Source of the DNA: an uncultured Gammaproteobacteria bacterium | Lineage (GTDB): Bacteria > Patescibacteriota > Microgenomatia > UBA12405 > CAZGPK01 | Length of the DNA: 53,991 bases | Reading direction: 5' to 3' | NCBI GenBank assembly: GCA_964527115.1 | Contig: CAZGPK010000001.1 | Coordinates: 43,729-97,719 of the forward strand | Shown: positions 1-53,991 of the stretch, piece after piece | Layout: each line of letters opens with the position of its first letter | Position numbering within the stretch: position 1 is the stretch's first letter | Program-made: the position numbers and the translations under genes | The notes under the pieces: generated by a model | What the model saw: the letters and a program-made list of their open reading frames with translations, nothing else | The model's database searches: none | Told to the model about the DNA's origin: nothing

Positions 1-133
1 AGGAATGCCAGTCAGCCAAGGGATAGTCTATTCGCCAGGAGCGAAGAGTAAGGGCAAGGGCAAAAATCAGAAAGAGAGGGAGAAGGAAGAGTTTTTTCTT
101 GAAGATAGTGGAAATGGTGGTTGGAGAAGTCAT
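1..133 (-). CDS. N-terminus of ArnT/GT39-like membrane glycosyltransferase (runs off window edge)
   Basis: My translation from ATG at 133: MTSPTTISTIFKKKLFLLPLFLIFALALTLRSWRIDYPLADWHS, i.e. a TM helix then an R..I..P..DWH loop typical of GT-C/GT39 N-termini. It is a different frame from the listed 12..245 ORF. Confidence 0.65.
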   Translation of the reverse strand, partial: MTSPTTISTIFKKKLFLLPLFLIFALALTLRSWRIDYPLADWHS

Positions 134-140
134 TTAATTT

Positions 141-167
141 AATAGGTTTAATAGGTTTAATAGGTTT
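141..167. repeat. 3x tandem 9-bp repeat (AATAGGTTT) across the stop codon of the 157..1596 gene
   Basis: Exact units at 141-149, 150-158, 159-167; on the minus strand this reads ACC TAT TAA three times in frame. Confidence 0.95.
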
Positions 168-1596
168 CTGGTTTTTCAATGAGGGCCAGAAGCAGGGCCA
201 TTGAGATCCAGAAAAAGTAGGCGACTTTGGAGGCTTCAAAGACATCGATTAAGGTGGCGTTTAAGAACATGGTGATGATGAGAAAGGAAAAAGCGACCAA
301 GAGAGGGCGCTGGGGATGTTTTTTGGATATGCTGGCGATGGTTTGGGTGAAGAGGAAGAAAATCGGGAGAACCCAGGCTAAAAATCCCAAAAGGCCAGCC
401 TCGCCTAAGGCGCGCAGGAAATCATTGTCGGTAGCTAGAGTAAGAGAGCCAGGGCCGGTACCCAAAAGTGGGTTTTTCTTTAAGGCGCGCCAAGCGCGGG
501 GCCATTCAACCTCGTAGCGAACAGAGGAGGAGCGGTAGGCCGATTCGGTGATGCTTTCCTGGGGCCAGACAAATTCAGCTGAGGAGGTGGCTTTTTTCTT
601 TTGCGGGGTGGGAGTAGGTTGGCTGGGGCGGGTATTTTGAACAATGGGGGCAATGGTGGGGATTAAGGGGACAAGAGTAGGAAGGGGGGTGGAGGTTGGG
701 GGTTTAGGTTTAAGCCAGGCAATTTGATCCAGTTGGCGAACAAGGTCGTAGTGAAAACTGGCAACTAGGCGTTGGTTTAATTCAGGAGAAATGAACATAG
801 CGATGACATTTAAGGCTAAGAAAGGGAAAAGCCAGAGAAATTTTTTGGCAAAGAGAAGGACGGCTATACCGGCGATAAAGTGGGTAGCAAAAGAGACGCG
901 GGAGGCGGTCAGGATGAGAAGATAGAAGGAGCAGGTCCAAAGGAGGAGAAGGGGTAGTTTAAGGTAAAGCTTTTTAAAGCTTAGGGAGAAGATAAGGAGC
1001 AGGGGGAGAAAGAGACTTAGGAAAGCGGCTAGATCATAATGGCCGGCAAAGGTGGAAGAAACACGGGTAAAAGAGGTGACGGTGAGAAGAATGCCTTTGG
1101 CAAATTCTTCGTTCATGGTGGAGATGATGGGCCAGAAAAAGAATTTCTGGCCAAGGCCGTAGATAGTGATGCCCAAAAGAGCAAGGACTCCTGCCCAGAG
1201 ATAGTCGCGGATGTGGCGGGTGGATTCCAGGCTTTTGCTGATAAGCAGAAAAACAGAGAAATATTGAAAGCGGCGCAAAAGGTGAAGAAGGCCAGTATTA
1301 GCGTTTAAGTCGTGGCCCAGGAAAATACCGTTTAGAGTAGCTAAAGTGTAGGCTCCCAAGAAGAGGGCAACGAGGCGGATAAAGGGTTTTTTGAGAGTGG
1401 AAAATTTTGTTTCCAGTTCAGCCAGGAGAAAGACGAGGAAGCCAAAAAAGACAAGCAGGTCGTCAAGGCGAATGGCAACTTTTTGGCCTGAAAGGAAGAA
1501 AAGGGGGAATTTGGGATAAAGAGGGAGAAAAATGGTGAGAATGATCCCCCAGATAGCCAGGAGGCGGCGGTTAAAGCGAAAAAGCGGCTTGAGCAT
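157..1596 (-). CDS. O-antigen ligase-like (WaaL/Wzy_C) polytopic membrane protein
   Basis: Many TM helices; RVSSTFAGHYDLAAFL, LILTASRVS and R...W..A...P.LG.G motifs typical of O-antigen ligase-like proteins; internal Pro/Thr-rich stretch. Confidence 0.8.
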   Translation of the reverse strand: MLKPLFRFNRRLLAIWGIILTIFLPLYPKFPLFFLSGQKVAIRLDDLLVFFGFLVFLLAELETKFSTLKKPFIRLVALFLGAYTLATLNGIFLGHDLNANTGLLHLLRRFQYFSVFLLISKSLESTRHIRDYLWAGVLALLGITIYGLGQKFFFWPIISTMNEEFAKGILLTVTSFTRVSSTFAGHYDLAAFLSLFLPLLLIFSLSFKKLYLKLPLLLLWTCSFYLLILTASRVSFATHFIAGIAVLLFAKKFLWLFPFLALNVIAMFISPELNQRLVASFHYDLVRQLDQIAWLKPKPPTSTPLPTLVPLIPTIAPIVQNTRPSQPTPTPQKKKATSSAEFVWPQESITESAYRSSSVRYEVEWPRAWRALKKNPLLGTGPGSLTLATDNDFLRALGEAGLLGFLAWVLPIFFLFTQTIASISKKHPQRPLLVAFSFLIITMFLNATLIDVFEASKVAYFFWISMALLLALIEKPETY

Positions 1597-2623
1597 AGAT
1601 TTTGGCTAATTTTAAATTTCTTTTGAAAAGAGTATTAAAGATTGTTTGGGTTAGAGCATTGATAACAAAAAGTATTTTAACTAATTTTTGGGTAAGAGGG
1701 GGGTAGTAGAGGTGAAAGAAGTGGAAGAGGCCCTGGTATCTTTTGATGATTTGTTCTTTTTGGTTGGGGAAGCTTTGACCACCAAGATGAATTATTTGGG
1801 GATCAGCGAGAAACCAAATGCCAAAGCCTTTTTGAGCAATGCGGTAGCACCATTCAAGCTCTTCAGCATACATGAAAAAAGATTCGTTAAAGCCGTCGGT
1901 TTCTTCCCAGACAGGACGGCGAAGAAGCATAAAGGCGCCGGTGACCCAGTCTTGAGGGTGGCTTTGGAGATAGAATTTTTCTTTAAGGTAAAAGTGGGGG
2001 GGGTGGGGGTGAAGAGGAGGGACAAGGTGGTTTACTCCAGGTAGGTCGTCTAGGCGCAGAGCCCAAGTAAAAGTGTTTAGAAGAGTGGGGAAATGACCTC
2101 CGGTGGGTTGGACAGTTTTGTCTTTGTTTAAAAGTTTAACAGTGCAGAGGCCGACCTCGGGGTGGGTGGAAAGCCAGCGTAGGGCTTGGCTGACGGAGGA
2201 GTTTAAGATTAGGGTGTCGGAGTTTAAAAGAAGAAAGTATTGGCCACGGGCTTGTTTCATGGCTTGGTTGTTGGCGCGGGCAAAACCTTGGTTTTTTTGG
2301 TTGGCGATGAGTCTTAGGGCGATGGGGTGGGATTTTTGAAACTCTTTTATCTTTTTTAATGAGGCGTCAGTGGAGGCGTTGTCAACGATAATGATTTCGG
2401 TGGGGATTTGGTCATTGGGGTTGGAGAGTTTGGAGGTGGGGAAACTAAAGTCTAGACCTTGGTCTTTTAAGAGTGAATCGAGGCAGTTTACGGTAAGATC
2501 AGCTGTGTTGTAAGAGATGATGATGACGGAGAGAGTAGGGGGGAGAGTAGGAGGAGTAGAAAGAGTAGGAGGAGTAGAGAGAGTGCTGGAGGGGGATGGT
2601 TTTTGGAGAGGAAGCTTTTTCAT
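1571..2623 (-). CDS. GT2 glycosyltransferase (WbbL/rhamnosyltransferase-like)
   Basis: SVIIISYN, IIVDNASTD, N.GFARANN, LLLNSDT, GAFMLLRR, FFMYAEELEWC motifs. Confidence 0.9.
   Translation of the reverse strand: MKKLPLQKPSPSSTLSTPPTLSTPPTLPPTLSVIIISYNTADLTVNCLDSLLKDQGLDFSFPTSKLSNPNDQIPTEIIIVDNASTDASLKKIKEFQKSHPIALRLIANQKNQGFARANNQAMKQARGQYFLLLNSDTLILNSSVSQALRWLSTHPEVGLCTVKLLNKDKTVQPTGGHFPTLLNTFTWALRLDDLPGVNHLVPPLHPHPPHFYLKEKFYLQSHPQDWVTGAFMLLRRPVWEETDGFNESFFMYAEELEWCYRIAQKGFGIWFLADPQIIHLGGQSFPNQKEQIIKRYQGLFHFFHLYYPPLTQKLVKILFVINALTQTIFNTLFKRNLKLAKIYAQAAFSL
2531..2585. repeat. In-frame 18-bp tandem repeat encoding (TLSTPP)n at the GT2 N-terminus
   Basis: AGAGTAGGAGGAGTAGA at 2544-2560 and 2562-2578, plus degenerate flanking copies. 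Confidence 0.9.
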
Positions 2624-2686
2624 TTTTTGATTTTTTCTTTTTTTATTTTATTTCTTCTTTATCTTATTTTTTCTTTTTTTATCTTA

Positions 2687-3277
2687 TTATTTCTTCTTTA
2701 TTTTCAAAAAGAAGCTTTTAGTGGTTTCGAAGTAGGCCTTTAGAGTAAGAAGGAGAAGATAAAAGGCAGCCCAAAAAAGGGTAAGGCGGATTAGGGCGGG
2801 GTTGTCGAGGCGCATGAGGCTTATCTTGTTAGCCCAGGGTTTGCCTTCGACTTCGGGACGGTTTTTGATGCGTTTTTCAGGAGGGGTAAAAGGATCCTGA
2901 TCCCATTCAAAGCCATTTATAAAAAGGGACTCGCGGAAGGGGTGAATAACTTCTTCAAGGTAATAGCTTTGTTTAGTTTCTACAAAGACCTCACGGGCTT
3001 TTTCAGGGGGATGGTTTAGGCGGTAAGAGAAGAGAGGGAGGTTTTTAAGACTAGAGTAAGAGTAGGCGTCTTGGTAGAAATTTAAGATTTCTTGGCGGTT
3101 GATGTTGTCGGTGTAAAGCGCAGTGGCGCCTTTTAGCTGAATTGTGTCGCCGGGCTCAATTGATTGGATAGAGTTAGGGAGAGGAGGGAGAGCGGAGGGA
3201 GGGGGAAGAAGGAGGTAAACGGAAACAGGTAGAGCAAAGAACAAAAAGAAAGCAGAAAGGAGGATTTTTTTGATCAC
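2687..3277 (-). CDS. Hypothetical protein with N- and C-terminal TM helices flanking an extracytoplasmic domain
   Basis: 196-aa ORF, 4-nt overlap with the upstream acyltransferase, hydrophobic ends, no recognisable catalytic motif. Confidence 0.75.
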   Translation of the reverse strand: MIKKILLSAFFLFFALPVSVYLLLPPPSALPPLPNSIQSIEPGDTIQLKGATALYTDNINRQEILNFYQDAYSYSSLKNLPLFSYRLNHPPEKAREVFVETKQSYYLEEVIHPFRESLFINGFEWDQDPFTPPEKRIKNRPEVEGKPWANKISLMRLDNPALIRLTLFWAAFYLLLLTLKAYFETTKSFFLKIKKK

Positions 3278-3867
3278 TGGAAGAGCATGGGGCGGCCTAA
3301 ACGATAGGTGGGATCTTTAAGTTGCCTCTCCCCTATTTTACGAGCAGGAATGCCGCCAACAATGGTGAAGTCGGGCACAGAGCGGGTGACGACAGCGCCG
3401 GCAGCAACAATGGCACCGCGGCCGATTTTGACACCGGGGAGAATAATGGCACGGGGGCCGATGAAACTATATTCGCCGATTTCTACCGATTCAAGGTGGG
3501 GGCGGAAATGGGGGTCATTGATGTCATGTTCGGCATTGTAAATAAGTACTTCAGAGGCAATGTCGGCATGGTCCCCTATTTTTAAAGGGGCACGACCGTC
3601 AAGAAAGCAGTGATCGCCAATAATTACTCCTTGGCCGATTCTCACACCAGAAGGTTTGAAGAAATTGGCGCCCATGTGGATGGTGGAGCCGCGACCGATT
3701 TTTATTCCGGCTAGACGATAGATAAAACGGCGGAAAAGGTGGGAGGGAACGTAACCAGTTAGGCGAAGAAGAAAGCTAGTGAATTCAGTGTAGATGGTAA
3801 AGATTCGGAAAAAGGTTTTTCTTAAAACCTGTTCGGGGGTAAGACTTTTACCGGTGCGGTCTTTCAT
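3274..3867 (-). CDS. Hexapeptide-repeat (left-handed beta-helix) sugar O-acyltransferase
   Basis: IKIGRGSTI, VRIGQGVII, LKIGDHADI, VEIGEYSFIG, VKIGRGAIVAAGAVVT..V.....V.G.PAR hexapeptide repeats. Confidence 0.9.
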   Translation of the reverse strand: MKDRTGKSLTPEQVLRKTFFRIFTIYTEFTSFLLRLTGYVPSHLFRRFIYRLAGIKIGRGSTIHMGANFFKPSGVRIGQGVIIGDHCFLDGRAPLKIGDHADIASEVLIYNAEHDINDPHFRPHLESVEIGEYSFIGPRAIILPGVKIGRGAIVAAGAVVTRSVPDFTIVGGIPARKIGERQLKDPTYRLGRPMLFQ

Positions 3868-3877
3868 AGATTGTATT

Positions 3878-5035
3878 TTAGCTTTTTTGAGCGGTTTGTT
3901 CCAGGGAGGAGAGAATGGTTTTGGCAGTTTTGCCCCAGGAAAACTTTTTTGTTTGTATTTGTCCAGCCTTGATAAGAGTCTTTCTTAGAGTCTGATCTTG
4001 GGCTTGATCTGCAAAGATTTTGCTAAGAGCTTGGGTAAGACTTTTTTGGTTTTTAGGGTCAATTAGGAGGGCAGCTTTGCCGACTACTTCAGGGAGGGAG
4101 CTAGAAGAGGCGGCAATAACAGGGCAGTTGACTGCCATGGCTTCTAGGGCGGGGATGCCGAAACCTTCGTAAAGGCTCGGGATACAGAAAGCTAAGGCGC
4201 CTTGGTAGAGGGGCCAGCGGTCTTCGTCGGGGATGTAGCCGGTAAAGATTACATTTTTGGTAAGACCTAGTTTTTGGACAGCTTGAAAGATGTCTTGGTA
4301 AAGCCAGCCTTTTTTACCAGCAATAACTAAAGTGGGGAGCTTGGTTTTGGTTTTTTGTTTGGACTTTTGTTTAGTTTCCTGGTTTTTGAGGAATTGGTGG
4401 TAGGCACTTATGAGAAAGCTAATATTTTTGTTGGGTTTCAAGGTGCCCAAGTAGAGAAAGTAGGGGGAGGAGAGGTGGTATTTTTGGAGAAATTTAGGGG
4501 AGAGGGATAGGTTTTTGGGAGGAGTGGGGGCAGCTAGATGGGCAACGGTAATTTTTGAGGGGGAAAGGCGATAGTGGTCAACGATTTCTTTTTTGGTGAA
4601 GTGAGAGATGGTAATGACGTGGGCGGCTTTTTTTAGAGAGTAGGCGGTCCAAGAGGAAAGTTGCCAGGCATCTTTTTTGGCAAGAGAGTCGGGGAAGTGG
4701 ATGTATTGGAGGTCCATGATAGAGCAGACGGTAGGAATGGGAGAAAAGCGGGGGGAATAGTGGGTTAAGCTTAGGAAAAGATCAGGTCTCCCCTGCCCTA
4801 GGAAGAGGTCAAGGGGGAGTCGCCATTGGGTCCAGAATTTTGTAGGTCCAAAAACACGGTATTTCCAAGCAGGACGGGGTTTGGGTAAGTCTGGGAGAGG
4901 CGGAGAAGAGAGGTAAACCGTGTAAGAGTTTTTTTGGTCGATTTTTTCAAGGTGTTTTAGAACCTCAAGGGCGAATTGGCCGACACCGACACGGTTTTTA
5001 ATATTGGCTTCGTTGCCATCAATGCCAAAGTGCAT
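3878..5035 (-). CDS. GT4 glycosyltransferase
   Basis: GVGQFA N-terminal motif, LYLGTLKPNKN, PSLYEGFGIPALEAMA (EX7E). Confidence 0.93.
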   Translation of the reverse strand: MHFGIDGNEANIKNRVGVGQFALEVLKHLEKIDQKNSYTVYLSSPPLPDLPKPRPAWKYRVFGPTKFWTQWRLPLDLFLGQGRPDLFLSLTHYSPRFSPIPTVCSIMDLQYIHFPDSLAKKDAWQLSSWTAYSLKKAAHVITISHFTKKEIVDHYRLSPSKITVAHLAAPTPPKNLSLSPKFLQKYHLSSPYFLYLGTLKPNKNISFLISAYHQFLKNQETKQKSKQKTKTKLPTLVIAGKKGWLYQDIFQAVQKLGLTKNVIFTGYIPDEDRWPLYQGALAFCIPSLYEGFGIPALEAMAVNCPVIAASSSSLPEVVGKAALLIDPKNQKSLTQALSKIFADQAQDQTLRKTLIKAGQIQTKKFSWGKTAKTILSSLEQTAQKS

Positions 5036-5045
5036 AGTAATGGTA

Positions 5046-5864
5046 TTAGTTTACAGTATTTTTTTGGGCAATGGCCCAAATATCAGTGTGGAAGAAGCGG
5101 TTGAAATACGGGAGCCATAGGGGTTGGCAGAGGCGGTAGTGGATTTTGTCACGCAGGCGAATCATTTGGTAAGAGCTATCAAGCCAGACTTTGGCTTTAA
5201 AATGGTGTTTGTTGAGGTGGGTTTTAAGTGTGTTTGGAGTTTGTTCATTTATGTGGACTAAGTGGTCGCTGGGGCTTTTAAGACAGGGACGGGTGATTCT
5301 TTTTTCTTTGAAGATTAGTTTCCAGATGGGGTTGCTGGCTAGGTTTAGGAAGCGGGTGAAGTAGGGATAGCCGTAGAGTAGGAAGAGGCGGTTGGGGGCA
5401 GTGTGGATAATTAGCTGTCCGTTGGGTTTTAACCAAAGGTGGAAGCGGGAAAGGAGCTTATCCAGTTCTTGGTTGGTCAGGTGTTCAAAGACGTCCAAGA
5501 AAAAGATGGCGTCAAGGCTTTGGTGAGGAAGAGTTAGAGTTTTAGCAGAGGCATTTATGATTTTTATGTTTTTTTGAAGAGAGGAGGGGAGGGTGGCAAT
5601 GGTTTCACGAGTTAGTTTTAAAGCTTCAGGGGAATAGTCGACGGCAATGAGTTTGGCTTTCTTTTTGAGGAGAAAAGCGCTTAGCTCTCCCCTGCCACAG
5701 CCAAAATCAAGGATGGTTTTTCCGGCGGGATGGGAGAGGAGAGAGGCGGCGTGGGAAAGGCGAGGAGAGAGTTTTTGCTTTTCAAATTTTTGAAAATGAT
5801 CCCAGCCTTCACAGTCGGTCAGAAAATATTTTTTAGTGTAGGCCGTGGGAGGAACGGCTTTCAT
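5046..5864 (-). CDS. Class I SAM-dependent methyltransferase
   Basis: ILDFGCGRGE motif I, AVDYS, DVFEHL, LKPNG.LII. Confidence 0.9.
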   Translation of the reverse strand: MKAVPPTAYTKKYFLTDCEGWDHFQKFEKQKLSPRLSHAASLLSHPAGKTILDFGCGRGELSAFLLKKKAKLIAVDYSPEALKLTRETIATLPSSLQKNIKIINASAKTLTLPHQSLDAIFFLDVFEHLTNQELDKLLSRFHLWLKPNGQLIIHTAPNRLFLLYGYPYFTRFLNLASNPIWKLIFKEKRITRPCLKSPSDHLVHINEQTPNTLKTHLNKHHFKAKVWLDSSYQMIRLRDKIHYRLCQPLWLPYFNRFFHTDIWAIAQKNTVN

Positions 5865-6988
5865 GGAAGGGAGCGAGAATAGAGATTTAAGGTTTCTTGG
5901 GCTGCTTTTTTCCAGCTAAATTTCTTTATTTGCCTTCGGCCTTTTTGGATAAGTTTTTTTCGCAAGGCCGGATCTTGGATTTTTATGAGGGCAGTGTGGA
6001 GGCTTTCGGTTTGGTGGGGGTCAATTAAGAGAGCTGCTTTTCCGACGACTTCGGGGAGAGGACCGGTGAAGCTTGAGATAACAGGGCAGTCAAAAGTCAT
6101 GGCTTCTAGGGGGGGGAGGCCAAAGCCTTCGTAGAGGCTGGGGAAGATAAAAGCCAGAGCGCCGGCATAGAGAGGAGCTAGTTTTTCGTTTTCTACAAAG
6201 CCTAAAAGTTTCACTTTTTCAGGAAGGAGGCCGAGATTAAGGTCTTCTCCCCAGCCGTAGCGGCCAACGATGACAAGATCCGGCTGGGTTTGGGGGTTAG
6301 TCTTTAGAAGGCGGGCATAGGCTTTTATAAGGGTGGATAGATTTTTTCGAGGTTCGCGGGTGCCAACCGTTAAAAAGTAGGGATTTTTAAGGTTGTAGTG
6401 CTGGCGGGTTTCATTGATCTTTTTTTGTTTTTGGGAGGCAGAAAGAGAGGACCAGAAGTTAAAGTTCTGGGTGGCGGCTTCGAGAATGACGGATATTTTA
6501 TTGGCGGAGGCGTACTTTAGGCGGATGAGGTCTTTTTTGGTGTTTTGGGAGACGGCGATAATGGCAGAGTAGTTTTTAAGGTTTTTAAGAAGAGATTGGT
6601 AGCGCTTTATTGTTTTTGGGTGGCAGGTTTCTGGATAAAGAATGGGGGCTAAATCGTGAATGGTGACTATTTTTTTGGCCTTGGTACGGGCGGGGATGGA
6701 CTCCCAGACATGGAAAAGGTCAAGGGGCCCAATGAAAAATTCAATGGGAACAAGTTTCCAGATAATAGATTCAAAAAGTGAGGGTGGGAAAGGTAAGCGG
6801 TAAAGGTGGACGTTTGGTTTTTGAGAAAGTTTGGTAAAGACAGGAGGAAGCTGGCCGCGAAGGCTGGAGAAGAAAAGTTTATAGGTGTTTTTAGAGTCCT
6901 GGTTAATTAAGTTTTCAACTAGGTTTTGGGTGTAGACAGAAACGCCAGTACCGTAGATAACAGGGGTGATGTCAATGCCGATGATCAC
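5861..6988 (-). CDS. GT4 glycosyltransferase
   Basis: GTGVSVYT, VGTREPRKN, FPSLYEGFGLPPLEAM. Confidence 0.93.
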   Translation of the reverse strand: MIIGIDITPVIYGTGVSVYTQNLVENLINQDSKNTYKLFFSSLRGQLPPVFTKLSQKPNVHLYRLPFPPSLFESIIWKLVPIEFFIGPLDLFHVWESIPARTKAKKIVTIHDLAPILYPETCHPKTIKRYQSLLKNLKNYSAIIAVSQNTKKDLIRLKYASANKISVILEAATQNFNFWSSLSASQKQKKINETRQHYNLKNPYFLTVGTREPRKNLSTLIKAYARLLKTNPQTQPDLVIVGRYGWGEDLNLGLLPEKVKLLGFVENEKLAPLYAGALAFIFPSLYEGFGLPPLEAMTFDCPVISSFTGPLPEVVGKAALLIDPHQTESLHTALIKIQDPALRKKLIQKGRRQIKKFSWKKAAQETLNLYSRSLP

Positions 6989-7052
6989 AGTTATTAGCTT
7001 ACAGGTTTTGCTTTCTCGGTTCCAGTTTATTTTTTGGTGGAATTTGGTTATT

Positions 7053-7412
7053 TTAAAGTAGGGAGATTGGTTGGAGAGACATTTCTTCCTGGGGATCTCT
7101 GATTAAGAGGCCGGGGCTAACTTTAAATTGTTCCCCATTTTTTATAGTTTCTTCAAAAAAAGTATTATCAGTTATTTGAGGCCTTAAGGAACATGGAATA
7201 TCAGCTAAAGCAAGGCAAATGACTTTGTAGATTTGTGGATCAATTCCGGTAACAACGGCGAGTAGGTCCTTTGTTGGAAAGGCCCATAGCTCTCTGGTTG
7301 GCAGTCTAATTGCTGTGCTTGGTCTTACCAGGACCTTATCCCCTATTTCAATTTTACTTATCGGTATGCCTCTTCTCTCTTGTGTTGTTTGGCCTAATTC
7401 TTCTTTTCCCAT
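7053..7412 (-). CDS. Hypothetical 119-aa protein (no family recognised)
   Basis: Fills the gap between two co-oriented genes and overlaps the upstream stop by 19 nt; has a KOW/SH3-like IEIGDKVLV stretch. Confidence 0.55.
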   Translation of the reverse strand: MGKEELGQTTQERRGIPISKIEIGDKVLVRPSTAIRLPTRELWAFPTKDLLAVVTGIDPQIYKVICLALADIPCSLRPQITDNTFFEETIKNGEQFKVSPGLLIRDPQEEMSLQPISLL

Positions 7413-8821
7413 TTTTCAATCCCTACTTTGTTAAAACTGTCTCCTTGGGTAAGTTGGTAGTCATTGGTTTTTAGAGTTGACCTTATTTGGTCTTGAGGGT
7501 CAAAGATCTCTAACCCATAAGATACTATATATATAGTATCAGTGAGGGCTGGGTTTGACAAGAGGTCTGTTGTTGGTTTGACTTTTTGGGGAAGGTACCA
7601 TTCGGTGGGGCTTCTTAGCTTTTCGTTTATATATACGGGAGTGTTGCTTGGTAGTTGGTTGACGAATTTGCTTAATTCTTTCCAGTTTTCGCGGTGAAAG
7701 GTGGGGTTTAGAAGGTAAATTAGGGAAAAGGTAAGGTTTAGGGTAACAAGAAGGGTGGCGATTAGTTTTTTCTTTGTGAGGGATAAAGGCAGGTTTTGAA
7801 CACCGGTGGCAGTTAAAAGATAGAAGAAAGGGAGGACAAAGAGGAGGCGGAAGTAGTCAAAGACGGGAATTTTTAGGGAAATGAGGAGGGCAAGCATAAT
7901 GGGAGCAAAGAGAAGAAAGGCGGCTGGGGTGTTATTTGAGGCGTTATTGGATAGTTTAAGGTTGTAGTTGTTGTTGTTTGATTTGATGCTGCCCCAGAGA
8001 GCCAGACCCCAGAAGAGAAGGGAGCTAAAAAGGGCGCTTAGGGCGTAAAACCAACGGGGGGTGAGGCTAATCCGGCCCAAGGGGAATTTGACAATAAGAA
8101 GGGCAATGTTTTTTAGAGAAAGGCCACCAATAAGGGAAATCCAGTGAGGATAGATCTGGGCGGCAGTTTGGGAGGATTTTAGCTGAAGAGAAATGAGGGG
8201 AAGGTAGAGAAGGAGACTTAAGAAAATGGGGAGGAAAGTAGGAAGGAGTAATTTTTTGAGTTTGGTGTTTTTAAAAAAGAGGAAGAGGAAGAGGGGGAGG
8301 GTAAGGAGGGTGAGGTAGTGGGTGAAGAAGGCGGCCAAGAGAGAGAGGGTAAAGAGAGGAATAATTATTTTCTTTTTTTCTTTTTGTAGATTTTGTAGAT
8401 TAAGTTTTTGGAAGAGGAAGAAGGCAAGAAGGATAAGGAAGGAGGCAGTAGTGTAGGCTCTGGCTTCCTGAGAGTAGTAGATAGATAGAGGGCCGGTGGC
8501 CAAAAGAAGAGCAGGAAGAGTTTTTTTACCGGAAATTAGAAAGAGAAGGTAAACAGAGGCTGTTCCTAGAATGAGGGAAGGAAGACGGAGGGTAATCTCG
8601 GTTAGGGGGAGAAATTTAGTAAGGCCAATAGTGAGAGCGTAGAAAAGAGGTGGATTAAAGTCGGTTTTGAAAAAGGCAGGCCAGTAGGCATGCCAGCCTT
8701 TTTGGGAGACGAGAGCTTGGATAGTTTCGTCAAGCCAAAATGATTGATTTAAGTGGGGGAGGCGAATGAGAAGAGCAAGAAGAAGAATGAGGAAAATGGG
8801 GGTTTTGAAAAAATTCTTCAT
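7394..8821 (-). CDS. ArnT/GT39 (PMT_2-like) GT-C membrane glycosyltransferase
   Basis: LRL..L.QSFWLDE, DFNPPLFY, LRLPSL, IYYSQEARAY motifs; about 12 TM segments. Confidence 0.85.
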   Translation of the reverse strand: MKNFFKTPIFLILLLALLIRLPHLNQSFWLDETIQALVSQKGWHAYWPAFFKTDFNPPLFYALTIGLTKFLPLTEITLRLPSLILGTASVYLLFLISGKKTLPALLLATGPLSIYYSQEARAYTTASFLILLAFFLFQKLNLQNLQKEKKKIIIPLFTLSLLAAFFTHYLTLLTLPLFLFLFFKNTKLKKLLLPTFLPIFLSLLLYLPLISLQLKSSQTAAQIYPHWISLIGGLSLKNIALLIVKFPLGRISLTPRWFYALSALFSSLLFWGLALWGSIKSNNNNYNLKLSNNASNNTPAAFLLFAPIMLALLISLKIPVFDYFRLLFVLPFFYLLTATGVQNLPLSLTKKKLIATLLVTLNLTFSLIYLLNPTFHRENWKELSKFVNQLPSNTPVYINEKLRSPTEWYLPQKVKPTTDLLSNPALTDTIYIVSYGLEIFDPQDQIRSTLKTNDYQLTQGDSFNKVGIEKWEKKN

Positions 8822-9342
8822 GGAAGAGAAGGGAGATTTAGCTGTTCATCTTCTTTAAGTCCCAGAGAGAGGGCGCTGCCGGCGGGAAGTTCCAGGACAA
8901 AGCGGGCGGGAAGTTGGGGTTGGTAGGTATTTTGGGGATGAGCAGGATCTTTTTCGACCGGAGTGCTGTGGCTGATGTTTATGATTTTACCGGTGGCTGA
9001 AAGCCAAATGATGTCGAGAGGAATGAGGGTGTCTTTCATCCAAAAGGTATGGAGGGCATCATTTTGGTAGATAAAGAGCATGCCGCAGTTTGAGCAGAGT
9101 GTTGTTCGGCCTGAGAGGCCTTTGATTTTTTGGGGAATGGTTTGGGCAAGCTCTAAGGTAAAGAGCTGGTCTTTGATGCTAAGGGGAATGGTTTGGGGCG
9201 AGACGGGAAAAATGTTGGCGGAGCAGGAAAGGAGGAAGAGAAGAAAAAGAAAAAGAAGAAAGGCTAGGCTTAAAATGTGGAGGCGGCGAAGTTTGGGTAG
9301 TTTAATTAGTTTGTTTGCTTGGTTGGGTTTTGGTTGATTCAT
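8818..9342 (-). CDS. DUF192 family protein, membrane-anchored
   Basis: ELA.T......GL.GR, GMLFIY, FWMKDTLIPLDIIW, ARFVLELPAG motifs; N-terminal hydrophobic helix ending LLSC. Confidence 0.9.
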   Translation of the reverse strand: MNQPKPNQANKLIKLPKLRRLHILSLAFLLFLFLLFLLSCSANIFPVSPQTIPLSIKDQLFTLELAQTIPQKIKGLSGRTTLCSNCGMLFIYQNDALHTFWMKDTLIPLDIIWLSATGKIINISHSTPVEKDPAHPQNTYQPQLPARFVLELPAGSALSLGLKEDEQLNLPSLP

Positions 9343-10589
9343 TGAGGTAAAAGGGTTTGACAGAGATTAAAGAAGGTCTCCCCTATTCTAGACCAAAGGT
9401 ATTTTTGGGTGACAGCCCGATAACCGTTTTGGCCTAGTTTTTGGGCAAGGGCAGGATCTTTTAGGAGAGTGTCTATTTTTTTTGCTAGGTCGCTGGGGTC
9501 TTTTTCTTTTGAGACAAGGCCGCCTTGGTTTTTGGTAATTAGTTCTTTGACAGCGGGGATATTGGCTCCAATTACCGGTTTCCCCCGGGCCCAGGCCTCC
9601 AGAAAGACCAGACCAAAGCTTTCAGCAGAGGAGGGATTGACGAGGATAGTGACTTGATCCAAGAGAGTTGTTTTTTGGGCACCTCGGACAGAGTGGCGGC
9701 GGACAATAAAGCGGCGGTCTTTGGCGGGGAGCGCAGAAATGCATTTTTTTATTTGGGGAGAGTGAAGAGTTTTGACAGTCCCCAAGAGAAGTTTTAGATT
9801 TTTGTATTTGTAGCGGTGACGGAGGATTTTAAAGGCTTCAATTAAGGTGGGGATATTTTTGTGGGCTGACTCAGAGCCCAAAAAGAGAAGAGAGGGAGGA
9901 GAGAAGTTTGGGTGAGGGTTGGGGTGATTGGGGTGACGAGTGGATTTTGTTGGTGATTTGGATTTGGGTGAGTGGGGAGAGAGGAGGGCGGCTGGGACGC
10001 CGGCCGGAATAATGGCGACTTTGGATTGAGGAAGTCCCATTTTTTGGTAAAGGCTGGCCTCGGCTTGGGTAAGGGCGATGATTTTAGTAGCCTTTTTAAG
10101 GCAGAGGCGAAGAAGGGGTGAGGAAAAACTAGCTTCAGTTGGGTGAAAGCAGGGAAGAAGAAGAAGGGGGCGTCGAAGAGTTTTAGAAAAATAGAGGGCA
10201 AGGAGATTTTGGGCGGTGGGAAAGGGACCAGCCAGGATAAGGTCGGGATTAAAGAGAGAGATTTCTTTTTTTATCTTTGTGAGGGAGGAGAGGGAAAAGA
10301 TTGGTCCAAAGCGTAAGGGGTCAAGGAAGGAGTGAAAGTTTAGGGGCTTAAAAAAGGGGCGGAGTTGAGAGGTGACGGGGAAGCGAGAGACAGCGACGCC
10401 TGAGTTTTCGGTGTGGGAGCTTAGGGGTTGGGGAGAGCCAGTGACAAATTCATCGCTTAGGTGGCAGTTACTGGTGAAAACATGGGATTGGCCGCCTTGA
10501 TAAGCGTTTTGACGGGCCAGATGGGCAATGATTTGGGAGCCACCGTCGATGGCGGGTGGGAAAACATGGGTGAAAAAGGCTATTTTCAT
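9339..10589 (-). CDS. GT4 glycosyltransferase
   Basis: FPPAIDGG, HKNI..LIEAF, PSSAESFGLVFLEAWA.GKPVIG. Confidence 0.9.
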   Translation of the reverse strand: MKIAFFTHVFPPAIDGGSQIIAHLARQNAYQGGQSHVFTSNCHLSDEFVTGSPQPLSSHTENSGVAVSRFPVTSQLRPFFKPLNFHSFLDPLRFGPIFSLSSLTKIKKEISLFNPDLILAGPFPTAQNLLALYFSKTLRRPLLLLPCFHPTEASFSSPLLRLCLKKATKIIALTQAEASLYQKMGLPQSKVAIIPAGVPAALLSPHSPKSKSPTKSTRHPNHPNPHPNFSPPSLLFLGSESAHKNIPTLIEAFKILRHRYKYKNLKLLLGTVKTLHSPQIKKCISALPAKDRRFIVRRHSVRGAQKTTLLDQVTILVNPSSAESFGLVFLEAWARGKPVIGANIPAVKELITKNQGGLVSKEKDPSDLAKKIDTLLKDPALAQKLGQNGYRAVTQKYLWSRIGETFFNLCQTLLPQ

Positions 10590-10605
10590 GAAGGTTTTTT
10601 GGTTT

Positions 10606-11574
10606 TTAAAGGAAGGGGCCAGTTCGTTTTTTTAAGAAGATAGGGAGTTTGATGAGAACTTGGAAATAGACGGAAAGGAGAGACAGGGGGAGCTGCCAGA
10701 GAGCGGACAGTTTATAGATTTTAATGGTTTGTTTGACCAAGCCAGAGAGGTTTCTTAGGCGCTCTTTGCTGATGGGGATTAGGTTTTGGAGAATGGTTTT
10801 TAAAGAATAGTTTTTGAGGATAATGAAAAACCAATTTTTGGTATCCATACGGGTACGGAAATTGCCCATGAGGGAGCTGGTGGCTCCGCCTAAGTGATAG
10901 GAGATGGCAGAGGGAATAAAGAGGGTTTTTAAGCCAGAGAGATTTAAGCGAAGAGCAAGGTCAACATCTTCTTCGTAGGCGAAGAAATCCTGGTCAAAGC
11001 CGCCTAGTTTGAGGAAGTCCGAGCGGTAGTAGAGGACAAGGGAGGCAGAAGCGCCCCAGATTTCATGGGGGGGTTGAGAGCGGTAGTGGTTTAGGGTTTG
11101 AGGAGAGATTAGTTGGCCGTTTTTTATGTTTTGGGCTTTACCGTGGACAAAAAACTCTAAACCCTCAGATTCAATGTGGGTACCATTGTGGTTTAAGACA
11201 AGGCCAAAGATGGTAGAGTATTTTTTTGACAGGAGAGGGTCTTTGATTATTTTTATGGTTTGGGTTAGCCAGAGAGGGTCTAGTTTTAGGTCGTTGTTGC
11301 AGACAGCCAGCCAATCCCCTTTTGCTTCTTTTGCTCCTTGATTAACGGCCTTGGCAAAGCCCTGGTTGGTTTTGTTTTTTAAGATTTTTAAGTGGCAAGA
11401 TGTCCCAAATTTTATTTCTTTTAGATTATTAAGAGATTGGTCTGTCGAGGCATTGTCGACGATGATAAGCTCCAGGGATTTGATTTTAGCTTCTTTTTTA
11501 GCGGCAAGAATTGATTCCAGGCATTTTTTTAAGAGGGGCCAGCCGTTATAATGAGGAATAATGAAGGAGATCAT
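10606..11574 (-). CDS. GT2 glycosyltransferase
   Basis: MISFIIPHYN, IVDNASTD, N.GFAKAVN.G, NND, FFAYEEDVDL. Start placed at ATG 11574 because the longer ORF runs through the divergent AbiE promoter. Confidence 0.9.
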   Translation of the reverse strand: MISFIIPHYNGWPLLKKCLESILAAKKEAKIKSLELIIVDNASTDQSLNNLKEIKFGTSCHLKILKNKTNQGFAKAVNQGAKEAKGDWLAVCNNDLKLDPLWLTQTIKIIKDPLLSKKYSTIFGLVLNHNGTHIESEGLEFFVHGKAQNIKNGQLISPQTLNHYRSQPPHEIWGASASLVLYYRSDFLKLGGFDQDFFAYEEDVDLALRLNLSGLKTLFIPSAISYHLGGATSSLMGNFRTRMDTKNWFFIILKNYSLKTILQNLIPISKERLRNLSGLVKQTIKIYKLSALWQLPLSLLSVYFQVLIKLPIFLKKRTGPFL

Positions 11575-11600
11575 GAGCTTAATTTTAACACTATTGCTAA

Positions 11601-11644
11601 TTGACAATATTTCAACTGGTGGTAACATATTATGTTACCTGGAG
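11601..11644 (+). promoter_or_regulatory. Sigma70-type promoter with overlapping palindromic operator, upstream of abiEi
   Basis: TTGACA 11601-11606, 16-bp spacer, extended -10 TG-G-TAACAT 11620-11628; perfect 9-bp inverted repeat GGTAACATA-T-TATGTTACC 11621-11639; GGAG at 11641-11644, 8 nt before the ATG. Confidence 0.8.
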
Positions 11645-11652
11645 TTTAAAAA

Positions 11653-12237
11653 ATGAAAAAAGTAAGGGTGCTGTTGGATCTATATCAGCGGCCGGAAACG
11701 GTGTTTAGTTTGAAGGAACTGTCTTTGATGTTTCCGCAAATTAAATATTTAAATTTAAAGAGGCGTTTTAATAGTTTTGTCAGCGGTGGCAAATTAGTAA
11801 ATCCGGTTCGGGGAATATATGCAAAAACTGTTTATAACCCACTTGAGTTTGCAGGGAAGCTTTATTCCCCTTCCTACATCAGTTTCGAAACGGTTTTGGT
11901 AAGAGAGGGAGTTATTTTTCAGAAAAGTACGACTGTTTATGTAAGCTCTTATTTGAGTCGGGAAAGAGTGATCGGAGATTTAAATATTTGTTATCGGCGT
12001 TTAAAGAGAGAGATTTTGTTAAATCGGGCAGGAATTGAAAGAAAAATTGGATATTTTTCGGCAGTTAAAGAAAGAGCTTTTTGTGACATGGTTTATGTCT
12101 CTAAAGATTATTATTTTGATAGTTTAAGCGGGATGGACTGGGATTTGGTTTTTGATTTTGCAAAAATATATAAATCTAAGAGAATGCTTAAAAGAGTGGA
12201 GAGTTATTATAAATTATTTAAGGGTGAAAATGTTTGA
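11653..12237 (+). CDS. abiEi: AbiEi-like type IV TA antitoxin / transcriptional regulator
   Basis: N-terminal wHTH-like region, RGIYA, PSYISFETVL...G.I.Q, ERAFCD motifs; 8-nt overlap with the downstream AbiEii gene. Confidence 0.8.
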   Translation: MKKVRVLLDLYQRPETVFSLKELSLMFPQIKYLNLKRRFNSFVSGGKLVNPVRGIYAKTVYNPLEFAGKLYSPSYISFETVLVREGVIFQKSTTVYVSSYLSRERVIGDLNICYRRLKREILLNRAGIERKIGYFSAVKERAFCDMVYVSKDYYFDSLSGMDWDLVFDFAKIYKSKRMLKRVESYYKLFKGENV

Positions 12238-12925
12238 TGTCGATAAGCATAAGATGGTGATGCTCCGGATATTGAAAGATATTTACAGTGACAATAAACT
12301 GATGAGTTTTTTGGGCTTTAAGGGTGGAACAATGGCTTATTTATTTTATGATTTACCAAGATTTTCGGTTGATTTGGATTTTGACTTATTGGATAAAAAC
12401 AAGGAAGGAACTGTTTTTGAGGAACTTGGAGTAGTTGTCGGCAGATATGGAAAATTGCTAGAAAGCGTAGTGAAAAAAAATACTTTGTTTTTTTTGGTAG
12501 ACTACGGATTTGAAGAAAGGAAGCTTAAAATTGAAGTAACTCGGTGCAAGACTGAGACGGACTTTGTAGTGATGAATTATTTGGGTATTTCAATGTTGAC
12601 GATGAACCAGGGGGCGATGGTGGCAAGTAAGCTCTGGGCTTTGGTAAATAGAAAAAAAATGGCCAATCGGGATGTTTTTGATATTTACTATTTTTTAAAG
12701 AATAATTGGGAGATGGATGAAAAGCTTTTAAAAAAGCTTAGTGGTTTTAAGGTTAAGGAAGTAATAGAGATGGCGATAGCGAGGATTGGGAAAATAAAGA
12801 AAAATGAGATTTTATTTGGTTTGGGCGATCTTTTGGACAATTCAACAAAAGAGAAGGTTAAAAAAGATTTGATCAGAGATGTTTTGTTAGAGCTTGAAAT
12901 GAGAAAGGACAGGAAAATAGTTTAG
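12230..12925 (+). CDS. abiEii: AbiEii/AbiGii family nucleotidyltransferase toxin
   Basis: GFKGGT, RFSVDLDF, K..AL..R, RDVFDIY motifs. Start set at ATG 12230 (MFDVDKH). Confidence 0.88.
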   Translation: MFDVDKHKMVMLRILKDIYSDNKLMSFLGFKGGTMAYLFYDLPRFSVDLDFDLLDKNKEGTVFEELGVVVGRYGKLLESVVKKNTLFFLVDYGFEERKLKIEVTRCKTETDFVVMNYLGISMLTMNQGAMVASKLWALVNRKKMANRDVFDIYYFLKNNWEMDEKLLKKLSGFKVKEVIEMAIARIGKIKKNEILFGLGDLLDNSTKEKVKKDLIRDVLLELEMRKDRKIV

Positions 12926-12939
12926 AATGGGTGGTATGT

Positions 12940-13260
12940 ATGAATATACAAGCGATTCTTTCATACTTTAGAATTGATTTTTGGACCGGTTGGGGATTTG
13001 CGGCTCAGGCCTTGTTTTTATCTTCTTTTATAGTGCAGTGGTTAAAAAGCGAAAAAGCTAAAAAGAGCTTGTTACCAGCTGAGTTTTGGTATTTGCGTTT
13101 GGCGGGCGGGTTGATGCTTTTGGTTTATGTGATTGTGAGAAAAGATTTAGTATTTGCAGTGGCTTTGGTTTTGCAAACTATTATTTATCTTCGCAATATT
13201 TGGTTTGGTAAAAGGCATGAAAAAGAACAAAATGAAAACTGGGAAAAAGAAGAGCTTTAA
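12940..13260 (+). CDS. Stand-alone lipid-A-disaccharide-synthase N-terminal (LAB_N) small membrane protein
   Basis: WTGWGFAAQALF...F.VQW..SEK.KKS..P..FWY..L.GG..LL.Y...RKD.VF......IY.RN signature; 3 TM segments. Confidence 0.85.
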   Translation: MNIQAILSYFRIDFWTGWGFAAQALFLSSFIVQWLKSEKAKKSLLPAEFWYLRLAGGLMLLVYVIVRKDLVFAVALVLQTIIYLRNIWFGKRHEKEQNENWEKEEL

Positions 13261-14692
13261 ATGGCTTTGGGGGAATTGGGATAAGCTTATTTTAGCTTTG
13301 ATGGTGGGGGTATATGTAGTTTTGTTCTCTTATCTTTCCATAAGACGGCACAACGCTTTTTTTTCTGGGTATGATTTGGCGAATATGGATCAGGTGATTT
13401 GGAATAGTTTGCATGGTCGCTTGTTTTCGCTGACGAGTGGGGAGCTGGGGACAGTTTCCCGGCTTCAGTTTCACGCTGATTTTATTTTAGTGCTTTTGGC
13501 TCCGCTTTATTTATTGTGGGACAATGTGCGAGCGCTTTTGGTTTTTCAGTCTTTGGCTTTGGGGTTGGGGGCAATTCCTTTGTATCTTATTGGTAAATTG
13601 GTTTTAAAGGATAAACTTTTGGCTTTGGGAGTAGTGGGACTTTATCTTCTTAATCCAGGAATGCAGTGGACGAATATGTATGATTTTCACGGAGTGGCTT
13701 TGGCTATTCCTCTTCTTTTGGGGGCTTTTTGGGCAGGAATATCGAAAAAGTGGCGGGTTTTTATTCTTTTTTCTTTTTTGGCAGTTTTGACTAAAGAAGA
13801 AGTATCACTCTTGGTGGCGGCAATGGCGGGGCTTTTCTTTTTGTGGAGCAGGAAGGGTAAGGAGAGGAAGCTTAATTTATTGGTGGGCTTGGGAGGAGTT
13901 TTATGGTTTGGGGGAATTATTTTTTGGTTAATGCCAAAATTTTCAGTGGCAGGGCAGCACTGGGCTTGGGAGTGGTTTGATGGAGTGGGGCTAGGTAAGA
14001 CGGGTAAGTTTGAGGTTTCGGGGTTTGGATTTTTGTTGCCAAGACTGAGAGAGGAAAAATTGTATTATCGAGAGTTACTGGAGCCTTTTGGATATTTGCC
14101 ACTTTTGGGATTACCTTGGCTTCTTTTGGGATTGCCAGAGTTTGTGATCAATATGTTTTCTAATCAAGGGCAGATGAGAGGTGTGGTGATGCATTATGAC
14201 AGTGGGCTGGTACCGGCCTTGGCGATAGCTTCAGTATTTGCTCTTTTCTATCTTAAGCGGTTTTTGCAGTTTTTAAAGATCAAGTGGGGGTCAATAGTAT
14301 TGCTGGGGCTGCTTTTGTTGGCCGGGGTAATGGGAGCCAAAAGAGCCTATTTTTACTCCCCTACTCCAGTGACGCCAGGGCATTGGCGGGCAATGTACCA
14401 GGTGGGAGAAACAGAGAGAGAATTTGAAAAGCTTTTGCAAAGTTTGCCTAAGGATGCGTCCATTGCCTCTTCTTCGGAGATTAGGCCACACATTAATCAC
14501 CGAGAGTTTTCCTATAATTTACCGGCTGGAGAGGAGGCGGATTATGTGGCGATGTTGGACAAAAATCGCCTGGTGGGAGACGTTAATATTAAGCCTTATG
14601 AAAAGGTGTTGATAGAAAAATTGGAGGTAAGTGAGGACTATGAAAAATTGTATGATGAGAATGGTTTTTATTTGTTTAAACGAAATAGGTAA
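13217..14692 (+). CDS. DUF2079 family membrane protein (predicted GT-C fold)
   Basis: RH..F..GYDLA.MDQ..WN, FHAD.IL..L.P.Y, YDFH, KEE, HY motifs; about 11 TM segments. Start set at the first MKK. Confidence 0.85.
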   Translation: MKKNKMKTGKKKSFKWLWGNWDKLILALMVGVYVVLFSYLSIRRHNAFFSGYDLANMDQVIWNSLHGRLFSLTSGELGTVSRLQFHADFILVLLAPLYLLWDNVRALLVFQSLALGLGAIPLYLIGKLVLKDKLLALGVVGLYLLNPGMQWTNMYDFHGVALAIPLLLGAFWAGISKKWRVFILFSFLAVLTKEEVSLLVAAMAGLFFLWSRKGKERKLNLLVGLGGVLWFGGIIFWLMPKFSVAGQHWAWEWFDGVGLGKTGKFEVSGFGFLLPRLREEKLYYRELLEPFGYLPLLGLPWLLLGLPEFVINMFSNQGQMRGVVMHYDSGLVPALAIASVFALFYLKRFLQFLKIKWGSIVLLGLLLLAGVMGAKRAYFYSPTPVTPGHWRAMYQVGETEREFEKLLQSLPKDASIASSSEIRPHINHREFSYNLPAGEEADYVAMLDKNRLVGDVNIKPYEKVLIEKLEVSEDYEKLYDENGFYLFKRNR

Positions 14693-15609
14693 TGAAGGTT
14701 AAGTATTCAGTAGTGCTGCCAGTTTTTAATGAGGAAGGAAACGTGGTTTCTTTGCACGGGGAGATTGTGGAAGTGATGAAGGGTTTGGGGAAAGAGTATG
14801 AGATTATTTTTGTAAATGACGGAAGTGGGGACGGGACTCAAGAAAAACTTTTGACGCTTTCGCCAGTGAAGATCATTGAGTTTCGTAAAAACTGTGGTCA
14901 GTCGGCTGCTCTTGGTGCAGGAATAGAGGCGGCTCGGGGAGAAATATTGATAACACTTGACGGAGATGGACAAAATGATCCTTTAGATATCCTCGGGCTT
15001 TTAGAGAGGCTTTCCCAGGGATGGGAGGTGGTTTGTGGGTGGCGTAAAAGGCGGGAAGATTCAGCCGGAAAGAGGTTGGTTTCCCATGTGGCTCGGGTTT
15101 TGCGAGGTGTGTTGGTAGATGATGGGGTGCATGATGCTGGTTGTACCTTGCGGGTTTATGAGCGGGCCTGTTTTAAAGGACTTCGTTTACAGGGAGAGAT
15201 GCACCGGATGATCCCAGCCCTTCTTAAGTGGCGGGGATTTAAGGTGACGGAGATGCCGGTAAATCATCGGGCAAGAAAGGCAGGGAAGACAAAGTATCAT
15301 AGTAGTCGGATTTTTAAAGGGTTTTTGGATATGATTGGAGTGTGGTTTTGGCGGCGTTTTGAAGATAGGCCAATGCATTTCTTTGGAGGCTTAGGATTAT
15401 TTCTTATGGGGGGGTCAAGTTTTCTCTTGTTGGTTTTGGCGATAGCGCGGGTATTTTTTGAGTATCATTTGTCAAACAGAATTTGGCCCTTGGTTGGGTT
15501 TAGTGGGTTTTTGGCAGGGCTTCAGGCTTTGATGTTTGGGGTGTTGGCGAGTATGGTGGGAAGGGGGAAAAAACAGAAAGGAATGGTTAAGAGTAGAGTC
15601 GGTTTTTAA
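14692..15609 (+). CDS. ArnC/DPM-like polyprenyl-phosphate glycosyltransferase (GT2) with two C-terminal TM helices
   Basis: SVVLPVFNE, VNDGS.D.T, RKN.GQSAA, LDGDGQNDP, HDAGC.LR.Y, GEMHR.IP, V.HRAR..G.TKY. Confidence 0.9.
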   Translation: MKVKYSVVLPVFNEEGNVVSLHGEIVEVMKGLGKEYEIIFVNDGSGDGTQEKLLTLSPVKIIEFRKNCGQSAALGAGIEAARGEILITLDGDGQNDPLDILGLLERLSQGWEVVCGWRKRREDSAGKRLVSHVARVLRGVLVDDGVHDAGCTLRVYERACFKGLRLQGEMHRMIPALLKWRGFKVTEMPVNHRARKAGKTKYHSSRIFKGFLDMIGVWFWRRFEDRPMHFFGGLGLFLMGGSSFLLLVLAIARVFFEYHLSNRIWPLVGFSGFLAGLQALMFGVLASMVGRGKKQKGMVKSRVGF

Positions 15610-16471
15610 GTTTTTGTAGGCCTTGAGGGAAGGTGGAGAAGTTTAGGCCAAGGGTTTTAGCTTTGTGATTGGACATAATCATGCTTTTTTGCCAGGGGCG
15701 GGAGCCTGGGGGTTGACTGGCCACATAGTCTTTGAGGCTTGAGGGTTTAATGAGGGAGGAGTCAAGGTCAAAGGTTTTAGCTATTTCTTGGGCTAGATGA
15801 TAGGGGGAGAGGGAGGTGGAACCGGTTAAATGGTAGATGCCTTGAGGTTTTTCTTTTAAGAAATACAAGAAGGCTGGGGCGAGGTCGTCAATAAAAGTGG
15901 GGGTGATTGTTTGGTCAGTGAAGAAAGGGTTTAGTTTTTTGATTTTAAAGCCGTCAATTATTTTTCTGATGAGGTCTTTTTTGCGGTCAAAGTGGGCGCG
16001 ATAAGGAAAAGAAATTCTGGTAATGGCGTGGCTGGGGAGGGTAGAGACTAGATCTTCGCCCATTTTCTTGGTGGCCCCATACCAGTCAAGGGGAGAGGGA
16101 AGGTCTGTTTCGGTGTAGGCGGTTTCTTTTTCCCCATCAAAGACGGAATCGGTAGAGATGTAAACCAGGTATTTTTGGTATTTTTGGCAGAGGTCAACCA
16201 GGTGTTTGGTGCCAGTGACATTTAGGCGGTAGCAGAGACCTTGTTTATCCCCTCTTTGCTCCCAGGCCTGATTGGTATCGGTGAAGGCGGCCAAGTGGAT
16301 GACGGCAGCGGTATCTTTGGCATGGCGGGCAAAGTTTTCTGAGAGGGTGGAGTAGTCAAGAATATCAACGTTGGCTTCCAGAGAAAAGTCGATGAATTGG
16401 TGCTCAGTGCCAAAAAGTTGGGTTAAACGGGAGCCAACAAGGCCAGATAAACCGGTGCCGATAATTTTCAT
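15587..16471 (-). CDS. rmlD: dTDP-4-dehydrorhamnose reductase
   Basis: GLSGLVG, HLAAFTD, YISTD.VFDG.K...Y.E.D.P.P...YGATK, TPTFIDD; adjacent to rmlC and rmlB. Confidence 0.9.
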   Translation of the reverse strand: MKIIGTGLSGLVGSRLTQLFGTEHQFIDFSLEANVDILDYSTLSENFARHAKDTAAVIHLAAFTDTNQAWEQRGDKQGLCYRLNVTGTKHLVDLCQKYQKYLVYISTDSVFDGEKETAYTETDLPSPLDWYGATKKMGEDLVSTLPSHAITRISFPYRAHFDRKKDLIRKIIDGFKIKKLNPFFTDQTITPTFIDDLAPAFLYFLKEKPQGIYHLTGSTSLSPYHLAQEIAKTFDLDSSLIKPSSLKDYVASQPPGSRPWQKSMIMSNHKAKTLGLNFSTFPQGLQKLKNRLYS

Positions 16472-16495
16472 ATTGATAGGGTAATTTTTTTTAGT

Positions 16496-17056
16496 TTATG
16501 GGGAGGTAAATTTTTTAAATTGTTCCTGGGCTTCAAGAAAAGTTGAAAGGAGACTGTCTTTTTGGGAGACAATGGGGTTTTTGATAGGCCAGGGAAGGGC
16601 CAAAGTGGGATCATTCCAGATAACTCCCAGTTCTGAACCTTTGTTGTAGTAGTTGTCGACTTTGTATTGGAAGTCGGCCTGGTCAGAGAGGGTGAGAAAT
16701 CCATGGAGGAAGCCCTGGGGAATGTAGAGCATTTTTTTATTTTCTTCTGAAAGTTCGACTGTCTCATATTTTTTAAAGGTGGAAGAGGCAGGGCGAACAT
16801 CAATGACAATGTCTAAGACTTTACCTTTGCTGACACGAACAAGCTTGGTTTGGGAGAAAGGGGGGAGTTGAAGGTGAAGACCTCTTAAAATGTTTTTAGT
16901 GGAGCGGGAGTGGTTGTCTTGGGCAAAGATAGCGTTTAGGCCGTTTTCTTGGAAAAGTTTTTGGTGGTATGTTTCCATGAAGAAGCCACGTTCGTCGCCA
17001 AAGACTTGGGGTTCAATAAGGTAGAGGCCGGAAAGAGAGAGTGGTTGGAAGTTCAT
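16496..17056 (-). CDS. rmlC: dTDP-4-dehydrorhamnose 3,5-epimerase
   Basis: FGDERGFFME, QDNHS.S, LRGLH.Q, GFLHGF, YKVD.YY. Confidence 0.97.
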   Translation of the reverse strand: MNFQPLSLSGLYLIEPQVFGDERGFFMETYHQKLFQENGLNAIFAQDNHSRSTKNILRGLHLQLPPFSQTKLVRVSKGKVLDIVIDVRPASSTFKKYETVELSEENKKMLYIPQGFLHGFLTLSDQADFQYKVDNYYNKGSELGVIWNDPTLALPWPIKNPIVSQKDSLLSTFLEAQEQFKKFTSP

Positions 17057-18105
17057 TTTTTGAGTTTTTTGGTTTTTTGTTTAAGGGTTAATTTTTGGTA
17101 GAAGCTTTCTGCTTCTTCTTTTGATTTTTGCCACCAGGCGGGATTTTTCTGGTACCAGGCAATAGTTTGAGTGAGGCCTTTTTCCAGAGAGTAGGTTGGT
17201 TGCCAACCTAGGTCTTGGTGGATTTTTTGAAAGCTAACTCGGTAGTCGTCGTGGCCGGGGCGGTCGGGAACAAACTCAATTCGGGATTCGGGGAGATTCA
17301 TGGCTTTTAGGATTTTCTTGACTAGGTCAAGATTGGAGACATCTTTGGTTAGACCACCAATGCAGTAGGTCTCCCCTATTCGGCCTTTGTTTAGAATGAG
17401 ATCGATTGCTTGGCAGTGATCGCTAACATGGAGCCAGTCGCGGATGTTTAGGCCTTGGCCGTAGATGGGGATATTTTTGCCTAAAATTAGGTTGGTGATA
17501 ATCCGGGGAATGAATTTTTCAGGGTTTTGGTAGGGACCGTAGTTGTTGGAGCAGTTGCTGATGGTGGTGGGTAAGCCAAAGCTGTGCTGAAAGGAGCGGA
17601 CCAGATGGTCGGAGGCGGCTTTGCTGGCTGAATAGGGGGAGCTTGGCTGATAGGCCCGGTCTTCAGTAAAGGTATCGCTGGGATCGGCGCGGTCGACGGA
17701 GCCAAAGACTTCGTCGGTAGAGACATGGTGGAAACGATTGATGGAGTGGTCTAGAGCAGTCTGGAGGAGGTTGTAGGTGCCAAGGATATTGGTGCGAAGG
17801 AAAAGAGTGGGATCAGCCAGAGAGCGATCAACGTGAGACTCAGCAGCAAAGTGGACAATGACGTCTATTTTTTTGTTTTTTTCTTTAGAATCTTTGAAAA
17901 TCTTTTGGACTAGGGCTTGGTCGCAGATATCGCCTTTTATAAAGTGGTAGCGAGGGTTATTTTCATATTCCTTTAGGCCTTTGGGGTTGGCGGCGTAGGT
18001 TAGCTTGTCAAGGTTGGTGATCTGGTCTTGAGGGTGTTTTTCTAGGTAGTAGCGGATGAAGTTGGTGCCGATAAATCCTGATCCTCCGGTAACAAGAATG
18101 TGCAT
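17053..18105 (-). CDS. rmlB: dTDP-glucose 4,6-dehydratase
   Basis: LVTGGSGFIG, DKLTYA, HFAAESHVDRS, HVSTDEVFG, PSSPYSASKA, SNNYGPYQ, RDWLHV.DH. An alternative start lies at 18144. Confidence 0.97.
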   Translation of the reverse strand: MHILVTGGSGFIGTNFIRYYLEKHPQDQITNLDKLTYAANPKGLKEYENNPRYHFIKGDICDQALVQKIFKDSKEKNKKIDVIVHFAAESHVDRSLADPTLFLRTNILGTYNLLQTALDHSINRFHHVSTDEVFGSVDRADPSDTFTEDRAYQPSSPYSASKAASDHLVRSFQHSFGLPTTISNCSNNYGPYQNPEKFIPRIITNLILGKNIPIYGQGLNIRDWLHVSDHCQAIDLILNKGRIGETYCIGGLTKDVSNLDLVKKILKAMNLPESRIEFVPDRPGHDDYRVSFQKIHQDLGWQPTYSLEKGLTQTIAWYQKNPAWWQKSKEEAESFYQKLTLKQKTKKLKK

Positions 18106-18202
18106 ACCTAGTTGGAGGATAACAGAGAGATGGGGGGCTTGCAAAGAACATAGATTTAGCGATAGGATGAGAAGTTACTCTTTATAATGGGGAGCCTTAA
18201 AA

Positions 18203-18925
18203 ATGAAAGGAATTATACTTGCAGGGGGAAAGGCAACAAGACTTAGGCCGCTTACCAAGATTACATCAAAGCAGTTATTGCCAGTTTATGATAAGCCGAT
18301 GATTTATTACCCAATTGAGACTTTAATTCGGGCAGGAATAAAGGATATTTTGATTATTATTGCCCCTGACTATGCAGGGCATTTTTTAAATCTTTTGGGA
18401 TCGGGGCGAGAGTTTGGGGTAGATTTTAGCTATGAGATACAAGAGGAGCCACGGGGCTTGGCAGATGCTTTCATCGTTGGAGAGAATTTTATTGGAAGAG
18501 ATAAGGTGACCATGATTTTGGGAGATAATATTTTTGAGGATGATTTTTCAGAGGATATTAAAGGGTTTGAAAAAGGGGCAATGGTTTTTGCCAAGAAAGT
18601 GCCGGATCCGGAACGCTTTGGAGTAGTAGAGTTTGACGAGAAGATGAGGGCGCTGTCAATTGAGGAAAAGCCAGAAAAGCCAAAGAGTGATTATGCGGTG
18701 GTGGGGCTTTATACATATGACAATCGGGTGATCGAGATTGCTAAGGGCCTAAAGCCTTCAGAGAGGGGTGAAATTGAGATAACTGATCTTAATAATAACT
18801 ATTTGAAGAGCGGTGAGTTAAAAGTGAATTTGATTGACGGGGTGTGGGAGGATGCGGGTAGTTTTGAGAGCTTATTGCGGGTTTCTAATTTTATGGCAGA
18901 AAAAAGAAAGAAAGAGAGGGTTTAG
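18203..18925 (+). CDS. rmlA: Glucose-1-phosphate thymidylyltransferase (short form)
   Basis: GIILAGG..TRL.PLT...SKQLLPVYDKPMIYYP, Q..P.GLA.AF, LGDN, EEKP, S.RGE.EIT, W.DAG. Confidence 0.92.
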   Translation: MKGIILAGGKATRLRPLTKITSKQLLPVYDKPMIYYPIETLIRAGIKDILIIIAPDYAGHFLNLLGSGREFGVDFSYEIQEEPRGLADAFIVGENFIGRDKVTMILGDNIFEDDFSEDIKGFEKGAMVFAKKVPDPERFGVVEFDEKMRALSIEEKPEKPKSDYAVVGLYTYDNRVIEIAKGLKPSERGEIEITDLNNNYLKSGELKVNLIDGVWEDAGSFESLLRVSNFMAEKRKKERV

Positions 18926-18986
18926 ATTGAGAAAGATTAGACCCGGATCTGTGTAAGTAAATAATTAAGCAGTTTTTGAGTATTTT

Positions 18987-19637
18987 TTAAGGGCAATGGG
19001 TTGATTTTTGGTAGCCTTCTTGTTGGGCTTCTTTTTCAGTACAGAACCATTTTTCACCAAGATCCAGTTCAATTGTGGTGCGATTATATTCTTGGCAGGT
19101 GGGGAGATGGTAGACTTTTACAAGATCGTTTCGGCCAATGTTCCCTTTTATTTGGCAATCTGGATTGTCGGGGTTTTCTATTTGCTGGCATTTGGAGCTC
19201 CAAAGGCCAAGTTCTTGTTCCTGGGCCTGGTTTACTGCTTCTTTGATAGTATCCCCTAGTCTGCTTTTAGTGCTGTCATAGCGGGCGAGGCCTTCTTCGG
19301 CCATTTGGAGATTGACGAGAGTTTTTCCCTGCCAGACAAGAGCAAGGGTTCTTTTGAATTTGTCTTGGGCAATGCGTTCTACTTTTACATATTTTCCCAA
19401 GATAAGTTTTTCTAGGTGCTCTTTGGCTTCTTGGCCGTTACAGAAGATAAGCTCGGGGGCATCAAGATCAGCAAGCTTGATGTTTTGGCCAGAGCTGATT
19501 ATGAAAGTGTCGCCGTCAGTTACTTCTTGGACTTTAAAGCTATCTTTTTGTTGATTTAGCAGATTGCCAAGAATGAAGTTTAGGATAAGGGAGAGAGCAA
19601 GAAGAAAGGGTAAAATAGCTTTTGATAGCTTGGACAC
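18987..19637 (-). CDS. Membrane-anchored thermonuclease (SNase-like) with Cys-rich C-terminal domain
   Basis: N-terminal TM; DGDTF, LDAPE, D..KR.LA, VN..M..EG.A, A.....G.W; C-terminal C.IKGNI...YH.P.C..Y..T.I....GE.WFC.E.EA..G. Confidence 0.88.
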   Translation of the reverse strand: MSKLSKAILPFLLALSLILNFILGNLLNQQKDSFKVQEVTDGDTFIISSGQNIKLADLDAPELIFCNGQEAKEHLEKLILGKYVKVERIAQDKFKRTLALVWQGKTLVNLQMAEEGLARYDSTKSRLGDTIKEAVNQAQEQELGLWSSKCQQIENPDNPDCQIKGNIGRNDLVKVYHLPTCQEYNRTTIELDLGEKWFCTEKEAQQEGYQKSTHCP

Positions 19638-19733
19638 AGTTTATTATACAAAAAGCTTTCTTTATTTTTATGGGTAAAAATTTGGTAAGAGATGGAAGAA
19701 AAGTTTGTGGTTTCGTGTTAAATTATCTTTTAG

Positions 19734-20078
19734 ATGAAATATCTGCTTTTACTTTCCGCCATGTTTTTGGCTGTGGTCGGCCAATTTGCTTTAAAAAAGG
19801 GTATTTCTTCTTCTGTTTTATCTTTTAATCTTGAGTCGATAGTTAAAACTCTTTTTTCTCCGATGGTTTTTTTTGGTTTTTGTCTGTATGGTTTTTCTTC
19901 AATTATCTGGCTTTTTGTTTTGCAGAAGTTTCCCCTATCTGTGGCTTACCCCTCTTTGGCTTTAACGTATATCTTTGTGCTTATTTTTTCGGTGTTGTTT
20001 TTTAAAGAATCTTTTAGTGTGGCAAAAATTGCAGGAGTGCTGTTAATATTTTTGGGAGTATGGGTCATAAACAAGTGA
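19734..20078 (+). CDS. EamA/SMR (ArnE/ArnF-like) 4-TM small transporter, candidate lipid-sugar flippase
   Basis: 114 aa, 4 TM; GQ..LK.G, PLSVAYP, E......KI.G..LI..G motifs. Confidence 0.85.
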
Positions 20079-21130
20079 AGACTAAAACGGTGCTAATAAC
20101 CGGGTCGTCGGGGCTGATTGGCTCTGAGTCGGTGCGGTTTTTTGCTGATAAGGGTTTTAAAGTCGTGGGAGTTGATAATGATATGAGAAAGTATTTTTTT
20201 GGGAAAGAGGCAAGCACTAAGTGGCAGGGCGATGTTTTAAGAGAAAAATATGCTAATAAATTTGAGCTTTATGAGGCGGATGTAAGAGATAAAAAGGCGG
20301 TGGAAAAGATTTTTAAGAGTTATGAGTTTGATTTAATAATTCACACGGCGGCTCAGCCTTCACACGACTGGGCAGCAAAAGAGCCGATAACCGATTTTAC
20401 GGTAAATGCTAATGGAACTTTGGTGATGCTGGAGGCTTTCCGCAAGTGGGCGTCGGAGGCAACTTTTATTTTTACTTCAACTAATAAGGTTTATGGTGAT
20501 CGGCCCAATGACTTGCCCTTGGTTGAGCTTGAAAAGAGGTATGAGATCAGAAAAGACCACAAGTATTATCGGGGAATTGATGAGAGTATGAGCATTGACA
20601 ATACCAAGCACAGTGTTTTTGGGGCCTCAAAAGTGGCGGCAGACGTGATGGTGCAGGAGTATGGGAAATATTTTGGTTTAAATACGGCTATTTTTAGAGG
20701 AGGTTGTTTGACGGGTCCGGCACATAGCGGAACAAAACTTCACGGATTTTTGGCATATTTGGTGAAATGCATTGCCACGGGAACAAAGTACACGATTTTT
20801 GGGTACAAGGGAAAGCAGGTGCGGGACAATATTCATTCATATGATCTGGTTAATGCTTTTTATCATGTTTATAAAAAACCAAGGCAGGGGGAGGTCTATA
20901 ATATGGGCGGGGCCAGACAGTCTAATATTTCAATTTTGGAGGCAATTGAAAAAATTGAGAAAATATTGGGTAAAAAGGCAGTTTTTGAATATTCAAAAGA
21001 GAATAGGATTGGGGACCATATTTGGTATATAAGTGATGTGTCAAAATTTAAAAAGCATTATCCGAAATGGGATTTTAAATATAATATAGATGATATCTTG
21101 GAAGATATTTGTAAAAATGGTCATTTTTAA
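20075..21130 (+). CDS. NAD-dependent epimerase/dehydratase, CDP-tyvelose (RfbE)-like family, with FxxxK in place of YxxxK
   Basis: [47 protein letters not shown] start at 20075 forms a GTGA overlap with the upstream stop (alternative start 20060). Confidence 0.85.
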
Positions 21131-21138
21131 GTTTTTTT

Positions 21139-22206
21139 ATGAAGTATAGAAAAGTTTTAGTGACGGGAGGGGCGGGTTTTTTGGGGTCAAGCTTGTCAAT
21201 TGCTCTCAAAAAAAACTGGCCGGAGATAGAAGTACTAGCCTTTGACAATCTTAAGAGGCGGGGGTCGGAGCTTAATTTAACCAGGCTTAAAGGTGCGGGA
21301 GTGGTCTTTGTTCATGGGGATGTCAGAAGCCCAGAAGACCTTGAATCTTTTGGGGGGGTTGACCTTATTGTTGAGTGTTCGGCAGAACCTTCGGTTTTGG
21401 CGGGGATCAATGGCTCTCCGCTTTATGTTTTGAATACGAATTTAGTAGGAGCGTTAAACTGCCTGGAGTTGGCCAGAAAAAATGGGGCTGATTTTTTCTT
21501 TATTTCCACCAGTCGGGTTTACCCCTATGATTTGCTGGAAAAGGCAAAAGTAAAAGAGGAAGTTCGTCGCTTCGCTTTTGAAGAGAGACAGGCGATGGTA
21601 GGCTTATCAGATAAAGGGGTTAGTGAAGAGTTTCCTTTGCAAGGAGTGAGGTCACTTTATGGGGCTACCAAGCTTTCAGCTGAGTTCTTTTTGGCAGAAT
21701 ACGCGGCCAATTACGGGATTGGGTACATTGTTAATCGGTTTGGGTGTATTGCTGGGCCCTGGCAGATGGGCAAAATTGATCAGGGGGTAATGGCTCTTTG
21801 GGTGGCGGCTCATGTTTTTGGAAAGAAGCTAAAGTATATTGGCTTTGGTGCTGAGGGAAAACAGGTACGAGACTTTATTCATGTTGATGATGCAGTAGAG
21901 GTAATTATGAAACAGATTGAGAATCTTGAAGATTTAAATGGAGAAGTCTTTAATGTCGGAGGGGGGAGGCAAAACAGTATTTCTTTGAGAGAGTTAACAG
22001 ATTTGTGCGAGAAGGTGACGGAGAAGAAAATAGAGATTGGGGCTGAGGTGCAAACTAGGCCCGGAGACCTGAAGATTTATGTGTCTGATAATAGAAAGAT
22101 TGAGGAAAGGTTGGGATGGAAAGTTAAAAGAAGCCTGGAGGACATTGTGCGGGATACTAAAGAGTGGATGGAGCGTAATGTTGATATTTTAGGAAATATT
22201 TTATAG
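21139..22206 (+). CDS. NAD-dependent epimerase/dehydratase, second RfbE-like paralog
   Basis: GGAGFLG, DNL.RRGS, CSAEPSV, STSRVY, SLYGATK, GP.Q.GK.DQG, GKQVRD. Confidence 0.88.
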   Translation: MKYRKVLVTGGAGFLGSSLSIALKKNWPEIEVLAFDNLKRRGSELNLTRLKGAGVVFVHGDVRSPEDLESFGGVDLIVECSAEPSVLAGINGSPLYVLNTNLVGALNCLELARKNGADFFFISTSRVYPYDLLEKAKVKEEVRRFAFEERQAMVGLSDKGVSEEFPLQGVRSLYGATKLSAEFFLAEYAANYGIGYIVNRFGCIAGPWQMGKIDQGVMALWVAAHVFGKKLKYIGFGAEGKQVRDFIHVDDAVEVIMKQIENLEDLNGEVFNVGGGRQNSISLRELTDLCEKVTEKKIEIGAEVQTRPGDLKIYVSDNRKIEERLGWKVKRSLEDIVRDTKEWMERNVDILGNIL

Positions 22207-22252
22207 TAAGAGTATTTTATAGATGTTTTTTTTGAATATTTAAAATTTTTTT

Positions 22253-22996
22253 ATGAAAAAGAAATTATCAGTAGTTATCCCCGCTTATAATGAGGAGGGA
22301 GAAATCGAAAAAACAGTGAGGGCTTTTTCGGAAAAGCTAAAAAAGGAAAAAATAGTTCACGAGATATTAGTGGTAAATGATAATAGTAGGGACGGGACAG
22401 AGGGTATTTTAAAAAAACTTGAGAAAGAGATAAAAGAGTTTCGATATGTAAACAATAGCCCACCTAATGGTTTTGGTTTTGCGGTTAGGCGGGGTCTTGA
22501 TGAGTTTAGTGGTGATTTGGTGGCGGTAGTGATGGCTGATCTGTCAGATGATCCCAAAGACCTGGTGAGAATGTATGGGAGAGCTTTAAAAGGGTCTGAC
22601 TGTGTGTTTGGGAGTAGATTTGTGAAAGGGGGAAGCGTGATTGACTATCCGATTCACAAGCTTTTATTAAACCGGTTTATCAATAATATTATTAGGGCTT
22701 TGTTTTTAATAAAGTACAATGATGTGACCAATGCTTTTAAGCTTTATTCAAAAGAGACAATTAAAGGATTGAGACCCTTCTTGAGCAATCATTTTAATCT
22801 AACGGTAGAATTGCCCCTTAAGGCAATAGTCAGAGGCTATTCGTATACAGTTATTCCCAACAAGTGGACAAACAGAAAGAGCGGGGTGTCAAAGCTAAAG
22901 ATAAAAGAGATGGGGTCAAGATACTTTTTTATTATTCTCTATTGCTACTTAGAAAAACTTTTATCTAGAGGGGATTACAAGAAGAAGCAGAATTAA
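22253..22996 (+). CDS. DPM-synthase-like polyprenyl-phosphate glycosyltransferase (GT2)
   Basis: SVVIPAYNEE, VNDNS.DGT, MAD.SD.P, GSRF, DVTNAFK.Y. Confidence 0.9.
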   Translation: MKKKLSVVIPAYNEEGEIEKTVRAFSEKLKKEKIVHEILVVNDNSRDGTEGILKKLEKEIKEFRYVNNSPPNGFGFAVRRGLDEFSGDLVAVVMADLSDDPKDLVRMYGRALKGSDCVFGSRFVKGGSVIDYPIHKLLLNRFINNIIRALFLIKYNDVTNAFKLYSKETIKGLRPFLSNHFNLTVELPLKAIVRGYSYTVIPNKWTNRKSGVSKLKIKEMGSRYFFIILYCYLEKLLSRGDYKKKQN

Positions 22997-23011
22997 AAAA
23001 AGACAAAAAAT

Positions 23012-23653
23012 ATGGATTTAAAAGATATATATAGAAATAGGTTTGTGAATAAAGAGGAAAGAGTCAAAATGTGGAAGATTTTAGTTGAAGATTTTTTTCA
23101 GAAGTATATGGGTAAAGGTGATGTAGTTCTTGATATCCCTTGTGGTTATTGTGAATTTATTAATAATGTTAAATGTAAAAAGAAAATTGCCATAGATTTA
23201 AATGGAGATGGTAAAAAATATACTGGAGTTGGGGTGGAGTTTTATAAATCTAGTTCAGTAAAACTTCCATTGAGAGATAGGTCTATTGATAAAATATTTG
23301 TCAGTAATTTTTTTGAACATTTAAACAGAGATGATATACAAAAGACGATTAGTGAATTTAAAAGGGTTTTAGCAGAAGGTGGCCAGGTGTTGGTTTTGCA
23401 ACCTAATATTAGGTTTTGCCAGAAAGACTATTGGATGTTTTTTGACCATATTACACCAATTGATGACAGGGCTTTGGATGAGGTTTTTAGTGCTAATGGC
23501 TTTAAGTTAAAGGAGAAGATATTAAGGTTTTTGCCATATACTACTAAAAGTAAGTTTCCAGTAAATCAAATTTTAATAAGGCTGTACTTAAAATTATCTT
23601 TTTTTTGGAAAGTTTTTGGTAAACAAAGTTTTATGATTTTTGAGAAAATATGA
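23012..23653 (+). CDS. Class I SAM-dependent methyltransferase
   Basis: VLDIPCGYCEF, SNFFEHL, L..GG......PN, FFDH. Confidence 0.88.
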   Translation: MDLKDIYRNRFVNKEERVKMWKILVEDFFQKYMGKGDVVLDIPCGYCEFINNVKCKKKIAIDLNGDGKKYTGVGVEFYKSSSVKLPLRDRSIDKIFVSNFFEHLNRDDIQKTISEFKRVLAEGGQVLVLQPNIRFCQKDYWMFFDHITPIDDRALDEVFSANGFKLKEKILRFLPYTTKSKFPVNQILIRLYLKLSFFWKVFGKQSFMIFEKI

Positions 23654-24978
23654 AATTTAGAAAGATATTTATAAGTTTGAGCCAATGGCTTAGAAACCAT
23701 GAATTATTTGTTATATTCACAATATTTTATTTAGTGTTCGGGAGAACTTTTTTTGATTTTATTTCAGACCATGCAGTAAATATATTAAAGGGAGATCAGT
23801 GGAATGTTGTGGATTTAGTCACTAATTCTTTTAATCTAAGCGACTTGCTTTATCAGCACAATGAACACAGGATTGGTACTGGGCTTTTCGTTATGAAGTT
23901 TTTGGCGTCACTGTCAAGTTGGAATATCAGATATGAAACTTATTTTACAGGTATTTTAATATTAGCTAGTTCTGTTTTTGCTTTATTGTTAAAGAAAAAA
24001 CTTTTTAAGAAGTTAGATATTTTTGATATTTTTATCCCTTATATTTTTTTGAATCTTTATCAGTGGGAAAATTTACTTTGGGGGTTTCAGATAGCCTTTG
24101 TTTTACCTTTGTTCTTTTTGTTTATAAGTTTGTACCTGTTTACCTTTAGGGCTTCTTTTTTAAGAAACATATTGGTAAGCATCATTGTTTTATTTTCTGC
24201 ATATTCGTCTTTCCATGGTTTGTTTTTGGGTGGTATTGTCTTACTTTGTGGATTAAAAGCTTTGGCTTGGGAAGGTAAGAAAGGTAAGAAACATCTTTTA
24301 TCTCTTGTTTTGCCGGCTTTATTTGTTTTATCCACCTATTTTATAGGTTATGAATTTAGAACGAAAAATCTAATGACTGGAATTGAGGAGGTTCATTTGT
24401 TGTCTGTTTTGCAATACTTGTGTTTTCAAATAAATAATTATGTTGGGAATCAATCTTATGGTACATTATTTTATTTTTTGCCAGTGTTGTTTCTTTTTCT
24501 CTTTTTAGTTGTACTTTATAAAACAATAAAAGTAAAAGGTGAAACTAAATATTTTATTATTTTGTCGGTGTTTTTGTATTCATTTTTATTTATGTTATTT
24601 ACAGTGACGGGGAGGCTACATTCGGGTGTTCACCAGGCTATGGCTTCAAGATATGTTACACACATGACTCCTTTATTTTTTGGCTCCTATTTAGTGCTTA
24701 GGATTCTGTGGAGAAAAAAAAGGAAAAATTTATTGTTTATCCTTATCTTTTTGTTTGCTTGTTTTTCTGCTGCTAATAATCATTTGAACTACAATCATGC
24801 TGAGGCAAGACGAAAAAAGTTAGTTGAGTGGAAAGATTGTTTTTTAGAAAATGGAATAGTTTCGGACTGCAACGAGAATACTAAGTACTTTATTTATCCT
24901 ATCTTTGGAGATGGTTTAGTGCAATCTAAAATGAAAATACTGGAAGAAAAAAATCTAAATTTGTTTAACGGGAAATAA
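23650..24978 (+). CDS. Polytopic membrane protein, probable GT-C glycosyltransferase
   Basis: First external loop GDQW...QHNEHR; Q.ENL.WGFQ; RY near the last TM; about 11 TM segments; last gene of a GT2/flippase operon. Confidence 0.65.
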   Translation: MKFRKIFISLSQWLRNHELFVIFTIFYLVFGRTFFDFISDHAVNILKGDQWNVVDLVTNSFNLSDLLYQHNEHRIGTGLFVMKFLASLSSWNIRYETYFTGILILASSVFALLLKKKLFKKLDIFDIFIPYIFLNLYQWENLLWGFQIAFVLPLFFLFISLYLFTFRASFLRNILVSIIVLFSAYSSFHGLFLGGIVLLCGLKALAWEGKKGKKHLLSLVLPALFVLSTYFIGYEFRTKNLMTGIEEVHLLSVLQYLCFQINNYVGNQSYGTLFYFLPVLFLFLFLVVLYKTIKVKGETKYFIILSVFLYSFLFMLFTVTGRLHSGVHQAMASRYVTHMTPLFFGSYLVLRILWRKKRKNLLFILIFLFACFSAANNHLNYNHAEARRKKLVEWKDCFLENGIVSDCNENTKYFIYPIFGDGLVQSKMKILEEKNLNLFNGK

Positions 24979-24994
24979 TTTTTTACACTGAATT

Positions 24995-26275
24995 TTATTC
25001 GTTTTTTTTGTTTTTTAATAAAAGATCTTTTTTGAGAAGTTTTGTGCAAGTTTCTTTGGGGAGTTTTAATGACCATGTTGGATTACTTTTTCCGTTAATC
25101 TGTATCGGAATAACATAGTTTTCATAGTTAGCACATTTTTTTGCGTGATATATCCAGTTTAAATCACTATGTTTTCTGTTCCACACAGGAAAAGCATTTA
25201 TTATGGCGGCTAGTATTAATATGTTCGGGAATATTTTTATTAATTTGGTCTTAGTATTGGTAGATAACTGGATTAAAAGCCAATATAAAATTATATATGT
25301 AAAGAAAAAATAACGGGGTCCTGCGAACTGTGGGTGTATTCGTATTGGATCAATTCTAATAACCGATGAAGCAATAGTTCCCAATAATAGGTAGATTATA
25401 CTTAACCTTAAAAAGTTGGGTTTTGTTTTTAAAAAAAATAAAATAATCATTATTAAAACTATCATACCCAGAAACCACAGAACATATGGATTCCCGATAA
25501 CAAAATTCCCGATGACGAAATTTCCCAAAAATACGGGGGTTACGTTTTTGACTATGGAATTAATCTCTGGTATTTTTCCTGGCAGTGTTTGTGAAACAAA
25601 ATAAAGCTGGATTGTTGTTATTGATAGACTGATTAAGGCTATAATTTTTTCGATAAGAATATTTTTAAAGTGTACTATCCTGTAAATAAGTAGCGGGGAA
25701 ATCAGAATTATAATCGGAGAGGATAAGCCTCCAATTAATAAAAATAATATTCGTAGTAAGGGGAAGCTATATTTCTCATCCCATAGTACAAGTAAAAAAA
25801 GAAGGATTGATGACCACCAAAATGAATAAAGTGGAATTCCAAAAACCTCGGGATTAGTAGGTATAAAAAATATCAAGAAAGCACATAGTGTTTTTCGTTT
25901 TAAATATGTTGGACATAAAGCAACGCACATTACAACAAATATTATAAATAACCAGCAAATAATAGTGCTAATTATGTGGTATTGTGTGAAAGAAATTGAA
26001 AGTGAAACTGCTGATATTATTCTAGAAATAACTATTAAATATCCATTTATTGGTTCGAAAATTGAGGTAAGTCCCTTGGTTGCAAGACCAAAAATAACCG
26101 TACCGTCTTCATTCCATACCTGTGGACATACGAGCTGTGACCATCGCCTTGAAGTTAAAAGTAAAAAAAATGTGAGAGCTAAAAGGGGATTTGTTATTTT
26201 TTTCTCGTTAGCCCAGTTTATGAGTTTTAAGGTTTTGTTTCTTGAGTATTTTAAAAACGATGTCAAGTAAACCAT
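24995..26275 (-). CDS. Polytopic membrane protein, probable GT-C (GtrII-like) glycosyltransferase
   Basis: RR......Q.WNEDG loop, P..GYL....R, GPRYFF; about 11 TM segments; very AT-rich. Confidence 0.65.
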   Translation of the reverse strand: MVYLTSFLKYSRNKTLKLINWANEKKITNPLLALTFFLLLTSRRWSQLVCPQVWNEDGTVIFGLATKGLTSIFEPINGYLIVISRIISAVSLSISFTQYHIISTIICWLFIIFVVMCVALCPTYLKRKTLCAFLIFFIPTNPEVFGIPLYSFWWSSILLFLLVLWDEKYSFPLLRILFLLIGGLSSPIIILISPLLIYRIVHFKNILIEKIIALISLSITTIQLYFVSQTLPGKIPEINSIVKNVTPVFLGNFVIGNFVIGNPYVLWFLGMIVLIMIILFFLKTKPNFLRLSIIYLLLGTIASSVIRIDPIRIHPQFAGPRYFFFTYIILYWLLIQLSTNTKTKLIKIFPNILILAAIINAFPVWNRKHSDLNWIYHAKKCANYENYVIPIQINGKSNPTWSLKLPKETCTKLLKKDLLLKNKKNE

Positions 26276-26358
26276 TTATATGGAAATATGATAAATTGCG
26301 TTTCGATAATTCTGAGAATACGGCTGCATGATTGGATGTGTTGTTTAATTAGACCTTT

Positions 26359-27372
26359 TTATTTTTTTAGAATAGCAACAAGCTCCTTGTCGTTTTCTAT
26401 AAAGTGAACTATTTTGATAGCTTGGTTTAGATAACTTTGTAGGGAAGTGGTGAATTTTAGAAATGTGTGTTCATCCCAAACATGGTAATGAATATTGTAA
26501 TTAATTTTGACTAAATACTTTAGTATTTCAATAATTTTCTTTTTGTTTTTTAATTTTTCAACGAATTTTATCCAATCTGTTAAATGTTCTTTTTGTGAGT
26601 GTTTGGACTCTTCTAGGTCATCTTTTTTAAGATGGTCAAAAGTGGTAAGTTTTCTTTTTATATTGAAGGTATGGTTTTTATTTGGGACGGTGTAATAGAG
26701 ATAGCCTCCTTTTTTAATTTTTTTTAGATGATTTCTGATAGTTCCTAAAGGGTTTTGACAATGTTCGAGCATGTGGTTACAGATAATAAAATCAAGAGAA
26801 TTGTTTTTGATAGTATTTAATTTTTCACCATCATCAACAATGTCAACTTTAGTGAGTTTTTTACCTTTTAATTCAGGATATGTTTTTTTAAGAATAGTAG
26901 TTTCTTTAATGTCCACATATTTTACTTTTACATTGGATTTCACCCAGAGTGGGTTATGGAGAGCTCCAATTTTAATACCTTCACCGTTTATGTAAAGGCT
27001 ACTTGAAAAATGATGAACGTCTTTTTGGTTTAAAAATGCTGAGTTGTCGTCTGCTAGGAATTTAATACTCTTGGGGACTTTGATATCAAATACGTGATAT
27101 CCGTTGCCAATACCTGCTTTTAAAAGATCATTCCTGAATGTGTTTGCCTTGGTTCTAAATAATAGTTTCTTTGAATCATAAATTTGAAGGTCTACTGTTG
27201 TGTTAGGATTATCTTTGTTGAAAATCCAACCTGTAATTTTTTGATTACTGAAGGTGTCAAAATGGAATTTGTATTTTCGAAGAGGATCTTTCTTTTTTTG
27301 AGCAGAAAGTCTTTTTGAACTAGTTAGTTTGGGGAAAGCAAGTTTGGTTGCGGCGAAAGGATTTTTTTTCAA
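26359..27372 (-). CDS. Methyltransferase-domain protein with an N-terminal beta-rich accessory domain
   Basis: N-terminal GW......P.......A..FR.DL..AGIG.G.H.F; C-terminal G..IGALHNP, DF.I.NH.LEH..NP, H.H.W. Confidence 0.75.
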   Translation of the reverse strand: MKKNPFAATKLAFPKLTSSKRLSAQKKKDPLRKYKFHFDTFSNQKITGWIFNKDNPNTTVDLQIYDSKKLLFRTKANTFRNDLLKAGIGNGYHVFDIKVPKSIKFLADDNSAFLNQKDVHHFSSSLYINGEGIKIGALHNPLWVKSNVKVKYVDIKETTILKKTYPELKGKKLTKVDIVDDGEKLNTIKNNSLDFIICNHMLEHCQNPLGTIRNHLKKIKKGGYLYYTVPNKNHTFNIKRKLTTFDHLKKDDLEESKHSQKEHLTDWIKFVEKLKNKKKIIEILKYLVKINYNIHYHVWDEHTFLKFTTSLQSYLNQAIKIVHFIENDKELVAILKK

Positions 27373-27398
27373 AGTTATATTGTCATATATATCATGAC

Positions 27399-28072
27399 TT
27401 AAAACTCGGCTCCGTTTTGGATTGGCGTTATGGAAATTTCCTCGACTCCATTTATTTTTTGGAGTGTTTTGACCAGGGAATCAATATCGGTCCCTTTTTT
27501 TAAAGACACATTGGCACTGATTTCAAGGCTTTCGCCTTTTTTGTCAGATTGGATATTGATTGTCTCTTTCGTTTTTAGATATGGTTGAAGAGTTTTTTCG
27601 ATGTCTTGGGAACGAGTTTTTTTGTTTGAAGATTATAGATTAGCAGATAGTCAAAATTGTTAGTGTTCCCAAAATTAGTGAATTTTAATATGTAGGCAAG
27701 AATGCAGACAATGATAGTAGAGGTGATGGCAATGCTGGTTTCTCCTGCTCCAACAGCAAGACCTACCGCTAGAATCCAGAAAATGTAAACCATGTCCCTG
27801 GTGTCTTTGATAGGCGTTCTGAAACGAGTAACCGAAAAAGCACCAAAGACACCAATGGCTCGAGCAACATTATTATTGACGACGTTAATGATAAGAGCGA
27901 CAAGAGGAAGAAGCATGACGAGGCTGGTAACAAAACTTTGAGAATAAGAAACAGAGCGGTGAGTTTTTTTATAAGTGTAGGCAATAACAAAGGCAAGAAT
28001 CGTACCGATACTAAGATAGTAAAAAGTTGATAGGGGGTCTGAGAATGTTTTAATGAGGTCTTTAGTGTTCAT
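27399..28072 (-). pseudogene. DUF4956 membrane protein interrupted by a frameshift in an A7 run (pseudogene, phase-variable gene, recoded gene or assembly error)
   Basis: 165-aa ORF with RAIGVFGAFSV.RFRT..KD.RD..Y.F.....G...G. A -1 shift at ACA AAA AAA C (T run 27617-27623 on +) continues open as TRSQDIEK...GVEEISITPIQNGAEF to TAA at 27399, giving a 224-aa protein. Confidence 0.85.
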
Positions 28073-28079
28073 TTTTTGT

Positions 28080-28808
28080 TTATTCTAAATTATAAAGTTT
28101 GCTCACAGATTGGCAGTATTTGGAAAATGAGCCTCTTTTTAAATTGTTCATTTTAATTATATAGGAAAACCAGGGGGGAATAACACCATTAAATTTTACC
28201 TCCATTACTGCAAAATTGTGAAGAACATTTTTTGAATATATTTTATTAGGCTGGAAACTATCGACTTTGGCGGCTTTGATGTCATAGTCAAAGGTTATGC
28301 GAAAGTTTTTGTTGAATTTAGAAAAATAGGGTTTTCTTTTGTAGTGAACCAGAATACGAGGCTTAAGCCTAAGGGTTTGATATGAGTGGAAAATTTCAGA
28401 AAAAAGCGGAGGGTTTGTGTACCGAAGTTTGTTCCAGGTCGAAAGGGAAAAATTTGCTAAATGGTTTTGGTTTACCAATAAGCGATCTTTGATAATTATT
28501 GAATCTGATTTTCTTTTTATCTCAAAAAAAATAGGGGAATTTGGATTTTCGCAGTGTTCTTGATAGTAGCGAATGCGGAATTTTTTGCGATTTTTGAGAC
28601 CGTCTAGTTTTTCTTGATAGGAAATAAAATTGGGACTGTCAAGGTAGATACTGTTGACAAAATAGTGGTCTTTGTCGCCTGTGTAGGGGTCAGGTTTTAC
28701 AAAATTTGAGATGGAGGCCAAAATACTGTCTGCTAGGTTGGCTGGCATAACATATTTTAATTCAAAACGTCTAAAACTTAGTTTTGGCTTTTCCTTGTTA
28801 ATTTTCAT
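28080..28808 (-). CDS. VTC (polyphosphate polymerase, CYTH/TTM tunnel-fold) domain protein
   Basis: RFELKY, SIYLD, EK..G...R.K.RIR.Y, FEIKRK, Y.R..Y, RITFD, MEVKF, FSKY. Confidence 0.9.
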   Translation of the reverse strand: MKINKEKPKLSFRRFELKYVMPANLADSILASISNFVKPDPYTGDKDHYFVNSIYLDSPNFISYQEKLDGLKNRKKFRIRYYQEHCENPNSPIFFEIKRKSDSIIIKDRLLVNQNHLANFSLSTWNKLRYTNPPLFSEIFHSYQTLRLKPRILVHYKRKPYFSKFNKNFRITFDYDIKAAKVDSFQPNKIYSKNVLHNFAVMEVKFNGVIPPWFSYIIKMNNLKRGSFSKYCQSVSKLYNLE

Positions 28809-28814
28809 AAAGAG

Positions 28815-31800
28815 TTAATTTACCATAATTTTTGAATCATCCGTTTCCATTTTTTCTCCGGTGAAGGTGTTTTGATAATCAATATCTTTTTTATTGTTTG
28901 TGAATATTGTTTTAAAAACATCTGCGTAACCACCAGTGAAAAATTCCTTTTTTTGATAGGCGTTAATGCCAATGTTGTTGTTTTTGATAACATTATCTAG
29001 GATAGTTGCCTTAGAAGAGTCTTTAACTTCAATGCCAATATTACAACTATCTAGAATGTTATTGACAACTTTTGGGTAACTGTTTTCACCGATACTGATA
29101 CATTTATCTCCTGAGTTTTGAATGTCGTTTGCCTCAATTTGGACGCTGGAGCCGGAAATATCAATGGAGTCATTGCCATTGCCTTTAAAAGTGTTATTTT
29201 TGACAATTCCATCAACAAAATCAAGATCGATAGCATCAGCGCTATTGTTTTCAAAGTAGCAATTGCTGATTTCACTGGTTGAATATTTTAAATTTATTCC
29301 GTCATCTGATTGTGAATCATTAAAGGTGGAATTTTTGATAACGATATCAGCATGATAGGCAGAAAATTGGCCAGACAAATATAGATTGTTAACAAAAGTT
29401 TCTGATCCTCCACTAACTTTAACAAAATCTAAAACAGAACCGCTGGCTTCTTTTCCTATTATGGCAAAGACAGCAAAAGGGGCTTTGTCTGCTGATTGGA
29501 TTGTAATTGGTTTGTCTTTGGTCCCCAGTGCTTTAACGGGAGAATAGGATATTAATGAGGTGTTTTTGGCAAGGGATATTTTTACTCCAGGCTTAATGTT
29601 AACCGTGTATCCAGCCGGTATGATCAGGTTCTCGGATATGTGATATTCCCCTTCCAGGAGAACGAGCTCTTGGTTTGAAGTGTCTTTAATGAAAATATCG
29701 TTTTCAAATACTTCTTGCCAAGGGGTTTCTTGAGCAAGTTGGTCTGTGATTTTTACAAGTAAAGGGTCTTTGAGTTGATAGTTAGGATTTGTTTTGTATT
29801 TGGTATACATTGCGGGGAAGAAAAGATATTTACCTTGTGTATTGTCAAAATATATTAAATAATGAGGATATTCTTCTCCGGATTCGGCAAGATAGGAAAG
29901 ATATGAATTTAAATTATTGTCATCAAACATTTCTTTTGAAAAATTTTCATTTTCAAGAGAATCAAAAAGTTTTTTTAAAGTTTCGTGATCATTGGAGTTC
30001 AAGTGTGGGTCAGAGGATATTTTTTCCCAACTATCAAAGGAGGAGGTGTCATAGTTATTAGTTTTATAAATATCGGTGTCAAAGGTTAGCTTTTGGGTTT
30101 CATAAAAAGCTTTGTCTTCCTGGCTTTCGACAAGATGATAGTGATCGATGTAGAAATCATTTATATATAGATTGATATCAAGACTTACTGAGGGTGTTGG
30201 TAAATTGTATTTTTGTGAAATATCGATTGACCCTAGATATTTGTTGAATAAACTGTCTGGAATTAATAGGAATTTGTTCCTGTTTAAAAGATTTTTATCT
30301 GTGAAGGATAGTTTGAAGATATTTTGGAATGGGTCTTCTTTTTTAAATTTGACATTTTTGATTTTCACACCAGCAAATGTTACGCTCCCCTCATCTTTCC
30401 TGTCTTTGTTTTCAAGATAATGGTATGGATTTATGATAGGAAGGTTGATTGAGAATGTATCGAGCTTGTTATTGGATTGTGCTAGATTTAACTCATTGTT
30501 TGAATTGGAATCTTGTGGGCGAGAAAAATCCATAAAACAGTCTTTTAAGACCAGGCTATTTGTTTTTTTAATCGGTATGTCTTTACCCGTGAGTATGTTT
30601 TTTATTTTGATATCGAGCGGAAGTGCAAGGTTGATAGGAATTCTAAAGGTTGTTGGGCAGTTTTTTGCATATGGATATCCACCCTCCGCCTTTTCCCTAT
30701 CTGAAAAAATCTCCGAGGAATTATAGGGATTGGGGTGATAAACAAAATCGTTGTAAACTTCAATTTTAGGGATATCTTGGGAGTTTTTGTAAATACTTTC
30801 AATCGTTGCGTTGGCAGTGCCGGTGTAAGTCAGATACAGGAAATTATCTTGGATGTAATATTCAATGTTTCCTTCAGAGAGTTTGTTTTTGAGAAAAGTG
30901 TATCTGCTGTTTATTGTTTCCTTTAGTTCTTCTATTTTTGATAGGACATCTGCAGTAGATTGGTAGGCTCGATTTCCATTAGGATTCCCAAAAACACCAC
31001 CGAGATAGAGATCATATTTCAAATTATTTTCAAGTAGTAATTTATCTTTTTCAATGGCTGTAAACAAAGATTTTTTTAAAGAATTATCATTTATTGTTCC
31101 CCAGAGTTTTTGAGTAAAATCACGATTGAAATAAATATTTTTCCTTAATTTCTCAGTAAGAATAAACTTCATTTCTTCTACACCATCACCGGAGTCATAG
31201 TTCATTACCCATCCAACCGGATCCCAAACAATAGGGTAAAATTTACCGTTTTCTTTTAAGCCAAGAAACCAGTTATGAACACTATCAAAGTGAGCATTTT
31301 GTATGAGAGCGACATAAGTGTAAAAATCTAACAAATATTGGTAGTCAAAAAAAGAAGTTATTTGTTCAGCGCTTTTGTTGTTTATGCTTTCAAGAAAGGG
31401 GGTTAGGGTTGATTTGGAAGCGTAACCTCCGGAAATATTCCACTTATAGGGGTCAATAAAAAGTTCTGGACCGGATTTGCGAGATTCTCCAATATTTTCT
31501 CCCTGAAAGATAGCCCAAAAGTCAAAATTGTTTTGGGTGATGTATTGGCTATCAATCTCTTCACTTTCTTCAAATATTCCTTGATATTCGTTATTTATAA
31601 ATAAGCCGGTGTATTTCGTTTTGGGGGCGTATAGTTTGAGTTGGTTAGCAAGATCAAAGGCAATTTTTGTTGCTAGCAAATTGGCTGGTTTAGGATTTAT
31701 GAGATTGATTTTGCTTCCATCTTGCTTTTTGATGGTGATGGATTTTTTATCATAACCCCAATGGTAGAAATTATCTCCTCGATATTTAACCTCAACGGGT

Positions 31801-32168
31801 GTTTTTTGGTTATTAACCAAAATTTCGGCATTGAAATAATCCTTGCCGCTTTTTGGTAGATCCGAATTCATAATATTAAGATCGTAGGGCTTGACTAATA
31901 ACTCGAGGTAATTAAATCCGCTGTTTTCTAGAGATTTAATTATGCTTTTTTTACTAGTAAAAAAAGATTTTACTTTTTTTGTTGTTTTGACAAGATTTCT
32001 TTTTATGTAGGTTTTTGTATTGTTTATCTGGAAGTCATGCCAACTGGTATCTAAAGCGAAATGTTTTTCGTTAGAAATAACTTCCTGGAAAGAAAGTGCT
32101 GATAAAGATAATAAAAAGAAGGAGATGGCAATGCTGGCAACAATAGATATTTCTTTTATTTTTTTCAT
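28815..32168 (-). CDS. Secreted/anchored CotH-family kinase with a second degenerate CotH-like domain and a C-terminal right-handed beta-helix
   Basis: N-terminal TM; KYRG....H...KKS..I, F.N..Y.G.F...E.ID, D..HN, FYPIVWD; C-terminal DDG.N.K, DAID.D, GDK.IS.GE parallel beta-helix repeats. Confidence 0.85.
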   Translation of the reverse strand: MKKIKEISIVASIAISFFLLSLSALSFQEVISNEKHFALDTSWHDFQINNTKTYIKRNLVKTTKKVKSFFTSKKSIIKSLENSGFNYLELLVKPYDLNIMNSDLPKSGKDYFNAEILVNNQKTPVEVKYRGDNFYHWGYDKKSITIKKQDGSKINLINPKPANLLATKIAFDLANQLKLYAPKTKYTGLFINNEYQGIFEESEEIDSQYITQNNFDFWAIFQGENIGESRKSGPELFIDPYKWNISGGYASKSTLTPFLESINNKSAEQITSFFDYQYLLDFYTYVALIQNAHFDSVHNWFLGLKENGKFYPIVWDPVGWVMNYDSGDGVEEMKFILTEKLRKNIYFNRDFTQKLWGTINDNSLKKSLFTAIEKDKLLLENNLKYDLYLGGVFGNPNGNRAYQSTADVLSKIEELKETINSRYTFLKNKLSEGNIEYYIQDNFLYLTYTGTANATIESIYKNSQDIPKIEVYNDFVYHPNPYNSSEIFSDREKAEGGYPYAKNCPTTFRIPINLALPLDIKIKNILTGKDIPIKKTNSLVLKDCFMDFSRPQDSNSNNELNLAQSNNKLDTFSINLPIINPYHYLENKDRKDEGSVTFAGVKIKNVKFKKEDPFQNIFKLSFTDKNLLNRNKFLLIPDSLFNKYLGSIDISQKYNLPTPSVSLDINLYINDFYIDHYHLVESQEDKAFYETQKLTFDTDIYKTNNYDTSSFDSWEKISSDPHLNSNDHETLKKLFDSLENENFSKEMFDDNNLNSYLSYLAESGEEYPHYLIYFDNTQGKYLFFPAMYTKYKTNPNYQLKDPLLVKITDQLAQETPWQEVFENDIFIKDTSNQELVLLEGEYHISENLIIPAGYTVNIKPGVKISLAKNTSLISYSPVKALGTKDKPITIQSADKAPFAVFAIIGKEASGSVLDFVKVSGGSETFVNNLYLSGQFSAYHADIVIKNSTFNDSQSDDGINLKYSTSEISNCYFENNSADAIDLDFVDGIVKNNTFKGNGNDSIDISGSSVQIEANDIQNSGDKCISIGENSYPKVVNNILDSCNIGIEVKDSSKATILDNVIKNNNIGINAYQKKEFFTGGYADVFKTIFTNNKKDIDYQNTFTGEKMETDDSKIMVN

Positions 32169-33199
32169 AATTCAAAATCAATTTTTTCCTGAAGAGAAAG
32201 AAGGAGTAGTTCTATTTGAGGGTCGATTTTGGGAGAATCATGCTTGGCTTCAATTAAAACGTAGTGATATTTTGTTAAATCTAGGGGGGTACTAAGTTTG
32301 ATGTAAAGATAAGGATCAGGGCCGATGCTGTGAAAAATATTTTCTTTTTCTGCCACCATGTCTTTTGAGGTTGTCCACTTACTAAAGTCGTATATTTTTT
32401 CATTTTCAGCCTGTCCCCTTTTTTCTTGGGAATTAACGAAGTTGATAGAAGTAAGAATTAGCATTCCTTGGGGAGGATCAAGCCTAATCATGTTTGCCGT
32501 TTTTGAATTTTTTATGGGTATTAGATATTGATTTTTGTCTGTTTTGTCTTTGCAGCTTTGTTGTTCTGAAGTAAAGAAATCTGTTCCCCAATAAAAACAA
32601 AATGGTTCCACTTCTATTATTCTTTTTAGATACGGTTGAATTATGTTTTTAACGGAATAGAAGTCTCCTTTTTGAATGAGTAAGTTTCCCAGTTGAATAA
32701 TGGTTTCAATATTGTCAGCCTCTTGCGAAAGTACTTGATAATAACTTTCAATCGCTTCGTTTTCCTTCCCTTGTTTTTCTTGGGCCAGACCCAATTTAAA
32801 CCAACCAAGAGTTTGGCTTGGATTGATATTTATGTATTCTTTTGAAATTTTTTCAAGTTTTCCCCACTCTTGATTTTTGGTGTATATGTTTTGAGCCATA
32901 TCCAAAGCCTGGTTTTTTTGAGTTCGTATTGGTGACCACCATTGATTAACAGGAATAATTTCAGTATATTTTTGGATGAAAAAAATTTTTAGATCTGAAT
33001 CTTTAATTTTATTTATGCGGTTTAGTAATTCGCTCCAAAATATATTTTTTTTAGTCCAATAATATGATTCGATAAAATTTGAAGTTGTGAGATCTATATT
33101 TCCCCACTGAGTAATTTTAAAATCAGTAAAATACCAGAATAAAAAAGAAAAATTAATGATGATAGATAACGCTAATAAAAGGCGTTTTTTAAAAAACAT
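32165..33199 (-). CDS. Membrane-anchored TPR protein with C-terminal beta-sandwich-like domain
   Basis: N-terminal TM; P.....W..LG.....G....A...Y...L TPR pattern; C-terminal IRLDP and DPYL motifs; 4-nt overlap with the CotH gene. Confidence 0.75.
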   Translation of the reverse strand: MFFKKRLLLALSIIINFSFLFWYFTDFKITQWGNIDLTTSNFIESYYWTKKNIFWSELLNRINKIKDSDLKIFFIQKYTEIIPVNQWWSPIRTQKNQALDMAQNIYTKNQEWGKLEKISKEYININPSQTLGWFKLGLAQEKQGKENEAIESYYQVLSQEADNIETIIQLGNLLIQKGDFYSVKNIIQPYLKRIIEVEPFCFYWGTDFFTSEQQSCKDKTDKNQYLIPIKNSKTANMIRLDPPQGMLILTSINFVNSQEKRGQAENEKIYDFSKWTTSKDMVAEKENIFHSIGPDPYLYIKLSTPLDLTKYHYVLIEAKHDSPKIDPQIELLLLSLQEKIDFEL

Positions 33200-33207
33200 T
33201 TTTATAA

Positions 33208-33849
33208 TTAAATTTGTCCTATTGCAAAAATATGCATATGTAAAGGGCCAGGCTTGATCCAGGGGGCAAATTCAGCATAAGTAAAAATCTTAAGCTTGAT
33301 GGTGAATTTTTCTAGTGTATTTTCCAATATTTTTGGGGTAAAAAAGTTTAGGTGTGATTTTTCCAACATGTGCCACGGGACAACTTGGTATTTTGACATG
33401 ATTGGAATTACATCAATATTAGGAACAGAAATTAAAATGTTTTTTTTGGCAACCCTAAAGGCTTCTTTTAATGCCTCGTGTGGATTAGGTAAATGTTCAA
33501 GAACCTCTATCATGAGCACGGTATCAAATGATTTACTTTTAAACTTGAGATTTTGAGCATCCATGAGTTTAACCTTCAGTTTATTCTTTTGACATTTTTT
33601 TACATTTTCCTCGTTGTTTTCTATACCAGTACAGTTATGTCCCATGCTATTTAATCTTTTTAGATAAGTACCAATACCACAGCCAATATCTAATATTTTA
33701 TGTCCACTGTTGGTAGTAATATAGCCGAGCGTTTCTTCAGAGACAACAGGGCTTGGTGGACCGCTACCGTATATGTTGTTTCTATGGGGAATTAGTTTTT
33801 TTCTCTCAAAGTCTCTGAGTGCCTGATAGTAGGGTAGATTTGTATCCAT
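33208..33849 (-). CDS. Class I SAM-dependent methyltransferase
   Basis: ILDIGCGIG, FDTV..IEVLEHL, SVPN. Confidence 0.9.
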   Translation of the reverse strand: MDTNLPYYQALRDFERKKLIPHRNNIYGSGPPSPVVSEETLGYITTNSGHKILDIGCGIGTYLKRLNSMGHNCTGIENNEENVKKCQKNKLKVKLMDAQNLKFKSKSFDTVLMIEVLEHLPNPHEALKEAFRVAKKNILISVPNIDVIPIMSKYQVVPWHMLEKSHLNFFTPKILENTLEKFTIKLKIFTYAEFAPWIKPGPLHMHIFAIGQI

Positions 33850-33851
33850 CT

Positions 33852-36740
33852 TTAAATATTGAGGTTAATTTGTTCATTTTTTAAAGATAAATTGGGGTTA
33901 AAAAAGGGATCGTTTTGAAGTGTTTCTCCCCATCTTTGGTGCATGGTTTGAATCTCTCTGGCAAACTCCTCAAGGTTTCGAGAACCTTTAGAGGGGTCCC
34001 CGACTGAGATTGATTCGTGGTGATAAAGGTTGGCAAAAGGGGTGTAAACGTTTCGATATCCTTTTTTGAGGAGACGTAAACAAAAATCAACATCATTAAA
34101 GGCAATTCTAAATTTTTCGTCCATGCCCCCAACTTCTAAATATTTTTTTCTTGAGATTAGGAGACAGGCGGCAGTTACGGCTGAGTAATTTCTGATGGTA
34201 TCCTTTGAATTGAGAACAGGTAATCCTGCTGAAAGATCAGGAGACATCTTTTGTGTGTGGCCGGCAATTCCTCTTTTAATGTCTCCTCCTCTGATGCCCA
34301 GGACGACACCGGCGTGTTGTATTAGTTCGTTGGGATAAAGAAGTTTAGCGCCGACACAGGCAATTTCTTTGTTTTGAGCGTATTCCAACATAGCCTGGAT
34401 CCAGTCGGAATTGATAATTTCTGTATCGTTGTTGAGAAGCAAAACATAATCACTTTTTGATTTTTTAACGGCAAAATTGTTAACTGCAGCAAAGTTAAAG
34501 ATTTTTTTCCAGTGTAAAAATCTAATACGCGGATCTCCTTTAATTTTTTTATAGTACTTAAGGGTTTCTTTTTCAGTGCTTTGGGTGTCAACTATGGTGA
34601 TGTTGTAGTTTTTATAACTGGTTTTTTTAAGAATTGAAGAAATTGTCCTTTTAAGATAGAAAAGTTTATCTTTAGTGGGAATAATAATGTCGATAGTAGG
34701 ATTGCCTTTAATTTTATATTTGACTCTAAAGGTTCCAGGAATAATTCCATTGGAAATACTGCCCTTTTGCCCTTTTGTTTTGAGAATACTTTTTAGTGCT
34801 TTTTGAGCGGCGGTGTTAGCGTAATTTTTAACTTCGTAAACTGAGGCGGTAGATTTTGGTACTTTTCTCCAAGAGTAGAGGATATCGGGAACATGGACTA
34901 TTTTTTGAGCGATTTGGGTGGTTCTTAAGAAAAGGTCATAGTCTTGTGAGCCTTCAAAGCCTACTCTAAATCCTCCAACTTTGGTTATTAGGGTTTTTTT
35001 AATTACTGAAAGGTGACAAAGATAATTTACGGACATAAACATCTCTGGTGACCAATCGGGCTTAAAAAATGGGTCTACCCTTCTTCCGTCTAGTTCTAGT
35101 TTGTCTTCATCGGAATAGATAAAATCAATGTTTTTATCTTCATTTAAAAGTTTGGCTATTTCATAAAGGGCGTGTGGTGTTAATTCATCGTCGTGATCCA
35201 TAAGAGCAACATATTCTCCTGTGGCTAACTTTAAGGCTGAGTTAGAAGCTCGGGATATATGACCATTTTGTGTTCGATAAACTACTTTTATTCTCTGGTC
35301 TTTGTTTTTATATTTCTCCAGTACTTGTTTGACGTGGGGTTTAGTAGAGGCGTCATCAGCAAGACAGAGCTCCCAGTTGTCATAGGTTTGGTTTAAAACT
35401 GATTTTATACAGGCTTCTAACCATTTTTGATCGGTGTTGTAGACAGGAGTAATAATGCTGATTTTCGGACGGTATTTGAATTTTTTTTGTTTTTTTCTTT
35501 GGTGGACTAATTTTTGTTTGGTAGGAATATTTTGTTTTAACCAGATTTGATATTGCTCATTTATATTTGTTATTTTTTGTTCTGTCGTTTGGCTACCGAT
35601 TAATTTTCCCCTTAATCCTCGTGGACCCTTTGTTATGAGAATTTTGGTTCCTTTCAATATTAATGAGGGTTTTCGTCTAATCTTTGTGTATAGTTGCCAA
35701 ACCTTAAATGTTTTAGCAGAGGTAACATTGTCTAATATTTTTTGGAGGTTTTGCGCATGCAGATCTATGGTATCTATTCTTTTACTATTTTCTCTGTTCA
35801 TTTTTCTTTGTTCTTTAACTATTAATTTTAAACTATCTATTTTTTTTGTCTGTTTGTTAATTTGGGCACAAATTTCTTCTCCGGTTTGCCCCAGTTTTTG
35901 CTTGGCAGACTTTAACTCTTTCCTTGTTTCGGTTAATTGTTCTCTTTTGGTTGATAGGATTTCCTTCTTGGTTTTTAGGTTGTAGTTAAGAGAAGTTAAT
36001 TTTTCTTGGTGAATCTTAGTGATGTTGGTAATGTGATTTTGTTGATCAAAAGTTTGTTTTTTTAGTTGTTTGTTTTCGTGTAAGAGTGGGTAATAGTTTT
36101 GCCATATTTGTTTAAAATTATTTTTTTTTAAAAGAGGTGAATTGTTTTTGATTATTATTCCCAGACCATGGGAATGGGAAAATTCTATTGTTTGGTAGGT
36201 TTTTTTGAGTTCTGCCCAAAGAAGATGGACTCCAAAGTTACTTTTTTTTTCGTGGGTGTCATGTAGGAAAATTAGACCATCTGATTTGACTTTTTTGGAC
36301 CAATTGTCAAAGTCATGTTTGACAGCTTTATACGTATGAAAACCGTCAATGTGAAGAATGTCGATGGAATTATCTTTGAAATTTTTTTTTGTTTCGTCAA
36401 ATGTTTTTCTAAGTAACTTGATGTTTTGATTTGGGTAAAGTTTATTTTTAATTTCTTTTACATGCTTGTACATTTGGGAATCATAAGCTCCAGTGTGTTT
36501 GTCCCCTTTCCAAGTGTCGATTGCAAAAAGTTTTGTTTTTAATTTTGCGTCTTTTACTGCTTGGCAAAAAGAAAAAAAGGAACCGCCCTTGTGAGTGCCA
36601 AGTTCAACTATTGTTTGTGGTTTTAGGTTTCTGACAAGGTCATAGGAAAAGTATCGGTGACCAATCCAAGCTGATTCAAGATCACCATATTCTTTTTCAT
36701 AACTATATGTGGGTTGGTAGTATTTCCAGATATTTTTCAT
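33852..36740 (-). CDS. Multidomain methyltransferase / coiled coil / two GT2 domains (WsaE-like polymerase-terminator)
   Basis: VELGTHKG.S, DTW.GD, HIDG.HTY..V..D, G....HD (Methyltransf_24-like); about 120-aa coiled coil; GT2a SIITPVYN..D.S..DHDD; GT2b IIIPTKD..LLNND.E..AFNDVD.CL. Confidence 0.9.
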   Translation of the reverse strand: MKNIWKYYQPTYSYEKEYGDLESAWIGHRYFSYDLVRNLKPQTIVELGTHKGGSFFSFCQAVKDAKLKTKLFAIDTWKGDKHTGAYDSQMYKHVKEIKNKLYPNQNIKLLRKTFDETKKNFKDNSIDILHIDGFHTYKAVKHDFDNWSKKVKSDGLIFLHDTHEKKSNFGVHLLWAELKKTYQTIEFSHSHGLGIIIKNNSPLLKKNNFKQIWQNYYPLLHENKQLKKQTFDQQNHITNITKIHQEKLTSLNYNLKTKKEILSTKREQLTETRKELKSAKQKLGQTGEEICAQINKQTKKIDSLKLIVKEQRKMNRENSKRIDTIDLHAQNLQKILDNVTSAKTFKVWQLYTKIRRKPSLILKGTKILITKGPRGLRGKLIGSQTTEQKITNINEQYQIWLKQNIPTKQKLVHQRKKQKKFKYRPKISIITPVYNTDQKWLEACIKSVLNQTYDNWELCLADDASTKPHVKQVLEKYKNKDQRIKVVYRTQNGHISRASNSALKLATGEYVALMDHDDELTPHALYEIAKLLNEDKNIDFIYSDEDKLELDGRRVDPFFKPDWSPEMFMSVNYLCHLSVIKKTLITKVGGFRVGFEGSQDYDLFLRTTQIAQKIVHVPDILYSWRKVPKSTASVYEVKNYANTAAQKALKSILKTKGQKGSISNGIIPGTFRVKYKIKGNPTIDIIIPTKDKLFYLKRTISSILKKTSYKNYNITIVDTQSTEKETLKYYKKIKGDPRIRFLHWKKIFNFAAVNNFAVKKSKSDYVLLLNNDTEIINSDWIQAMLEYAQNKEIACVGAKLLYPNELIQHAGVVLGIRGGDIKRGIAGHTQKMSPDLSAGLPVLNSKDTIRNYSAVTAACLLISRKKYLEVGGMDEKFRIAFNDVDFCLRLLKKGYRNVYTPFANLYHHESISVGDPSKGSRNLEEFAREIQTMHQRWGETLQNDPFFNPNLSLKNEQINLNI

Positions 36741-36768
36741 TGTTAAATGATAGTATTGTAATAGAAAT

Positions 36769-37662
36769 ATGAAGAAAAAAAAGTTGATAATGACTCTTTT
36801 GGTGAGAGATGAGGAAGATATTTTAGAAAGTAATATTTGTTTTCATTTAAATAGCGGTGTCGATTTTATTGTGGCGATAGACAATTGGTCGATCGACAAA
36901 ACTCCAAATATTTTAGAAAAATACCAAAGGAAGGGCCTTCTCTCGTATGAGATTGTTAAAGAGCATACTTATGAACAAAGCAAATGGGTATCTTCCATGG
37001 CGGTAAAGGCTAGGAGTATGGGCGCGACTCATATTTTTCATTGTGATGCTGATGAATTTTGGTATCCTAAGAGTGGAAATCTGAAAGACTATTTACCGAC
37101 TAAAAATGAAATTTTTTATGTTTCTTTGTTAAATTATTTGCCTCCTAAAATTCATTTGTTTTCCTCTATAGCTCCCAGACTAGTTGTTGTTAAACCTGGC
37201 AATTATCCAAGTAAAAACCCAGAGAGTTCTAAACTTTTGTTATATAAATATCCCAGAAAAGTGCTGACTCCTAGTCGCTTTGATCAGGTGGCAATGGGAA
37301 ATCATGATGTGGTAACTGATGGTAAAGTAGCAAAAATAGAGCTAGATGATAAGATAATCATTCACCATTTTTCCATAAGGGGTTTTAATCACTTTAAAAG
37401 AAAGGTAGTAAATGGGGGTAGTGCATACGCAAAAAATCCTGATCAGAATCCAAGTTTGGGGTGGCATTGGAAGAAGTGGCACAAGTTGTATTTAGATAAC
37501 AAATTAGAGTTAGAGTATGAAAGTATTTGTTTGAAAAATGAGTCTGATGGCTTTATTCGTGATGGAATTGTTAGATGGTGTCAAATTCCAAAACGTATTG
37601 CTCTAGCAAAAAAAATATTTGTTTTTGAAAACCTATTTAATAGTTTCGGGAATGGAGATTAA
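36769..37662 (+). CDS. GT2-like glycosyltransferase (Glyco_tranf_2_4 type)
   Basis: VRDEEDI, DN.S.D.T, DADEFW, G.H, HF..R. Confidence 0.8.
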   Translation: MKKKKLIMTLLVRDEEDILESNICFHLNSGVDFIVAIDNWSIDKTPNILEKYQRKGLLSYEIVKEHTYEQSKWVSSMAVKARSMGATHIFHCDADEFWYPKSGNLKDYLPTKNEIFYVSLLNYLPPKIHLFSSIAPRLVVVKPGNYPSKNPESSKLLLYKYPRKVLTPSRFDQVAMGNHDVVTDGKVAKIELDDKIIIHHFSIRGFNHFKRKVVNGGSAYAKNPDQNPSLGWHWKKWHKLYLDNKLELEYESICLKNESDGFIRDGIVRWCQIPKRIALAKKIFVFENLFNSFGNGD

Positions 37663-37667
37663 CCTTT

Positions 37668-38348
37668 ATGTTTTTCTCAGTTAAAAACAGTCTTTTTCAT
37701 AAAAGAAAAAATATCCCTAAAATTGTTCACTATGTTTGGGTTGGGGACAAAAATATTAATGACACCAGTTTTAAAGATTTTTTTAAGGGTTGGAAAAAGA
37801 ACTTGAAGGGTTATAAATTTATGTTTTGGAACGAGAAGGCGATTAGAAACAAATGGGATAATGAATATTTAAATAATGCCTTTGATAATAAAAAATGGTC
37901 GAATGTTTCTAATCTTGTCAGACTTTTATCGCTGAAGGAATATGGGGGTATATATATGGATACTGATATTGAAGTAATTGATAACTTTAACGAAATGATG
38001 TCAAAGCAGTGCTTCCTTGGTTTTCAATTGAAAAAACATCGAACACATTGGGTTAATGGCGCAGTAATTGGTTCTGTTCCCAATCATTGGTTTATTGATG
38101 ATTGTATTAAATTTTTACTGGAAAAATACAATGGTTTTGAATCCTCTGATTTGTCGGGGCCAGTTGTTGTGACTCATGTTTTGAAGGAAATGGGTTTGAT
38201 AAAATATTCTACTTCTGGGGTATTAATTAAGGATGTTTTCATATACCCAGTTGAAGTTTTTTATCCATATAGCTGGAGAGAAAAATTCACTAAGTCTTGT
38301 GTAAAAGCCAATACTGTTGCCATACATCACTGGAATAAGGGTTGGTAG
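37668..38348 (+). CDS. GT32 (OCH1-like, DXD sugar-binding) glycosyltransferase
   Basis: IPKIVHY.W.G, R...L..YGGIY.DTD, GP...T, FYP, HHW..W. Confidence 0.88.
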   Translation: MFFSVKNSLFHKRKNIPKIVHYVWVGDKNINDTSFKDFFKGWKKNLKGYKFMFWNEKAIRNKWDNEYLNNAFDNKKWSNVSNLVRLLSLKEYGGIYMDTDIEVIDNFNEMMSKQCFLGFQLKKHRTHWVNGAVIGSVPNHWFIDDCIKFLLEKYNGFESSDLSGPVVVTHVLKEMGLIKYSTSGVLIKDVFIYPVEVFYPYSWREKFTKSCVKANTVAIHHWNKGW

Positions 38349-38357
38349 ATAATTGGT

Positions 38358-39092
38358 TTAGTTACCTTGTCTGTATTTCCCAACAACCTTGCTTGCTTGG
38401 TCGTATGAAACTAGTGTGGAGCGGTTTATATATAGTGCTTTGGCGCAAAAATTTTTGATTGAATCGAGGTTGTGGGAAACATAAATGATGGTTACTCCTT
38501 GTTTTTTGAATTCTTCCATTTTTGCAAAGCACTTTTGTTGGAAGGCAGTGTCCCCTACTGCTAGGATTTCATCAATTAGGAGGATCTCTGGTTTGACGTG
38601 GATGGCAACAGAGAAGCCTAGGCGCATGTACATGCCTGACGAGTAGTGTTTGACGGGTTGGTCAATAAAGTCCCAGAGCTCGGCAAAATCAACTATTTCC
38701 TTAAAGTATTTATCTATTTGGCTTCTTCTCAGTCCTAGAATTGCCCCATTTAGATAGACGTTTTCTCTTCCGGTTAATTCTGGATGAAAGCCAGCACCTA
38801 ATTCGATAAGTGGTGATACTTTACCCTTGACAGTTACCTGGCCCTCTGTGGGGCTCATGACGCCAGCAATTAGCTTTAAGATGGTGCTTTTACCGGAGCC
38901 ATTGGGACCGATGATTCCCAGGGTCTCTCCTTTATTTACTTTGAAGGAAATGTCTTTTAGGGCCCAGAATTCTTGACGGGTTTCTTTTTTTTGTAAGAAA
39001 GCAGGGAGAAGCTCTTTGAAAGTCTTCTGGTTTAGGAGAGTAAATTTCTTTGAGACTTTCTTAAATTCAATGACTGGTTGGTTTTTGTTCAT
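38358..39092 (-). CDS. wzt: Polysaccharide ABC exporter ATP-binding subunit without a C-terminal CBM
   Basis: FWALKDISF, GPNGSGKST, YSSGM..RL.F, ILLIDE.LAVGD..FQ.K, VSH; protein ends at 244 aa. Confidence 0.93.
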   Translation of the reverse strand: MNKNQPVIEFKKVSKKFTLLNQKTFKELLPAFLQKKETRQEFWALKDISFKVNKGETLGIIGPNGSGKSTILKLIAGVMSPTEGQVTVKGKVSPLIELGAGFHPELTGRENVYLNGAILGLRRSQIDKYFKEIVDFAELWDFIDQPVKHYSSGMYMRLGFSVAIHVKPEILLIDEILAVGDTAFQQKCFAKMEEFKKQGVTIIYVSHNLDSIKNFCAKALYINRSTLVSYDQASKVVGKYRQGN

Positions 39093-39154
39093 TTTTGTTT
39101 ATATTTTATCTGTTTGATTTGATTGAGTTCAGTAAGCTGTAATATTTTTATAAG

Positions 39155-39193
39155 AAGTCGCTGTGTACGCTTTGCGTTGCGGGCGGCTTTTTT
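39155..39193 (+). terminator. Terminator-like nested hairpin followed by a T-run
   Basis: AAGTCGC (39155-61) pairs with GCGGCTT (39183-89, one G-U pair); inner ACGC-TTT-GCGT; T6 at 39188-93. No + gene lies directly upstream. Confidence 0.35.
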
Positions 39194-39252
39194 GTTATAT
39201 GGGAAGTTTAATTTTTATTGAGTATTGGTTTTTTGTGTTGTATAATTTGTTT

Positions 39253-39307
39253 ATCACGATGAGAGGACTACCAAAGGGCAATCTTATTTCCCGCGGGAAT
39301 GCCTCTC
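39253..39307 (-). other. Structured element spanning the NYN stop codon
   Basis: GAGAGG/CCTCTC stem (39261-66 with 39302-07) encloses the perfect 12-bp palindrome TTCCCGCGGGAA (39288-99); ATCGTGAT tail on the minus strand. Confidence 0.5.
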
Positions 39308-39814
39308 TTTTTCTTTTTTAACTTCTAGTTTGTTCTTGGTAGCAGTGAGTGTGGCAATGTATTTGGCATAGTTTCTTAAAAGGGAAGAGTATTTTTGATT
39401 GGGGGCGATAATTTTGCAGAGTTTGTTTTTCTTTTCAAGATATTCAATAAGGCAATGGAAATCACCATCGCCAGAGACAATGATTGCCTGGGAATAATAA
39501 GGGTATTGAATCATAGAATGGAGAACCAATTCGGCATCAACATTTCCTTTAATGACAGATTTCCCTTTTTTGGAGATTTGCAAGACATGTTTGAAAATTA
39601 GGATATAGCCAACTTCCTGAAGATGTTTGTAGAGATTGCTATTGCCTTCGATATAGCCAATAAAAAGATAGGCCTTTTTTACATGGTATTTGTTCCTTAA
39701 ATAATTTCTGAATTTGCCATAGTTTAATTTCCAGCCAAGGGATTGAACGCCAAGATTTAGGTTTTGGCTATCAATGAAGGCGTAGATTTTTGAATTGTTT
39801 TGGAGACTTTTCAT
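39284..39814 (-). CDS. NYN (LabA/DUF88, PIN-like) domain protein
   Basis: YAFIDSQN, KGNVD..L, IIVSGDGDF..L, S.LL motifs. ATG 39814 sits 1 nt past the wzm stop (alternative start 39832). Confidence 0.9.
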   Translation of the reverse strand: MKSLQNNSKIYAFIDSQNLNLGVQSLGWKLNYGKFRNYLRNKYHVKKAYLFIGYIEGNSNLYKHLQEVGYILIFKHVLQISKKGKSVIKGNVDAELVLHSMIQYPYYSQAIIVSGDGDFHCLIEYLEKKNKLCKIIAPNQKYSSLLRNYAKYIATLTATKNKLEVKKEKERHSRGK

Positions 39815-39815
39815 G

Positions 39816-40613
39816 TTAGACAGCATCGGCAAAGCGACCTTCCCATTTTTTAAAGAGGTAAAAGCCTGAAAAGAGGGTGATTAGGGAGACAATCAGGGCA
39901 ATGAGGAGGTTTAAGAGATTGGGTGCTTCGCCTCCCAGGATAGCGGCCCGGTAGGCATTAACTAAAACAGCCATGGGGTTTAGCTGAAAGACAAAGCGGA
40001 AACGGGCGGGAATGATGTCAATTGGGTAGATGATGGGAGTAAGGTACATCCAGAGCATGAGAACAAGACCTAAGAGGTATTGGATATCGCGGTAGAAGAG
40101 GTTGGCGGCGGCCATAAAGAAGGAGAGGCCCAGAGTAAAGAATTGCTGGATAAGGAAAATGGGGAAGAACCAGAGCAGATTAAAGTTTACTGGAATTTTA
40201 AAGACAAGCATGAAAACAACAAGAATGAGGGAGGCAAAGAGAAAATCGACTATTTTAGATAAAAGAGTGGCAATGGGAAAGATTGAGCGAGGGAAATAGA
40301 CCTTGGTGATAAGGGAGGCATTGCCAACCAGAGAGTTGGCGGAGGAGGAGACAGCGTTGGCAAAGAGAGACCAAGGGAGAAGGCCGACGTAGAGAAAGAT
40401 GATGTAGGGAATACGAGGATTGGCTCCAGTGGGAATGCGCATAATAGTGGAGAAGACAAAGGTCATGACAAGAATTTGAAAGAAGGGATTAAGAATAACC
40501 CAGAAATAGCCCAAAATTGACTGTTTGTAGCGGGCTTTAATCTCACGGGCCACCATTTGCCAAAGGAGTTCTCGGTGAAAAACAAGCTGTTTTATTTCTT
40601 CTTTAAGAAGCAC
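39816..40613 (-). CDS. wzm: Polysaccharide ABC exporter permease
   Basis: RELL.....RE.KARYKQS.LG..W..L.P, L..KVYFPR..FP, YRD, TPIIYP, NP....V..YR. Confidence 0.93.
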   Translation of the reverse strand: MLLKEEIKQLVFHRELLWQMVAREIKARYKQSILGYFWVILNPFFQILVMTFVFSTIMRIPTGANPRIPYIIFLYVGLLPWSLFANAVSSSANSLVGNASLITKVYFPRSIFPIATLLSKIVDFLFASLILVVFMLVFKIPVNFNLLWFFPIFLIQQFFTLGLSFFMAAANLFYRDIQYLLGLVLMLWMYLTPIIYPIDIIPARFRFVFQLNPMAVLVNAYRAAILGGEAPNLLNLLIALIVSLITLFSGFYLFKKWEGRFADAV

Positions 40614-40799
40614 AAGTCTATTTTAGAGTATTGGTAGAAGGAGAGCAAAGGTTTAGGCTTGAAGAAATTACTGGTTAGCTTAAGAGAGTTGATAATGTTT
40701 TTTTAGTTGAAAATTTAATATTTGATAGATCGTCTCAATATGAATAACTAAGTATTTATCAATTAAAACGAATTTTGATACATTAAGAAGAAGGTGATT

Positions 40800-42245
40800 C
40801 TAGCAATTTTTCTGAGGTTCGTTAAAAGCTTGAGGGGATGCTGGTAAAGAAGTTGGTTTTACAAAGAAGTTGAAGTAATCAGTTAGGCGCAGTAAAAGCC
40901 ATTTGGCCTGTTTGGGTTTAACTAGAAAAATTGTTTTAATTAGTGTTTTGGGCCTAAAGTAGAAGGCTCTAAAGGCTTTTTTTTGAAAATAGCTTAATTG
41001 GATGTTGCTTAGACTTTTAGTGCTGTAAATTGAGTCGCCAAAGAAGCTAAAATTTTCCCAGGGGAGATCCTTAAGCTTTCTGTTTGAAAGCCAATCTTCA
41101 AAAACTTTAGTACCAGGAAGGGGGACAAATTTGCAAAATTGAGCCCGGTCAAGAGGTAGTTCACGGGCAAATTTAATGGTTTTTTCTGCTGAATTAGCTG
41201 TTTCGCCGGGGAGACCAATGATAAAGAAGCCCCAGGTTTGAATACCGATTTTTTTGGCCATTTTAATGATTTTGGGGACAAGGGAAAGTTTTAGGTTCTT
41301 GTTAGCCCGGTTTAGGATCCGTTGGGAGCCGGATTCAATGCCAAAGGCTAAGAGATAGCAACCAGAGGCTTTCATCTCCTCCAAGAGCTCCTGGTCGAGG
41401 CAGTTAATGCGAACTCCATTGGGACAGGCCCAGACAATATTCAATTTCCGACGGCGAATTTCCCGGCAGATGGAGAGGGCATGAGGTTTATTGGCGGTGA
41501 AGTTGTCATCTTCAAAGTGAAATTCTTGAATACCGTGCTTTTTGTGCAAGAGCTCCATTTCGTCAACGACAGATTTGGCCTCACGAAAACGGATTTGGCC
41601 GCACCAGGTTACTCTTGAAGAGCAAAAGGAGCAGTTGAAAGGACAACCACGGGTGGTGATAATGGGGGCAGTGGGAAAGCGACGAAAAAAAGCACCATGG
41701 GGGGCGGGGGGATATTTTTGAGGTTGGAGAAGATTCCAGGCAGGTAGAGGAATTTGATTTAAATCTTTGATAAGTGCTTGACGGGGGTTTTGGGAAATAT
41801 GCCCGTTTTTGCTTTTGTAAGCCAAACCTTTAATGGTGGAAAAATTTGAGGAAGAACGGCTTAGTTGGTAGGCTAGTTTTTTTAAAGTAGTTTCTGCTTC
41901 ACCAATGGTGGCAAAGTCGGCCTTGGTTTCTTCGAGGCTAAAGCGGGGCAGGGCGGAGACGTGAGGTCCACCGATAACAAGGGGAAGCTTGAGTTGTTTT
42001 TTGATTTTCTCAATGAGATCACGGGCTTGGGGAAAATAGATAGTCATGATGCTAACTCCCACTAAATCAGGGGGGTTTTCTTTGAGGATTTGGAGCATTT
42101 GGTCGTTGTTGGTTTTTTGAAGCAGACAATCGAAAATGCTAACTTCGTGGTTTTGGGAAAAAAGGGAAGCGGCTAAGTACCCTAAACCCAAGGGGGGGGT
42201 GACAATATGGGTGGGAAATTGTGGTTGGATAAGGGCAATTTTCAT
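40800..42245 (-). CDS. B12-binding-domain radical SAM enzyme
   Basis: PPLGL.YLAA.L, V.GGPH, TRGCPFNCSFC (CX3CX2C), F.DDNF, GIESG, G.FI.GLPGET. Confidence 0.92.
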   Translation of the reverse strand: MKIALIQPQFPTHIVTPPLGLGYLAASLFSQNHEVSIFDCLLQKTNNDQMLQILKENPPDLVGVSIMTIYFPQARDLIEKIKKQLKLPLVIGGPHVSALPRFSLEETKADFATIGEAETTLKKLAYQLSRSSSNFSTIKGLAYKSKNGHISQNPRQALIKDLNQIPLPAWNLLQPQKYPPAPHGAFFRRFPTAPIITTRGCPFNCSFCSSRVTWCGQIRFREAKSVVDEMELLHKKHGIQEFHFEDDNFTANKPHALSICREIRRRKLNIVWACPNGVRINCLDQELLEEMKASGCYLLAFGIESGSQRILNRANKNLKLSLVPKIIKMAKKIGIQTWGFFIIGLPGETANSAEKTIKFARELPLDRAQFCKFVPLPGTKVFEDWLSNRKLKDLPWENFSFFGDSIYSTKSLSNIQLSYFQKKAFRAFYFRPKTLIKTIFLVKPKQAKWLLLRLTDYFNFFVKPTSLPASPQAFNEPQKNC

Positions 42246-42334
42246 ATAATTTGAAGGCGAGGCATACTGATAATGAATTTGGCCTTGGCTTTTTGATAGG
42301 CTTTTTGTTTTTCTATGATTTCCTTTTTATTAAG

Positions 42335-43396
42335 TTATTTTTGAGTTAGCTTGGTAAGCTGGTTTAGGTGGGGGAAAAGAAGTTTAAGAATGGGAGAAAA
42401 AGCGAAGATGGGAGTGGGATTTTGGAGAAAGACTTTTTTGTCTGATATTTGGCGCAGGTTTTGAGCAAAACGCCTTTTCTTTTGGTATTTTAGGGTTAAA
42501 AGATTGATATAAAAATGGAGAATACCTTTGATTTTCACAAGGCCTAAGGCAGGAGAGAGGGGAAGGTATATTAAAGAGAAAAAAAGGCGAAAGAGAGTAA
42601 GAATAGGCAAGAGGAGAAGGAAGTTTAAAAGAGATAAGTTTTTGTAATAGGTGGCCAGAAGGTTTGTTTCTGCCTCACCGGTAATTTTAAGCTCCAGAGA
42701 ACGGGTTTTTTGGCTGCCGTGGCCGCGATGATAACAGAGAGCCTGGGGTTGACAGATGATTTTTTGGCCAGCTAAAAGCAGTCTCCAGGATAAATCGTTA
42801 TCAACCATATACATAAAGTAGTCTTTGTCAAAAGAGCCGTATTTTAAGAAAACTTCTTTTTTAAAGAGGGTGGCAATAGTTAATCCAAAAAAAACAGGGA
42901 AGGGATGCAGGCGAAAAGGAGAGGGAATATCCTGGTATTTTTCACCGCCCAGAAAGCCGGTGAAAATACCGGCAGCTAAATTTAAAATACTGCCTCCGGC
43001 GCAATCAACAGTTTTGCCGTCCCAGGAGAGAGAAAGAGGGGCGACAATGGCAGTTTTTGGATCTTTTCTTAAAGTTTTAAAGAGCTGGTTTAACCAATCG
43101 GGAGCAAGTCTGATATCAGGGTTTAGAAAGGCGAAATAATCATATTTTTTTTGAAGAAGGTACTCAACTGCTTGGTAAAGACCGCCGCCGTAGCCTAAGT
43201 TTTTTTTGTTTTCGACAATTTTCACCCAAGAATAGTTTTGGCGGACAAAAGTCAGACTTTGATCTTGAGAGGCGTTGTCGAAAAGATAGGTGTCAAAATT
43301 TTTAAAGGTTTGTGACTTTAAAGAGGAGAAAAGATCAGGGAGGTGGGAGCGGCTATTGTAATTTAAAATAATGAGGGCAATTTTAGGTTTTTTCAC
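42335..43396 (-). CDS. GT2 glycosyltransferase
   Basis: IILNYN, DNAS.D.S, N.GYGGG, LNPD, YFMY..D.DL.WR. Confidence 0.9.
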   Translation of the reverse strand: MKKPKIALIILNYNSRSHLPDLFSSLKSQTFKNFDTYLFDNASQDQSLTFVRQNYSWVKIVENKKNLGYGGGLYQAVEYLLQKKYDYFAFLNPDIRLAPDWLNQLFKTLRKDPKTAIVAPLSLSWDGKTVDCAGGSILNLAAGIFTGFLGGEKYQDIPSPFRLHPFPVFFGLTIATLFKKEVFLKYGSFDKDYFMYMVDNDLSWRLLLAGQKIICQPQALCYHRGHGSQKTRSLELKITGEAETNLLATYYKNLSLLNFLLLLPILTLFRLFFSLIYLPLSPALGLVKIKGILHFYINLLTLKYQKKRRFAQNLRQISDKKVFLQNPTPIFAFSPILKLLFPHLNQLTKLTQK

Positions 43397-43415
43397 TTTT
43401 AGGTTTTTTATTTTA

Positions 43416-43460
43416 AAGAAGAGAAAAGGTTAGTTTTTAAGAAGAGAAAAGGTTAGTTTT
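43416..43460. repeat. 22-bp direct repeat (period 23) across the stop codon of the GT87-like gene
   Basis: AAGAAGAGAAAAGGTTAGTTTT at 43416-43437 and 43439-43460. An adjacent 13-bp pair TTTTAGGTTTTTT lies at 43381-43393 and 43397-43409. Confidence 0.92.
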
Positions 43461-44647
43461 AGAGAAAAAATCCAAAAAAGAGAAATGGAAAATAGGTAAA
43501 AGAGAAAAATATAGAGGGGAAGACCAGTGAGGCTTAGGCCTTGATCAGAGACTTTGAGGAGGGTGGGGTTAGTAGAATATGTTTGGGCAAGAGTGGTAAA
43601 TTTTTTAGGTAGAATCCAGAGAAAAAGTTGAGGAAGGAAAAAGGCATAATAGGAGAGGGCAGCTAAAGAGGAGAAGAAGGTGTAGGCAAGGGCTTTTTTG
43701 AAAGAAAAAAGAAGGAGGAGAGGCAGAGCCCAGAGAAGGTATTGGGTAGAGACTCCAGCAAAGACAAGAGGAAAAAGCAGAAAGCAGAGGAGGGAGTATT
43801 TCTTAAGCGAAAAAGAGGGGTGTTTGGCGGCATGAAAGACAAGGAGAGCAAGCAGGGCAAGATAAATAAATTTAGTAAGGGAGATAAGGTGGGGAAGAAT
43901 GCTAAGGGGGGCAAAAGCGCGGCCTTGACCTAGCCAGAAAATGCCTCTAAGCAGGCCCATGAATCCCTGATCGGGGAAGCCACTATAATTTAAAATATTG
44001 GCGGTGACAGCGGAGGGACTAAGGTAAACAAAAGGAGCCATGAGAGCGACCACTGGAGCCAGAGAGAAAAAGATAAAAATAGCTTTTTGCTGATGGTTTT
44101 TTAATTTAAGACAGAAAAAGGGAAGGAGGAGGACGGGAAACTCTTTTAGGGCTATTCCCATGCCTAACATGAGGGCAGAGAGGGTAAGGCGGCGAGGGAA
44201 AAAATATAGGGCAAGTAAGACAGTAAGTAAAGGCATACTGTCAAACTGGCCTTGAAAGGCAGTGATGAAAATACTAAGCGGGCAAAGGGCCCAAAGAAGG
44301 GCGGCTCTAAAAGCTAGTTTAGTTTTGCCAAGAAGAAGAAAAAGAAGAAGAGCAATGGCGCAGTCGGTGAAAATTATGGGGATTTTTACTAAAAATGGGT
44401 GGGGGAGGGAGGTTTTTTGTGAGAAATAAAGAGCAGTGGCTTGGTGGTAAAGCCAGGGGGGCGGATTGGGAGCTAGGCGGGTTTCTTGGTAAGCGTTCTT
44501 TCCAGAAAGGACGATTTGGGCAACTTCTTGAGAATTGGCCATATCCCCTACTGGCGGAGCCTTAAAGGCGGGAATTATACGGAGTAGGATAGTGGTGAAA
44601 ATGAGGATAAAACACTGGTACTTGAAGCTAGATTTTGATAGGTTCAT
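43430..44647 (-). CDS. GT87/DUF2029 (PIG-M-like) GT-C membrane glycosyltransferase
   Basis: GD loop, P.PP, KIP.I..D, W...P.S......GQFD, G..LK.FP, QY..W.LP. Confidence 0.8.
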   Translation of the reverse strand: MNLSKSSFKYQCFILIFTTILLRIIPAFKAPPVGDMANSQEVAQIVLSGKNAYQETRLAPNPPPWLYHQATALYFSQKTSLPHPFLVKIPIIFTDCAIALLLFLLLGKTKLAFRAALLWALCPLSIFITAFQGQFDSMPLLTVLLALYFFPRRLTLSALMLGMGIALKEFPVLLLPFFCLKLKNHQQKAIFIFFSLAPVVALMAPFVYLSPSAVTANILNYSGFPDQGFMGLLRGIFWLGQGRAFAPLSILPHLISLTKFIYLALLALLVFHAAKHPSFSLKKYSLLCFLLFPLVFAGVSTQYLLWALPLLLLFSFKKALAYTFFSSLAALSYYAFFLPQLFLWILPKKFTTLAQTYSTNPTLLKVSDQGLSLTGLPLYIFLFYLFSISLFWIFSLKLTFSLLKN

Positions 44648-45654
44648 GAATTTAGTTTCTTTAAAAAACGGGAGAGTATTTTATCCTTGTAGGTATCGGT
44701 TAACGAACGAAGAAGAAAGCTGGGGACAAGGATGGTACCCAGGGAAAAGAAATAGAAGCGGAGGTTAAGGAGATTTTTGGGGTAGAGAGTAGCTAGCTGG
44801 TAGATTTCCGAGATAAGGTCGGAGAAGCTACCGTAGTTTTTTATTTGTACTAACCCGACAAAGTGGGTGCAGATTTGGCGGATAGCGGCTTCTCTGGCCA
44901 TTTTATATTGGGATTCAGGATAGACTTTTTGAAACATGTTGACCCAGGTTTTAGTAGGAGAGGGGCGATAAATGCTTTTTTTAAAGCGGGTTTGGCTGGA
45001 GCGGATGCGGACAGCAACAGTAAAGTCTTTAAGGAAGACAACGGGGTGATGTTTGGTAATTCTAGCAAAGGGATAGATATGAGCGGGAAAGGTGTGGGGG
45101 TGAAAATCACCGGTAAAATATTTCATGCGGTAAGCCAGACCAGAGAGTTGGCCAACTGATTCAAAAATTTTTTCAGTTTCCCGGGGGCTGTTTTGGATAG
45201 AGATGAGGCTGTCTTTTTGGGGATTGTAGGGCAGGACGGCTCTGACTGGCTTTTGGGGATTATCCCAAAACCAGAAAAAGGGGCGGGTGACAGCGCCAAC
45301 TTTTGGGTTTTGAAAGGCCTCGTAAGTTTTGGCTAGGGCGCCAGGCAAAAGAAGGTCGTCTTGGCCCATGAGAAAAAGAAGGTCAGTGTCAACTAGTTTT
45401 TTAATTCTTTGGAGGTTTTTGCCATAACCGACGTTTTTTTTAAATTGGTGGATGGCAAAGCGGGAGGCGGGAATTTTGAATTTCTTAAAAGTGTTTTTGA
45501 TTGTTTTTACTGTTTGGTCAGTGGAGCAGTCGTCGGCAATAATGATTTTCCAAGCTTTAAAATTTTGAGAAAAAATGCTTTCTAAGGTGTCTTTGATCCA
45601 GGCGCTGCCGTTGTAGCTGGGAATGGCAATGGTCAAAGAGAGTGGGAGGTTCAT
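44644..45654 (-). CDS. GT2 glycosyltransferase
   Basis: IAIPSYN, DDCSTD.T, N.GYG.N, MGQDD.L. Confidence 0.88.
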   Translation of the reverse strand: MNLPLSLTIAIPSYNGSAWIKDTLESIFSQNFKAWKIIIADDCSTDQTVKTIKNTFKKFKIPASRFAIHQFKKNVGYGKNLQRIKKLVDTDLLFLMGQDDLLLPGALAKTYEAFQNPKVGAVTRPFFWFWDNPQKPVRAVLPYNPQKDSLISIQNSPRETEKIFESVGQLSGLAYRMKYFTGDFHPHTFPAHIYPFARITKHHPVVFLKDFTVAVRIRSSQTRFKKSIYRPSPTKTWVNMFQKVYPESQYKMAREAAIRQICTHFVGLVQIKNYGSFSDLISEIYQLATLYPKNLLNLRFYFFSLGTILVPSFLLRSLTDTYKDKILSRFLKKLNS

Positions 45655-46781
45655 GAGGTTTGCTGTGGGGAGTGGGAAAGGCTTTTAATAATTTCTTTTT
45701 CTTTTTTAGAACTGGCATCCCAGGAAAAGCGCAAAGGGTTAGTTTTGGCCTCTTGAGATAGTTTTTGGAAAAGCTGGGGGTCTTCTAGTAATTTAAGCAC
45801 TTTTTGGGAAAAATCGGGGAAGGAGAAAGAGTTGGCTTTTAGCATGCCGATAGGGAAGATTTCGGCAAAGACAGGTAAATCCCAGGCAACGACAGGTAAA
45901 CCGCGAGCTTGGGCCTCTAGGGGGGCCAGGCCAAAACCTTCCTCGCGGCTAGCTAGAACAAATATTTTTGTTTGAGAAAAGACAGTTTCCAGCTTTGACG
46001 GAGAAAGATAGCCTAAAAGCGTAATATTTTGGTCAAGACTCAGGGATTTGATTTGTTTTTTAAGGAGTTTTAGTGTGCGGGGGTGCCCCTGGCCAACAAG
46101 CGCTAAGCGGGCTTGGGGAAAATCTTGGCAGACAAGACTCCAGATCCGAAGAAGATCAAAGACTCCTTTGCTTTGGCGGATTTGGCCCAAGAAAAGGGCG
46201 TCGTATTGAGGGGAGGAGGGGGGAAGCGGAGATAGTTTTAAATCTAGGCCGGGGTAATTAAGATGGAGTTTGGCGGCAGGGAACTTAAGTTTGATGAGGT
46301 CTTTTTTAAGAAGGAAGTTGTCGACAACAATGGCGTCGGCTAGGGAGCGGATAAAAAGGAAGCTTAGGCGTTGGAGAAGGCTTGCCAAAAAGCGATGGCG
46401 GGGGACAAGATGAAAGATATGTTGGACCCAAAGAGCTTGGGGATAGCGCTTCTTAAGAAAGTAAGCGGGGATGACATCGGGGAAAAAGTCGGAGCTTGAG
46501 AGAAGAACATCTCCGGGAGAGATAGTGATTTTATTTTTAATGGCTTTGTCTAAAACTTTGAGAGTTCTTTTGAAATAGGTGGGGAAAATATAGTGAAAAG
46601 ATTTCTCTTCTGAGCTTAGAAGAAAGTCTCCTTGGTAGCCCTCTTCTTGGGCAAGGTTTTTCCCTAGGACTGAAGTGACAAGGAGTTTGGGGTTGGGGAG
46701 ATAATTTATAATTTTTAAGAGAACTAGGTCGCCTCCACTTTTGCCAGTAGAATAGGCGTTCATAAAGGCAATAGTTTTCAT
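45651..46781 (-). CDS. GT4 glycosyltransferase
   Basis: SGGD, FLGQ....KG, SREEGFGLAPLEA.A.GLPVV. Confidence 0.9.
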   Translation of the reverse strand: MKTIAFMNAYSTGKSGGDLVLLKIINYLPNPKLLVTSVLGKNLAQEEGYQGDFLLSSEEKSFHYIFPTYFKRTLKVLDKAIKNKITISPGDVLLSSSDFFPDVIPAYFLKKRYPQALWVQHIFHLVPRHRFLASLLQRLSFLFIRSLADAIVVDNFLLKKDLIKLKFPAAKLHLNYPGLDLKLSPLPPSSPQYDALFLGQIRQSKGVFDLLRIWSLVCQDFPQARLALVGQGHPRTLKLLKKQIKSLSLDQNITLLGYLSPSKLETVFSQTKIFVLASREEGFGLAPLEAQARGLPVVAWDLPVFAEIFPIGMLKANSFSFPDFSQKVLKLLEDPQLFQKLSQEAKTNPLRFSWDASSKKEKEIIKSLSHSPQQTS

Positions 46782-47629
46782 TTTTTAAAAGGACTTTTTA
46801 AAAAGCGTTGGTAAAGATAAAGGAAGCCGACTAGGCCACGAAGGAAAGTTATTCCCAGAAAAAGCTGGGGACGAGTAAGGAGACGCTGCCATTTGCCATG
46901 CTCGACAAAGACGCCGAAAGCTCGGTAGTAGGGGCCAAACTGCTTTTTTAAGTCAGGGTCTCCCCTACCCCATTTTTGAAAATATTTTTTCTGAGCTTTA
47001 AGATAGTAGGATTTTTTGGCAAGATAGTCTTGGAGACGAAAGTCTTTTTCGTGGTGACAAATGTAAGCTCTGGGAGAGTCAATAAGGGTGCTTTGGCCCA
47101 AGACTTTAACTCTTTTATCTAAATCCCAATCTTCGAAGGCGTGGAGTTTTTCATCGAATCCAGCACTTTTTAGAAATGCTTTTTTGGTAAAGAAGCGAAG
47201 GCCGTCAATGGGGGTGCCGCTGTAAAAGCTTCTTTCAAAGGCGCGAACCTGGCCCCAATAGCCTTGGCCAATAATTTTTTCGGGAAGGTAGGCGGCAATA
47301 AGTTTGGGGTTTTTTTGGAAGACAGAAATGGTGGTTTTAATTAAATCCGGAGAGGCAGTCATATCAGCGTCTAAAAAGAGAAGGTATTGGCCTCGGGCTT
47401 TTTGGGCGGCAAAGTTTCTTTGGGTGGAGCGTTCAGGGCCGATTTGATAAAGCCGGAAAATGAATGGTTTGGCAATTTCTGTCGTTTTGTCGGTGGAAAA
47501 ATTGTCAACGAGAATAATTTCCAAGTTTTTCGAGGGATAGGTTTGGCTTTTTAGGCTTTGGAGGCAGGCCTTAATATTTTTTTCTTCGTTTTTGGTGGGG
47601 ATGATAATGGAGACGAGGGGATACTTCAT
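46778..47629 (-). CDS. GT2 glycosyltransferase
   Basis: SIIIPTKNEE, VDN.STD.T, ERS.QRN, FLDAD, FDE.L...EDWD. Confidence 0.9.
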   Translation of the reverse strand: MKYPLVSIIIPTKNEEKNIKACLQSLKSQTYPSKNLEIILVDNFSTDKTTEIAKPFIFRLYQIGPERSTQRNFAAQKARGQYLLFLDADMTASPDLIKTTISVFQKNPKLIAAYLPEKIIGQGYWGQVRAFERSFYSGTPIDGLRFFTKKAFLKSAGFDEKLHAFEDWDLDKRVKVLGQSTLIDSPRAYICHHEKDFRLQDYLAKKSYYLKAQKKYFQKWGRGDPDLKKQFGPYYRAFGVFVEHGKWQRLLTRPQLFLGITFLRGLVGFLYLYQRFLKSPFKK

Positions 47630-49101
47630 TTTTTGCTGGAAAAATCTAGAAGGCGAGCGGGGATTTTTAGAGCTAGACGGGTGTAGTAGAGAAAGTTTTC
47701 AGGGGAGCTTAAGCCTTCAAAAAGCTTTCTTAAAAGAAAGGTAGGAGTGAGGGAAAGAGTGTAAAAGCGGCGGACATGGGCCGAAAGAGTTGGGGGTGAA
47801 ATTTTGGTTTTTAAGACAGGGCGGCTCATGTCAAAGTCGTCCCAGTTGCTAGTTTCTAGGAGGTTTTTTTCTTTGGCTTCTTTAAAAAGTGGAGTTCCGG
47901 GATAGGGAATGACAATGGTGGCTTGGAGGCTATCGACGAGACCCTTTTCTGTTAAATGGTGGACAAAACGGTAGGTGTTTTCCAGCTCTTTTTGGCTTTC
48001 CCAGGGGTAGCCCACCATGACAGTTAAGTGAGGGTTAAGACCGGCTTTTTTAGCTTTTTCTAGGGCAGGGATAACTTTGGTAATTTTTAGATTTTTGTGA
48101 AGGCGATCGAGGGTTTCTTGATTGGCAGACTCCAAGCCAAAGAGGAGAAAGCGGAAACCGGCTTTTTTCATAAGACGATAGTCAGAGCTCGTGAGATTGT
48201 TGTTAAAGCGCATATTACAGCTTATCTTTAGCTTTTGGTGGTAACCCCGCTTGATCATGCCCAGACAGAACTTTTTAAGCCAATCCCCTACTGGAAAAGT
48301 GCCGGAGTCGTCCATGATTTCGCGAATGTGGTATTTCTTTATTAGAGAGCCTACCTCGTCAAGGGCTTTGGTGACGGAAATGGTACGGCAGTTTTTACCG
48401 GGGAAAAGAGTGGTCCAGGAGCAAAAGGTACAGCGACCCCACCAGCAGTCACGGGCAAACATGGTGTAGGTGCCGGGATAACGACGGTAGTTGGAGTTCT
48501 TGCGGGAATAGAGGTGCCAGCAGGTTAGGTCGCGATCGATGGGAGGTAGTTTTTCAAGATTCTGGCTTAGCTTGAAGTGGCCAGTATTTTTTATTTCTTT
48601 TCCTGATCGATAGTAGATACCGGGAGTGAGTTTTTTGTTTTTTTGGGGGTGTTCAAGATGTTCAACTAGGTTTTGCAAAAGAAAGTCCCAGTCACCGCCA
48701 GTCAGGCAGTAGTCAACGGGAGAGTATTTAAATGACTCTTCGGGGAGGGCGCTAATATGGTCTCCAGCCAAGACGATAATAAGATGGGGATAGGTTTTTT
48801 TTAGGTCTTTTATCATCTGCCAATGTTGCTTGACAACTGGAGTTTTGGTTTCTAAGAAAAGCAGATTTGGCTGGAACTCTTCTAGTTTTTTTAGCCAGAC
48901 CTGGTAAGAGTAGTTTTGGGCGATACCATCTAGCCAAAGAACTTGGTGTCCCAGAGATTTAAGAAGAGTGGCGGCTGAGGCGGGAACCATGGGATAGGCA
49001 GCCCAATACTGGTGGGCCCATTGAAATTGACGATTTTGACCCAAAAGAGGAAAGCCCTTTGTTGGGCTCTTAAGAGGAGGATAAGCGATGATAATTTTCA
49101 T
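47626..49101 (-). CDS. B12-binding-domain radical SAM enzyme with CX4CX2C motif
   Basis: YPP N-terminus, L.GDH, RDCWWGRCTFC, DDSG, G.ESANQETL, MVGYPWE, PYPGTPLF. Confidence 0.9.
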   Translation of the reverse strand: MKIIIAYPPLKSPTKGFPLLGQNRQFQWAHQYWAAYPMVPASAATLLKSLGHQVLWLDGIAQNYSYQVWLKKLEEFQPNLLFLETKTPVVKQHWQMIKDLKKTYPHLIIVLAGDHISALPEESFKYSPVDYCLTGGDWDFLLQNLVEHLEHPQKNKKLTPGIYYRSGKEIKNTGHFKLSQNLEKLPPIDRDLTCWHLYSRKNSNYRRYPGTYTMFARDCWWGRCTFCSWTTLFPGKNCRTISVTKALDEVGSLIKKYHIREIMDDSGTFPVGDWLKKFCLGMIKRGYHQKLKISCNMRFNNNLTSSDYRLMKKAGFRFLLFGLESANQETLDRLHKNLKITKVIPALEKAKKAGLNPHLTVMVGYPWESQKELENTYRFVHHLTEKGLVDSLQATIVIPYPGTPLFKEAKEKNLLETSNWDDFDMSRPVLKTKISPPTLSAHVRRFYTLSLTPTFLLRKLFEGLSSPENFLYYTRLALKIPARLLDFSSKK

Positions 49102-49202
49102 AAATCAATTTTTTTTGACTATTTATAGTATACAGACTCAAAAAGCAGTAAAGGATGGCGAAAGGTATGTTGTTGAGCAATGGAAGGGTGTAGTATTTGC
49201 TG

Positions 49203-49889
49203 ATGATTGATACTAAGAAACTGATTAACGAAAATTTTATTTATCGAGAAAAGCTATACAAGGTGAATAAATTTGATAGGAGAAAATTAAAGATTTTAGT
49301 AAAATCTGTTCCCCGAGATGCCAGGGTCTTAGAAATAGGCTGTGGTTATGGTTTTCTTGCACAGCTTTTGCTTTCCAGAACAGATAAAGTTTGGGCAACC
49401 GATATTGTTCGAGGGATAGCAGAAAAACCATTAGCAGGTGGAGTAGTTTTTAAAAAAATGAAGGTGGGAAAATTACCATTTGAAAATAAGTTTTTTGACT
49501 GCTTAATTTCAACTGATGTGATAGAGCACGTGGAAGATGATAATGCTTTTTTGACTGAGTGTGGAAGAGTATTAAAGAAAAATGGAAAGATGATTACGAT
49601 GACTCCAAATAGATACCGTTTATCTTTTTGGCTTAAAAATTTAGTGCTTAGAAAACCGAAATTCCCCAATGAAAAAAGAATTGATCCTATTTTTGGGGTT
49701 GATCAGCATTTACGAGAATATGATAAAAAGGAGTTGCGGACTCTTTTTGACAAAAAAGATTGGAAAAAAATTAAAGTACAAGGTTATGGTTTTGGGCTAA
49801 GTAACCGTAAAGCTTTAGCAAAACTCATTGCTTCCCCTTGGGATTTTTGGTGCAATTATTTTTTGGTGACAGCAAAGAAAGGCCAGTAA
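49203..49889 (+). CDS. Class I SAM-dependent methyltransferase
   Basis: VLEIGCGYG, LPF....FD, DVIEHV, LK.NG......PN, H.REY. An alternative TTG start lies at 49197. Confidence 0.9.
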   Translation: MIDTKKLINENFIYREKLYKVNKFDRRKLKILVKSVPRDARVLEIGCGYGFLAQLLLSRTDKVWATDIVRGIAEKPLAGGVVFKKMKVGKLPFENKFFDCLISTDVIEHVEDDNAFLTECGRVLKKNGKMITMTPNRYRLSFWLKNLVLRKPKFPNEKRIDPIFGVDQHLREYDKKELRTLFDKKDWKKIKVQGYGFGLSNRKALAKLIASPWDFWCNYFLVTAKKGQ

Positions 49890-49911
49890 AGACAGGCTAG
49901 TAAAGACAGGC
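49885..49911. repeat. 13-bp direct repeat (period 14) across the methyltransferase stop codon
   Basis: AGTAAAGACAGGC at 49885-49897 and 49899-49911; the stop TAA is at 49887-49889. Confidence 0.9.
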
Positions 49912-49983
49912 CTTAAAATGTTAAAAACAAAGGAAAGGTAATAAAAAAAATAGGCTTATTCTTTACTTTGTGTAGATGGCTTT

Positions 49984-50652
49984 TTACTTTGACTTTCTGG
50001 CAATTATCAGTAGTTCCTGAGATAGAAATGAGAAAGGAGTAAATATCGGAAAGATGAAAACTTTGCCTGTTTTTTTTCTAAGGGAAGGGGTGGGAGGGAA
50101 ACCAAAAGATAATATTTTTTTTATTTTTATCTTTTGAAATCCGGCCTTTTTTAGTTTTTTTATCCAGTATTTTTGTTCTTGGACATTACAGTGGGTTTTG
50201 TCAGGATCATCTGAAAATTTTCGAAGGATGAAGGAAAGGTTAGGTGTAGTAGCATAAAAAAGCCCGTTGTTGGAAAGATTTTGATAGATTTGCTGAAGAA
50301 CTTTATCTATTTTATTTGAGGCCAGGTGTTCGAGTAAATCGAAAGCGGTAATTGTTTGAAATTTTTCTTTAAAAGGCCAATTTTTTTTGTAAATAGCTAA
50401 ATTGGCTCTGGTATATTCCCTGGCCTTTTCAATAGCATGGCTAGATATTTCTAGTCCAAAAGTTTTTAGTTTTTTTTGGTCAGAAAGGGAAAGAAAATAT
50501 CCATAAGCACAGCCAAAATCTTAAATGAATTTGGTTTGGGGGCAGATTGTTAAAATTTTTTTTAGATGGTAGTTAAAAATTTTTTGACGTTCTTGGTTAA
50601 AACTATAGGAATCAGATTGTTTTTGAAAGTAACTTTGATTGTAAGTGGCCAT
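49984..50652 (-). pseudogene. Class I SAM methyltransferase with a single in-frame TAA at codon 44
   Basis: ATG 50652: MATYNQSYF...TKFI*DFGCAYGYFL...GLEIS...AFDLLEHL...GLFY.TTPN...DKTH.N...ARKSK* (TAA 49984). The frame is open for 178 codons after the internal stop at 50521-50523. Confidence 0.9.
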
Positions 50653-50734
50653 ATTTGGAGAAAATTGTGCTAGAAAGAGACCCGGGTGGTGGGTGGTCTG
50701 GCGTGTGATAATTATACAGTGTAGAATTTGCTTG

Positions 50735-52543
50735 ATGGCTTTAAGCGGGAAAGAGAAAAAATATATTAAGAAAAAGATTCGCCAAGAGTCTTTGGAAGAG
50801 ATTGCCAAAAATTTAAAGGTCGGAATAGAAGAGGTAGAGGAATACCTGAAAAACAAGTGGGGAGAGGAAAAATGGTTAGCCTTTCGGGGTAAAAGTCAGG
50901 ATTTAAGTTGGCAGGGTAGGGTAAGAAGCTTTAGCTTTAAAACTTGGCTTTTAAAAAATCAATTTCAGCTTTTGCTTATTTGTCTTTTAGTCTTGGGGTT
51001 TTATGCAAATAGCCTGGGAAATGCTTTTGTATCTGATGATATTGCTGGAATTCGAGATAATGTTTTAGTTGGAAATTGGAGACATGCCCTTTATTCGCCG
51101 CCGGCGGTTTTCTGGTCTAGTACTTTAGCTTTGATTACCAATGTTTTTGGTAAAACCCCAGTTTATTTTCGGCTTTTGAATATCTTTACCCATCTGGGAA
51201 CCTGTTTGACTCTTTACCTTATCTTGGACCTTTTGAAAAAGAAAAGAGTGGCGCTTATTGCTGCTTGCCTGGTAGCAGTTCATCCTCTTTTGGGAGAGGC
51301 AGTGGTCTGGATTTCTGGGGGGATTTATTCTCAGTATGCTTTTTTCTGCATCTTAAGTTTGCTTTTTTGGATTTTGGGAGAAAAGGATAAAAAGTTTTAT
51401 GGATTTTCCTTCTTTGCTTTGCTTTTGGGATTAATGTCTTCAGAGAAGGCAATGGCCTTTCCTTTTATCTTATTTGGATTTGAGCTGGCAGAGGGACGGC
51501 TCAAAAGAAACTGGAAATGGTTGATTGCTCCCTTCTTTTTGGGGCTTTTATGGGTGGGAATTTATTTTGGCCGGGTGGGACAAAGGATAGAGACTTTAGA
51601 GACGGTTCATTACCAAAGTGTGCAAAAAATGAATCCCTTGAAGGTGGTGCCAGTTGCCGTTAGTTCCTATCTTGAACTCGTGGCTTGGCCTAAGGGACTG
51701 ACGCTTTACCATACGGAAATGCATTTTACTCGGCTCCAGTTTATTTTTAGGATTTTGCTGTTTCTTGGATTTTTTTTGTTTTTGGGTTTGGCCTGGATGA
51801 AAAACCGAAGTGTTTTCTTTTGGGGGTCCTTTTTTATTCTTTCACTTTTGCCGGTTTTGACTCCTTTCGGCATTTCTTGGATTGTGGCGGAGCGCTATGT
51901 TTATCTGGGAACAATCGGGATTTTAACAATTCTGGCTATGGGATTAGATTGGGCAATGAAGATAAAAGGTTTGAAGACGCTGGCGATCTGGGGAACGATA
52001 TTGTTGGTTGTAGTATTTGGCTTTCGAACAGCGCTTAGAAATCAGGACTGGAAGAATGAGGATAGTTTGTGGGTGGCAGCGGCTAAGTATTCGCCAAGCA
52101 GTCCACAAAATCATAATAATTTGGGAGATATGTATGCCAGACAGGGAAACCTGGAAAAGTCGGCAGAAGAATTTAAGATAGCAATTCAACAGAAAGAAAA
52201 TTATGCTGATGCTTGGCATAATTTAGCTAATGTTTATGTGATGATGAAGGAAACTGATAAGGCAATAGAAACTTATCTTAAGGCATTAGAATTTAACCCC
52301 AATATTTGGCAATCACACCAAAATGTAGCAGCACTCTATTTTGGCCAACAAAAATATGCTTTGGCTGAAGAAAATTTGAAGAAGGCAATAGAGATAAATC
52401 CCGAGGATAGTAATCTCTATAGCAATTTAGGGATTGTCCTTGTCCAACAAGGAAAGATAGAGGAAGCTAAAAAATATTTGCAGAAAGCCCTGGAAATTAA
52501 TCCTCAAAACCAGAAGGCAATTGAAGTGTTATCCAATATCTAG
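50735..52543 (+). CDS. TMTC-like GT-C membrane protein with C-terminal TPRs (putative protein O-glycosyltransferase)
   Basis: Y.NSL...FV.DD loop, FRL.N...H, F.VHPL..EAV.WI, L.S.E.A, AERY.YL, T..RN.DW, then several TPRs. Start set at ATG 50735. Confidence 0.85.
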   Translation: MALSGKEKKYIKKKIRQESLEEIAKNLKVGIEEVEEYLKNKWGEEKWLAFRGKSQDLSWQGRVRSFSFKTWLLKNQFQLLLICLLVLGFYANSLGNAFVSDDIAGIRDNVLVGNWRHALYSPPAVFWSSTLALITNVFGKTPVYFRLLNIFTHLGTCLTLYLILDLLKKKRVALIAACLVAVHPLLGEAVVWISGGIYSQYAFFCILSLLFWILGEKDKKFYGFSFFALLLGLMSSEKAMAFPFILFGFELAEGRLKRNWKWLIAPFFLGLLWVGIYFGRVGQRIETLETVHYQSVQKMNPLKVVPVAVSSYLELVAWPKGLTLYHTEMHFTRLQFIFRILLFLGFFLFLGLAWMKNRSVFFWGSFFILSLLPVLTPFGISWIVAERYVYLGTIGILTILAMGLDWAMKIKGLKTLAIWGTILLVVVFGFRTALRNQDWKNEDSLWVAAAKYSPSSPQNHNNLGDMYARQGNLEKSAEEFKIAIQQKENYADAWHNLANVYVMMKETDKAIETYLKALEFNPNIWQSHQNVAALYFGQQKYALAEENLKKAIEINPEDSNLYSNLGIVLVQQGKIEEAKKYLQKALEINPQNQKAIEVLSNI

Positions 52544-52561
52544 GAGTTTTTAAAGGGGATT

Positions 52562-53593
52562 TTATAGCTTGCGAAGGGCTTTTTTGGCAAGAAGACCCTT
52601 GGTGAAAAAGAAAGCGTGGTTTAGGTGGGTGACAAGGGCGGTGCTAAAAAGAAGAAAGAAAAAGCGGGGTGATTTTTCCTGAAATGCAGGTGGTAGAGAA
52701 GAGAGGATAAGAATAGAAAGATAGAGAAAGCTTAAAGAAAGCCAAAGAGCAAGAAGAGGAAGAGAGAGAAAACAGAAAGAAAAAAGCTCAAGCAGGAGGA
52801 TTAGGGGTGGGGCAAGAAAGATAAAGAGAAAGAAGAAGGTAGGTAGAAAGTAAAGGGGGCGAAGAGAGGTTTTGGGTAGAAGGGCGACGAAGCGGCCTCG
52901 TTGAAAAGCATAGCGGCGGGCTTGGAGCAGGTGTTCCTTAAAAACGGCACGGCGGTGGTGGTAGACTAGAATCTCGGGATCGTAAATAATTTTTTTGCCA
53001 AGGTGGTAAGCCAGATCGTGGCAGAGTTTAGTATCTTCTCCGGGCCAAAACTGGGAATTAAAACCGCCGATTTTTTGAAAATCTTTTTGGCGTACTAAAA
53101 GATTAAAGCTTGGATAGTCATCAAGGGTAGTTTTAGGAGCGGAACGGGCACGGCGAGCGATGGAGGGGCTAACAAAGAGAGGACAGGACCAGAAATAGCC
53201 GGAGGCCTTCCGAGCAAGGCTATCCCCGGGTGGGGTGAGGCCGGGGCCGCAAAGAGCAGCTAGATTTTTTTGCAGGTGGTAGCAGGCGGCGTTTTTAAGC
53301 CAGGTGGGGGCAGGATAGGCGTCATCATCGATGAAGGCTAACCAATTCCCTTGAGCCAGGGCCGCTCCCTGATCTCTTTTGGCAGCGGGGCCTTTATCAG
53401 GTCCGGTGAGATAAAATTTGACAAATTCGGGTAAATTTTTGGGAGGTTTTTCTTTTTTATCGCTTATAATAATGAGTTCAAAATGAGGGTATGTTTGTTG
53501 GGAGAGAGCAGGGATAAGCTCTTGCAGGAAATAGCGATTTAAAGATCTGATTGGAACAATAATGGAAAAGAAAGGCTCTTTTTTAAAAGACAT
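52562..53593 (-). CDS. GT2 glycosyltransferase with C-terminal TM helices
   Basis: SIIVP, GPA.KR..G, AFIDDDA, GGF......GEDT..C, HHRR. Confidence 0.9.
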   Translation of the reverse strand: MSFKKEPFFSIIVPIRSLNRYFLQELIPALSQQTYPHFELIIISDKKEKPPKNLPEFVKFYLTGPDKGPAAKRDQGAALAQGNWLAFIDDDAYPAPTWLKNAACYHLQKNLAALCGPGLTPPGDSLARKASGYFWSCPLFVSPSIARRARSAPKTTLDDYPSFNLLVRQKDFQKIGGFNSQFWPGEDTKLCHDLAYHLGKKIIYDPEILVYHHRRAVFKEHLLQARRYAFQRGRFVALLPKTSLRPLYFLPTFFFLFIFLAPPLILLLELFSFCFLSLPLLALWLSLSFLYLSILILSSLPPAFQEKSPRFFFLLFSTALVTHLNHAFFFTKGLLAKKALRKL

Positions 53594-53991
53594 TAGCCGA
53601 TATTTACCCTAAAGTTTAAATCGGGGTCAAAACGCCATTTTCTTCTATTTCGATCATCGTAGTAGTGGAGGATTTTAAGCCGGTAGATGACGGCCAGAGT
53701 GTCCAGAAATATTTTTTTCATAGAGTTTATGGCGTGAGCATGGGTAAGATCAGTAAAATTGTAGCTTATTTTAATGGGGGCCTCAAAAATTCTGGTAAAG
53801 CCCAGGCGGCGGGCAACAGAGAGGATCTCCAGGTCAAAAGCATAGTGCTTGACCAAAAGACGGGGAAGAACTTTTTCCAGGACGGGACGGCGAAAAACTT
53901 TCAGACCGGCTTGGGGATCTCTGACATTAAGTCCAGTAAAAAATCTTACAAAAAGCTGATAAAGCAGGGAAAGAAAGCGGCGATTTAGGGG
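53593..53991 (-). CDS. C-terminal part of a DPM/DPG-synthase-like GT2 (5' end outside window)
   Basis: Frame open to the edge: PLNRRFLS..YQ.FVR..TGLNVRDPQAGLKVFRR..LEKVLP.L.VK.YAFDLEIL. Confidence 0.85.
   Translation of the reverse strand, partial: PLNRRFLSLLYQLFVRFFTGLNVRDPQAGLKVFRRPVLEKVLPRLLVKHYAFDLEILSVARRLGFTRIFEAPIKISYNFTDLTHAHAINSMKKIFLDTLAVIYRLKILHYYDDRNRRKWRFDPDLNFRVNIG

Follow-up and report, generated by a model that had tools for sequence, protein, structure and literature searches.

A tandem pair of TyvE-like SDRs, one from a conserved clade lacking the catalytic tyrosine, in a putative surface-sugar operon

How might an SDR related to sugar-nucleotide epimerases work with phenylalanine at the place of its catalytic tyrosine, and what does a neighbouring paralogue that has the tyrosine contribute? 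The question is raised by two adjacent genes, here called SDR_F and SDR_Y, in a 53,991-nucleotide stretch of DNA that was analysed as a whole (the window). To our knowledge, the Tyr of YxxxK is regarded as the defining catalytic residue of SDRs and of all well-studied sugar-nucleotide epimerases. The earlier note described the pair as RfbE-like epimerases with complementary active-site changes and proposed either an obligate heteromer or a two-step pathway with non-canonical chemistry. Both genes lie in a tight operon (19734 to 24978) whose members overlap or are separated by gaps of at most 46 nt:

19734..20078, + strand: SMR/EamA-type four-helix small membrane protein, candidate ArnE/ArnF-like flippase for a lipid-linked sugar
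20060..21130, + strand: SDR_F, TyvE-related extended SDR of the Tyr-less AAQPSH / STNK / FxxxK clade, 356 aa
21139..22206, + strand: SDR_Y, TyvE-related extended SDR with the T/Y/K triad intact, 355 aa
22253..22996, + strand: Dpm1/GtrB/ArnC-like GT2, predicted polyprenyl-phosphate glycosyltransferase (Pfam Glycos_transf_2, 3e-25)
23012..23653, + strand: class I SAM-dependent methyltransferase (Pfam Methyltransf_11/25), often the fourth gene of the module
23650..24978, + strand: polytopic membrane protein, 442 aa, candidate GT-C-type transferase for the flipped lipid-linked sugar (putative role)

The SMR gene overlaps the start of SDR_F, for which GTG at 20075 is an alternative start, and the methyltransferase and 442-aa membrane protein genes share a 4-nt overlap; a promoter and terminator scan gave no signal over background. 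The SMR protein matched EamA (29.5 bits; Pfam cut-off, 28.2) and Multi_Drug_Res, and among NCBIfam models scored under the cut-off against both ArnF (3.9e-16, 59.6 bits; cut-off, 99) and ArnE (1.4e-11). The GT2 passed the cut-off of PF00535 (89.5 bits) and resembled PgfS, AglJ, ArnC and PpgS of NCBIfam, all at scores far under their cut-offs. The 442-aa protein had no Pfam match and, in NCBIfam, only one to the LA_3751/LA_3752 putative glycosyltransferase (NF047440) at 19 bits (cut-off, 200). Elsewhere, an SMR gene directly precedes SDR_F in loci L002, L014, L020 and L085, GT2 orthologues (60–74% identical) lie downstream of SDR_Y, methyltransferase orthologues (44–64% identical) come after the GT2 in many loci and relatives of the 442-aa protein (30–33% identical) come after it in L002, L020 and L124.

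The best solved relatives of both SDRs are the CDP-tyvelose 2-epimerases 1ORR and 9RL0 (E 2e-36 to 1e-44), and the RfbE-like assignment holds in that both proteins are closest in sequence to TyvE. Identity to TyvE/RfbE (EC 5.1.3.10; 1ORR; TaTyvE, 9RL0) is only about 30%, however, and in the tree SDR_F and SDR_Y each fall in a clade of their own, apart from the characterised TyvE group; the two are 31% identical to each other. The active-site motifs first reported were as described: the ORF at 20060-21130 keeps STNKVYG and has HSVFGASK with TTT at 20618-20620, and that at 21139-22206 has SLYGATK and STSRVY(P). Numbered by residue, SDR_F contains GSSGLIG, D39, AAQPSH102, S-T141-N142-K143-VYG and HSV-F187-GAS-K191, F187 aligning on the catalytic Tyr164 (HSPYGCSK) of the solved TyvE relatives, and SDR_Y contains GGAGFLG, S-T124-S125-R126-VYP and SL-Y174-GAT-K178. 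The positions of interest are as follows:

20363..20365, + strand: His102 of SDR_F (CAC, in AAQPSH), aligned with Met85 in the sugar-lining VAM segment of TaTyvE (PMC13098431) and nearly invariant in the clade
20480..20488, + strand: Thr141-Asn142-Lys143 of SDR_F, the TNK segment of TyvE, kept
20618..20620, + strand: Phe187 of SDR_F (TTT), by alignment at the site of the SDR catalytic Tyr; the Lys191 codon is at 20630-20632
20741..20743, + strand: His228 of SDR_F (CAC), aligned with Gln205 of TaTyvE and invariant among SDR_F homologues
21508-21516, + strand: T124-S125-R126 of SDR_Y
21658-21660, + strand: Y174 of SDR_Y (TAT)
21778-21783, + strand: D214-Q215 of SDR_Y

With TyvE, both proteins (SDR_Y as judged by sequence) share GxxGxxG and an Asp for NAD, the β-hairpin insert, the triad's Thr and Lys and two phosphate-binding arginines. 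The TyvE triad (Thr124/Tyr164/Lys168) reads T141/F187/K191 in SDR_F and is complete in SDR_Y (T124/Y174/K178). For the TNK and VAM segments, SDR_F has TNK and PSH and SDR_Y has TSR and PSV, so that neither has both. D204-Q205 is replaced by L-H in SDR_F, where by alignment Leu227, just before His228, stands in for Asp204, whereas SDR_Y keeps the Asp and the D-Q-G loop. The CDP-binding Q235, R237 and R299 are retained in both, and the aromatic nucleoside-binding W207/W210/F211 are F/Y/L in SDR_F and V/L/W in SDR_Y. In TaTyvE, the substitutions N125A and K126A each abolish activity, and the pyrophosphate is bound by K126 (PMC13098431); Gln205 contacts the sugar and Asp204 caps the cytosine/ribose (PMC13098431, PMC7851689). 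An AlphaFold model of SDR_F built on a 66-sequence alignment had a pLDDT of 94.9 (a 20-sequence alignment gave 75, with disordered active-site loops). Its best Foldseek match was 1ORR (TM 0.87/0.92, rmsd 1.8 Å), GalE, RmlB and the other listed matches having TM 0.72–0.79, and it contains the TyvE-type β-hairpin (strands 154-156 and 161-163). The Asp that closes strand 2, D39, points to NAD over NADP as cofactor, and the predicted ligands of SDR_F are NAD and an NDP-sugar.

The occurrence of the two genes is one-sided. SDR_F is co-present in 40 of 41 SDR_Y genomes, mostly adjacent and in either order, and over half of the SDR_F genomes are without SDR_Y. In Patescibacteria (401 genomes), SDR_F was found in 11 genomes and SDR_Y in 5; SDR_F adjoins SDR_Y in all five, and six of the 11 have no SDR_Y. 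Of the 301 Omnitrophota genomes, 78 have an F-type SDR and 36 have SDR_Y; 35 of these 36 have both (Fisher 8e-23), and 43 of the 78 have the F-type only. In 3 of 35 genomes the two genes of the pair are found on separate contigs. The expectation that the two genes always pair therefore largely stood for SDR_Y, which accompanies SDR_F far above chance, but not for SDR_F, which is often alone. Among 80 SDR_Y-anchored metagenome loci, 32 had no F-type gene closer than 4 kb, so the evidence that SDR_Y depends on SDR_F comes from these two phylum samples of draft genomes.

Gene context was equally variable. Across 78 close, near-identical F orthologues, an adjacent SDR_Y was gained or lost at least 12 times, and the gene orders seen were F-Y, Y-F, F-GT2-Y and F-GT2-MT-Y. 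Fusion partners of F-type SDRs are MT+GT2, GT11, GT26 and methyltransferases, with SDR_Y not among them, and without SDR_Y, F-type genes adjoin GT4, GT2, GT11 and GT26 genes; in Persicobacter, SDR_F adjoins a GT26 gene and the surrounding genes are otherwise unrelated. The GT2 orthologue occurs in 19 of 37 F-anchored loci with SDR_Y versus none of 31 without (p = 5e-7). Together, the one-sided pairing, the fusions to glycosyltransferases and methyltransferases and a GT2 that follows SDR_Y do not support the obligate heteromer with complementary sites. Extended SDRs have a complete active site within each protomer (1ORR, 9RL0), which makes inter-subunit complementation structurally unlikely. 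We put at about even the chance that SDR_F and SDR_Y are two separate, sequential NDP-sugar SDRs, each a conserved family of its own and not the half of an enzyme, with SDR_F autonomous and SDR_Y an add-on.

It is unlikely that the two form a facultative hetero-oligomer instead, in which SDR_Y would require a mixed tetramer with SDR_F for its activity or stability, and SDR_F would also be active as a homo-oligomer. TyvE is a tetramer made of dimers (PMC13098431), to which such an assembly would correspond. It would also suit the near-constant, mostly adjacent company that SDR_Y keeps, and each protein is without one residue essential in TaTyvE (Y164 in SDR_F, N125 in SDR_Y). Against this stand the confinement of extended-SDR active sites to single protomers, the existence of near-identical F enzymes both with and without SDR_Y, the pairs on separate contigs or with GT2/MT genes between them and the lack of F-Y fusions in a family otherwise fused to glycosyltransferases and methyltransferases. 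The unequal conservation of orthologues from the same contigs (74–81% identity for SDR_F versus 54–60% for SDR_Y) likewise does not suggest a co-evolving interface.

As two sequential enzymes, SDR_F would convert a common NDP-hexose to an NDP-sugar A that many kinds of glycosyltransferase could use directly, and SDR_Y, which would need SDR_F, would make sugar B from sugar A, acting on the NDP-sugar or on the sugar already transferred to lipid. For the first step, the SDR_F clade would rely on its NAD motif, triad Thr and Lys, pyrophosphate Asn-Lys and two phosphate arginines, all kept, with H102 and H228 fixed in the predicted sugar pocket; for the second, SDR_Y would use a conventional T/Y/K triad in an altered sugar pocket. 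The Dpm1-like GT2 would load the sugar on polyprenyl phosphate, the methyltransferase would methylate it, the SMR protein would flip the lipid-linked sugar and the 442-aa membrane protein would join it to a surface polymer. We infer the F-then-Y order from parsimony; the NAD chemistry of the pathway would be redox-neutral and the route probably lipid-linked. The same set of polyprenyl-phosphate GT2, small flippase-like protein and large polytopic protein makes up the three-component systems (GtrA/GtrB/Gtr*, ArnC/ArnE-F/ArnT, CsbB/GtcA/YfhO), in which, as in the pentofuranose systems of Citrobacter youngae (PMC11127046), auxiliary SDR epimerases vary the sugar, as they may here. Unlike in those systems, donor formation here would involve two TyvE-like SDRs and a methyltransferase, and the candidate transferase matches no curated GT-C family.

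A variant in which SDR_Y works on the polyprenyl-phosphate sugar is rather unlikely; here SDR_F would supply the NDP donor, the GT2 would load it onto the lipid and SDR_Y would epimerise the product ahead of flipping. The GT2 orthologue does track SDR_Y and not SDR_F, the nucleoside-binding aromatic positions of TyvE are changed in SDR_Y, and there is a precedent in the cytoplasmic SDR ORF13, which decides between Xylf and Ribf side chains in a three-component system and for which its authors infer an undecaprenyl-phosphate ribofuranose substrate (PMC11127046). The D-Q-G loop and both phosphate-binding arginines kept in SDR_Y, however, fit an NDP-sugar equally well, and the orders F-Y-GT2 and Y-F-GT2 are uninformative on the order of reactions.

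The phenylalanine of SDR_F is a family feature, as the homologue alignment proposed with the original claim made clear: of the 120 closest homologues (74–81% identical), all with STNKVYG, 118 have it, as do 114 of the 150 top-ranked representatives of 50%-identity clusters, where identity goes down to 39%. A protein identical to SDR_F is recorded on 6 contigs. In SDR_Y homologues, S[ST]SRVYP is found in 112 of 120 and the Tyr is kept wherever its motif was located. In the tree, the AAQPSH clade (113 rows; SH-aLRT 99) has F in 93, Y in 11, L in 5 and M in 2 at the Tyr position; at least 14–16 state changes among these four residues are needed, and strongly supported branches force at least 7. 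Such repeated switching indicates that the hydroxyl is dispensable in this clade. The His of PSH is nearly constant throughout, and conservation in SDR_F homologues is very high at T141, N142, K143, K191, H102, H228, R255 and R316. The clade comprises hundreds of 50%-identity clusters. F-type SDRs occur in roughly one in four of the Omnitrophota genomes sampled, sporadically in Patescibacteria and, among cultured bacteria, in Azospirillum, Deinococcus, Persicobacter, Nostoc and Burkholderia, with 70–80% identity across phyla. The clade is deep, horizontally mobile and very strongly conserved, and is apparently a large, unstudied branch. Our literature search found no characterised Tyr-less TyvE-like enzyme, the TyvE papers treating Tyr-bearing members only, and no biochemical data for members of either the SDR_F or the SDR_Y clade.

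Extended SDRs can be active without the tyrosine: CapE and PglF have Met at this position, and UDP-GlcNAc 4,6-dehydratases of the CapE/FnlA and PglF/CapD types achieve catalysis via neighbouring residues. These enzymes differ from SDR_F in their subfamily (Polysacc_synt_2), in a TDK motif and in having Met, not Phe; SDR_F shows weak similarity to PF02719 in its N-terminal part (7e-11). Judged from alignment to TaTyvE, H102 and H228 may serve as a substitute acid/base in SDR_F. His102 as a new catalytic invention is a weakened candidate, given that the eleven Tyr-bearing clade members share the His; canonical 4,6-dehydratases that use Tyr also have a similar S-H segment. We see somewhat less than an even chance that the AAQPSH/STNK/FxxxK clade is a distinct catalytic class of NAD-dependent nucleotide-sugar enzymes with another proton relay in place of the Tyr (candidates, His102, His228, Thr141 and Lys191), making one specific, widely traded activated sugar, with SDR_Y dedicated to its product.

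Loss of the Tyr in GalE (Y149F) reportedly cuts activity about 10^4-fold, so SDR_F could be non-catalytic, a pseudoenzyme that binds NAD and NDP-sugar and serves a neighbouring or fused glycosyltransferase by sensing the sugar nucleotide, channelling it or handing it over. This is improbable, even though the general base is absent, the position tolerates F, L and M, and the glycosyltransferase and methyltransferase fusions would also suit a substrate-delivery domain. Conservation is very high exactly in the catalytic and sugar-pocket segments, the Persicobacter SDR_F stands beside its GT26 gene in otherwise unrelated surroundings, and the dependence of SDR_Y is more easily explained by a product. 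One SDR_F homologue, moreover, has an intein within the FGA|SK motif, and inteins usually insert at functionally critical sites. That codon 187 reflects a private mutation, a pseudogene or a sequencing error, TTT differing from TAT by a single transversion, is almost certainly wrong, being ruled out by the Phe of close and distant homologues and by intact reading frames. Given the one-sided pairing and the Phe clade, the two-step pathway with non-canonical chemistry, the other half of the earlier proposal, is the best-fitting reading.

The view that the substrate is probably not CDP-paratose, first drawn from the window, extends to the genome (720 kb, 89% complete). Its five PF01370 SDRs are RmlB, RmlD, a GalE-like gene, SDR_F and SDR_Y, with no CDP-glucose 4,6-dehydratase among them, and no glucose-1-phosphate cytidylyltransferase scored over the family cut-off in the 720 kb. 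Because neither rfbF nor rfbG is present, CDP-paratose is excluded; the TyvE context, in which rfbF, rfbG, rfbH and rfbS supply CDP-paratose, does not exist in this genome, and the name 'CDP-paratose 2-epimerase' that automated annotation gives these proteins is wrong for it. Replacement of GalE by SDR_F was rejected, a canonical GalE-like gene lying just beyond the window end. Two ManC-like genes are present in the genome and no PMI scored over the cut-off, and F-type genes are close to GMD, GFS and GT11 genes in some loci and to UGDH/UXS and rml genes elsewhere. As they are equally near both sets, a GDP-glucose to GDP-mannose 2-epimerase activity of SDR_F that replaces PMI is kept as a lead only.

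Solving the SDR_F reaction would bring to light a new route for SDR chemistry or else an unfamiliar function of the fold, would put a name to an evidently popular surface sugar of ultra-small bacteria and would set thousands of annotations right. As SDR_Y depends on SDR_F, the two lend themselves directly to a two-enzyme assay, and Azospirillum brasilense, a harmless and genetically tractable host, has orthologues of both on its plasmid p5 (NZ_CP032350, 171763-173963). If the clade is a distinct class, the trading partners would be Patescibacteria, Omnitrophota, other phyla and mobile elements. The metagenome contig L084 matches the window over this pair, with SDR_F 100% identical over the portion present and SDR_Y 99%.

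The two neighbouring genes SDR_F and SDR_Y, which encode extended SDRs related to the CDP-tyvelose (paratose) 2-epimerase TyvE, belong to a compact block of six genes on the plus strand at 19734–24978 (gaps of ≤46 nt, overlaps at two junctions), with rmlD, rmlC and rmlB (−) and rmlA (+) just upstream. The genes of the operon are:

Gene 1, +, SMR/EamA-type membrane protein (114 aa)
Gene 2, 20060–21130, +, SDR_F
Gene 3, 21139–22206, +, SDR_Y
Gene 4, +, Dpm1/GtrB/ArnC-like GT2 (247 aa)
Gene 5, +, class I methyltransferase
Gene 6, +, polytopic membrane protein (442 aa)

SDR_F carries the motifs GSSGLIG, D39, AAQPSH102, S-T141-N142-K143-VYG and HSV-F187-GAS-K191 (F187 codon TTT, 20618–20620), and SDR_Y carries GGAGFLG, S-T124-S125-R126-VYP and SL-Y174-GAT-K178. 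The two proteins share 31% identity and have the same best matches, the CDP-tyvelose 2-epimerases 1ORR and 9RL0. Alignment sets F187 on the catalytic Tyr164 of TyvE, so the earlier note's reading of FxxxK in SDR_F versus YxxxK in SDR_Y is exact. The gap between rmlA and this glycosylation operon holds a minus-strand gene (18987–19637) for a protein of 216 aa with the staphylococcal nuclease fold (PF00565); its N-terminal part includes a hydrophobic segment and its tail is rich in Cys. The plus strand of the window (1–53991) holds almost twice as much G (14236) as C (7339); the GC skew is 0.3–0.49 irrespective of gene orientation and clearly weaker (0.12–0.26) in the AT-rich region at ~24–40 kb.

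The Phe of SDR_F is family-conserved, a clade character and no accident. Among the 120 closest homologs in the database (74–81% identity; mostly Patescibacteria, with other phyla represented), 118 carry H[ST]xFGxSK and all 120 carry STNKVYG. On the same contigs, SDR_F is conserved at 74–81% identity versus 54–60% for SDR_Y. An exhaustive search of 1.84 billion cluster representatives with a sequence profile matched 771 clusters at E < 1e-30; of the best 150 (39–70% identity), 114 have F at the catalytic-Tyr position, 8 have Y, 5 have L and 2 have M. With the two solved TyvEs as the root, a maximum-likelihood tree of 136 sequences contained two well-supported sister clades: that of SDR_Y (21 rows, support 100; Tyr in all, with EPSV and STSR[VI]YP) and the AAQP[SA]H clade of SDR_F (113 rows, support 99). 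In the latter, the His of PSH is nearly constant, and the 'Tyr' position must have switched between F, Y, L and M at least 14–16 times, with at least 7 of these switches forced by strongly supported branches. Given this repeated switching, the plain reading of the sequences is that the clade's function would not need the phenolic hydroxyl. Literature searches found no paper on the F clade. One cluster representative (P0264) is an F-type SDR, that is, a member of SDR_F's clade, split by a ~325-aa intein-like insert (residues ~223–550) that falls exactly within the signature motif (HSLFGA, then CFDDTTEIL ... VSGN, then SKAAGD); inteins usually reside at functionally critical sites.

Both proteins resemble TyvE in sequence, and SDR_F does so in predicted fold too: its AlphaFold model, built from a 66-sequence alignment (pLDDT 94.9), is closest to 1ORR (TM 0.87/0.92, rmsd 1.8 Å), with GalE and RmlB clearly behind. 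Residue roles were taken from the TaTyvE (PMC13098431) and TaCPa2E (PMC7851689) papers, in which the Asn of the TNK motif positions the sugar, its Lys holds the pyrophosphate, and the N125A and K126A variants are dead. Thr124, Lys168, Arg237 and Arg299 of TyvE are kept in both proteins. Tyr164 is kept in SDR_Y and is Phe in SDR_F, whereas TNK is kept in SDR_F and is T-S-R in SDR_Y. The sugar-lining VAM segment reads P-S-H102 in SDR_F and P-S-V in SDR_Y, and the Tyr203-Asp204-Gln205 loop reads K-L-H228 in SDR_F, with Asp-Gln-Gly kept in SDR_Y. SDR_F thus differs from TyvE in having two invariant His (H102 and H228) at sugar-contact positions and in losing the Asp that caps the cytosine/ribose. 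Neither protein qualifies as a TyvE, given mismatches in the triad (SDR_F), in TNK (SDR_Y), and in VAM and pathway context (both). The active sites had been called complementary; by TyvE rules each protein does lack something essential, but complementation across subunits is unlikely, because extended-SDR active sites sit within one protomer (as in the GalE, RmlB and TyvE structures). Judged from the alignment, His102 or His228 might act as acid/base in place of Tyr, an idea weakened by eleven Tyr-bearing members of the AAQP[SA]H clade that also have the His of PSH.

The pair is a real, conserved biological feature, and its dependence runs one way. Of 80 genome loci anchored on SDR_F, 78 were scorable, and 44 of these held an SDR_Y ortholog (≥45% identity), mostly directly downstream; at the remaining loci, GT4, GT2 or GT11 genes, different SDRs or unrelated genes took its place. 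Conversely, an F-type SDR lay ≤4 kb away at 48/80 metagenome loci anchored on SDR_Y, in the orders F-Y, Y-F, F-GT2-Y and F-GT2-MT-Y; divergent SDR copies near SDR_Y (41–54% identity) were F-type as well. Among 401 Patescibacteria genomes, 11 encode SDR_F and 5 SDR_Y, with SDR_F adjoining in all five. The 301 Omnitrophota genomes include 78 with an F-type SDR (43 with the F type only) and 36 with SDR_Y; in 35 of the 36 an F-type SDR accompanies SDR_Y (Fisher 8e-23). In 29 Omnitrophota genomes the two genes are neighbours (17 F-Y, 12 Y-F), in 3 a gap of 0.4–2 kb separates them on one contig, and in another 3 each is on its own contig. A tree of 78 near-identical F orthologs requires at least 12 gains or losses of an adjacent SDR_Y. 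These locus, whole-genome and tree tests indicate that SDR_Y depends on SDR_F and not the reverse; a given F enzyme functions both in the presence and in the absence of the partner. A Dpm1-like GT2 ortholog (≥60% identity) occurs only with SDR_Y (19/37 loci versus 0/31 without it, p = 5e-7).

The suggestion that the substrate is not CDP-paratose is borne out by the gene content of the genome that contains the window (720 kb, at 89% completeness): its PF01370 SDRs number just five (RmlB, RmlD, a GalE-like protein of canonical type, SDR_F and SDR_Y), and its sugar-1-phosphate nucleotidylyltransferases are RmlA, a GalU-like, two ManC-like and one generic protein, with no glucose-1-phosphate cytidylyltransferase at cut-off. 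This inventory, lacking enzymes of a CDP-glucose route, excludes CDP-paratose. The pathway should start from UDP-Glc/Gal, UDP-GlcNAc, dTDP-Glc (or rml intermediates) or GDP-Man/Glc. In other genomes, F-type genes adjoin rml, UGDH/UXS or GMD/GFS genes, and no theme is shared by all. The GalE-like gene (C1:98167–99162) lies ~450 nt past the window end; the ManC-like guanylyltransferase genes are at C1:37112–37915 and C3:13372–13710, and no phosphomannose isomerase was found above Pfam cut-offs in this genome.

The earlier proposal of a two-step pathway is backed by comparative genomics, and we give about an even chance to an ordered pathway in which SDR_F acts before SDR_Y. With D39 closing strand 2 and a cofactor site like that of TyvE, SDR_F would probably hold NAD+ tightly and convert a common NDP-sugar in a redox-neutral, epimerase-type reaction to product A, with proton transfer by something other than Tyr; A would itself serve as a glycosyl donor. 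SDR_Y, where present, would convert A to B, on either the NDP-sugar or a polyprenyl-phosphate sugar. The latter is conceivable given the three-component pentofuranose system of Citrobacter, in which the SDR ORF13 decides between Xylf and Ribf side chains and the authors inferred a lipid-linked substrate (PMC11127046). The GT2 would then load the sugar, the methyltransferase methylate it, the SMR protein flip it and the 442-aa membrane protein transfer it. A facultative SDR_F/SDR_Y hetero-oligomer is unlikely, and so is a non-catalytic SDR_F. Another subfamily includes extended SDRs that are active without the Tyr (CapE and PglF, which have Met), so the loss of Tyr in the SDR_F clade is not without precedent. 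The strong form of an obligate heteromer, also proposed earlier, finds no support, given the occurrence of SDR_F without SDR_Y and active sites contained in one protomer.

F-type SDRs are naturally fused to MT+GT2, GT11-like, GT26 (WecG/TagA), FkbM or class I methyltransferase domains, with no SDR_Y among these fusions. Cultured carriers exist: Azospirillum brasilense plasmid p5 encodes, in this order, an SDR_Y ortholog (50% identity), an SDR_F ortholog (64%) and a radical-SAM protein, Deinococcus aetherius has SDR_F clustered with a GT26 gene, UGDH and UXS, and in Persicobacter SDR_F adjoins a GT26 gene amid otherwise unrelated genes. Few Patescibacteria genomes (2.7%) carry the F gene, yet it is well conserved there (67–77% identity across families, one carrier at 51%), and a 635-kb 'uncultured phage' record (LR745206.1, 436859–437929; hit H26) contains an F-type homolog (55.6% identity, 96% of the query), which together point to horizontal spread of the family. 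The phage homolog and the listing of a 'CDP-paratose 2-epimerase' as Mu-class element cargo in Omnitrophota (2026 preprint) fit such spread. A parallel module at five loci (L047, L058, L065, L079 and L080) comprises a GT-C-like membrane protein, SDR_F, a different SDR distinguished by its Cys-rich insert (cluster 23), and a GT2 of Dpm1-like type (cluster 41); SDR_F therefore partners at least two unrelated 'second' SDRs before lipid-phosphate GT2s. Distant phyla share a radical-SAM gene that recurs beside F-type SDRs or in their vicinity, at 10126–11859 of the A. brasilense p5 locus (L081), where it is annotated simply as 'radical SAM protein', and at five CPR loci (L043, L054, L059, L061 and L064; cluster 8), where it has a B12-binding domain (Pfam); this recurrence hints that the same sugar may undergo C-methylation or another radical reaction.

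Follow-up and report, generated by a model that had tools for sequence, protein, structure and literature searches.

The closest described relatives of the locus analyzed here are accessory genes of Gram-positive pel loci, where cotH, a polyphosphate-polymerase gene and a DUF4956 gene were reported together (Whitfield 2020, PMC7112168). The trio comprises SIR_1594, SIR_1593 and SIR_1592 in S. intermedius (mBio 2025, PMC12345266), and is also carried by NELoc-2 of C. perfringens (PMC11677781). No phenotype was seen in S. intermedius lacking VTC, and Pel went up in the DUF4956 knockout and down in the CotH knockout (PMC12345266), a pattern that does not fit a simple linear pathway. The authors of that study did not find the trio outside pel loci (PMC12345266), a report that the present genomes contradict. 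The window, by which we mean the whole analyzed stretch of 53,991 nt, carries a copy of a widespread CotH/VTC/DUF4956 cassette placed in a Wzm/Wzt-type surface-glycan operon. As in the pel loci, adjacent genes encode a predicted secreted CotH protein, a cytoplasmic VTC-domain protein and a membrane protein of four to five helices plus an ACT domain, with exopolysaccharide genes as neighbors. Unlike those loci, the window cassette has no pel genes and lies in a Wzm/Wzt cluster of a 0.72-Mb genome; in place of the FN3 domain of the pel-locus CotH, its CotH protein has a predicted beta-helix together with a possible second, degenerate stretch of CotH type, and a TPR partner is added.

The yeast VTC complex (Vtc4/Vtc3 or Vtc2/Vtc1; 3g3q, 7ytj, 8i6v) has a catalytic tunnel domain with invariant residues in common with the window VTC. 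A cytoplasmic polymerase genetically tied to a membrane protein, as in yeast, makes coupled synthesis and translocation a natural model. The window VTC nevertheless lacks an SPX domain, its catalytic domain is separate and soluble, and, in place of a three-helix Vtc1-type subunit, it is partnered by an MgtC-like five-helix/ACT protein whose fold matches none of the VTC chains. MgtC of Salmonella and Mycobacterium is likewise built of a membrane domain and, after it, an ACT-like domain in the cytoplasm, and is linked to phosphate and ATP physiology, but it regulates the F1Fo ATPase and PhoR, is not known as a transporter, and has no VTC enzyme as partner. The Bacillus spore-coat kinase CotH (5jd9/5jda) shares its fold with the window CotH, in which the catalytic Asp, the Asn and the metal-binding Asp all have counterparts. 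The Bacillus enzyme works in the mother cell with ATP and has neither a signal anchor nor VTC/DUF4956, whereas the window protein is predicted to be extracytoplasmic, is fused to a polysaccharide-enzyme fold, and has an Asp-Asn spacing one residue shorter.

Kinase-fold enzymes acting outside the cytosol include Fam20C and the glycan kinases Fam20B and POMK, some of which act on sugars; they use ATP imported into the Golgi. The window CotH resembles them in its kinase fold and predicted location, but has no ATP source outside the cell. Known extracytoplasmic phosphorylation in bacteria is served by lipid-linked donors: in the periplasm of E. coli, undecaprenyl pyrophosphate is the donor with which LpxT phosphorylates an envelope molecule. 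WbdD of E. coli O9a, which is cytoplasmic and uses ATP, phosphorylates and methylates the end of an ABC-transporter-pathway glycan. Neither LpxT nor WbdD is a member of the CotH or the VTC family.

Organization and setting of the locus

The earlier note had described four tightly coupled minus-strand genes in a glycan locus, and both points hold. The genes for the TPR, CotH, VTC and DUF4956 proteins (Table 1) are separated by gaps of -4, 6 and 7 nt, the TPR stop overlapping the CotH start by 4 nt, and they sit within a surface-glycan cluster that comprises, as judged by Pfam, Wzm, Wzt, GT2, methyltransferase, RmlA-like and epimerase genes. The upstream genes of the same packed run (33208..36740) follow with gaps of 8 and 2 nt, and a comparable giant GT2 protein is encoded upstream of the equivalent four-gene block in a relative (G029). 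For the polytopic membrane protein downstream, no family match was found. The Wzt-like, NYN-domain and Wzm-like genes at 38358..40613 identify the glycan pathway of the locus as one of the ABC-transporter type. The host is a tiny groundwater bacterium of the CPR type. The cassette lies within a low-GC island (GC 0.30-0.35 versus 0.44-0.47), and VTC above the family cut-off is rare in the order to which the host belongs (2 of 61 genomes). In the host genome itself, neither PPK1, PPK2 nor PPX was found above cut-off, which leaves no ordinary cytoplasmic polyphosphate economy that VTC could serve.

Table 1. Positions of the cassette, its domains and neighboring genes within the window
Feature	Coordinates	Strand	Basis or detail
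Polytopic membrane protein, downstream in run	24995..26275	-	
Methyltransferase, downstream in run	26359..27372	-	
DUF4956 membrane protein, five helices and C-terminal ACT-like domain	27399..28072	-	Pfam DUF4956, E 3e-16
A7 homopolymer at frameshift (T7 on + strand)	27617..27623	-	A_AAA_AAA heptamer in zero frame
Stand-alone cytoplasmic VTC-domain protein, 242 aa	28080..28808	-	Pfam VTC, E 1.3e-42
Predicted exported multidomain CotH protein, 1117 aa	28815..32168	-	Pfam CotH, Beta_helix, NosD; AF2; Foldseek
CotH predicted right-handed parallel beta-helix, residues about 825-1117	28818..29696	-	pLDDT 79-98; Pfam Beta_helix, NosD
CotH possible second, degenerate CotH-like domain, residues about 600-790	29799..30371	-	Clade-specific CotH HMM
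CotH predicted beta-sandwich, residues about 435-545	30534..30866	-	AF2 strands 435-535, pLDDT 83-94
CotH kinase domain, residues about 86-431	30876..31913	-	D295, N299, D316
CotH N-terminal signal anchor, residues 7-25	32094..32150	-	Kyte-Doolittle 2.34; preceded by MKKIKE
Membrane-anchored TPR protein, 344 aa	32165..33199	-	Weak TPR Pfam matches, residues 120-188
Methyltransferase, upstream in same run	33208..33849	-	Pfam
962-aa protein: methyltransferase domain, coiled coil, two GT2 domains; upstream	33852..36740	-	Pfam
Wzt-like ABC ATPase	38358..39092	-	Pfam ABC_tran
NYN-domain gene	39284..39832	-	Pfam NYN
Wzm-like ABC-2 permease	39816..40613	-	Pfam ABC2_membrane

Predicted properties of the encoded proteins

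The VTC protein matches positions 2-235 of the 235 in the Pfam profile and contains no hydrophobic segment by hydropathy. The motif set listed in the earlier note is present: R14, E16, K18, R78, R80, Y82, E96 and K98, and likewise R170, T172, D174, E203, K205, K230 and Y231, show no variation across 42 homologues. These invariant residues map to Vtc4 R196, K200, R264, R266, K281, K294, Y359 and R361, with further equivalents at R373, E426, K428 and K458, and as judged by this alignment the window VTC retains every tunnel and catalytic residue of Vtc4. The family profile also scores better against the catalytic domain of Vtc4 (3g3q, E 1.3e-16) than against Vtc2/Vtc3, which are inactive. K458 is the catalytic lysine of Vtc4; mutation of its counterpart in the hydrolytic AtTTM3 had little effect (Martinez 2015). 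The bacterial family departs from Vtc4 at E16, R74 and K76. Hydrolytic tunnel enzymes have an ExExK motif, one half of which is represented by E16, at the position of Vtc4 T198. The residues along which the polyphosphate chain leaves the Vtc4 tunnel are conserved. A literature search found no assay of any bacterial VTC-domain protein.

DUF4956 has four strongly hydrophobic helices and one amphipathic helix by hydropathy, in line with the four or five previously estimated. One point required correction: the window gene is split by a frameshift in the A7 tract. The open reading frame 27575..28072 encodes 165 aa and stops at 27575, and the ACT-like C-terminal part can be read on to 27399 only after a shift to the -1 frame. 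A sister assembly (L086) has A8 and an intact DUF4956 of 224 aa, A8 versus A7 being the sole difference across the 6.7 kb common to L086 and L085; the A-tract is missing at the corresponding site in L005 and L006. The AF2 model of the A8 allele (pLDDT 85) was compared with known structures using Foldseek, and gave ACT-like matches only, including the MgtC C-domain (2lqj), with no match to the yeast VTC membrane chains or any channel. This counts against the proposal that DUF4956 is the translocation pore of a bacterial analogue of the VTC complex. No conserved basic residues or pore-like features were found along the helices, and the invariant residues Y34, T37, H38, S42-S44, R83, R85, D90 and D93 all lie on the predicted cytoplasmic face. 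Pfam MgtC matches below cut-off occur in 14 of 45 family members; DUF4956 is distantly MgtC-like.

The CotH protein (Pfam CotH E 7.6e-20; AF2 mean pLDDT 75.6) is modeled as a signal anchor followed by a CotH kinase domain, a beta-sandwich, a degenerate CotH-like region and a C-terminal right-handed beta-helix. The hydrophobic N-terminal segment, which the earlier note had also picked out, recurs in 30 of 32 VTC-linked CotH proteins, and predicts an N-in, C-out topology with the remainder extracytoplasmic. The model superposes on B. cereus CotH (5jd9) with a TM score of 0.74 (E 1e-12, Foldseek), and a profile of 29 VTC-linked CotH domains aligns with the whole of 5jd9 (E 6e-47). FDSVHN and VWD of the window protein align with FDGFVHN and PWD of B. 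cereus, the B. subtilis counterparts being D228 and D251. The catalytic-Asp column is not constant among the linked CotH proteins. Positions 55-242 of the clade-specific CotH HMM match the degenerate region with 19.9 bits, but the active-site Asn and Asp are missing (HY...PAM versus HN...WD), and low AF2 confidence makes the call of a second domain weak. The beta-helix (Beta_helix/NosD at residues 936-1074) was noted earlier; in the model, its fold is that of polysaccharide lyases and epimerases, with Foldseek matches 6kfn, 7o7a, 2pyh, 4nk6 and 1dbg representing PL6 alginate lyases, AlgG/AlgE4 and chondroitinase B.

The TPR protein has a single N-terminal hydrophobic segment (residues 7-25, after MFFKKR). 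Besides the window, homologues in the equivalent position occur only in L005 and L006. The gene is a lineage-specific accessory outside the core cassette, and the scaffold role suggested in the earlier note is not supported.

Linkage of the cassette genes across genomes

Co-occurrence of VTC, DUF4956 and CotH in other bacteria, which the earlier note had mentioned, proved to be far beyond chance by both neighborhood and genome counts in two phyla. DUF4956 follows VTC on the same strand within 200 nt in 77 of 81 loci, and contig ends account for two of the four exceptions. Among 301 genomes of the window's phylum (18 VTC-positive, 283 VTC-negative), DUF4956 is present in 15 of the 18 and in none of the 283 (p 1e-22). 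Pfam CotH is confined there to VTC-positive genomes (12); two further genomes have a divergent CotH adjoining VTC, and the last one is interrupted by a contig end. In a second sample, 301 genomes from the phylum of the Horticoccus/Opitutae genome G361 (48 VTC-positive, 253 VTC-negative), DUF4956 occurs in 47/48 versus 1/253 (p 8e-53) with matching copy numbers, and CotH in 47/48 but also in 20/253; B. subtilis, too, has CotH without VTC or DUF4956.

These counts show that (i) VTC and DUF4956 form an obligate pair and (ii) the dependence on CotH is one-sided: the pair almost never occurs without CotH, while CotH occurs without the pair, as a supplier-and-client relation predicts. The orders CotH-VTC-DUF, VTC-DUF-CotH and DUF-CotH-VTC are all seen, so that linkage is under selection and not merely inherited. 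CotH is nearly always next to VTC/DUF4956 in CPR genomes; many Opitutae loci consist of VTC, DUF4956 and an adaptor only, with CotH not within 5 kb. In 47 loci of double-membraned bacteria, DUF4956 is followed by an HlyD-type membrane-fusion protein. No such adaptor was found in CPR loci. A periplasmic adaptor with no other conserved transporter gene near VTC/DUF4956 in these loci points to export.

A tentative mechanism and its alternatives

Based on these observations, we tentatively propose that the soluble Vtc4-like tunnel enzyme would polymerize phosphate from ATP at the cytoplasmic membrane face while docked on the MgtC-like five-helix/ACT protein, and that the pair would pass the resulting phosphoanhydride across to the outer face. 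On that side, the CotH kinase, anchored in the membrane and tethered to polysaccharide by its lyase-like beta-helix, might take this product as donor to phosphorylate or otherwise phospho-modify a glycan or glycoprotein made by the locus, with the TPR protein as a subclade-specific helper. The cassette may thereby bring phosphate chemistry to an ATP-free cell surface, where the missing ATP source is the puzzle it may solve. Polyphosphate synthesis, its export, its donor role for CotH and the nature of the acceptor are all inferred, and the reading as a whole is possible rather than probable. It is built on which genes are present and how they are spaced, on conserved residues, on predicted topology and folds, and on genomic linkage. 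The corresponding scheme of the earlier note is supported in part, by the linkage, the VTC residues, the CotH topology and fold and the diderm adaptor; against it we count VTC E16, the lack of channel likeness in DUF4956, the lack of any CotH-fold kinase known to us that uses polyphosphate, the restricted TPR gene, the variable CotH Asp column, the S. intermedius knockouts and the frameshift.

The absence of pore-like features would be accommodated by a cytoplasmic regulatory module without export, in which an MgtC-like DUF4956 with an ACT sensor would hold VTC at the membrane. By making polyphosphate or hydrolyzing triphosphate locally, VTC would tune the machinery for glycan assembly or export, or the phosphate balance, and CotH would act independently outside. 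The distant MgtC likeness, the hydrolase-type E16 and the higher Pel of the S. intermedius DUF4956 knockout, which looks regulatory, all suit this arrangement. It accounts, however, neither for the adaptor in the 47 diderm loci nor for the association of the pair with an exported kinase in several phyla and alongside different types of glycan locus (pel in Firmicutes, Wzm/Wzt here), and we consider it doubtful.

Somewhat less likely, polyphosphate could itself be the end product, placed as a polyanion on the surface or in the matrix by VTC/DUF4956 (with the adaptor in diderms), and CotH a parallel or downstream surface enzyme that uses another phosphate donor for tethering or trimming, or is merely co-regulated. 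This draws on the same evidence for synthesis and export as our proposed mechanism, and on the Opitutae loci lacking a nearby CotH; moreover, we know of no CotH/Fam20-fold kinase that uses polyphosphate, and a literature search found no case. Yet 47 of the 48 VTC-positive genomes in the G361 phylum encode CotH somewhere, and its near-constant adjacency in CPR would be odd for a dispensable enzyme.

It is quite improbable that VTC/DUF4956 instead charge polyprenyl phosphate to the di- or triphosphate, to be flipped and to feed CotH outside. Lipid-linked donors are the established bacterial route, the locus is a polyprenol-dependent glycan pathway, and E16, R74 and K76 set the bacterial enzymes apart from Vtc4, but a lipid substrate is without direct support, the chain-guiding tunnel residues are conserved, and the diderm adaptor is easier to reconcile with a soluble polymer than with a lipid. 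Finally, hitch-hiking of functionally unrelated genes in a horizontally acquired island or a cassette decaying here, for which the low GC, the rarity of VTC in the order and the frameshifted allele might be cited, is hardly credible given linkage kept despite variable gene order, the intact A8 allele in the same population and the conservation of all other residues, and chance adjacency is refuted by the co-occurrence in two phyla (Fisher p 1e-17 to 1e-53).

Proposed function of the cassette and its precedents

Among the readings weighed, the best supported is a chain of three steps: (i) a cytoplasmic Vtc4-like enzyme would make polyphosphate at the membrane, on DUF4956, (ii) the polyphosphate product would arrive at the outer face of the membrane, and (iii) the anchored CotH/beta-helix enzyme would apply this product to the glycan made by the locus. 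The first step is suggested by residue conservation, the second by an obligate membrane partner together with an adaptor (a HlyD-type membrane-fusion protein) in diderms, and the third by one-sided co-occurrence, the predicted location of CotH outside the cytoplasm and the lack of ATP there. As a whole, from synthesis through transfer to use by CotH on a glycan, the chain is tentative, and we consider it possible but doubtful. If true, it would mean that prokaryotes have a second, eukaryote-like way to synthesise polyphosphate and would provide the first route by which an inorganic polymer is exported; extracytoplasmic kinases would gain a phosphoryl donor, and a hitherto unknown phospho-modification of surface glycans, including the Pel biofilm matrix in pathogens, would come to light.

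A reading with more parts would have a PPK-independent Vtc4-like synthase and DUF4956 thread polyphosphate out of the cell, the exported CotH take polyphosphate, not ATP, as donor for surface glycans or proteins, and VTC serve as the sole polyphosphate enzyme of an energy-poor CPR cell, possibly under the control of a poly-A switch. It would answer how kinase-fold enzymes act outside the bacterial cell, and with all its parts taken jointly it is improbable.

The gene association itself is already known. For Gram-positive pel operons, Whitfield et al. 2020 (PMC7112168) counted cotH, DUF4956 and a gene for a polyphosphate polymerase among the accessory genes, and the same cassette genes are found in C. 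perfringens NELoc-2 (PMC11677781). In S. intermedius, the three proteins were modelled and each gene was deleted (mBio 2025, PMC12345266): loss of DUF4956 increased Pel and loss of CotH decreased it, aggregation in sputum medium fell with either loss, and no effect of deleting VTC was detected. The authors of that study did not find the trio outside pel loci, a statement contradicted by its presence in non-pel loci here. Our literature search found no paper that assayed a bacterial VTC protein or proposed polyphosphate export.

What is new is the variant in a non-pel Wzm/Wzt locus of a CPR genome. The window extends the cassette beyond pel loci, and shows it retained in a 0.72-Mb genome where PPK1, PPK2 and PPX gave no match above cut-off, with CotH fused to a polysaccharide-enzyme fold (the beta-helix), with a TPR partner, and with a variable poly-A tract in the gene of the membrane partner, DUF4956.

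Operon and glycan locus

The four-gene minus-strand block described in the earlier note is present as claimed, with gaps of -4, 6 and 7 nt and Pfam agreement for each family. CotH, VTC and DUF4956 are adjacent and co-oriented, as in the pel-locus accessory cassette, and the co-directional run extends beyond the four genes in both directions: upstream into a methyltransferase and a 962-aa protein, and downstream into a second methyltransferase followed by a polytopic membrane protein.

Features of the cassette and its surroundings in the window
Feature	Position (nt)	Strand	Basis or remark
Polytopic membrane protein, 442 aa	23650-24978	plus	no Pfam family; glycan operon edge
Polytopic membrane protein, 426 aa	24995-26275	minus	no Pfam family; convergent with the 442-aa gene
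DUF4956 gene	starts 28072, frame ends 27575	minus	ORF scan and Pfam
VTC gene	28080..28808	minus	ORF scan and Pfam
CotH gene	28815..32168	minus	ORF scan and Pfam
Possible second, degenerate CotH-like domain (residues ~600-790)	29799-30371	minus	weak call; poor AF2 model
TPR gene	32165..33199	minus	ORF scan
Methyltransferase gene	33208..33849	minus	upstream of TPR, gap 8 nt
962-aa protein (methyltransferase domain, coiled coil, two GT2 domains)	33852..36740	minus	upstream, gap 2 nt
NYN-domain gene (predicted RNase)	39284-39832	minus	between the Wzm and Wzt genes, an unusual site

The proposed glycan-locus setting was likewise borne out: Wzm, Wzt, further GT2 genes, an RmlA-like nucleotidyltransferase and epimerase/dehydratases surround the block, which makes the locus one of the ABC-transporter type. 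The neighbours scanned at 17-41 kb of the window comprise GT2 genes, methyltransferases, Wzm/Wzt and nucleotide-sugar enzymes; no Pel family was matched among these ORFs, and the cassette is not contiguous with pelDEA(DA)FG. In the 962-aa protein, the N-terminal methyltransferase domain is followed by coiled-coil-like residues ~220-400 and the two GT2 domains, a layout that recalls, by analogy, the chain-terminating, chain-length-measuring enzymes of WbdD/WbbB type in ABC-transporter O-antigen pathways. Its counterpart in G029, a relative from the same order, carries a sulfotransferase-like N-terminus in place of the methyltransferase domain. The 442-aa and 426-aa membrane proteins may be unclassified GT-C-like or polymerase-type enzymes. 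Pfam at loose thresholds returned nothing for these two, for the TPR C-terminus or for the middle region of CotH, an NCBIfam scan yielded no additional assignments, and promoter and terminator scans gave signals no higher than in shuffled controls.

The source genome comprises 719,575 bases in 17 contigs and is 89% complete; its size, like the 0.6-1.3 Mb of the genomes in the sample of its phylum, is typical of CPR/Patescibacteria, and the loci closest to that of the window come from groundwater CPR bins. GC content is 0.30-0.35 in the glycan island vs 0.44-0.47 in the flanks. The plus strand of the window contains 14236 G vs 7339 C, a GC skew of +0.32 that reaches +0.42 in 6-kb blocks and is independent of gene orientation, and in 14 of the 17 contigs the absolute skew lies between 0.18 and 0.42. 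In the low-GC island (24-36 kb) the skew drops to between +0.14 and +0.19, consistent with recent acquisition.

Predicted properties of VTC, CotH and DUF4956

The window VTC matches Pfam VTC over profile positions 2-235 of 235 (E 1.3e-42), corresponding to the full tunnel domain. Single-sequence searches against the PDB proved weak, with no match for VTC and E 1.5e-3 for CotH, and family profiles were therefore required. A profile of 42 bacterial VTC homologues matched the yeast Vtc4 catalytic domain (3g3q, E 1.3e-16), and matched Vtc4 better than the inactive Vtc2/Vtc3. The motif set reported in the earlier note held up, all catalytic and tunnel residues being retained in the window and invariant in the 42 homologues: K18, R78, R80, K98, K107, Y156, R158, R170, E203 and K230, equivalent to Vtc4 K200, R264, R266, K281, K294, Y359, R361, R373, E426 and K458. 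Invariant positions of the homologues also map onto Vtc4 R196, Y201, R296 and K428. The strand-1 motif, RxExK, places Arg at the R196 position and an invariant Glu (E16) where Vtc4 has T198, and K205 occupies the K428 position. At the sites of basic residues in Vtc4, hydrolytic tunnel enzymes carry an acidic patch, and mutation of the AtTTM3 counterpart of K458, the catalytic lysine of Vtc4, hardly changes hydrolysis (Martinez et al. 2015); we assigned the correspondence between VTC and AtTTM3 from motif position, not from sequence alignment. As judged by sequence, the bacterial family resembles Vtc4 at R196 and K428 and departs from it at T198.

The eukaryotic VTC complex has an SPX regulatory domain, and its catalytic subunit is joined to Vtc1-type three-helix channel subunits, whereas the window VTC is a single domain of 242 aa with neither SPX nor any hydrophobic segment. 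The family comprises 16,050 clusters at 50% identity (E 1e-3), and the best 150 of these representatives are all 229-314 aa long, the size of a stand-alone domain. Stand-alone VTC was found in CPR, Verrucomicrobiota, Bacteroidota, Actinobacteria, Firmicutes and at least one methanogen, in these groups alongside DUF4956 and, in nearly every case, CotH.

The window CotH matches Pfam CotH (PF08757) at E 7.6e-20, a profile of 29 VTC-linked CotH domains aligns end to end with B. cereus CotH (5jd9, E 6e-47), and Foldseek of the modelled kinase domain returned CotH (TM 0.74). D295 and N299 in FDSVHN and D316 in VWD occupy the equivalents of the positions of B. subtilis D228 (catalytic) and D251 (metal-binding), where mutation kills kinase activity; the Asp-to-Asn spacing is 4 here vs 5 in Bacillus CotH. 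N299 and D316 are conserved in at least 90% of the VTC-linked family; the catalytic-Asp column is variable. Confidence in the AF2 model (pLDDT 75.6) is high for the kinase domain, for a beta-sandwich at 435-545 and for a C-terminal beta-helix at 825-1117. Foldseek matched the beta-helix to alginate lyases, the mannuronan epimerases AlgE4 and AlgG, and chondroitinase B, which ties CotH to a polysaccharide-handling fold. Residues ~600-790, conserved as a region in 27 related loci and devoid of the active-site Asn and Asp, form a possible second CotH-like domain, perhaps a pseudokinase.

An N-terminal anchor after MKKIKE predicts that CotH lies outside the cytoplasm, in agreement with the earlier note, and the same kind of anchor is present in 30 of 32 linked CotH proteins. 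Bacillus CotH phosphorylates Ser/Thr of spore-coat proteins in an ATP-dependent manner. For the window CotH, given its predicted location and a genome too small to suggest sporulation, a substrate other than spore-coat proteins is expected.

In the AF2 model of DUF4956 (A8 allele, pLDDT 85), five helices precede a domain of beta-alpha-beta-beta-alpha-beta topology. The positive-inside rule places the N-terminus outside and this ACT-like domain in the cytoplasm, so that every invariant residue (Y34, T37, H38, S42-S44, R83, F84, R85, D90, D93) would face the cytoplasm. A hydrophobic N-terminal domain with a C-terminal ACT-like domain is an MgtC-like layout, Foldseek matches were to ACT-like domains alone, including the MgtC C-domain 2lqj (target-normalised TM 0.58), and sub-threshold MgtC matches (E up to 0.01) occur in 14 of 45 family members. 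The Pfam MgtC (PF02308) score is 20-21 bits, with the cut-off at 31.4. The same Foldseek search returned no membrane-domain match, and no yeast VTC chain either.

The DUF4956 gene described in the earlier note is present, but is not intact in the window. Its frame yields 165 aa and changes after an A7 tract (27617-27623, minus strand), the ACT-like C-terminus continuing to 27399 in the -1 frame. The locus recurs in two assemblies made independently within the same study: L085 matches the window exactly, and L086 differs across the shared 6.7 kb solely by an eighth A, which restores an intact 224-aa DUF4956. The tract is absent at the corresponding site of the nearest relatives. The one-base difference may stem from an assembly error or from heterogeneity within the population (phase variation), or the frame may be bridged by slippage during transcription or by -1 ribosomal frameshifting on A_AAA_AAA, the last of which would yield the same protein.

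Linkage across loci and genomes

We collected 81 distinct loci with the nearest VTC relatives in a search seeded with a 12-sequence VTC alignment, and counted genes by HMMs over all ORFs because antisense ORFs in high-GC loci mislead simple gene calling. DUF4956 follows VTC within 200 nt on the same strand in 77 loci, two of the four exceptions being contig ends, and CotH lies within 5 kb of VTC in 37. No VTC-DUF4956 fusion was found among the loci examined; an apparent DUF4956-adaptor fusion (locus L078) is spurious and arises from a stretch of N in the scaffold, and overlong "DUF4956" ORFs are start-codon over-extensions. The TPR protein, suggested in the earlier note as scaffold, is confined to three loci, which rules it out as a general scaffold; it is not a general part of the system.

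In 47 of the 81 loci, which without exception belong to double-membraned phyla (Opitutae and other Verrucomicrobiota, Balneolales, Planctomycetota and others), DUF4956 is followed by the adaptor (Pfam HlyD_3, HlyD_D23), itself followed by CotH in 14 of them. Past the adaptor, the Opitutae loci have no conserved gene, and a TolC-like gene was not confirmed in those sampled, where the downstream ORFs are instead unrelated (FtsK, enolase, histidine kinases, GST) or without a Pfam match. Neither the window nor any of the CPR loci has the adaptor, as would be expected of a cell that lacks an outer membrane. The 23 loci that have CotH but lack the adaptor are all CPR-like or unclassified, and CotH there is usually directly upstream of VTC.

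In an evenly drawn sample of 301 genomes from the window's phylum, 18 encode VTC; DUF4956 was detected in 15 of these 18, CotH in 12 of these 15, and neither in any of the 283 VTC-negative genomes (Fisher p 1e-22 and 2e-17). Of the three apparent CotH exceptions, two proved to carry a divergent CotH-like gene immediately next to VTC, and in the third the contig is cut 950 nt after DUF4956. In a second sample of 301 genomes, from the phylum of the Horticoccus (Opitutae) genome G361, DUF4956 is present in 47 of 48 VTC-positive vs 1 of 253 VTC-negative genomes (Fisher p 8e-53), CotH in 47 of 48 vs 20 of 253 (Fisher p 9e-38), and the copy numbers of DUF4956 and VTC match. Among control genomes, B. 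thetaiotaomicron, C. glutamicum and M. acetivorans have all three families, and B. subtilis has CotH without VTC and DUF4956. The dependence is one-sided: VTC/DUF4956 practically never occur without CotH, and CotH is able to stand alone.

This dependence is part of what points to CotH as user of the product in the three-step chain. Of the alternatives, an MgtC-like regulatory module without export is unlikely, polyphosphate as the exported end product is somewhat less likely still, and a lipid-linked phosphoryl carrier is very unlikely. The co-occurrence mentioned in the earlier note goes beyond chance in both phyla, and gene order varies between lineages, which argues that selection maintains the linkage; chance adjacency or local decay is scarcely credible, even with the split DUF4956 frame in the window.

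Within the window's own order, VTC scores above the family cut-off in 2 of 61 genomes, and the other one, G029, has the same TPR-CotH-VTC-DUF4956 block, adjoining a giant GT2 protein and an ABC-ATPase/methyltransferase fusion. The cassette can also be multiplied within one genome: G361 carries three VTC-DUF4956 pairs and five or six CotH genes (contigs C1 and C23), two of the latter within ~5 kb of a pair. Finally, several CPR-type cassette contigs (L005, which is G029, and L006, L021, L023 and L026) are titled "Gammaproteobacteria", "Pseudomonadales" or "archaeon" in public records; since G029 is assigned to the window's order, these labels look like binning or naming errors.
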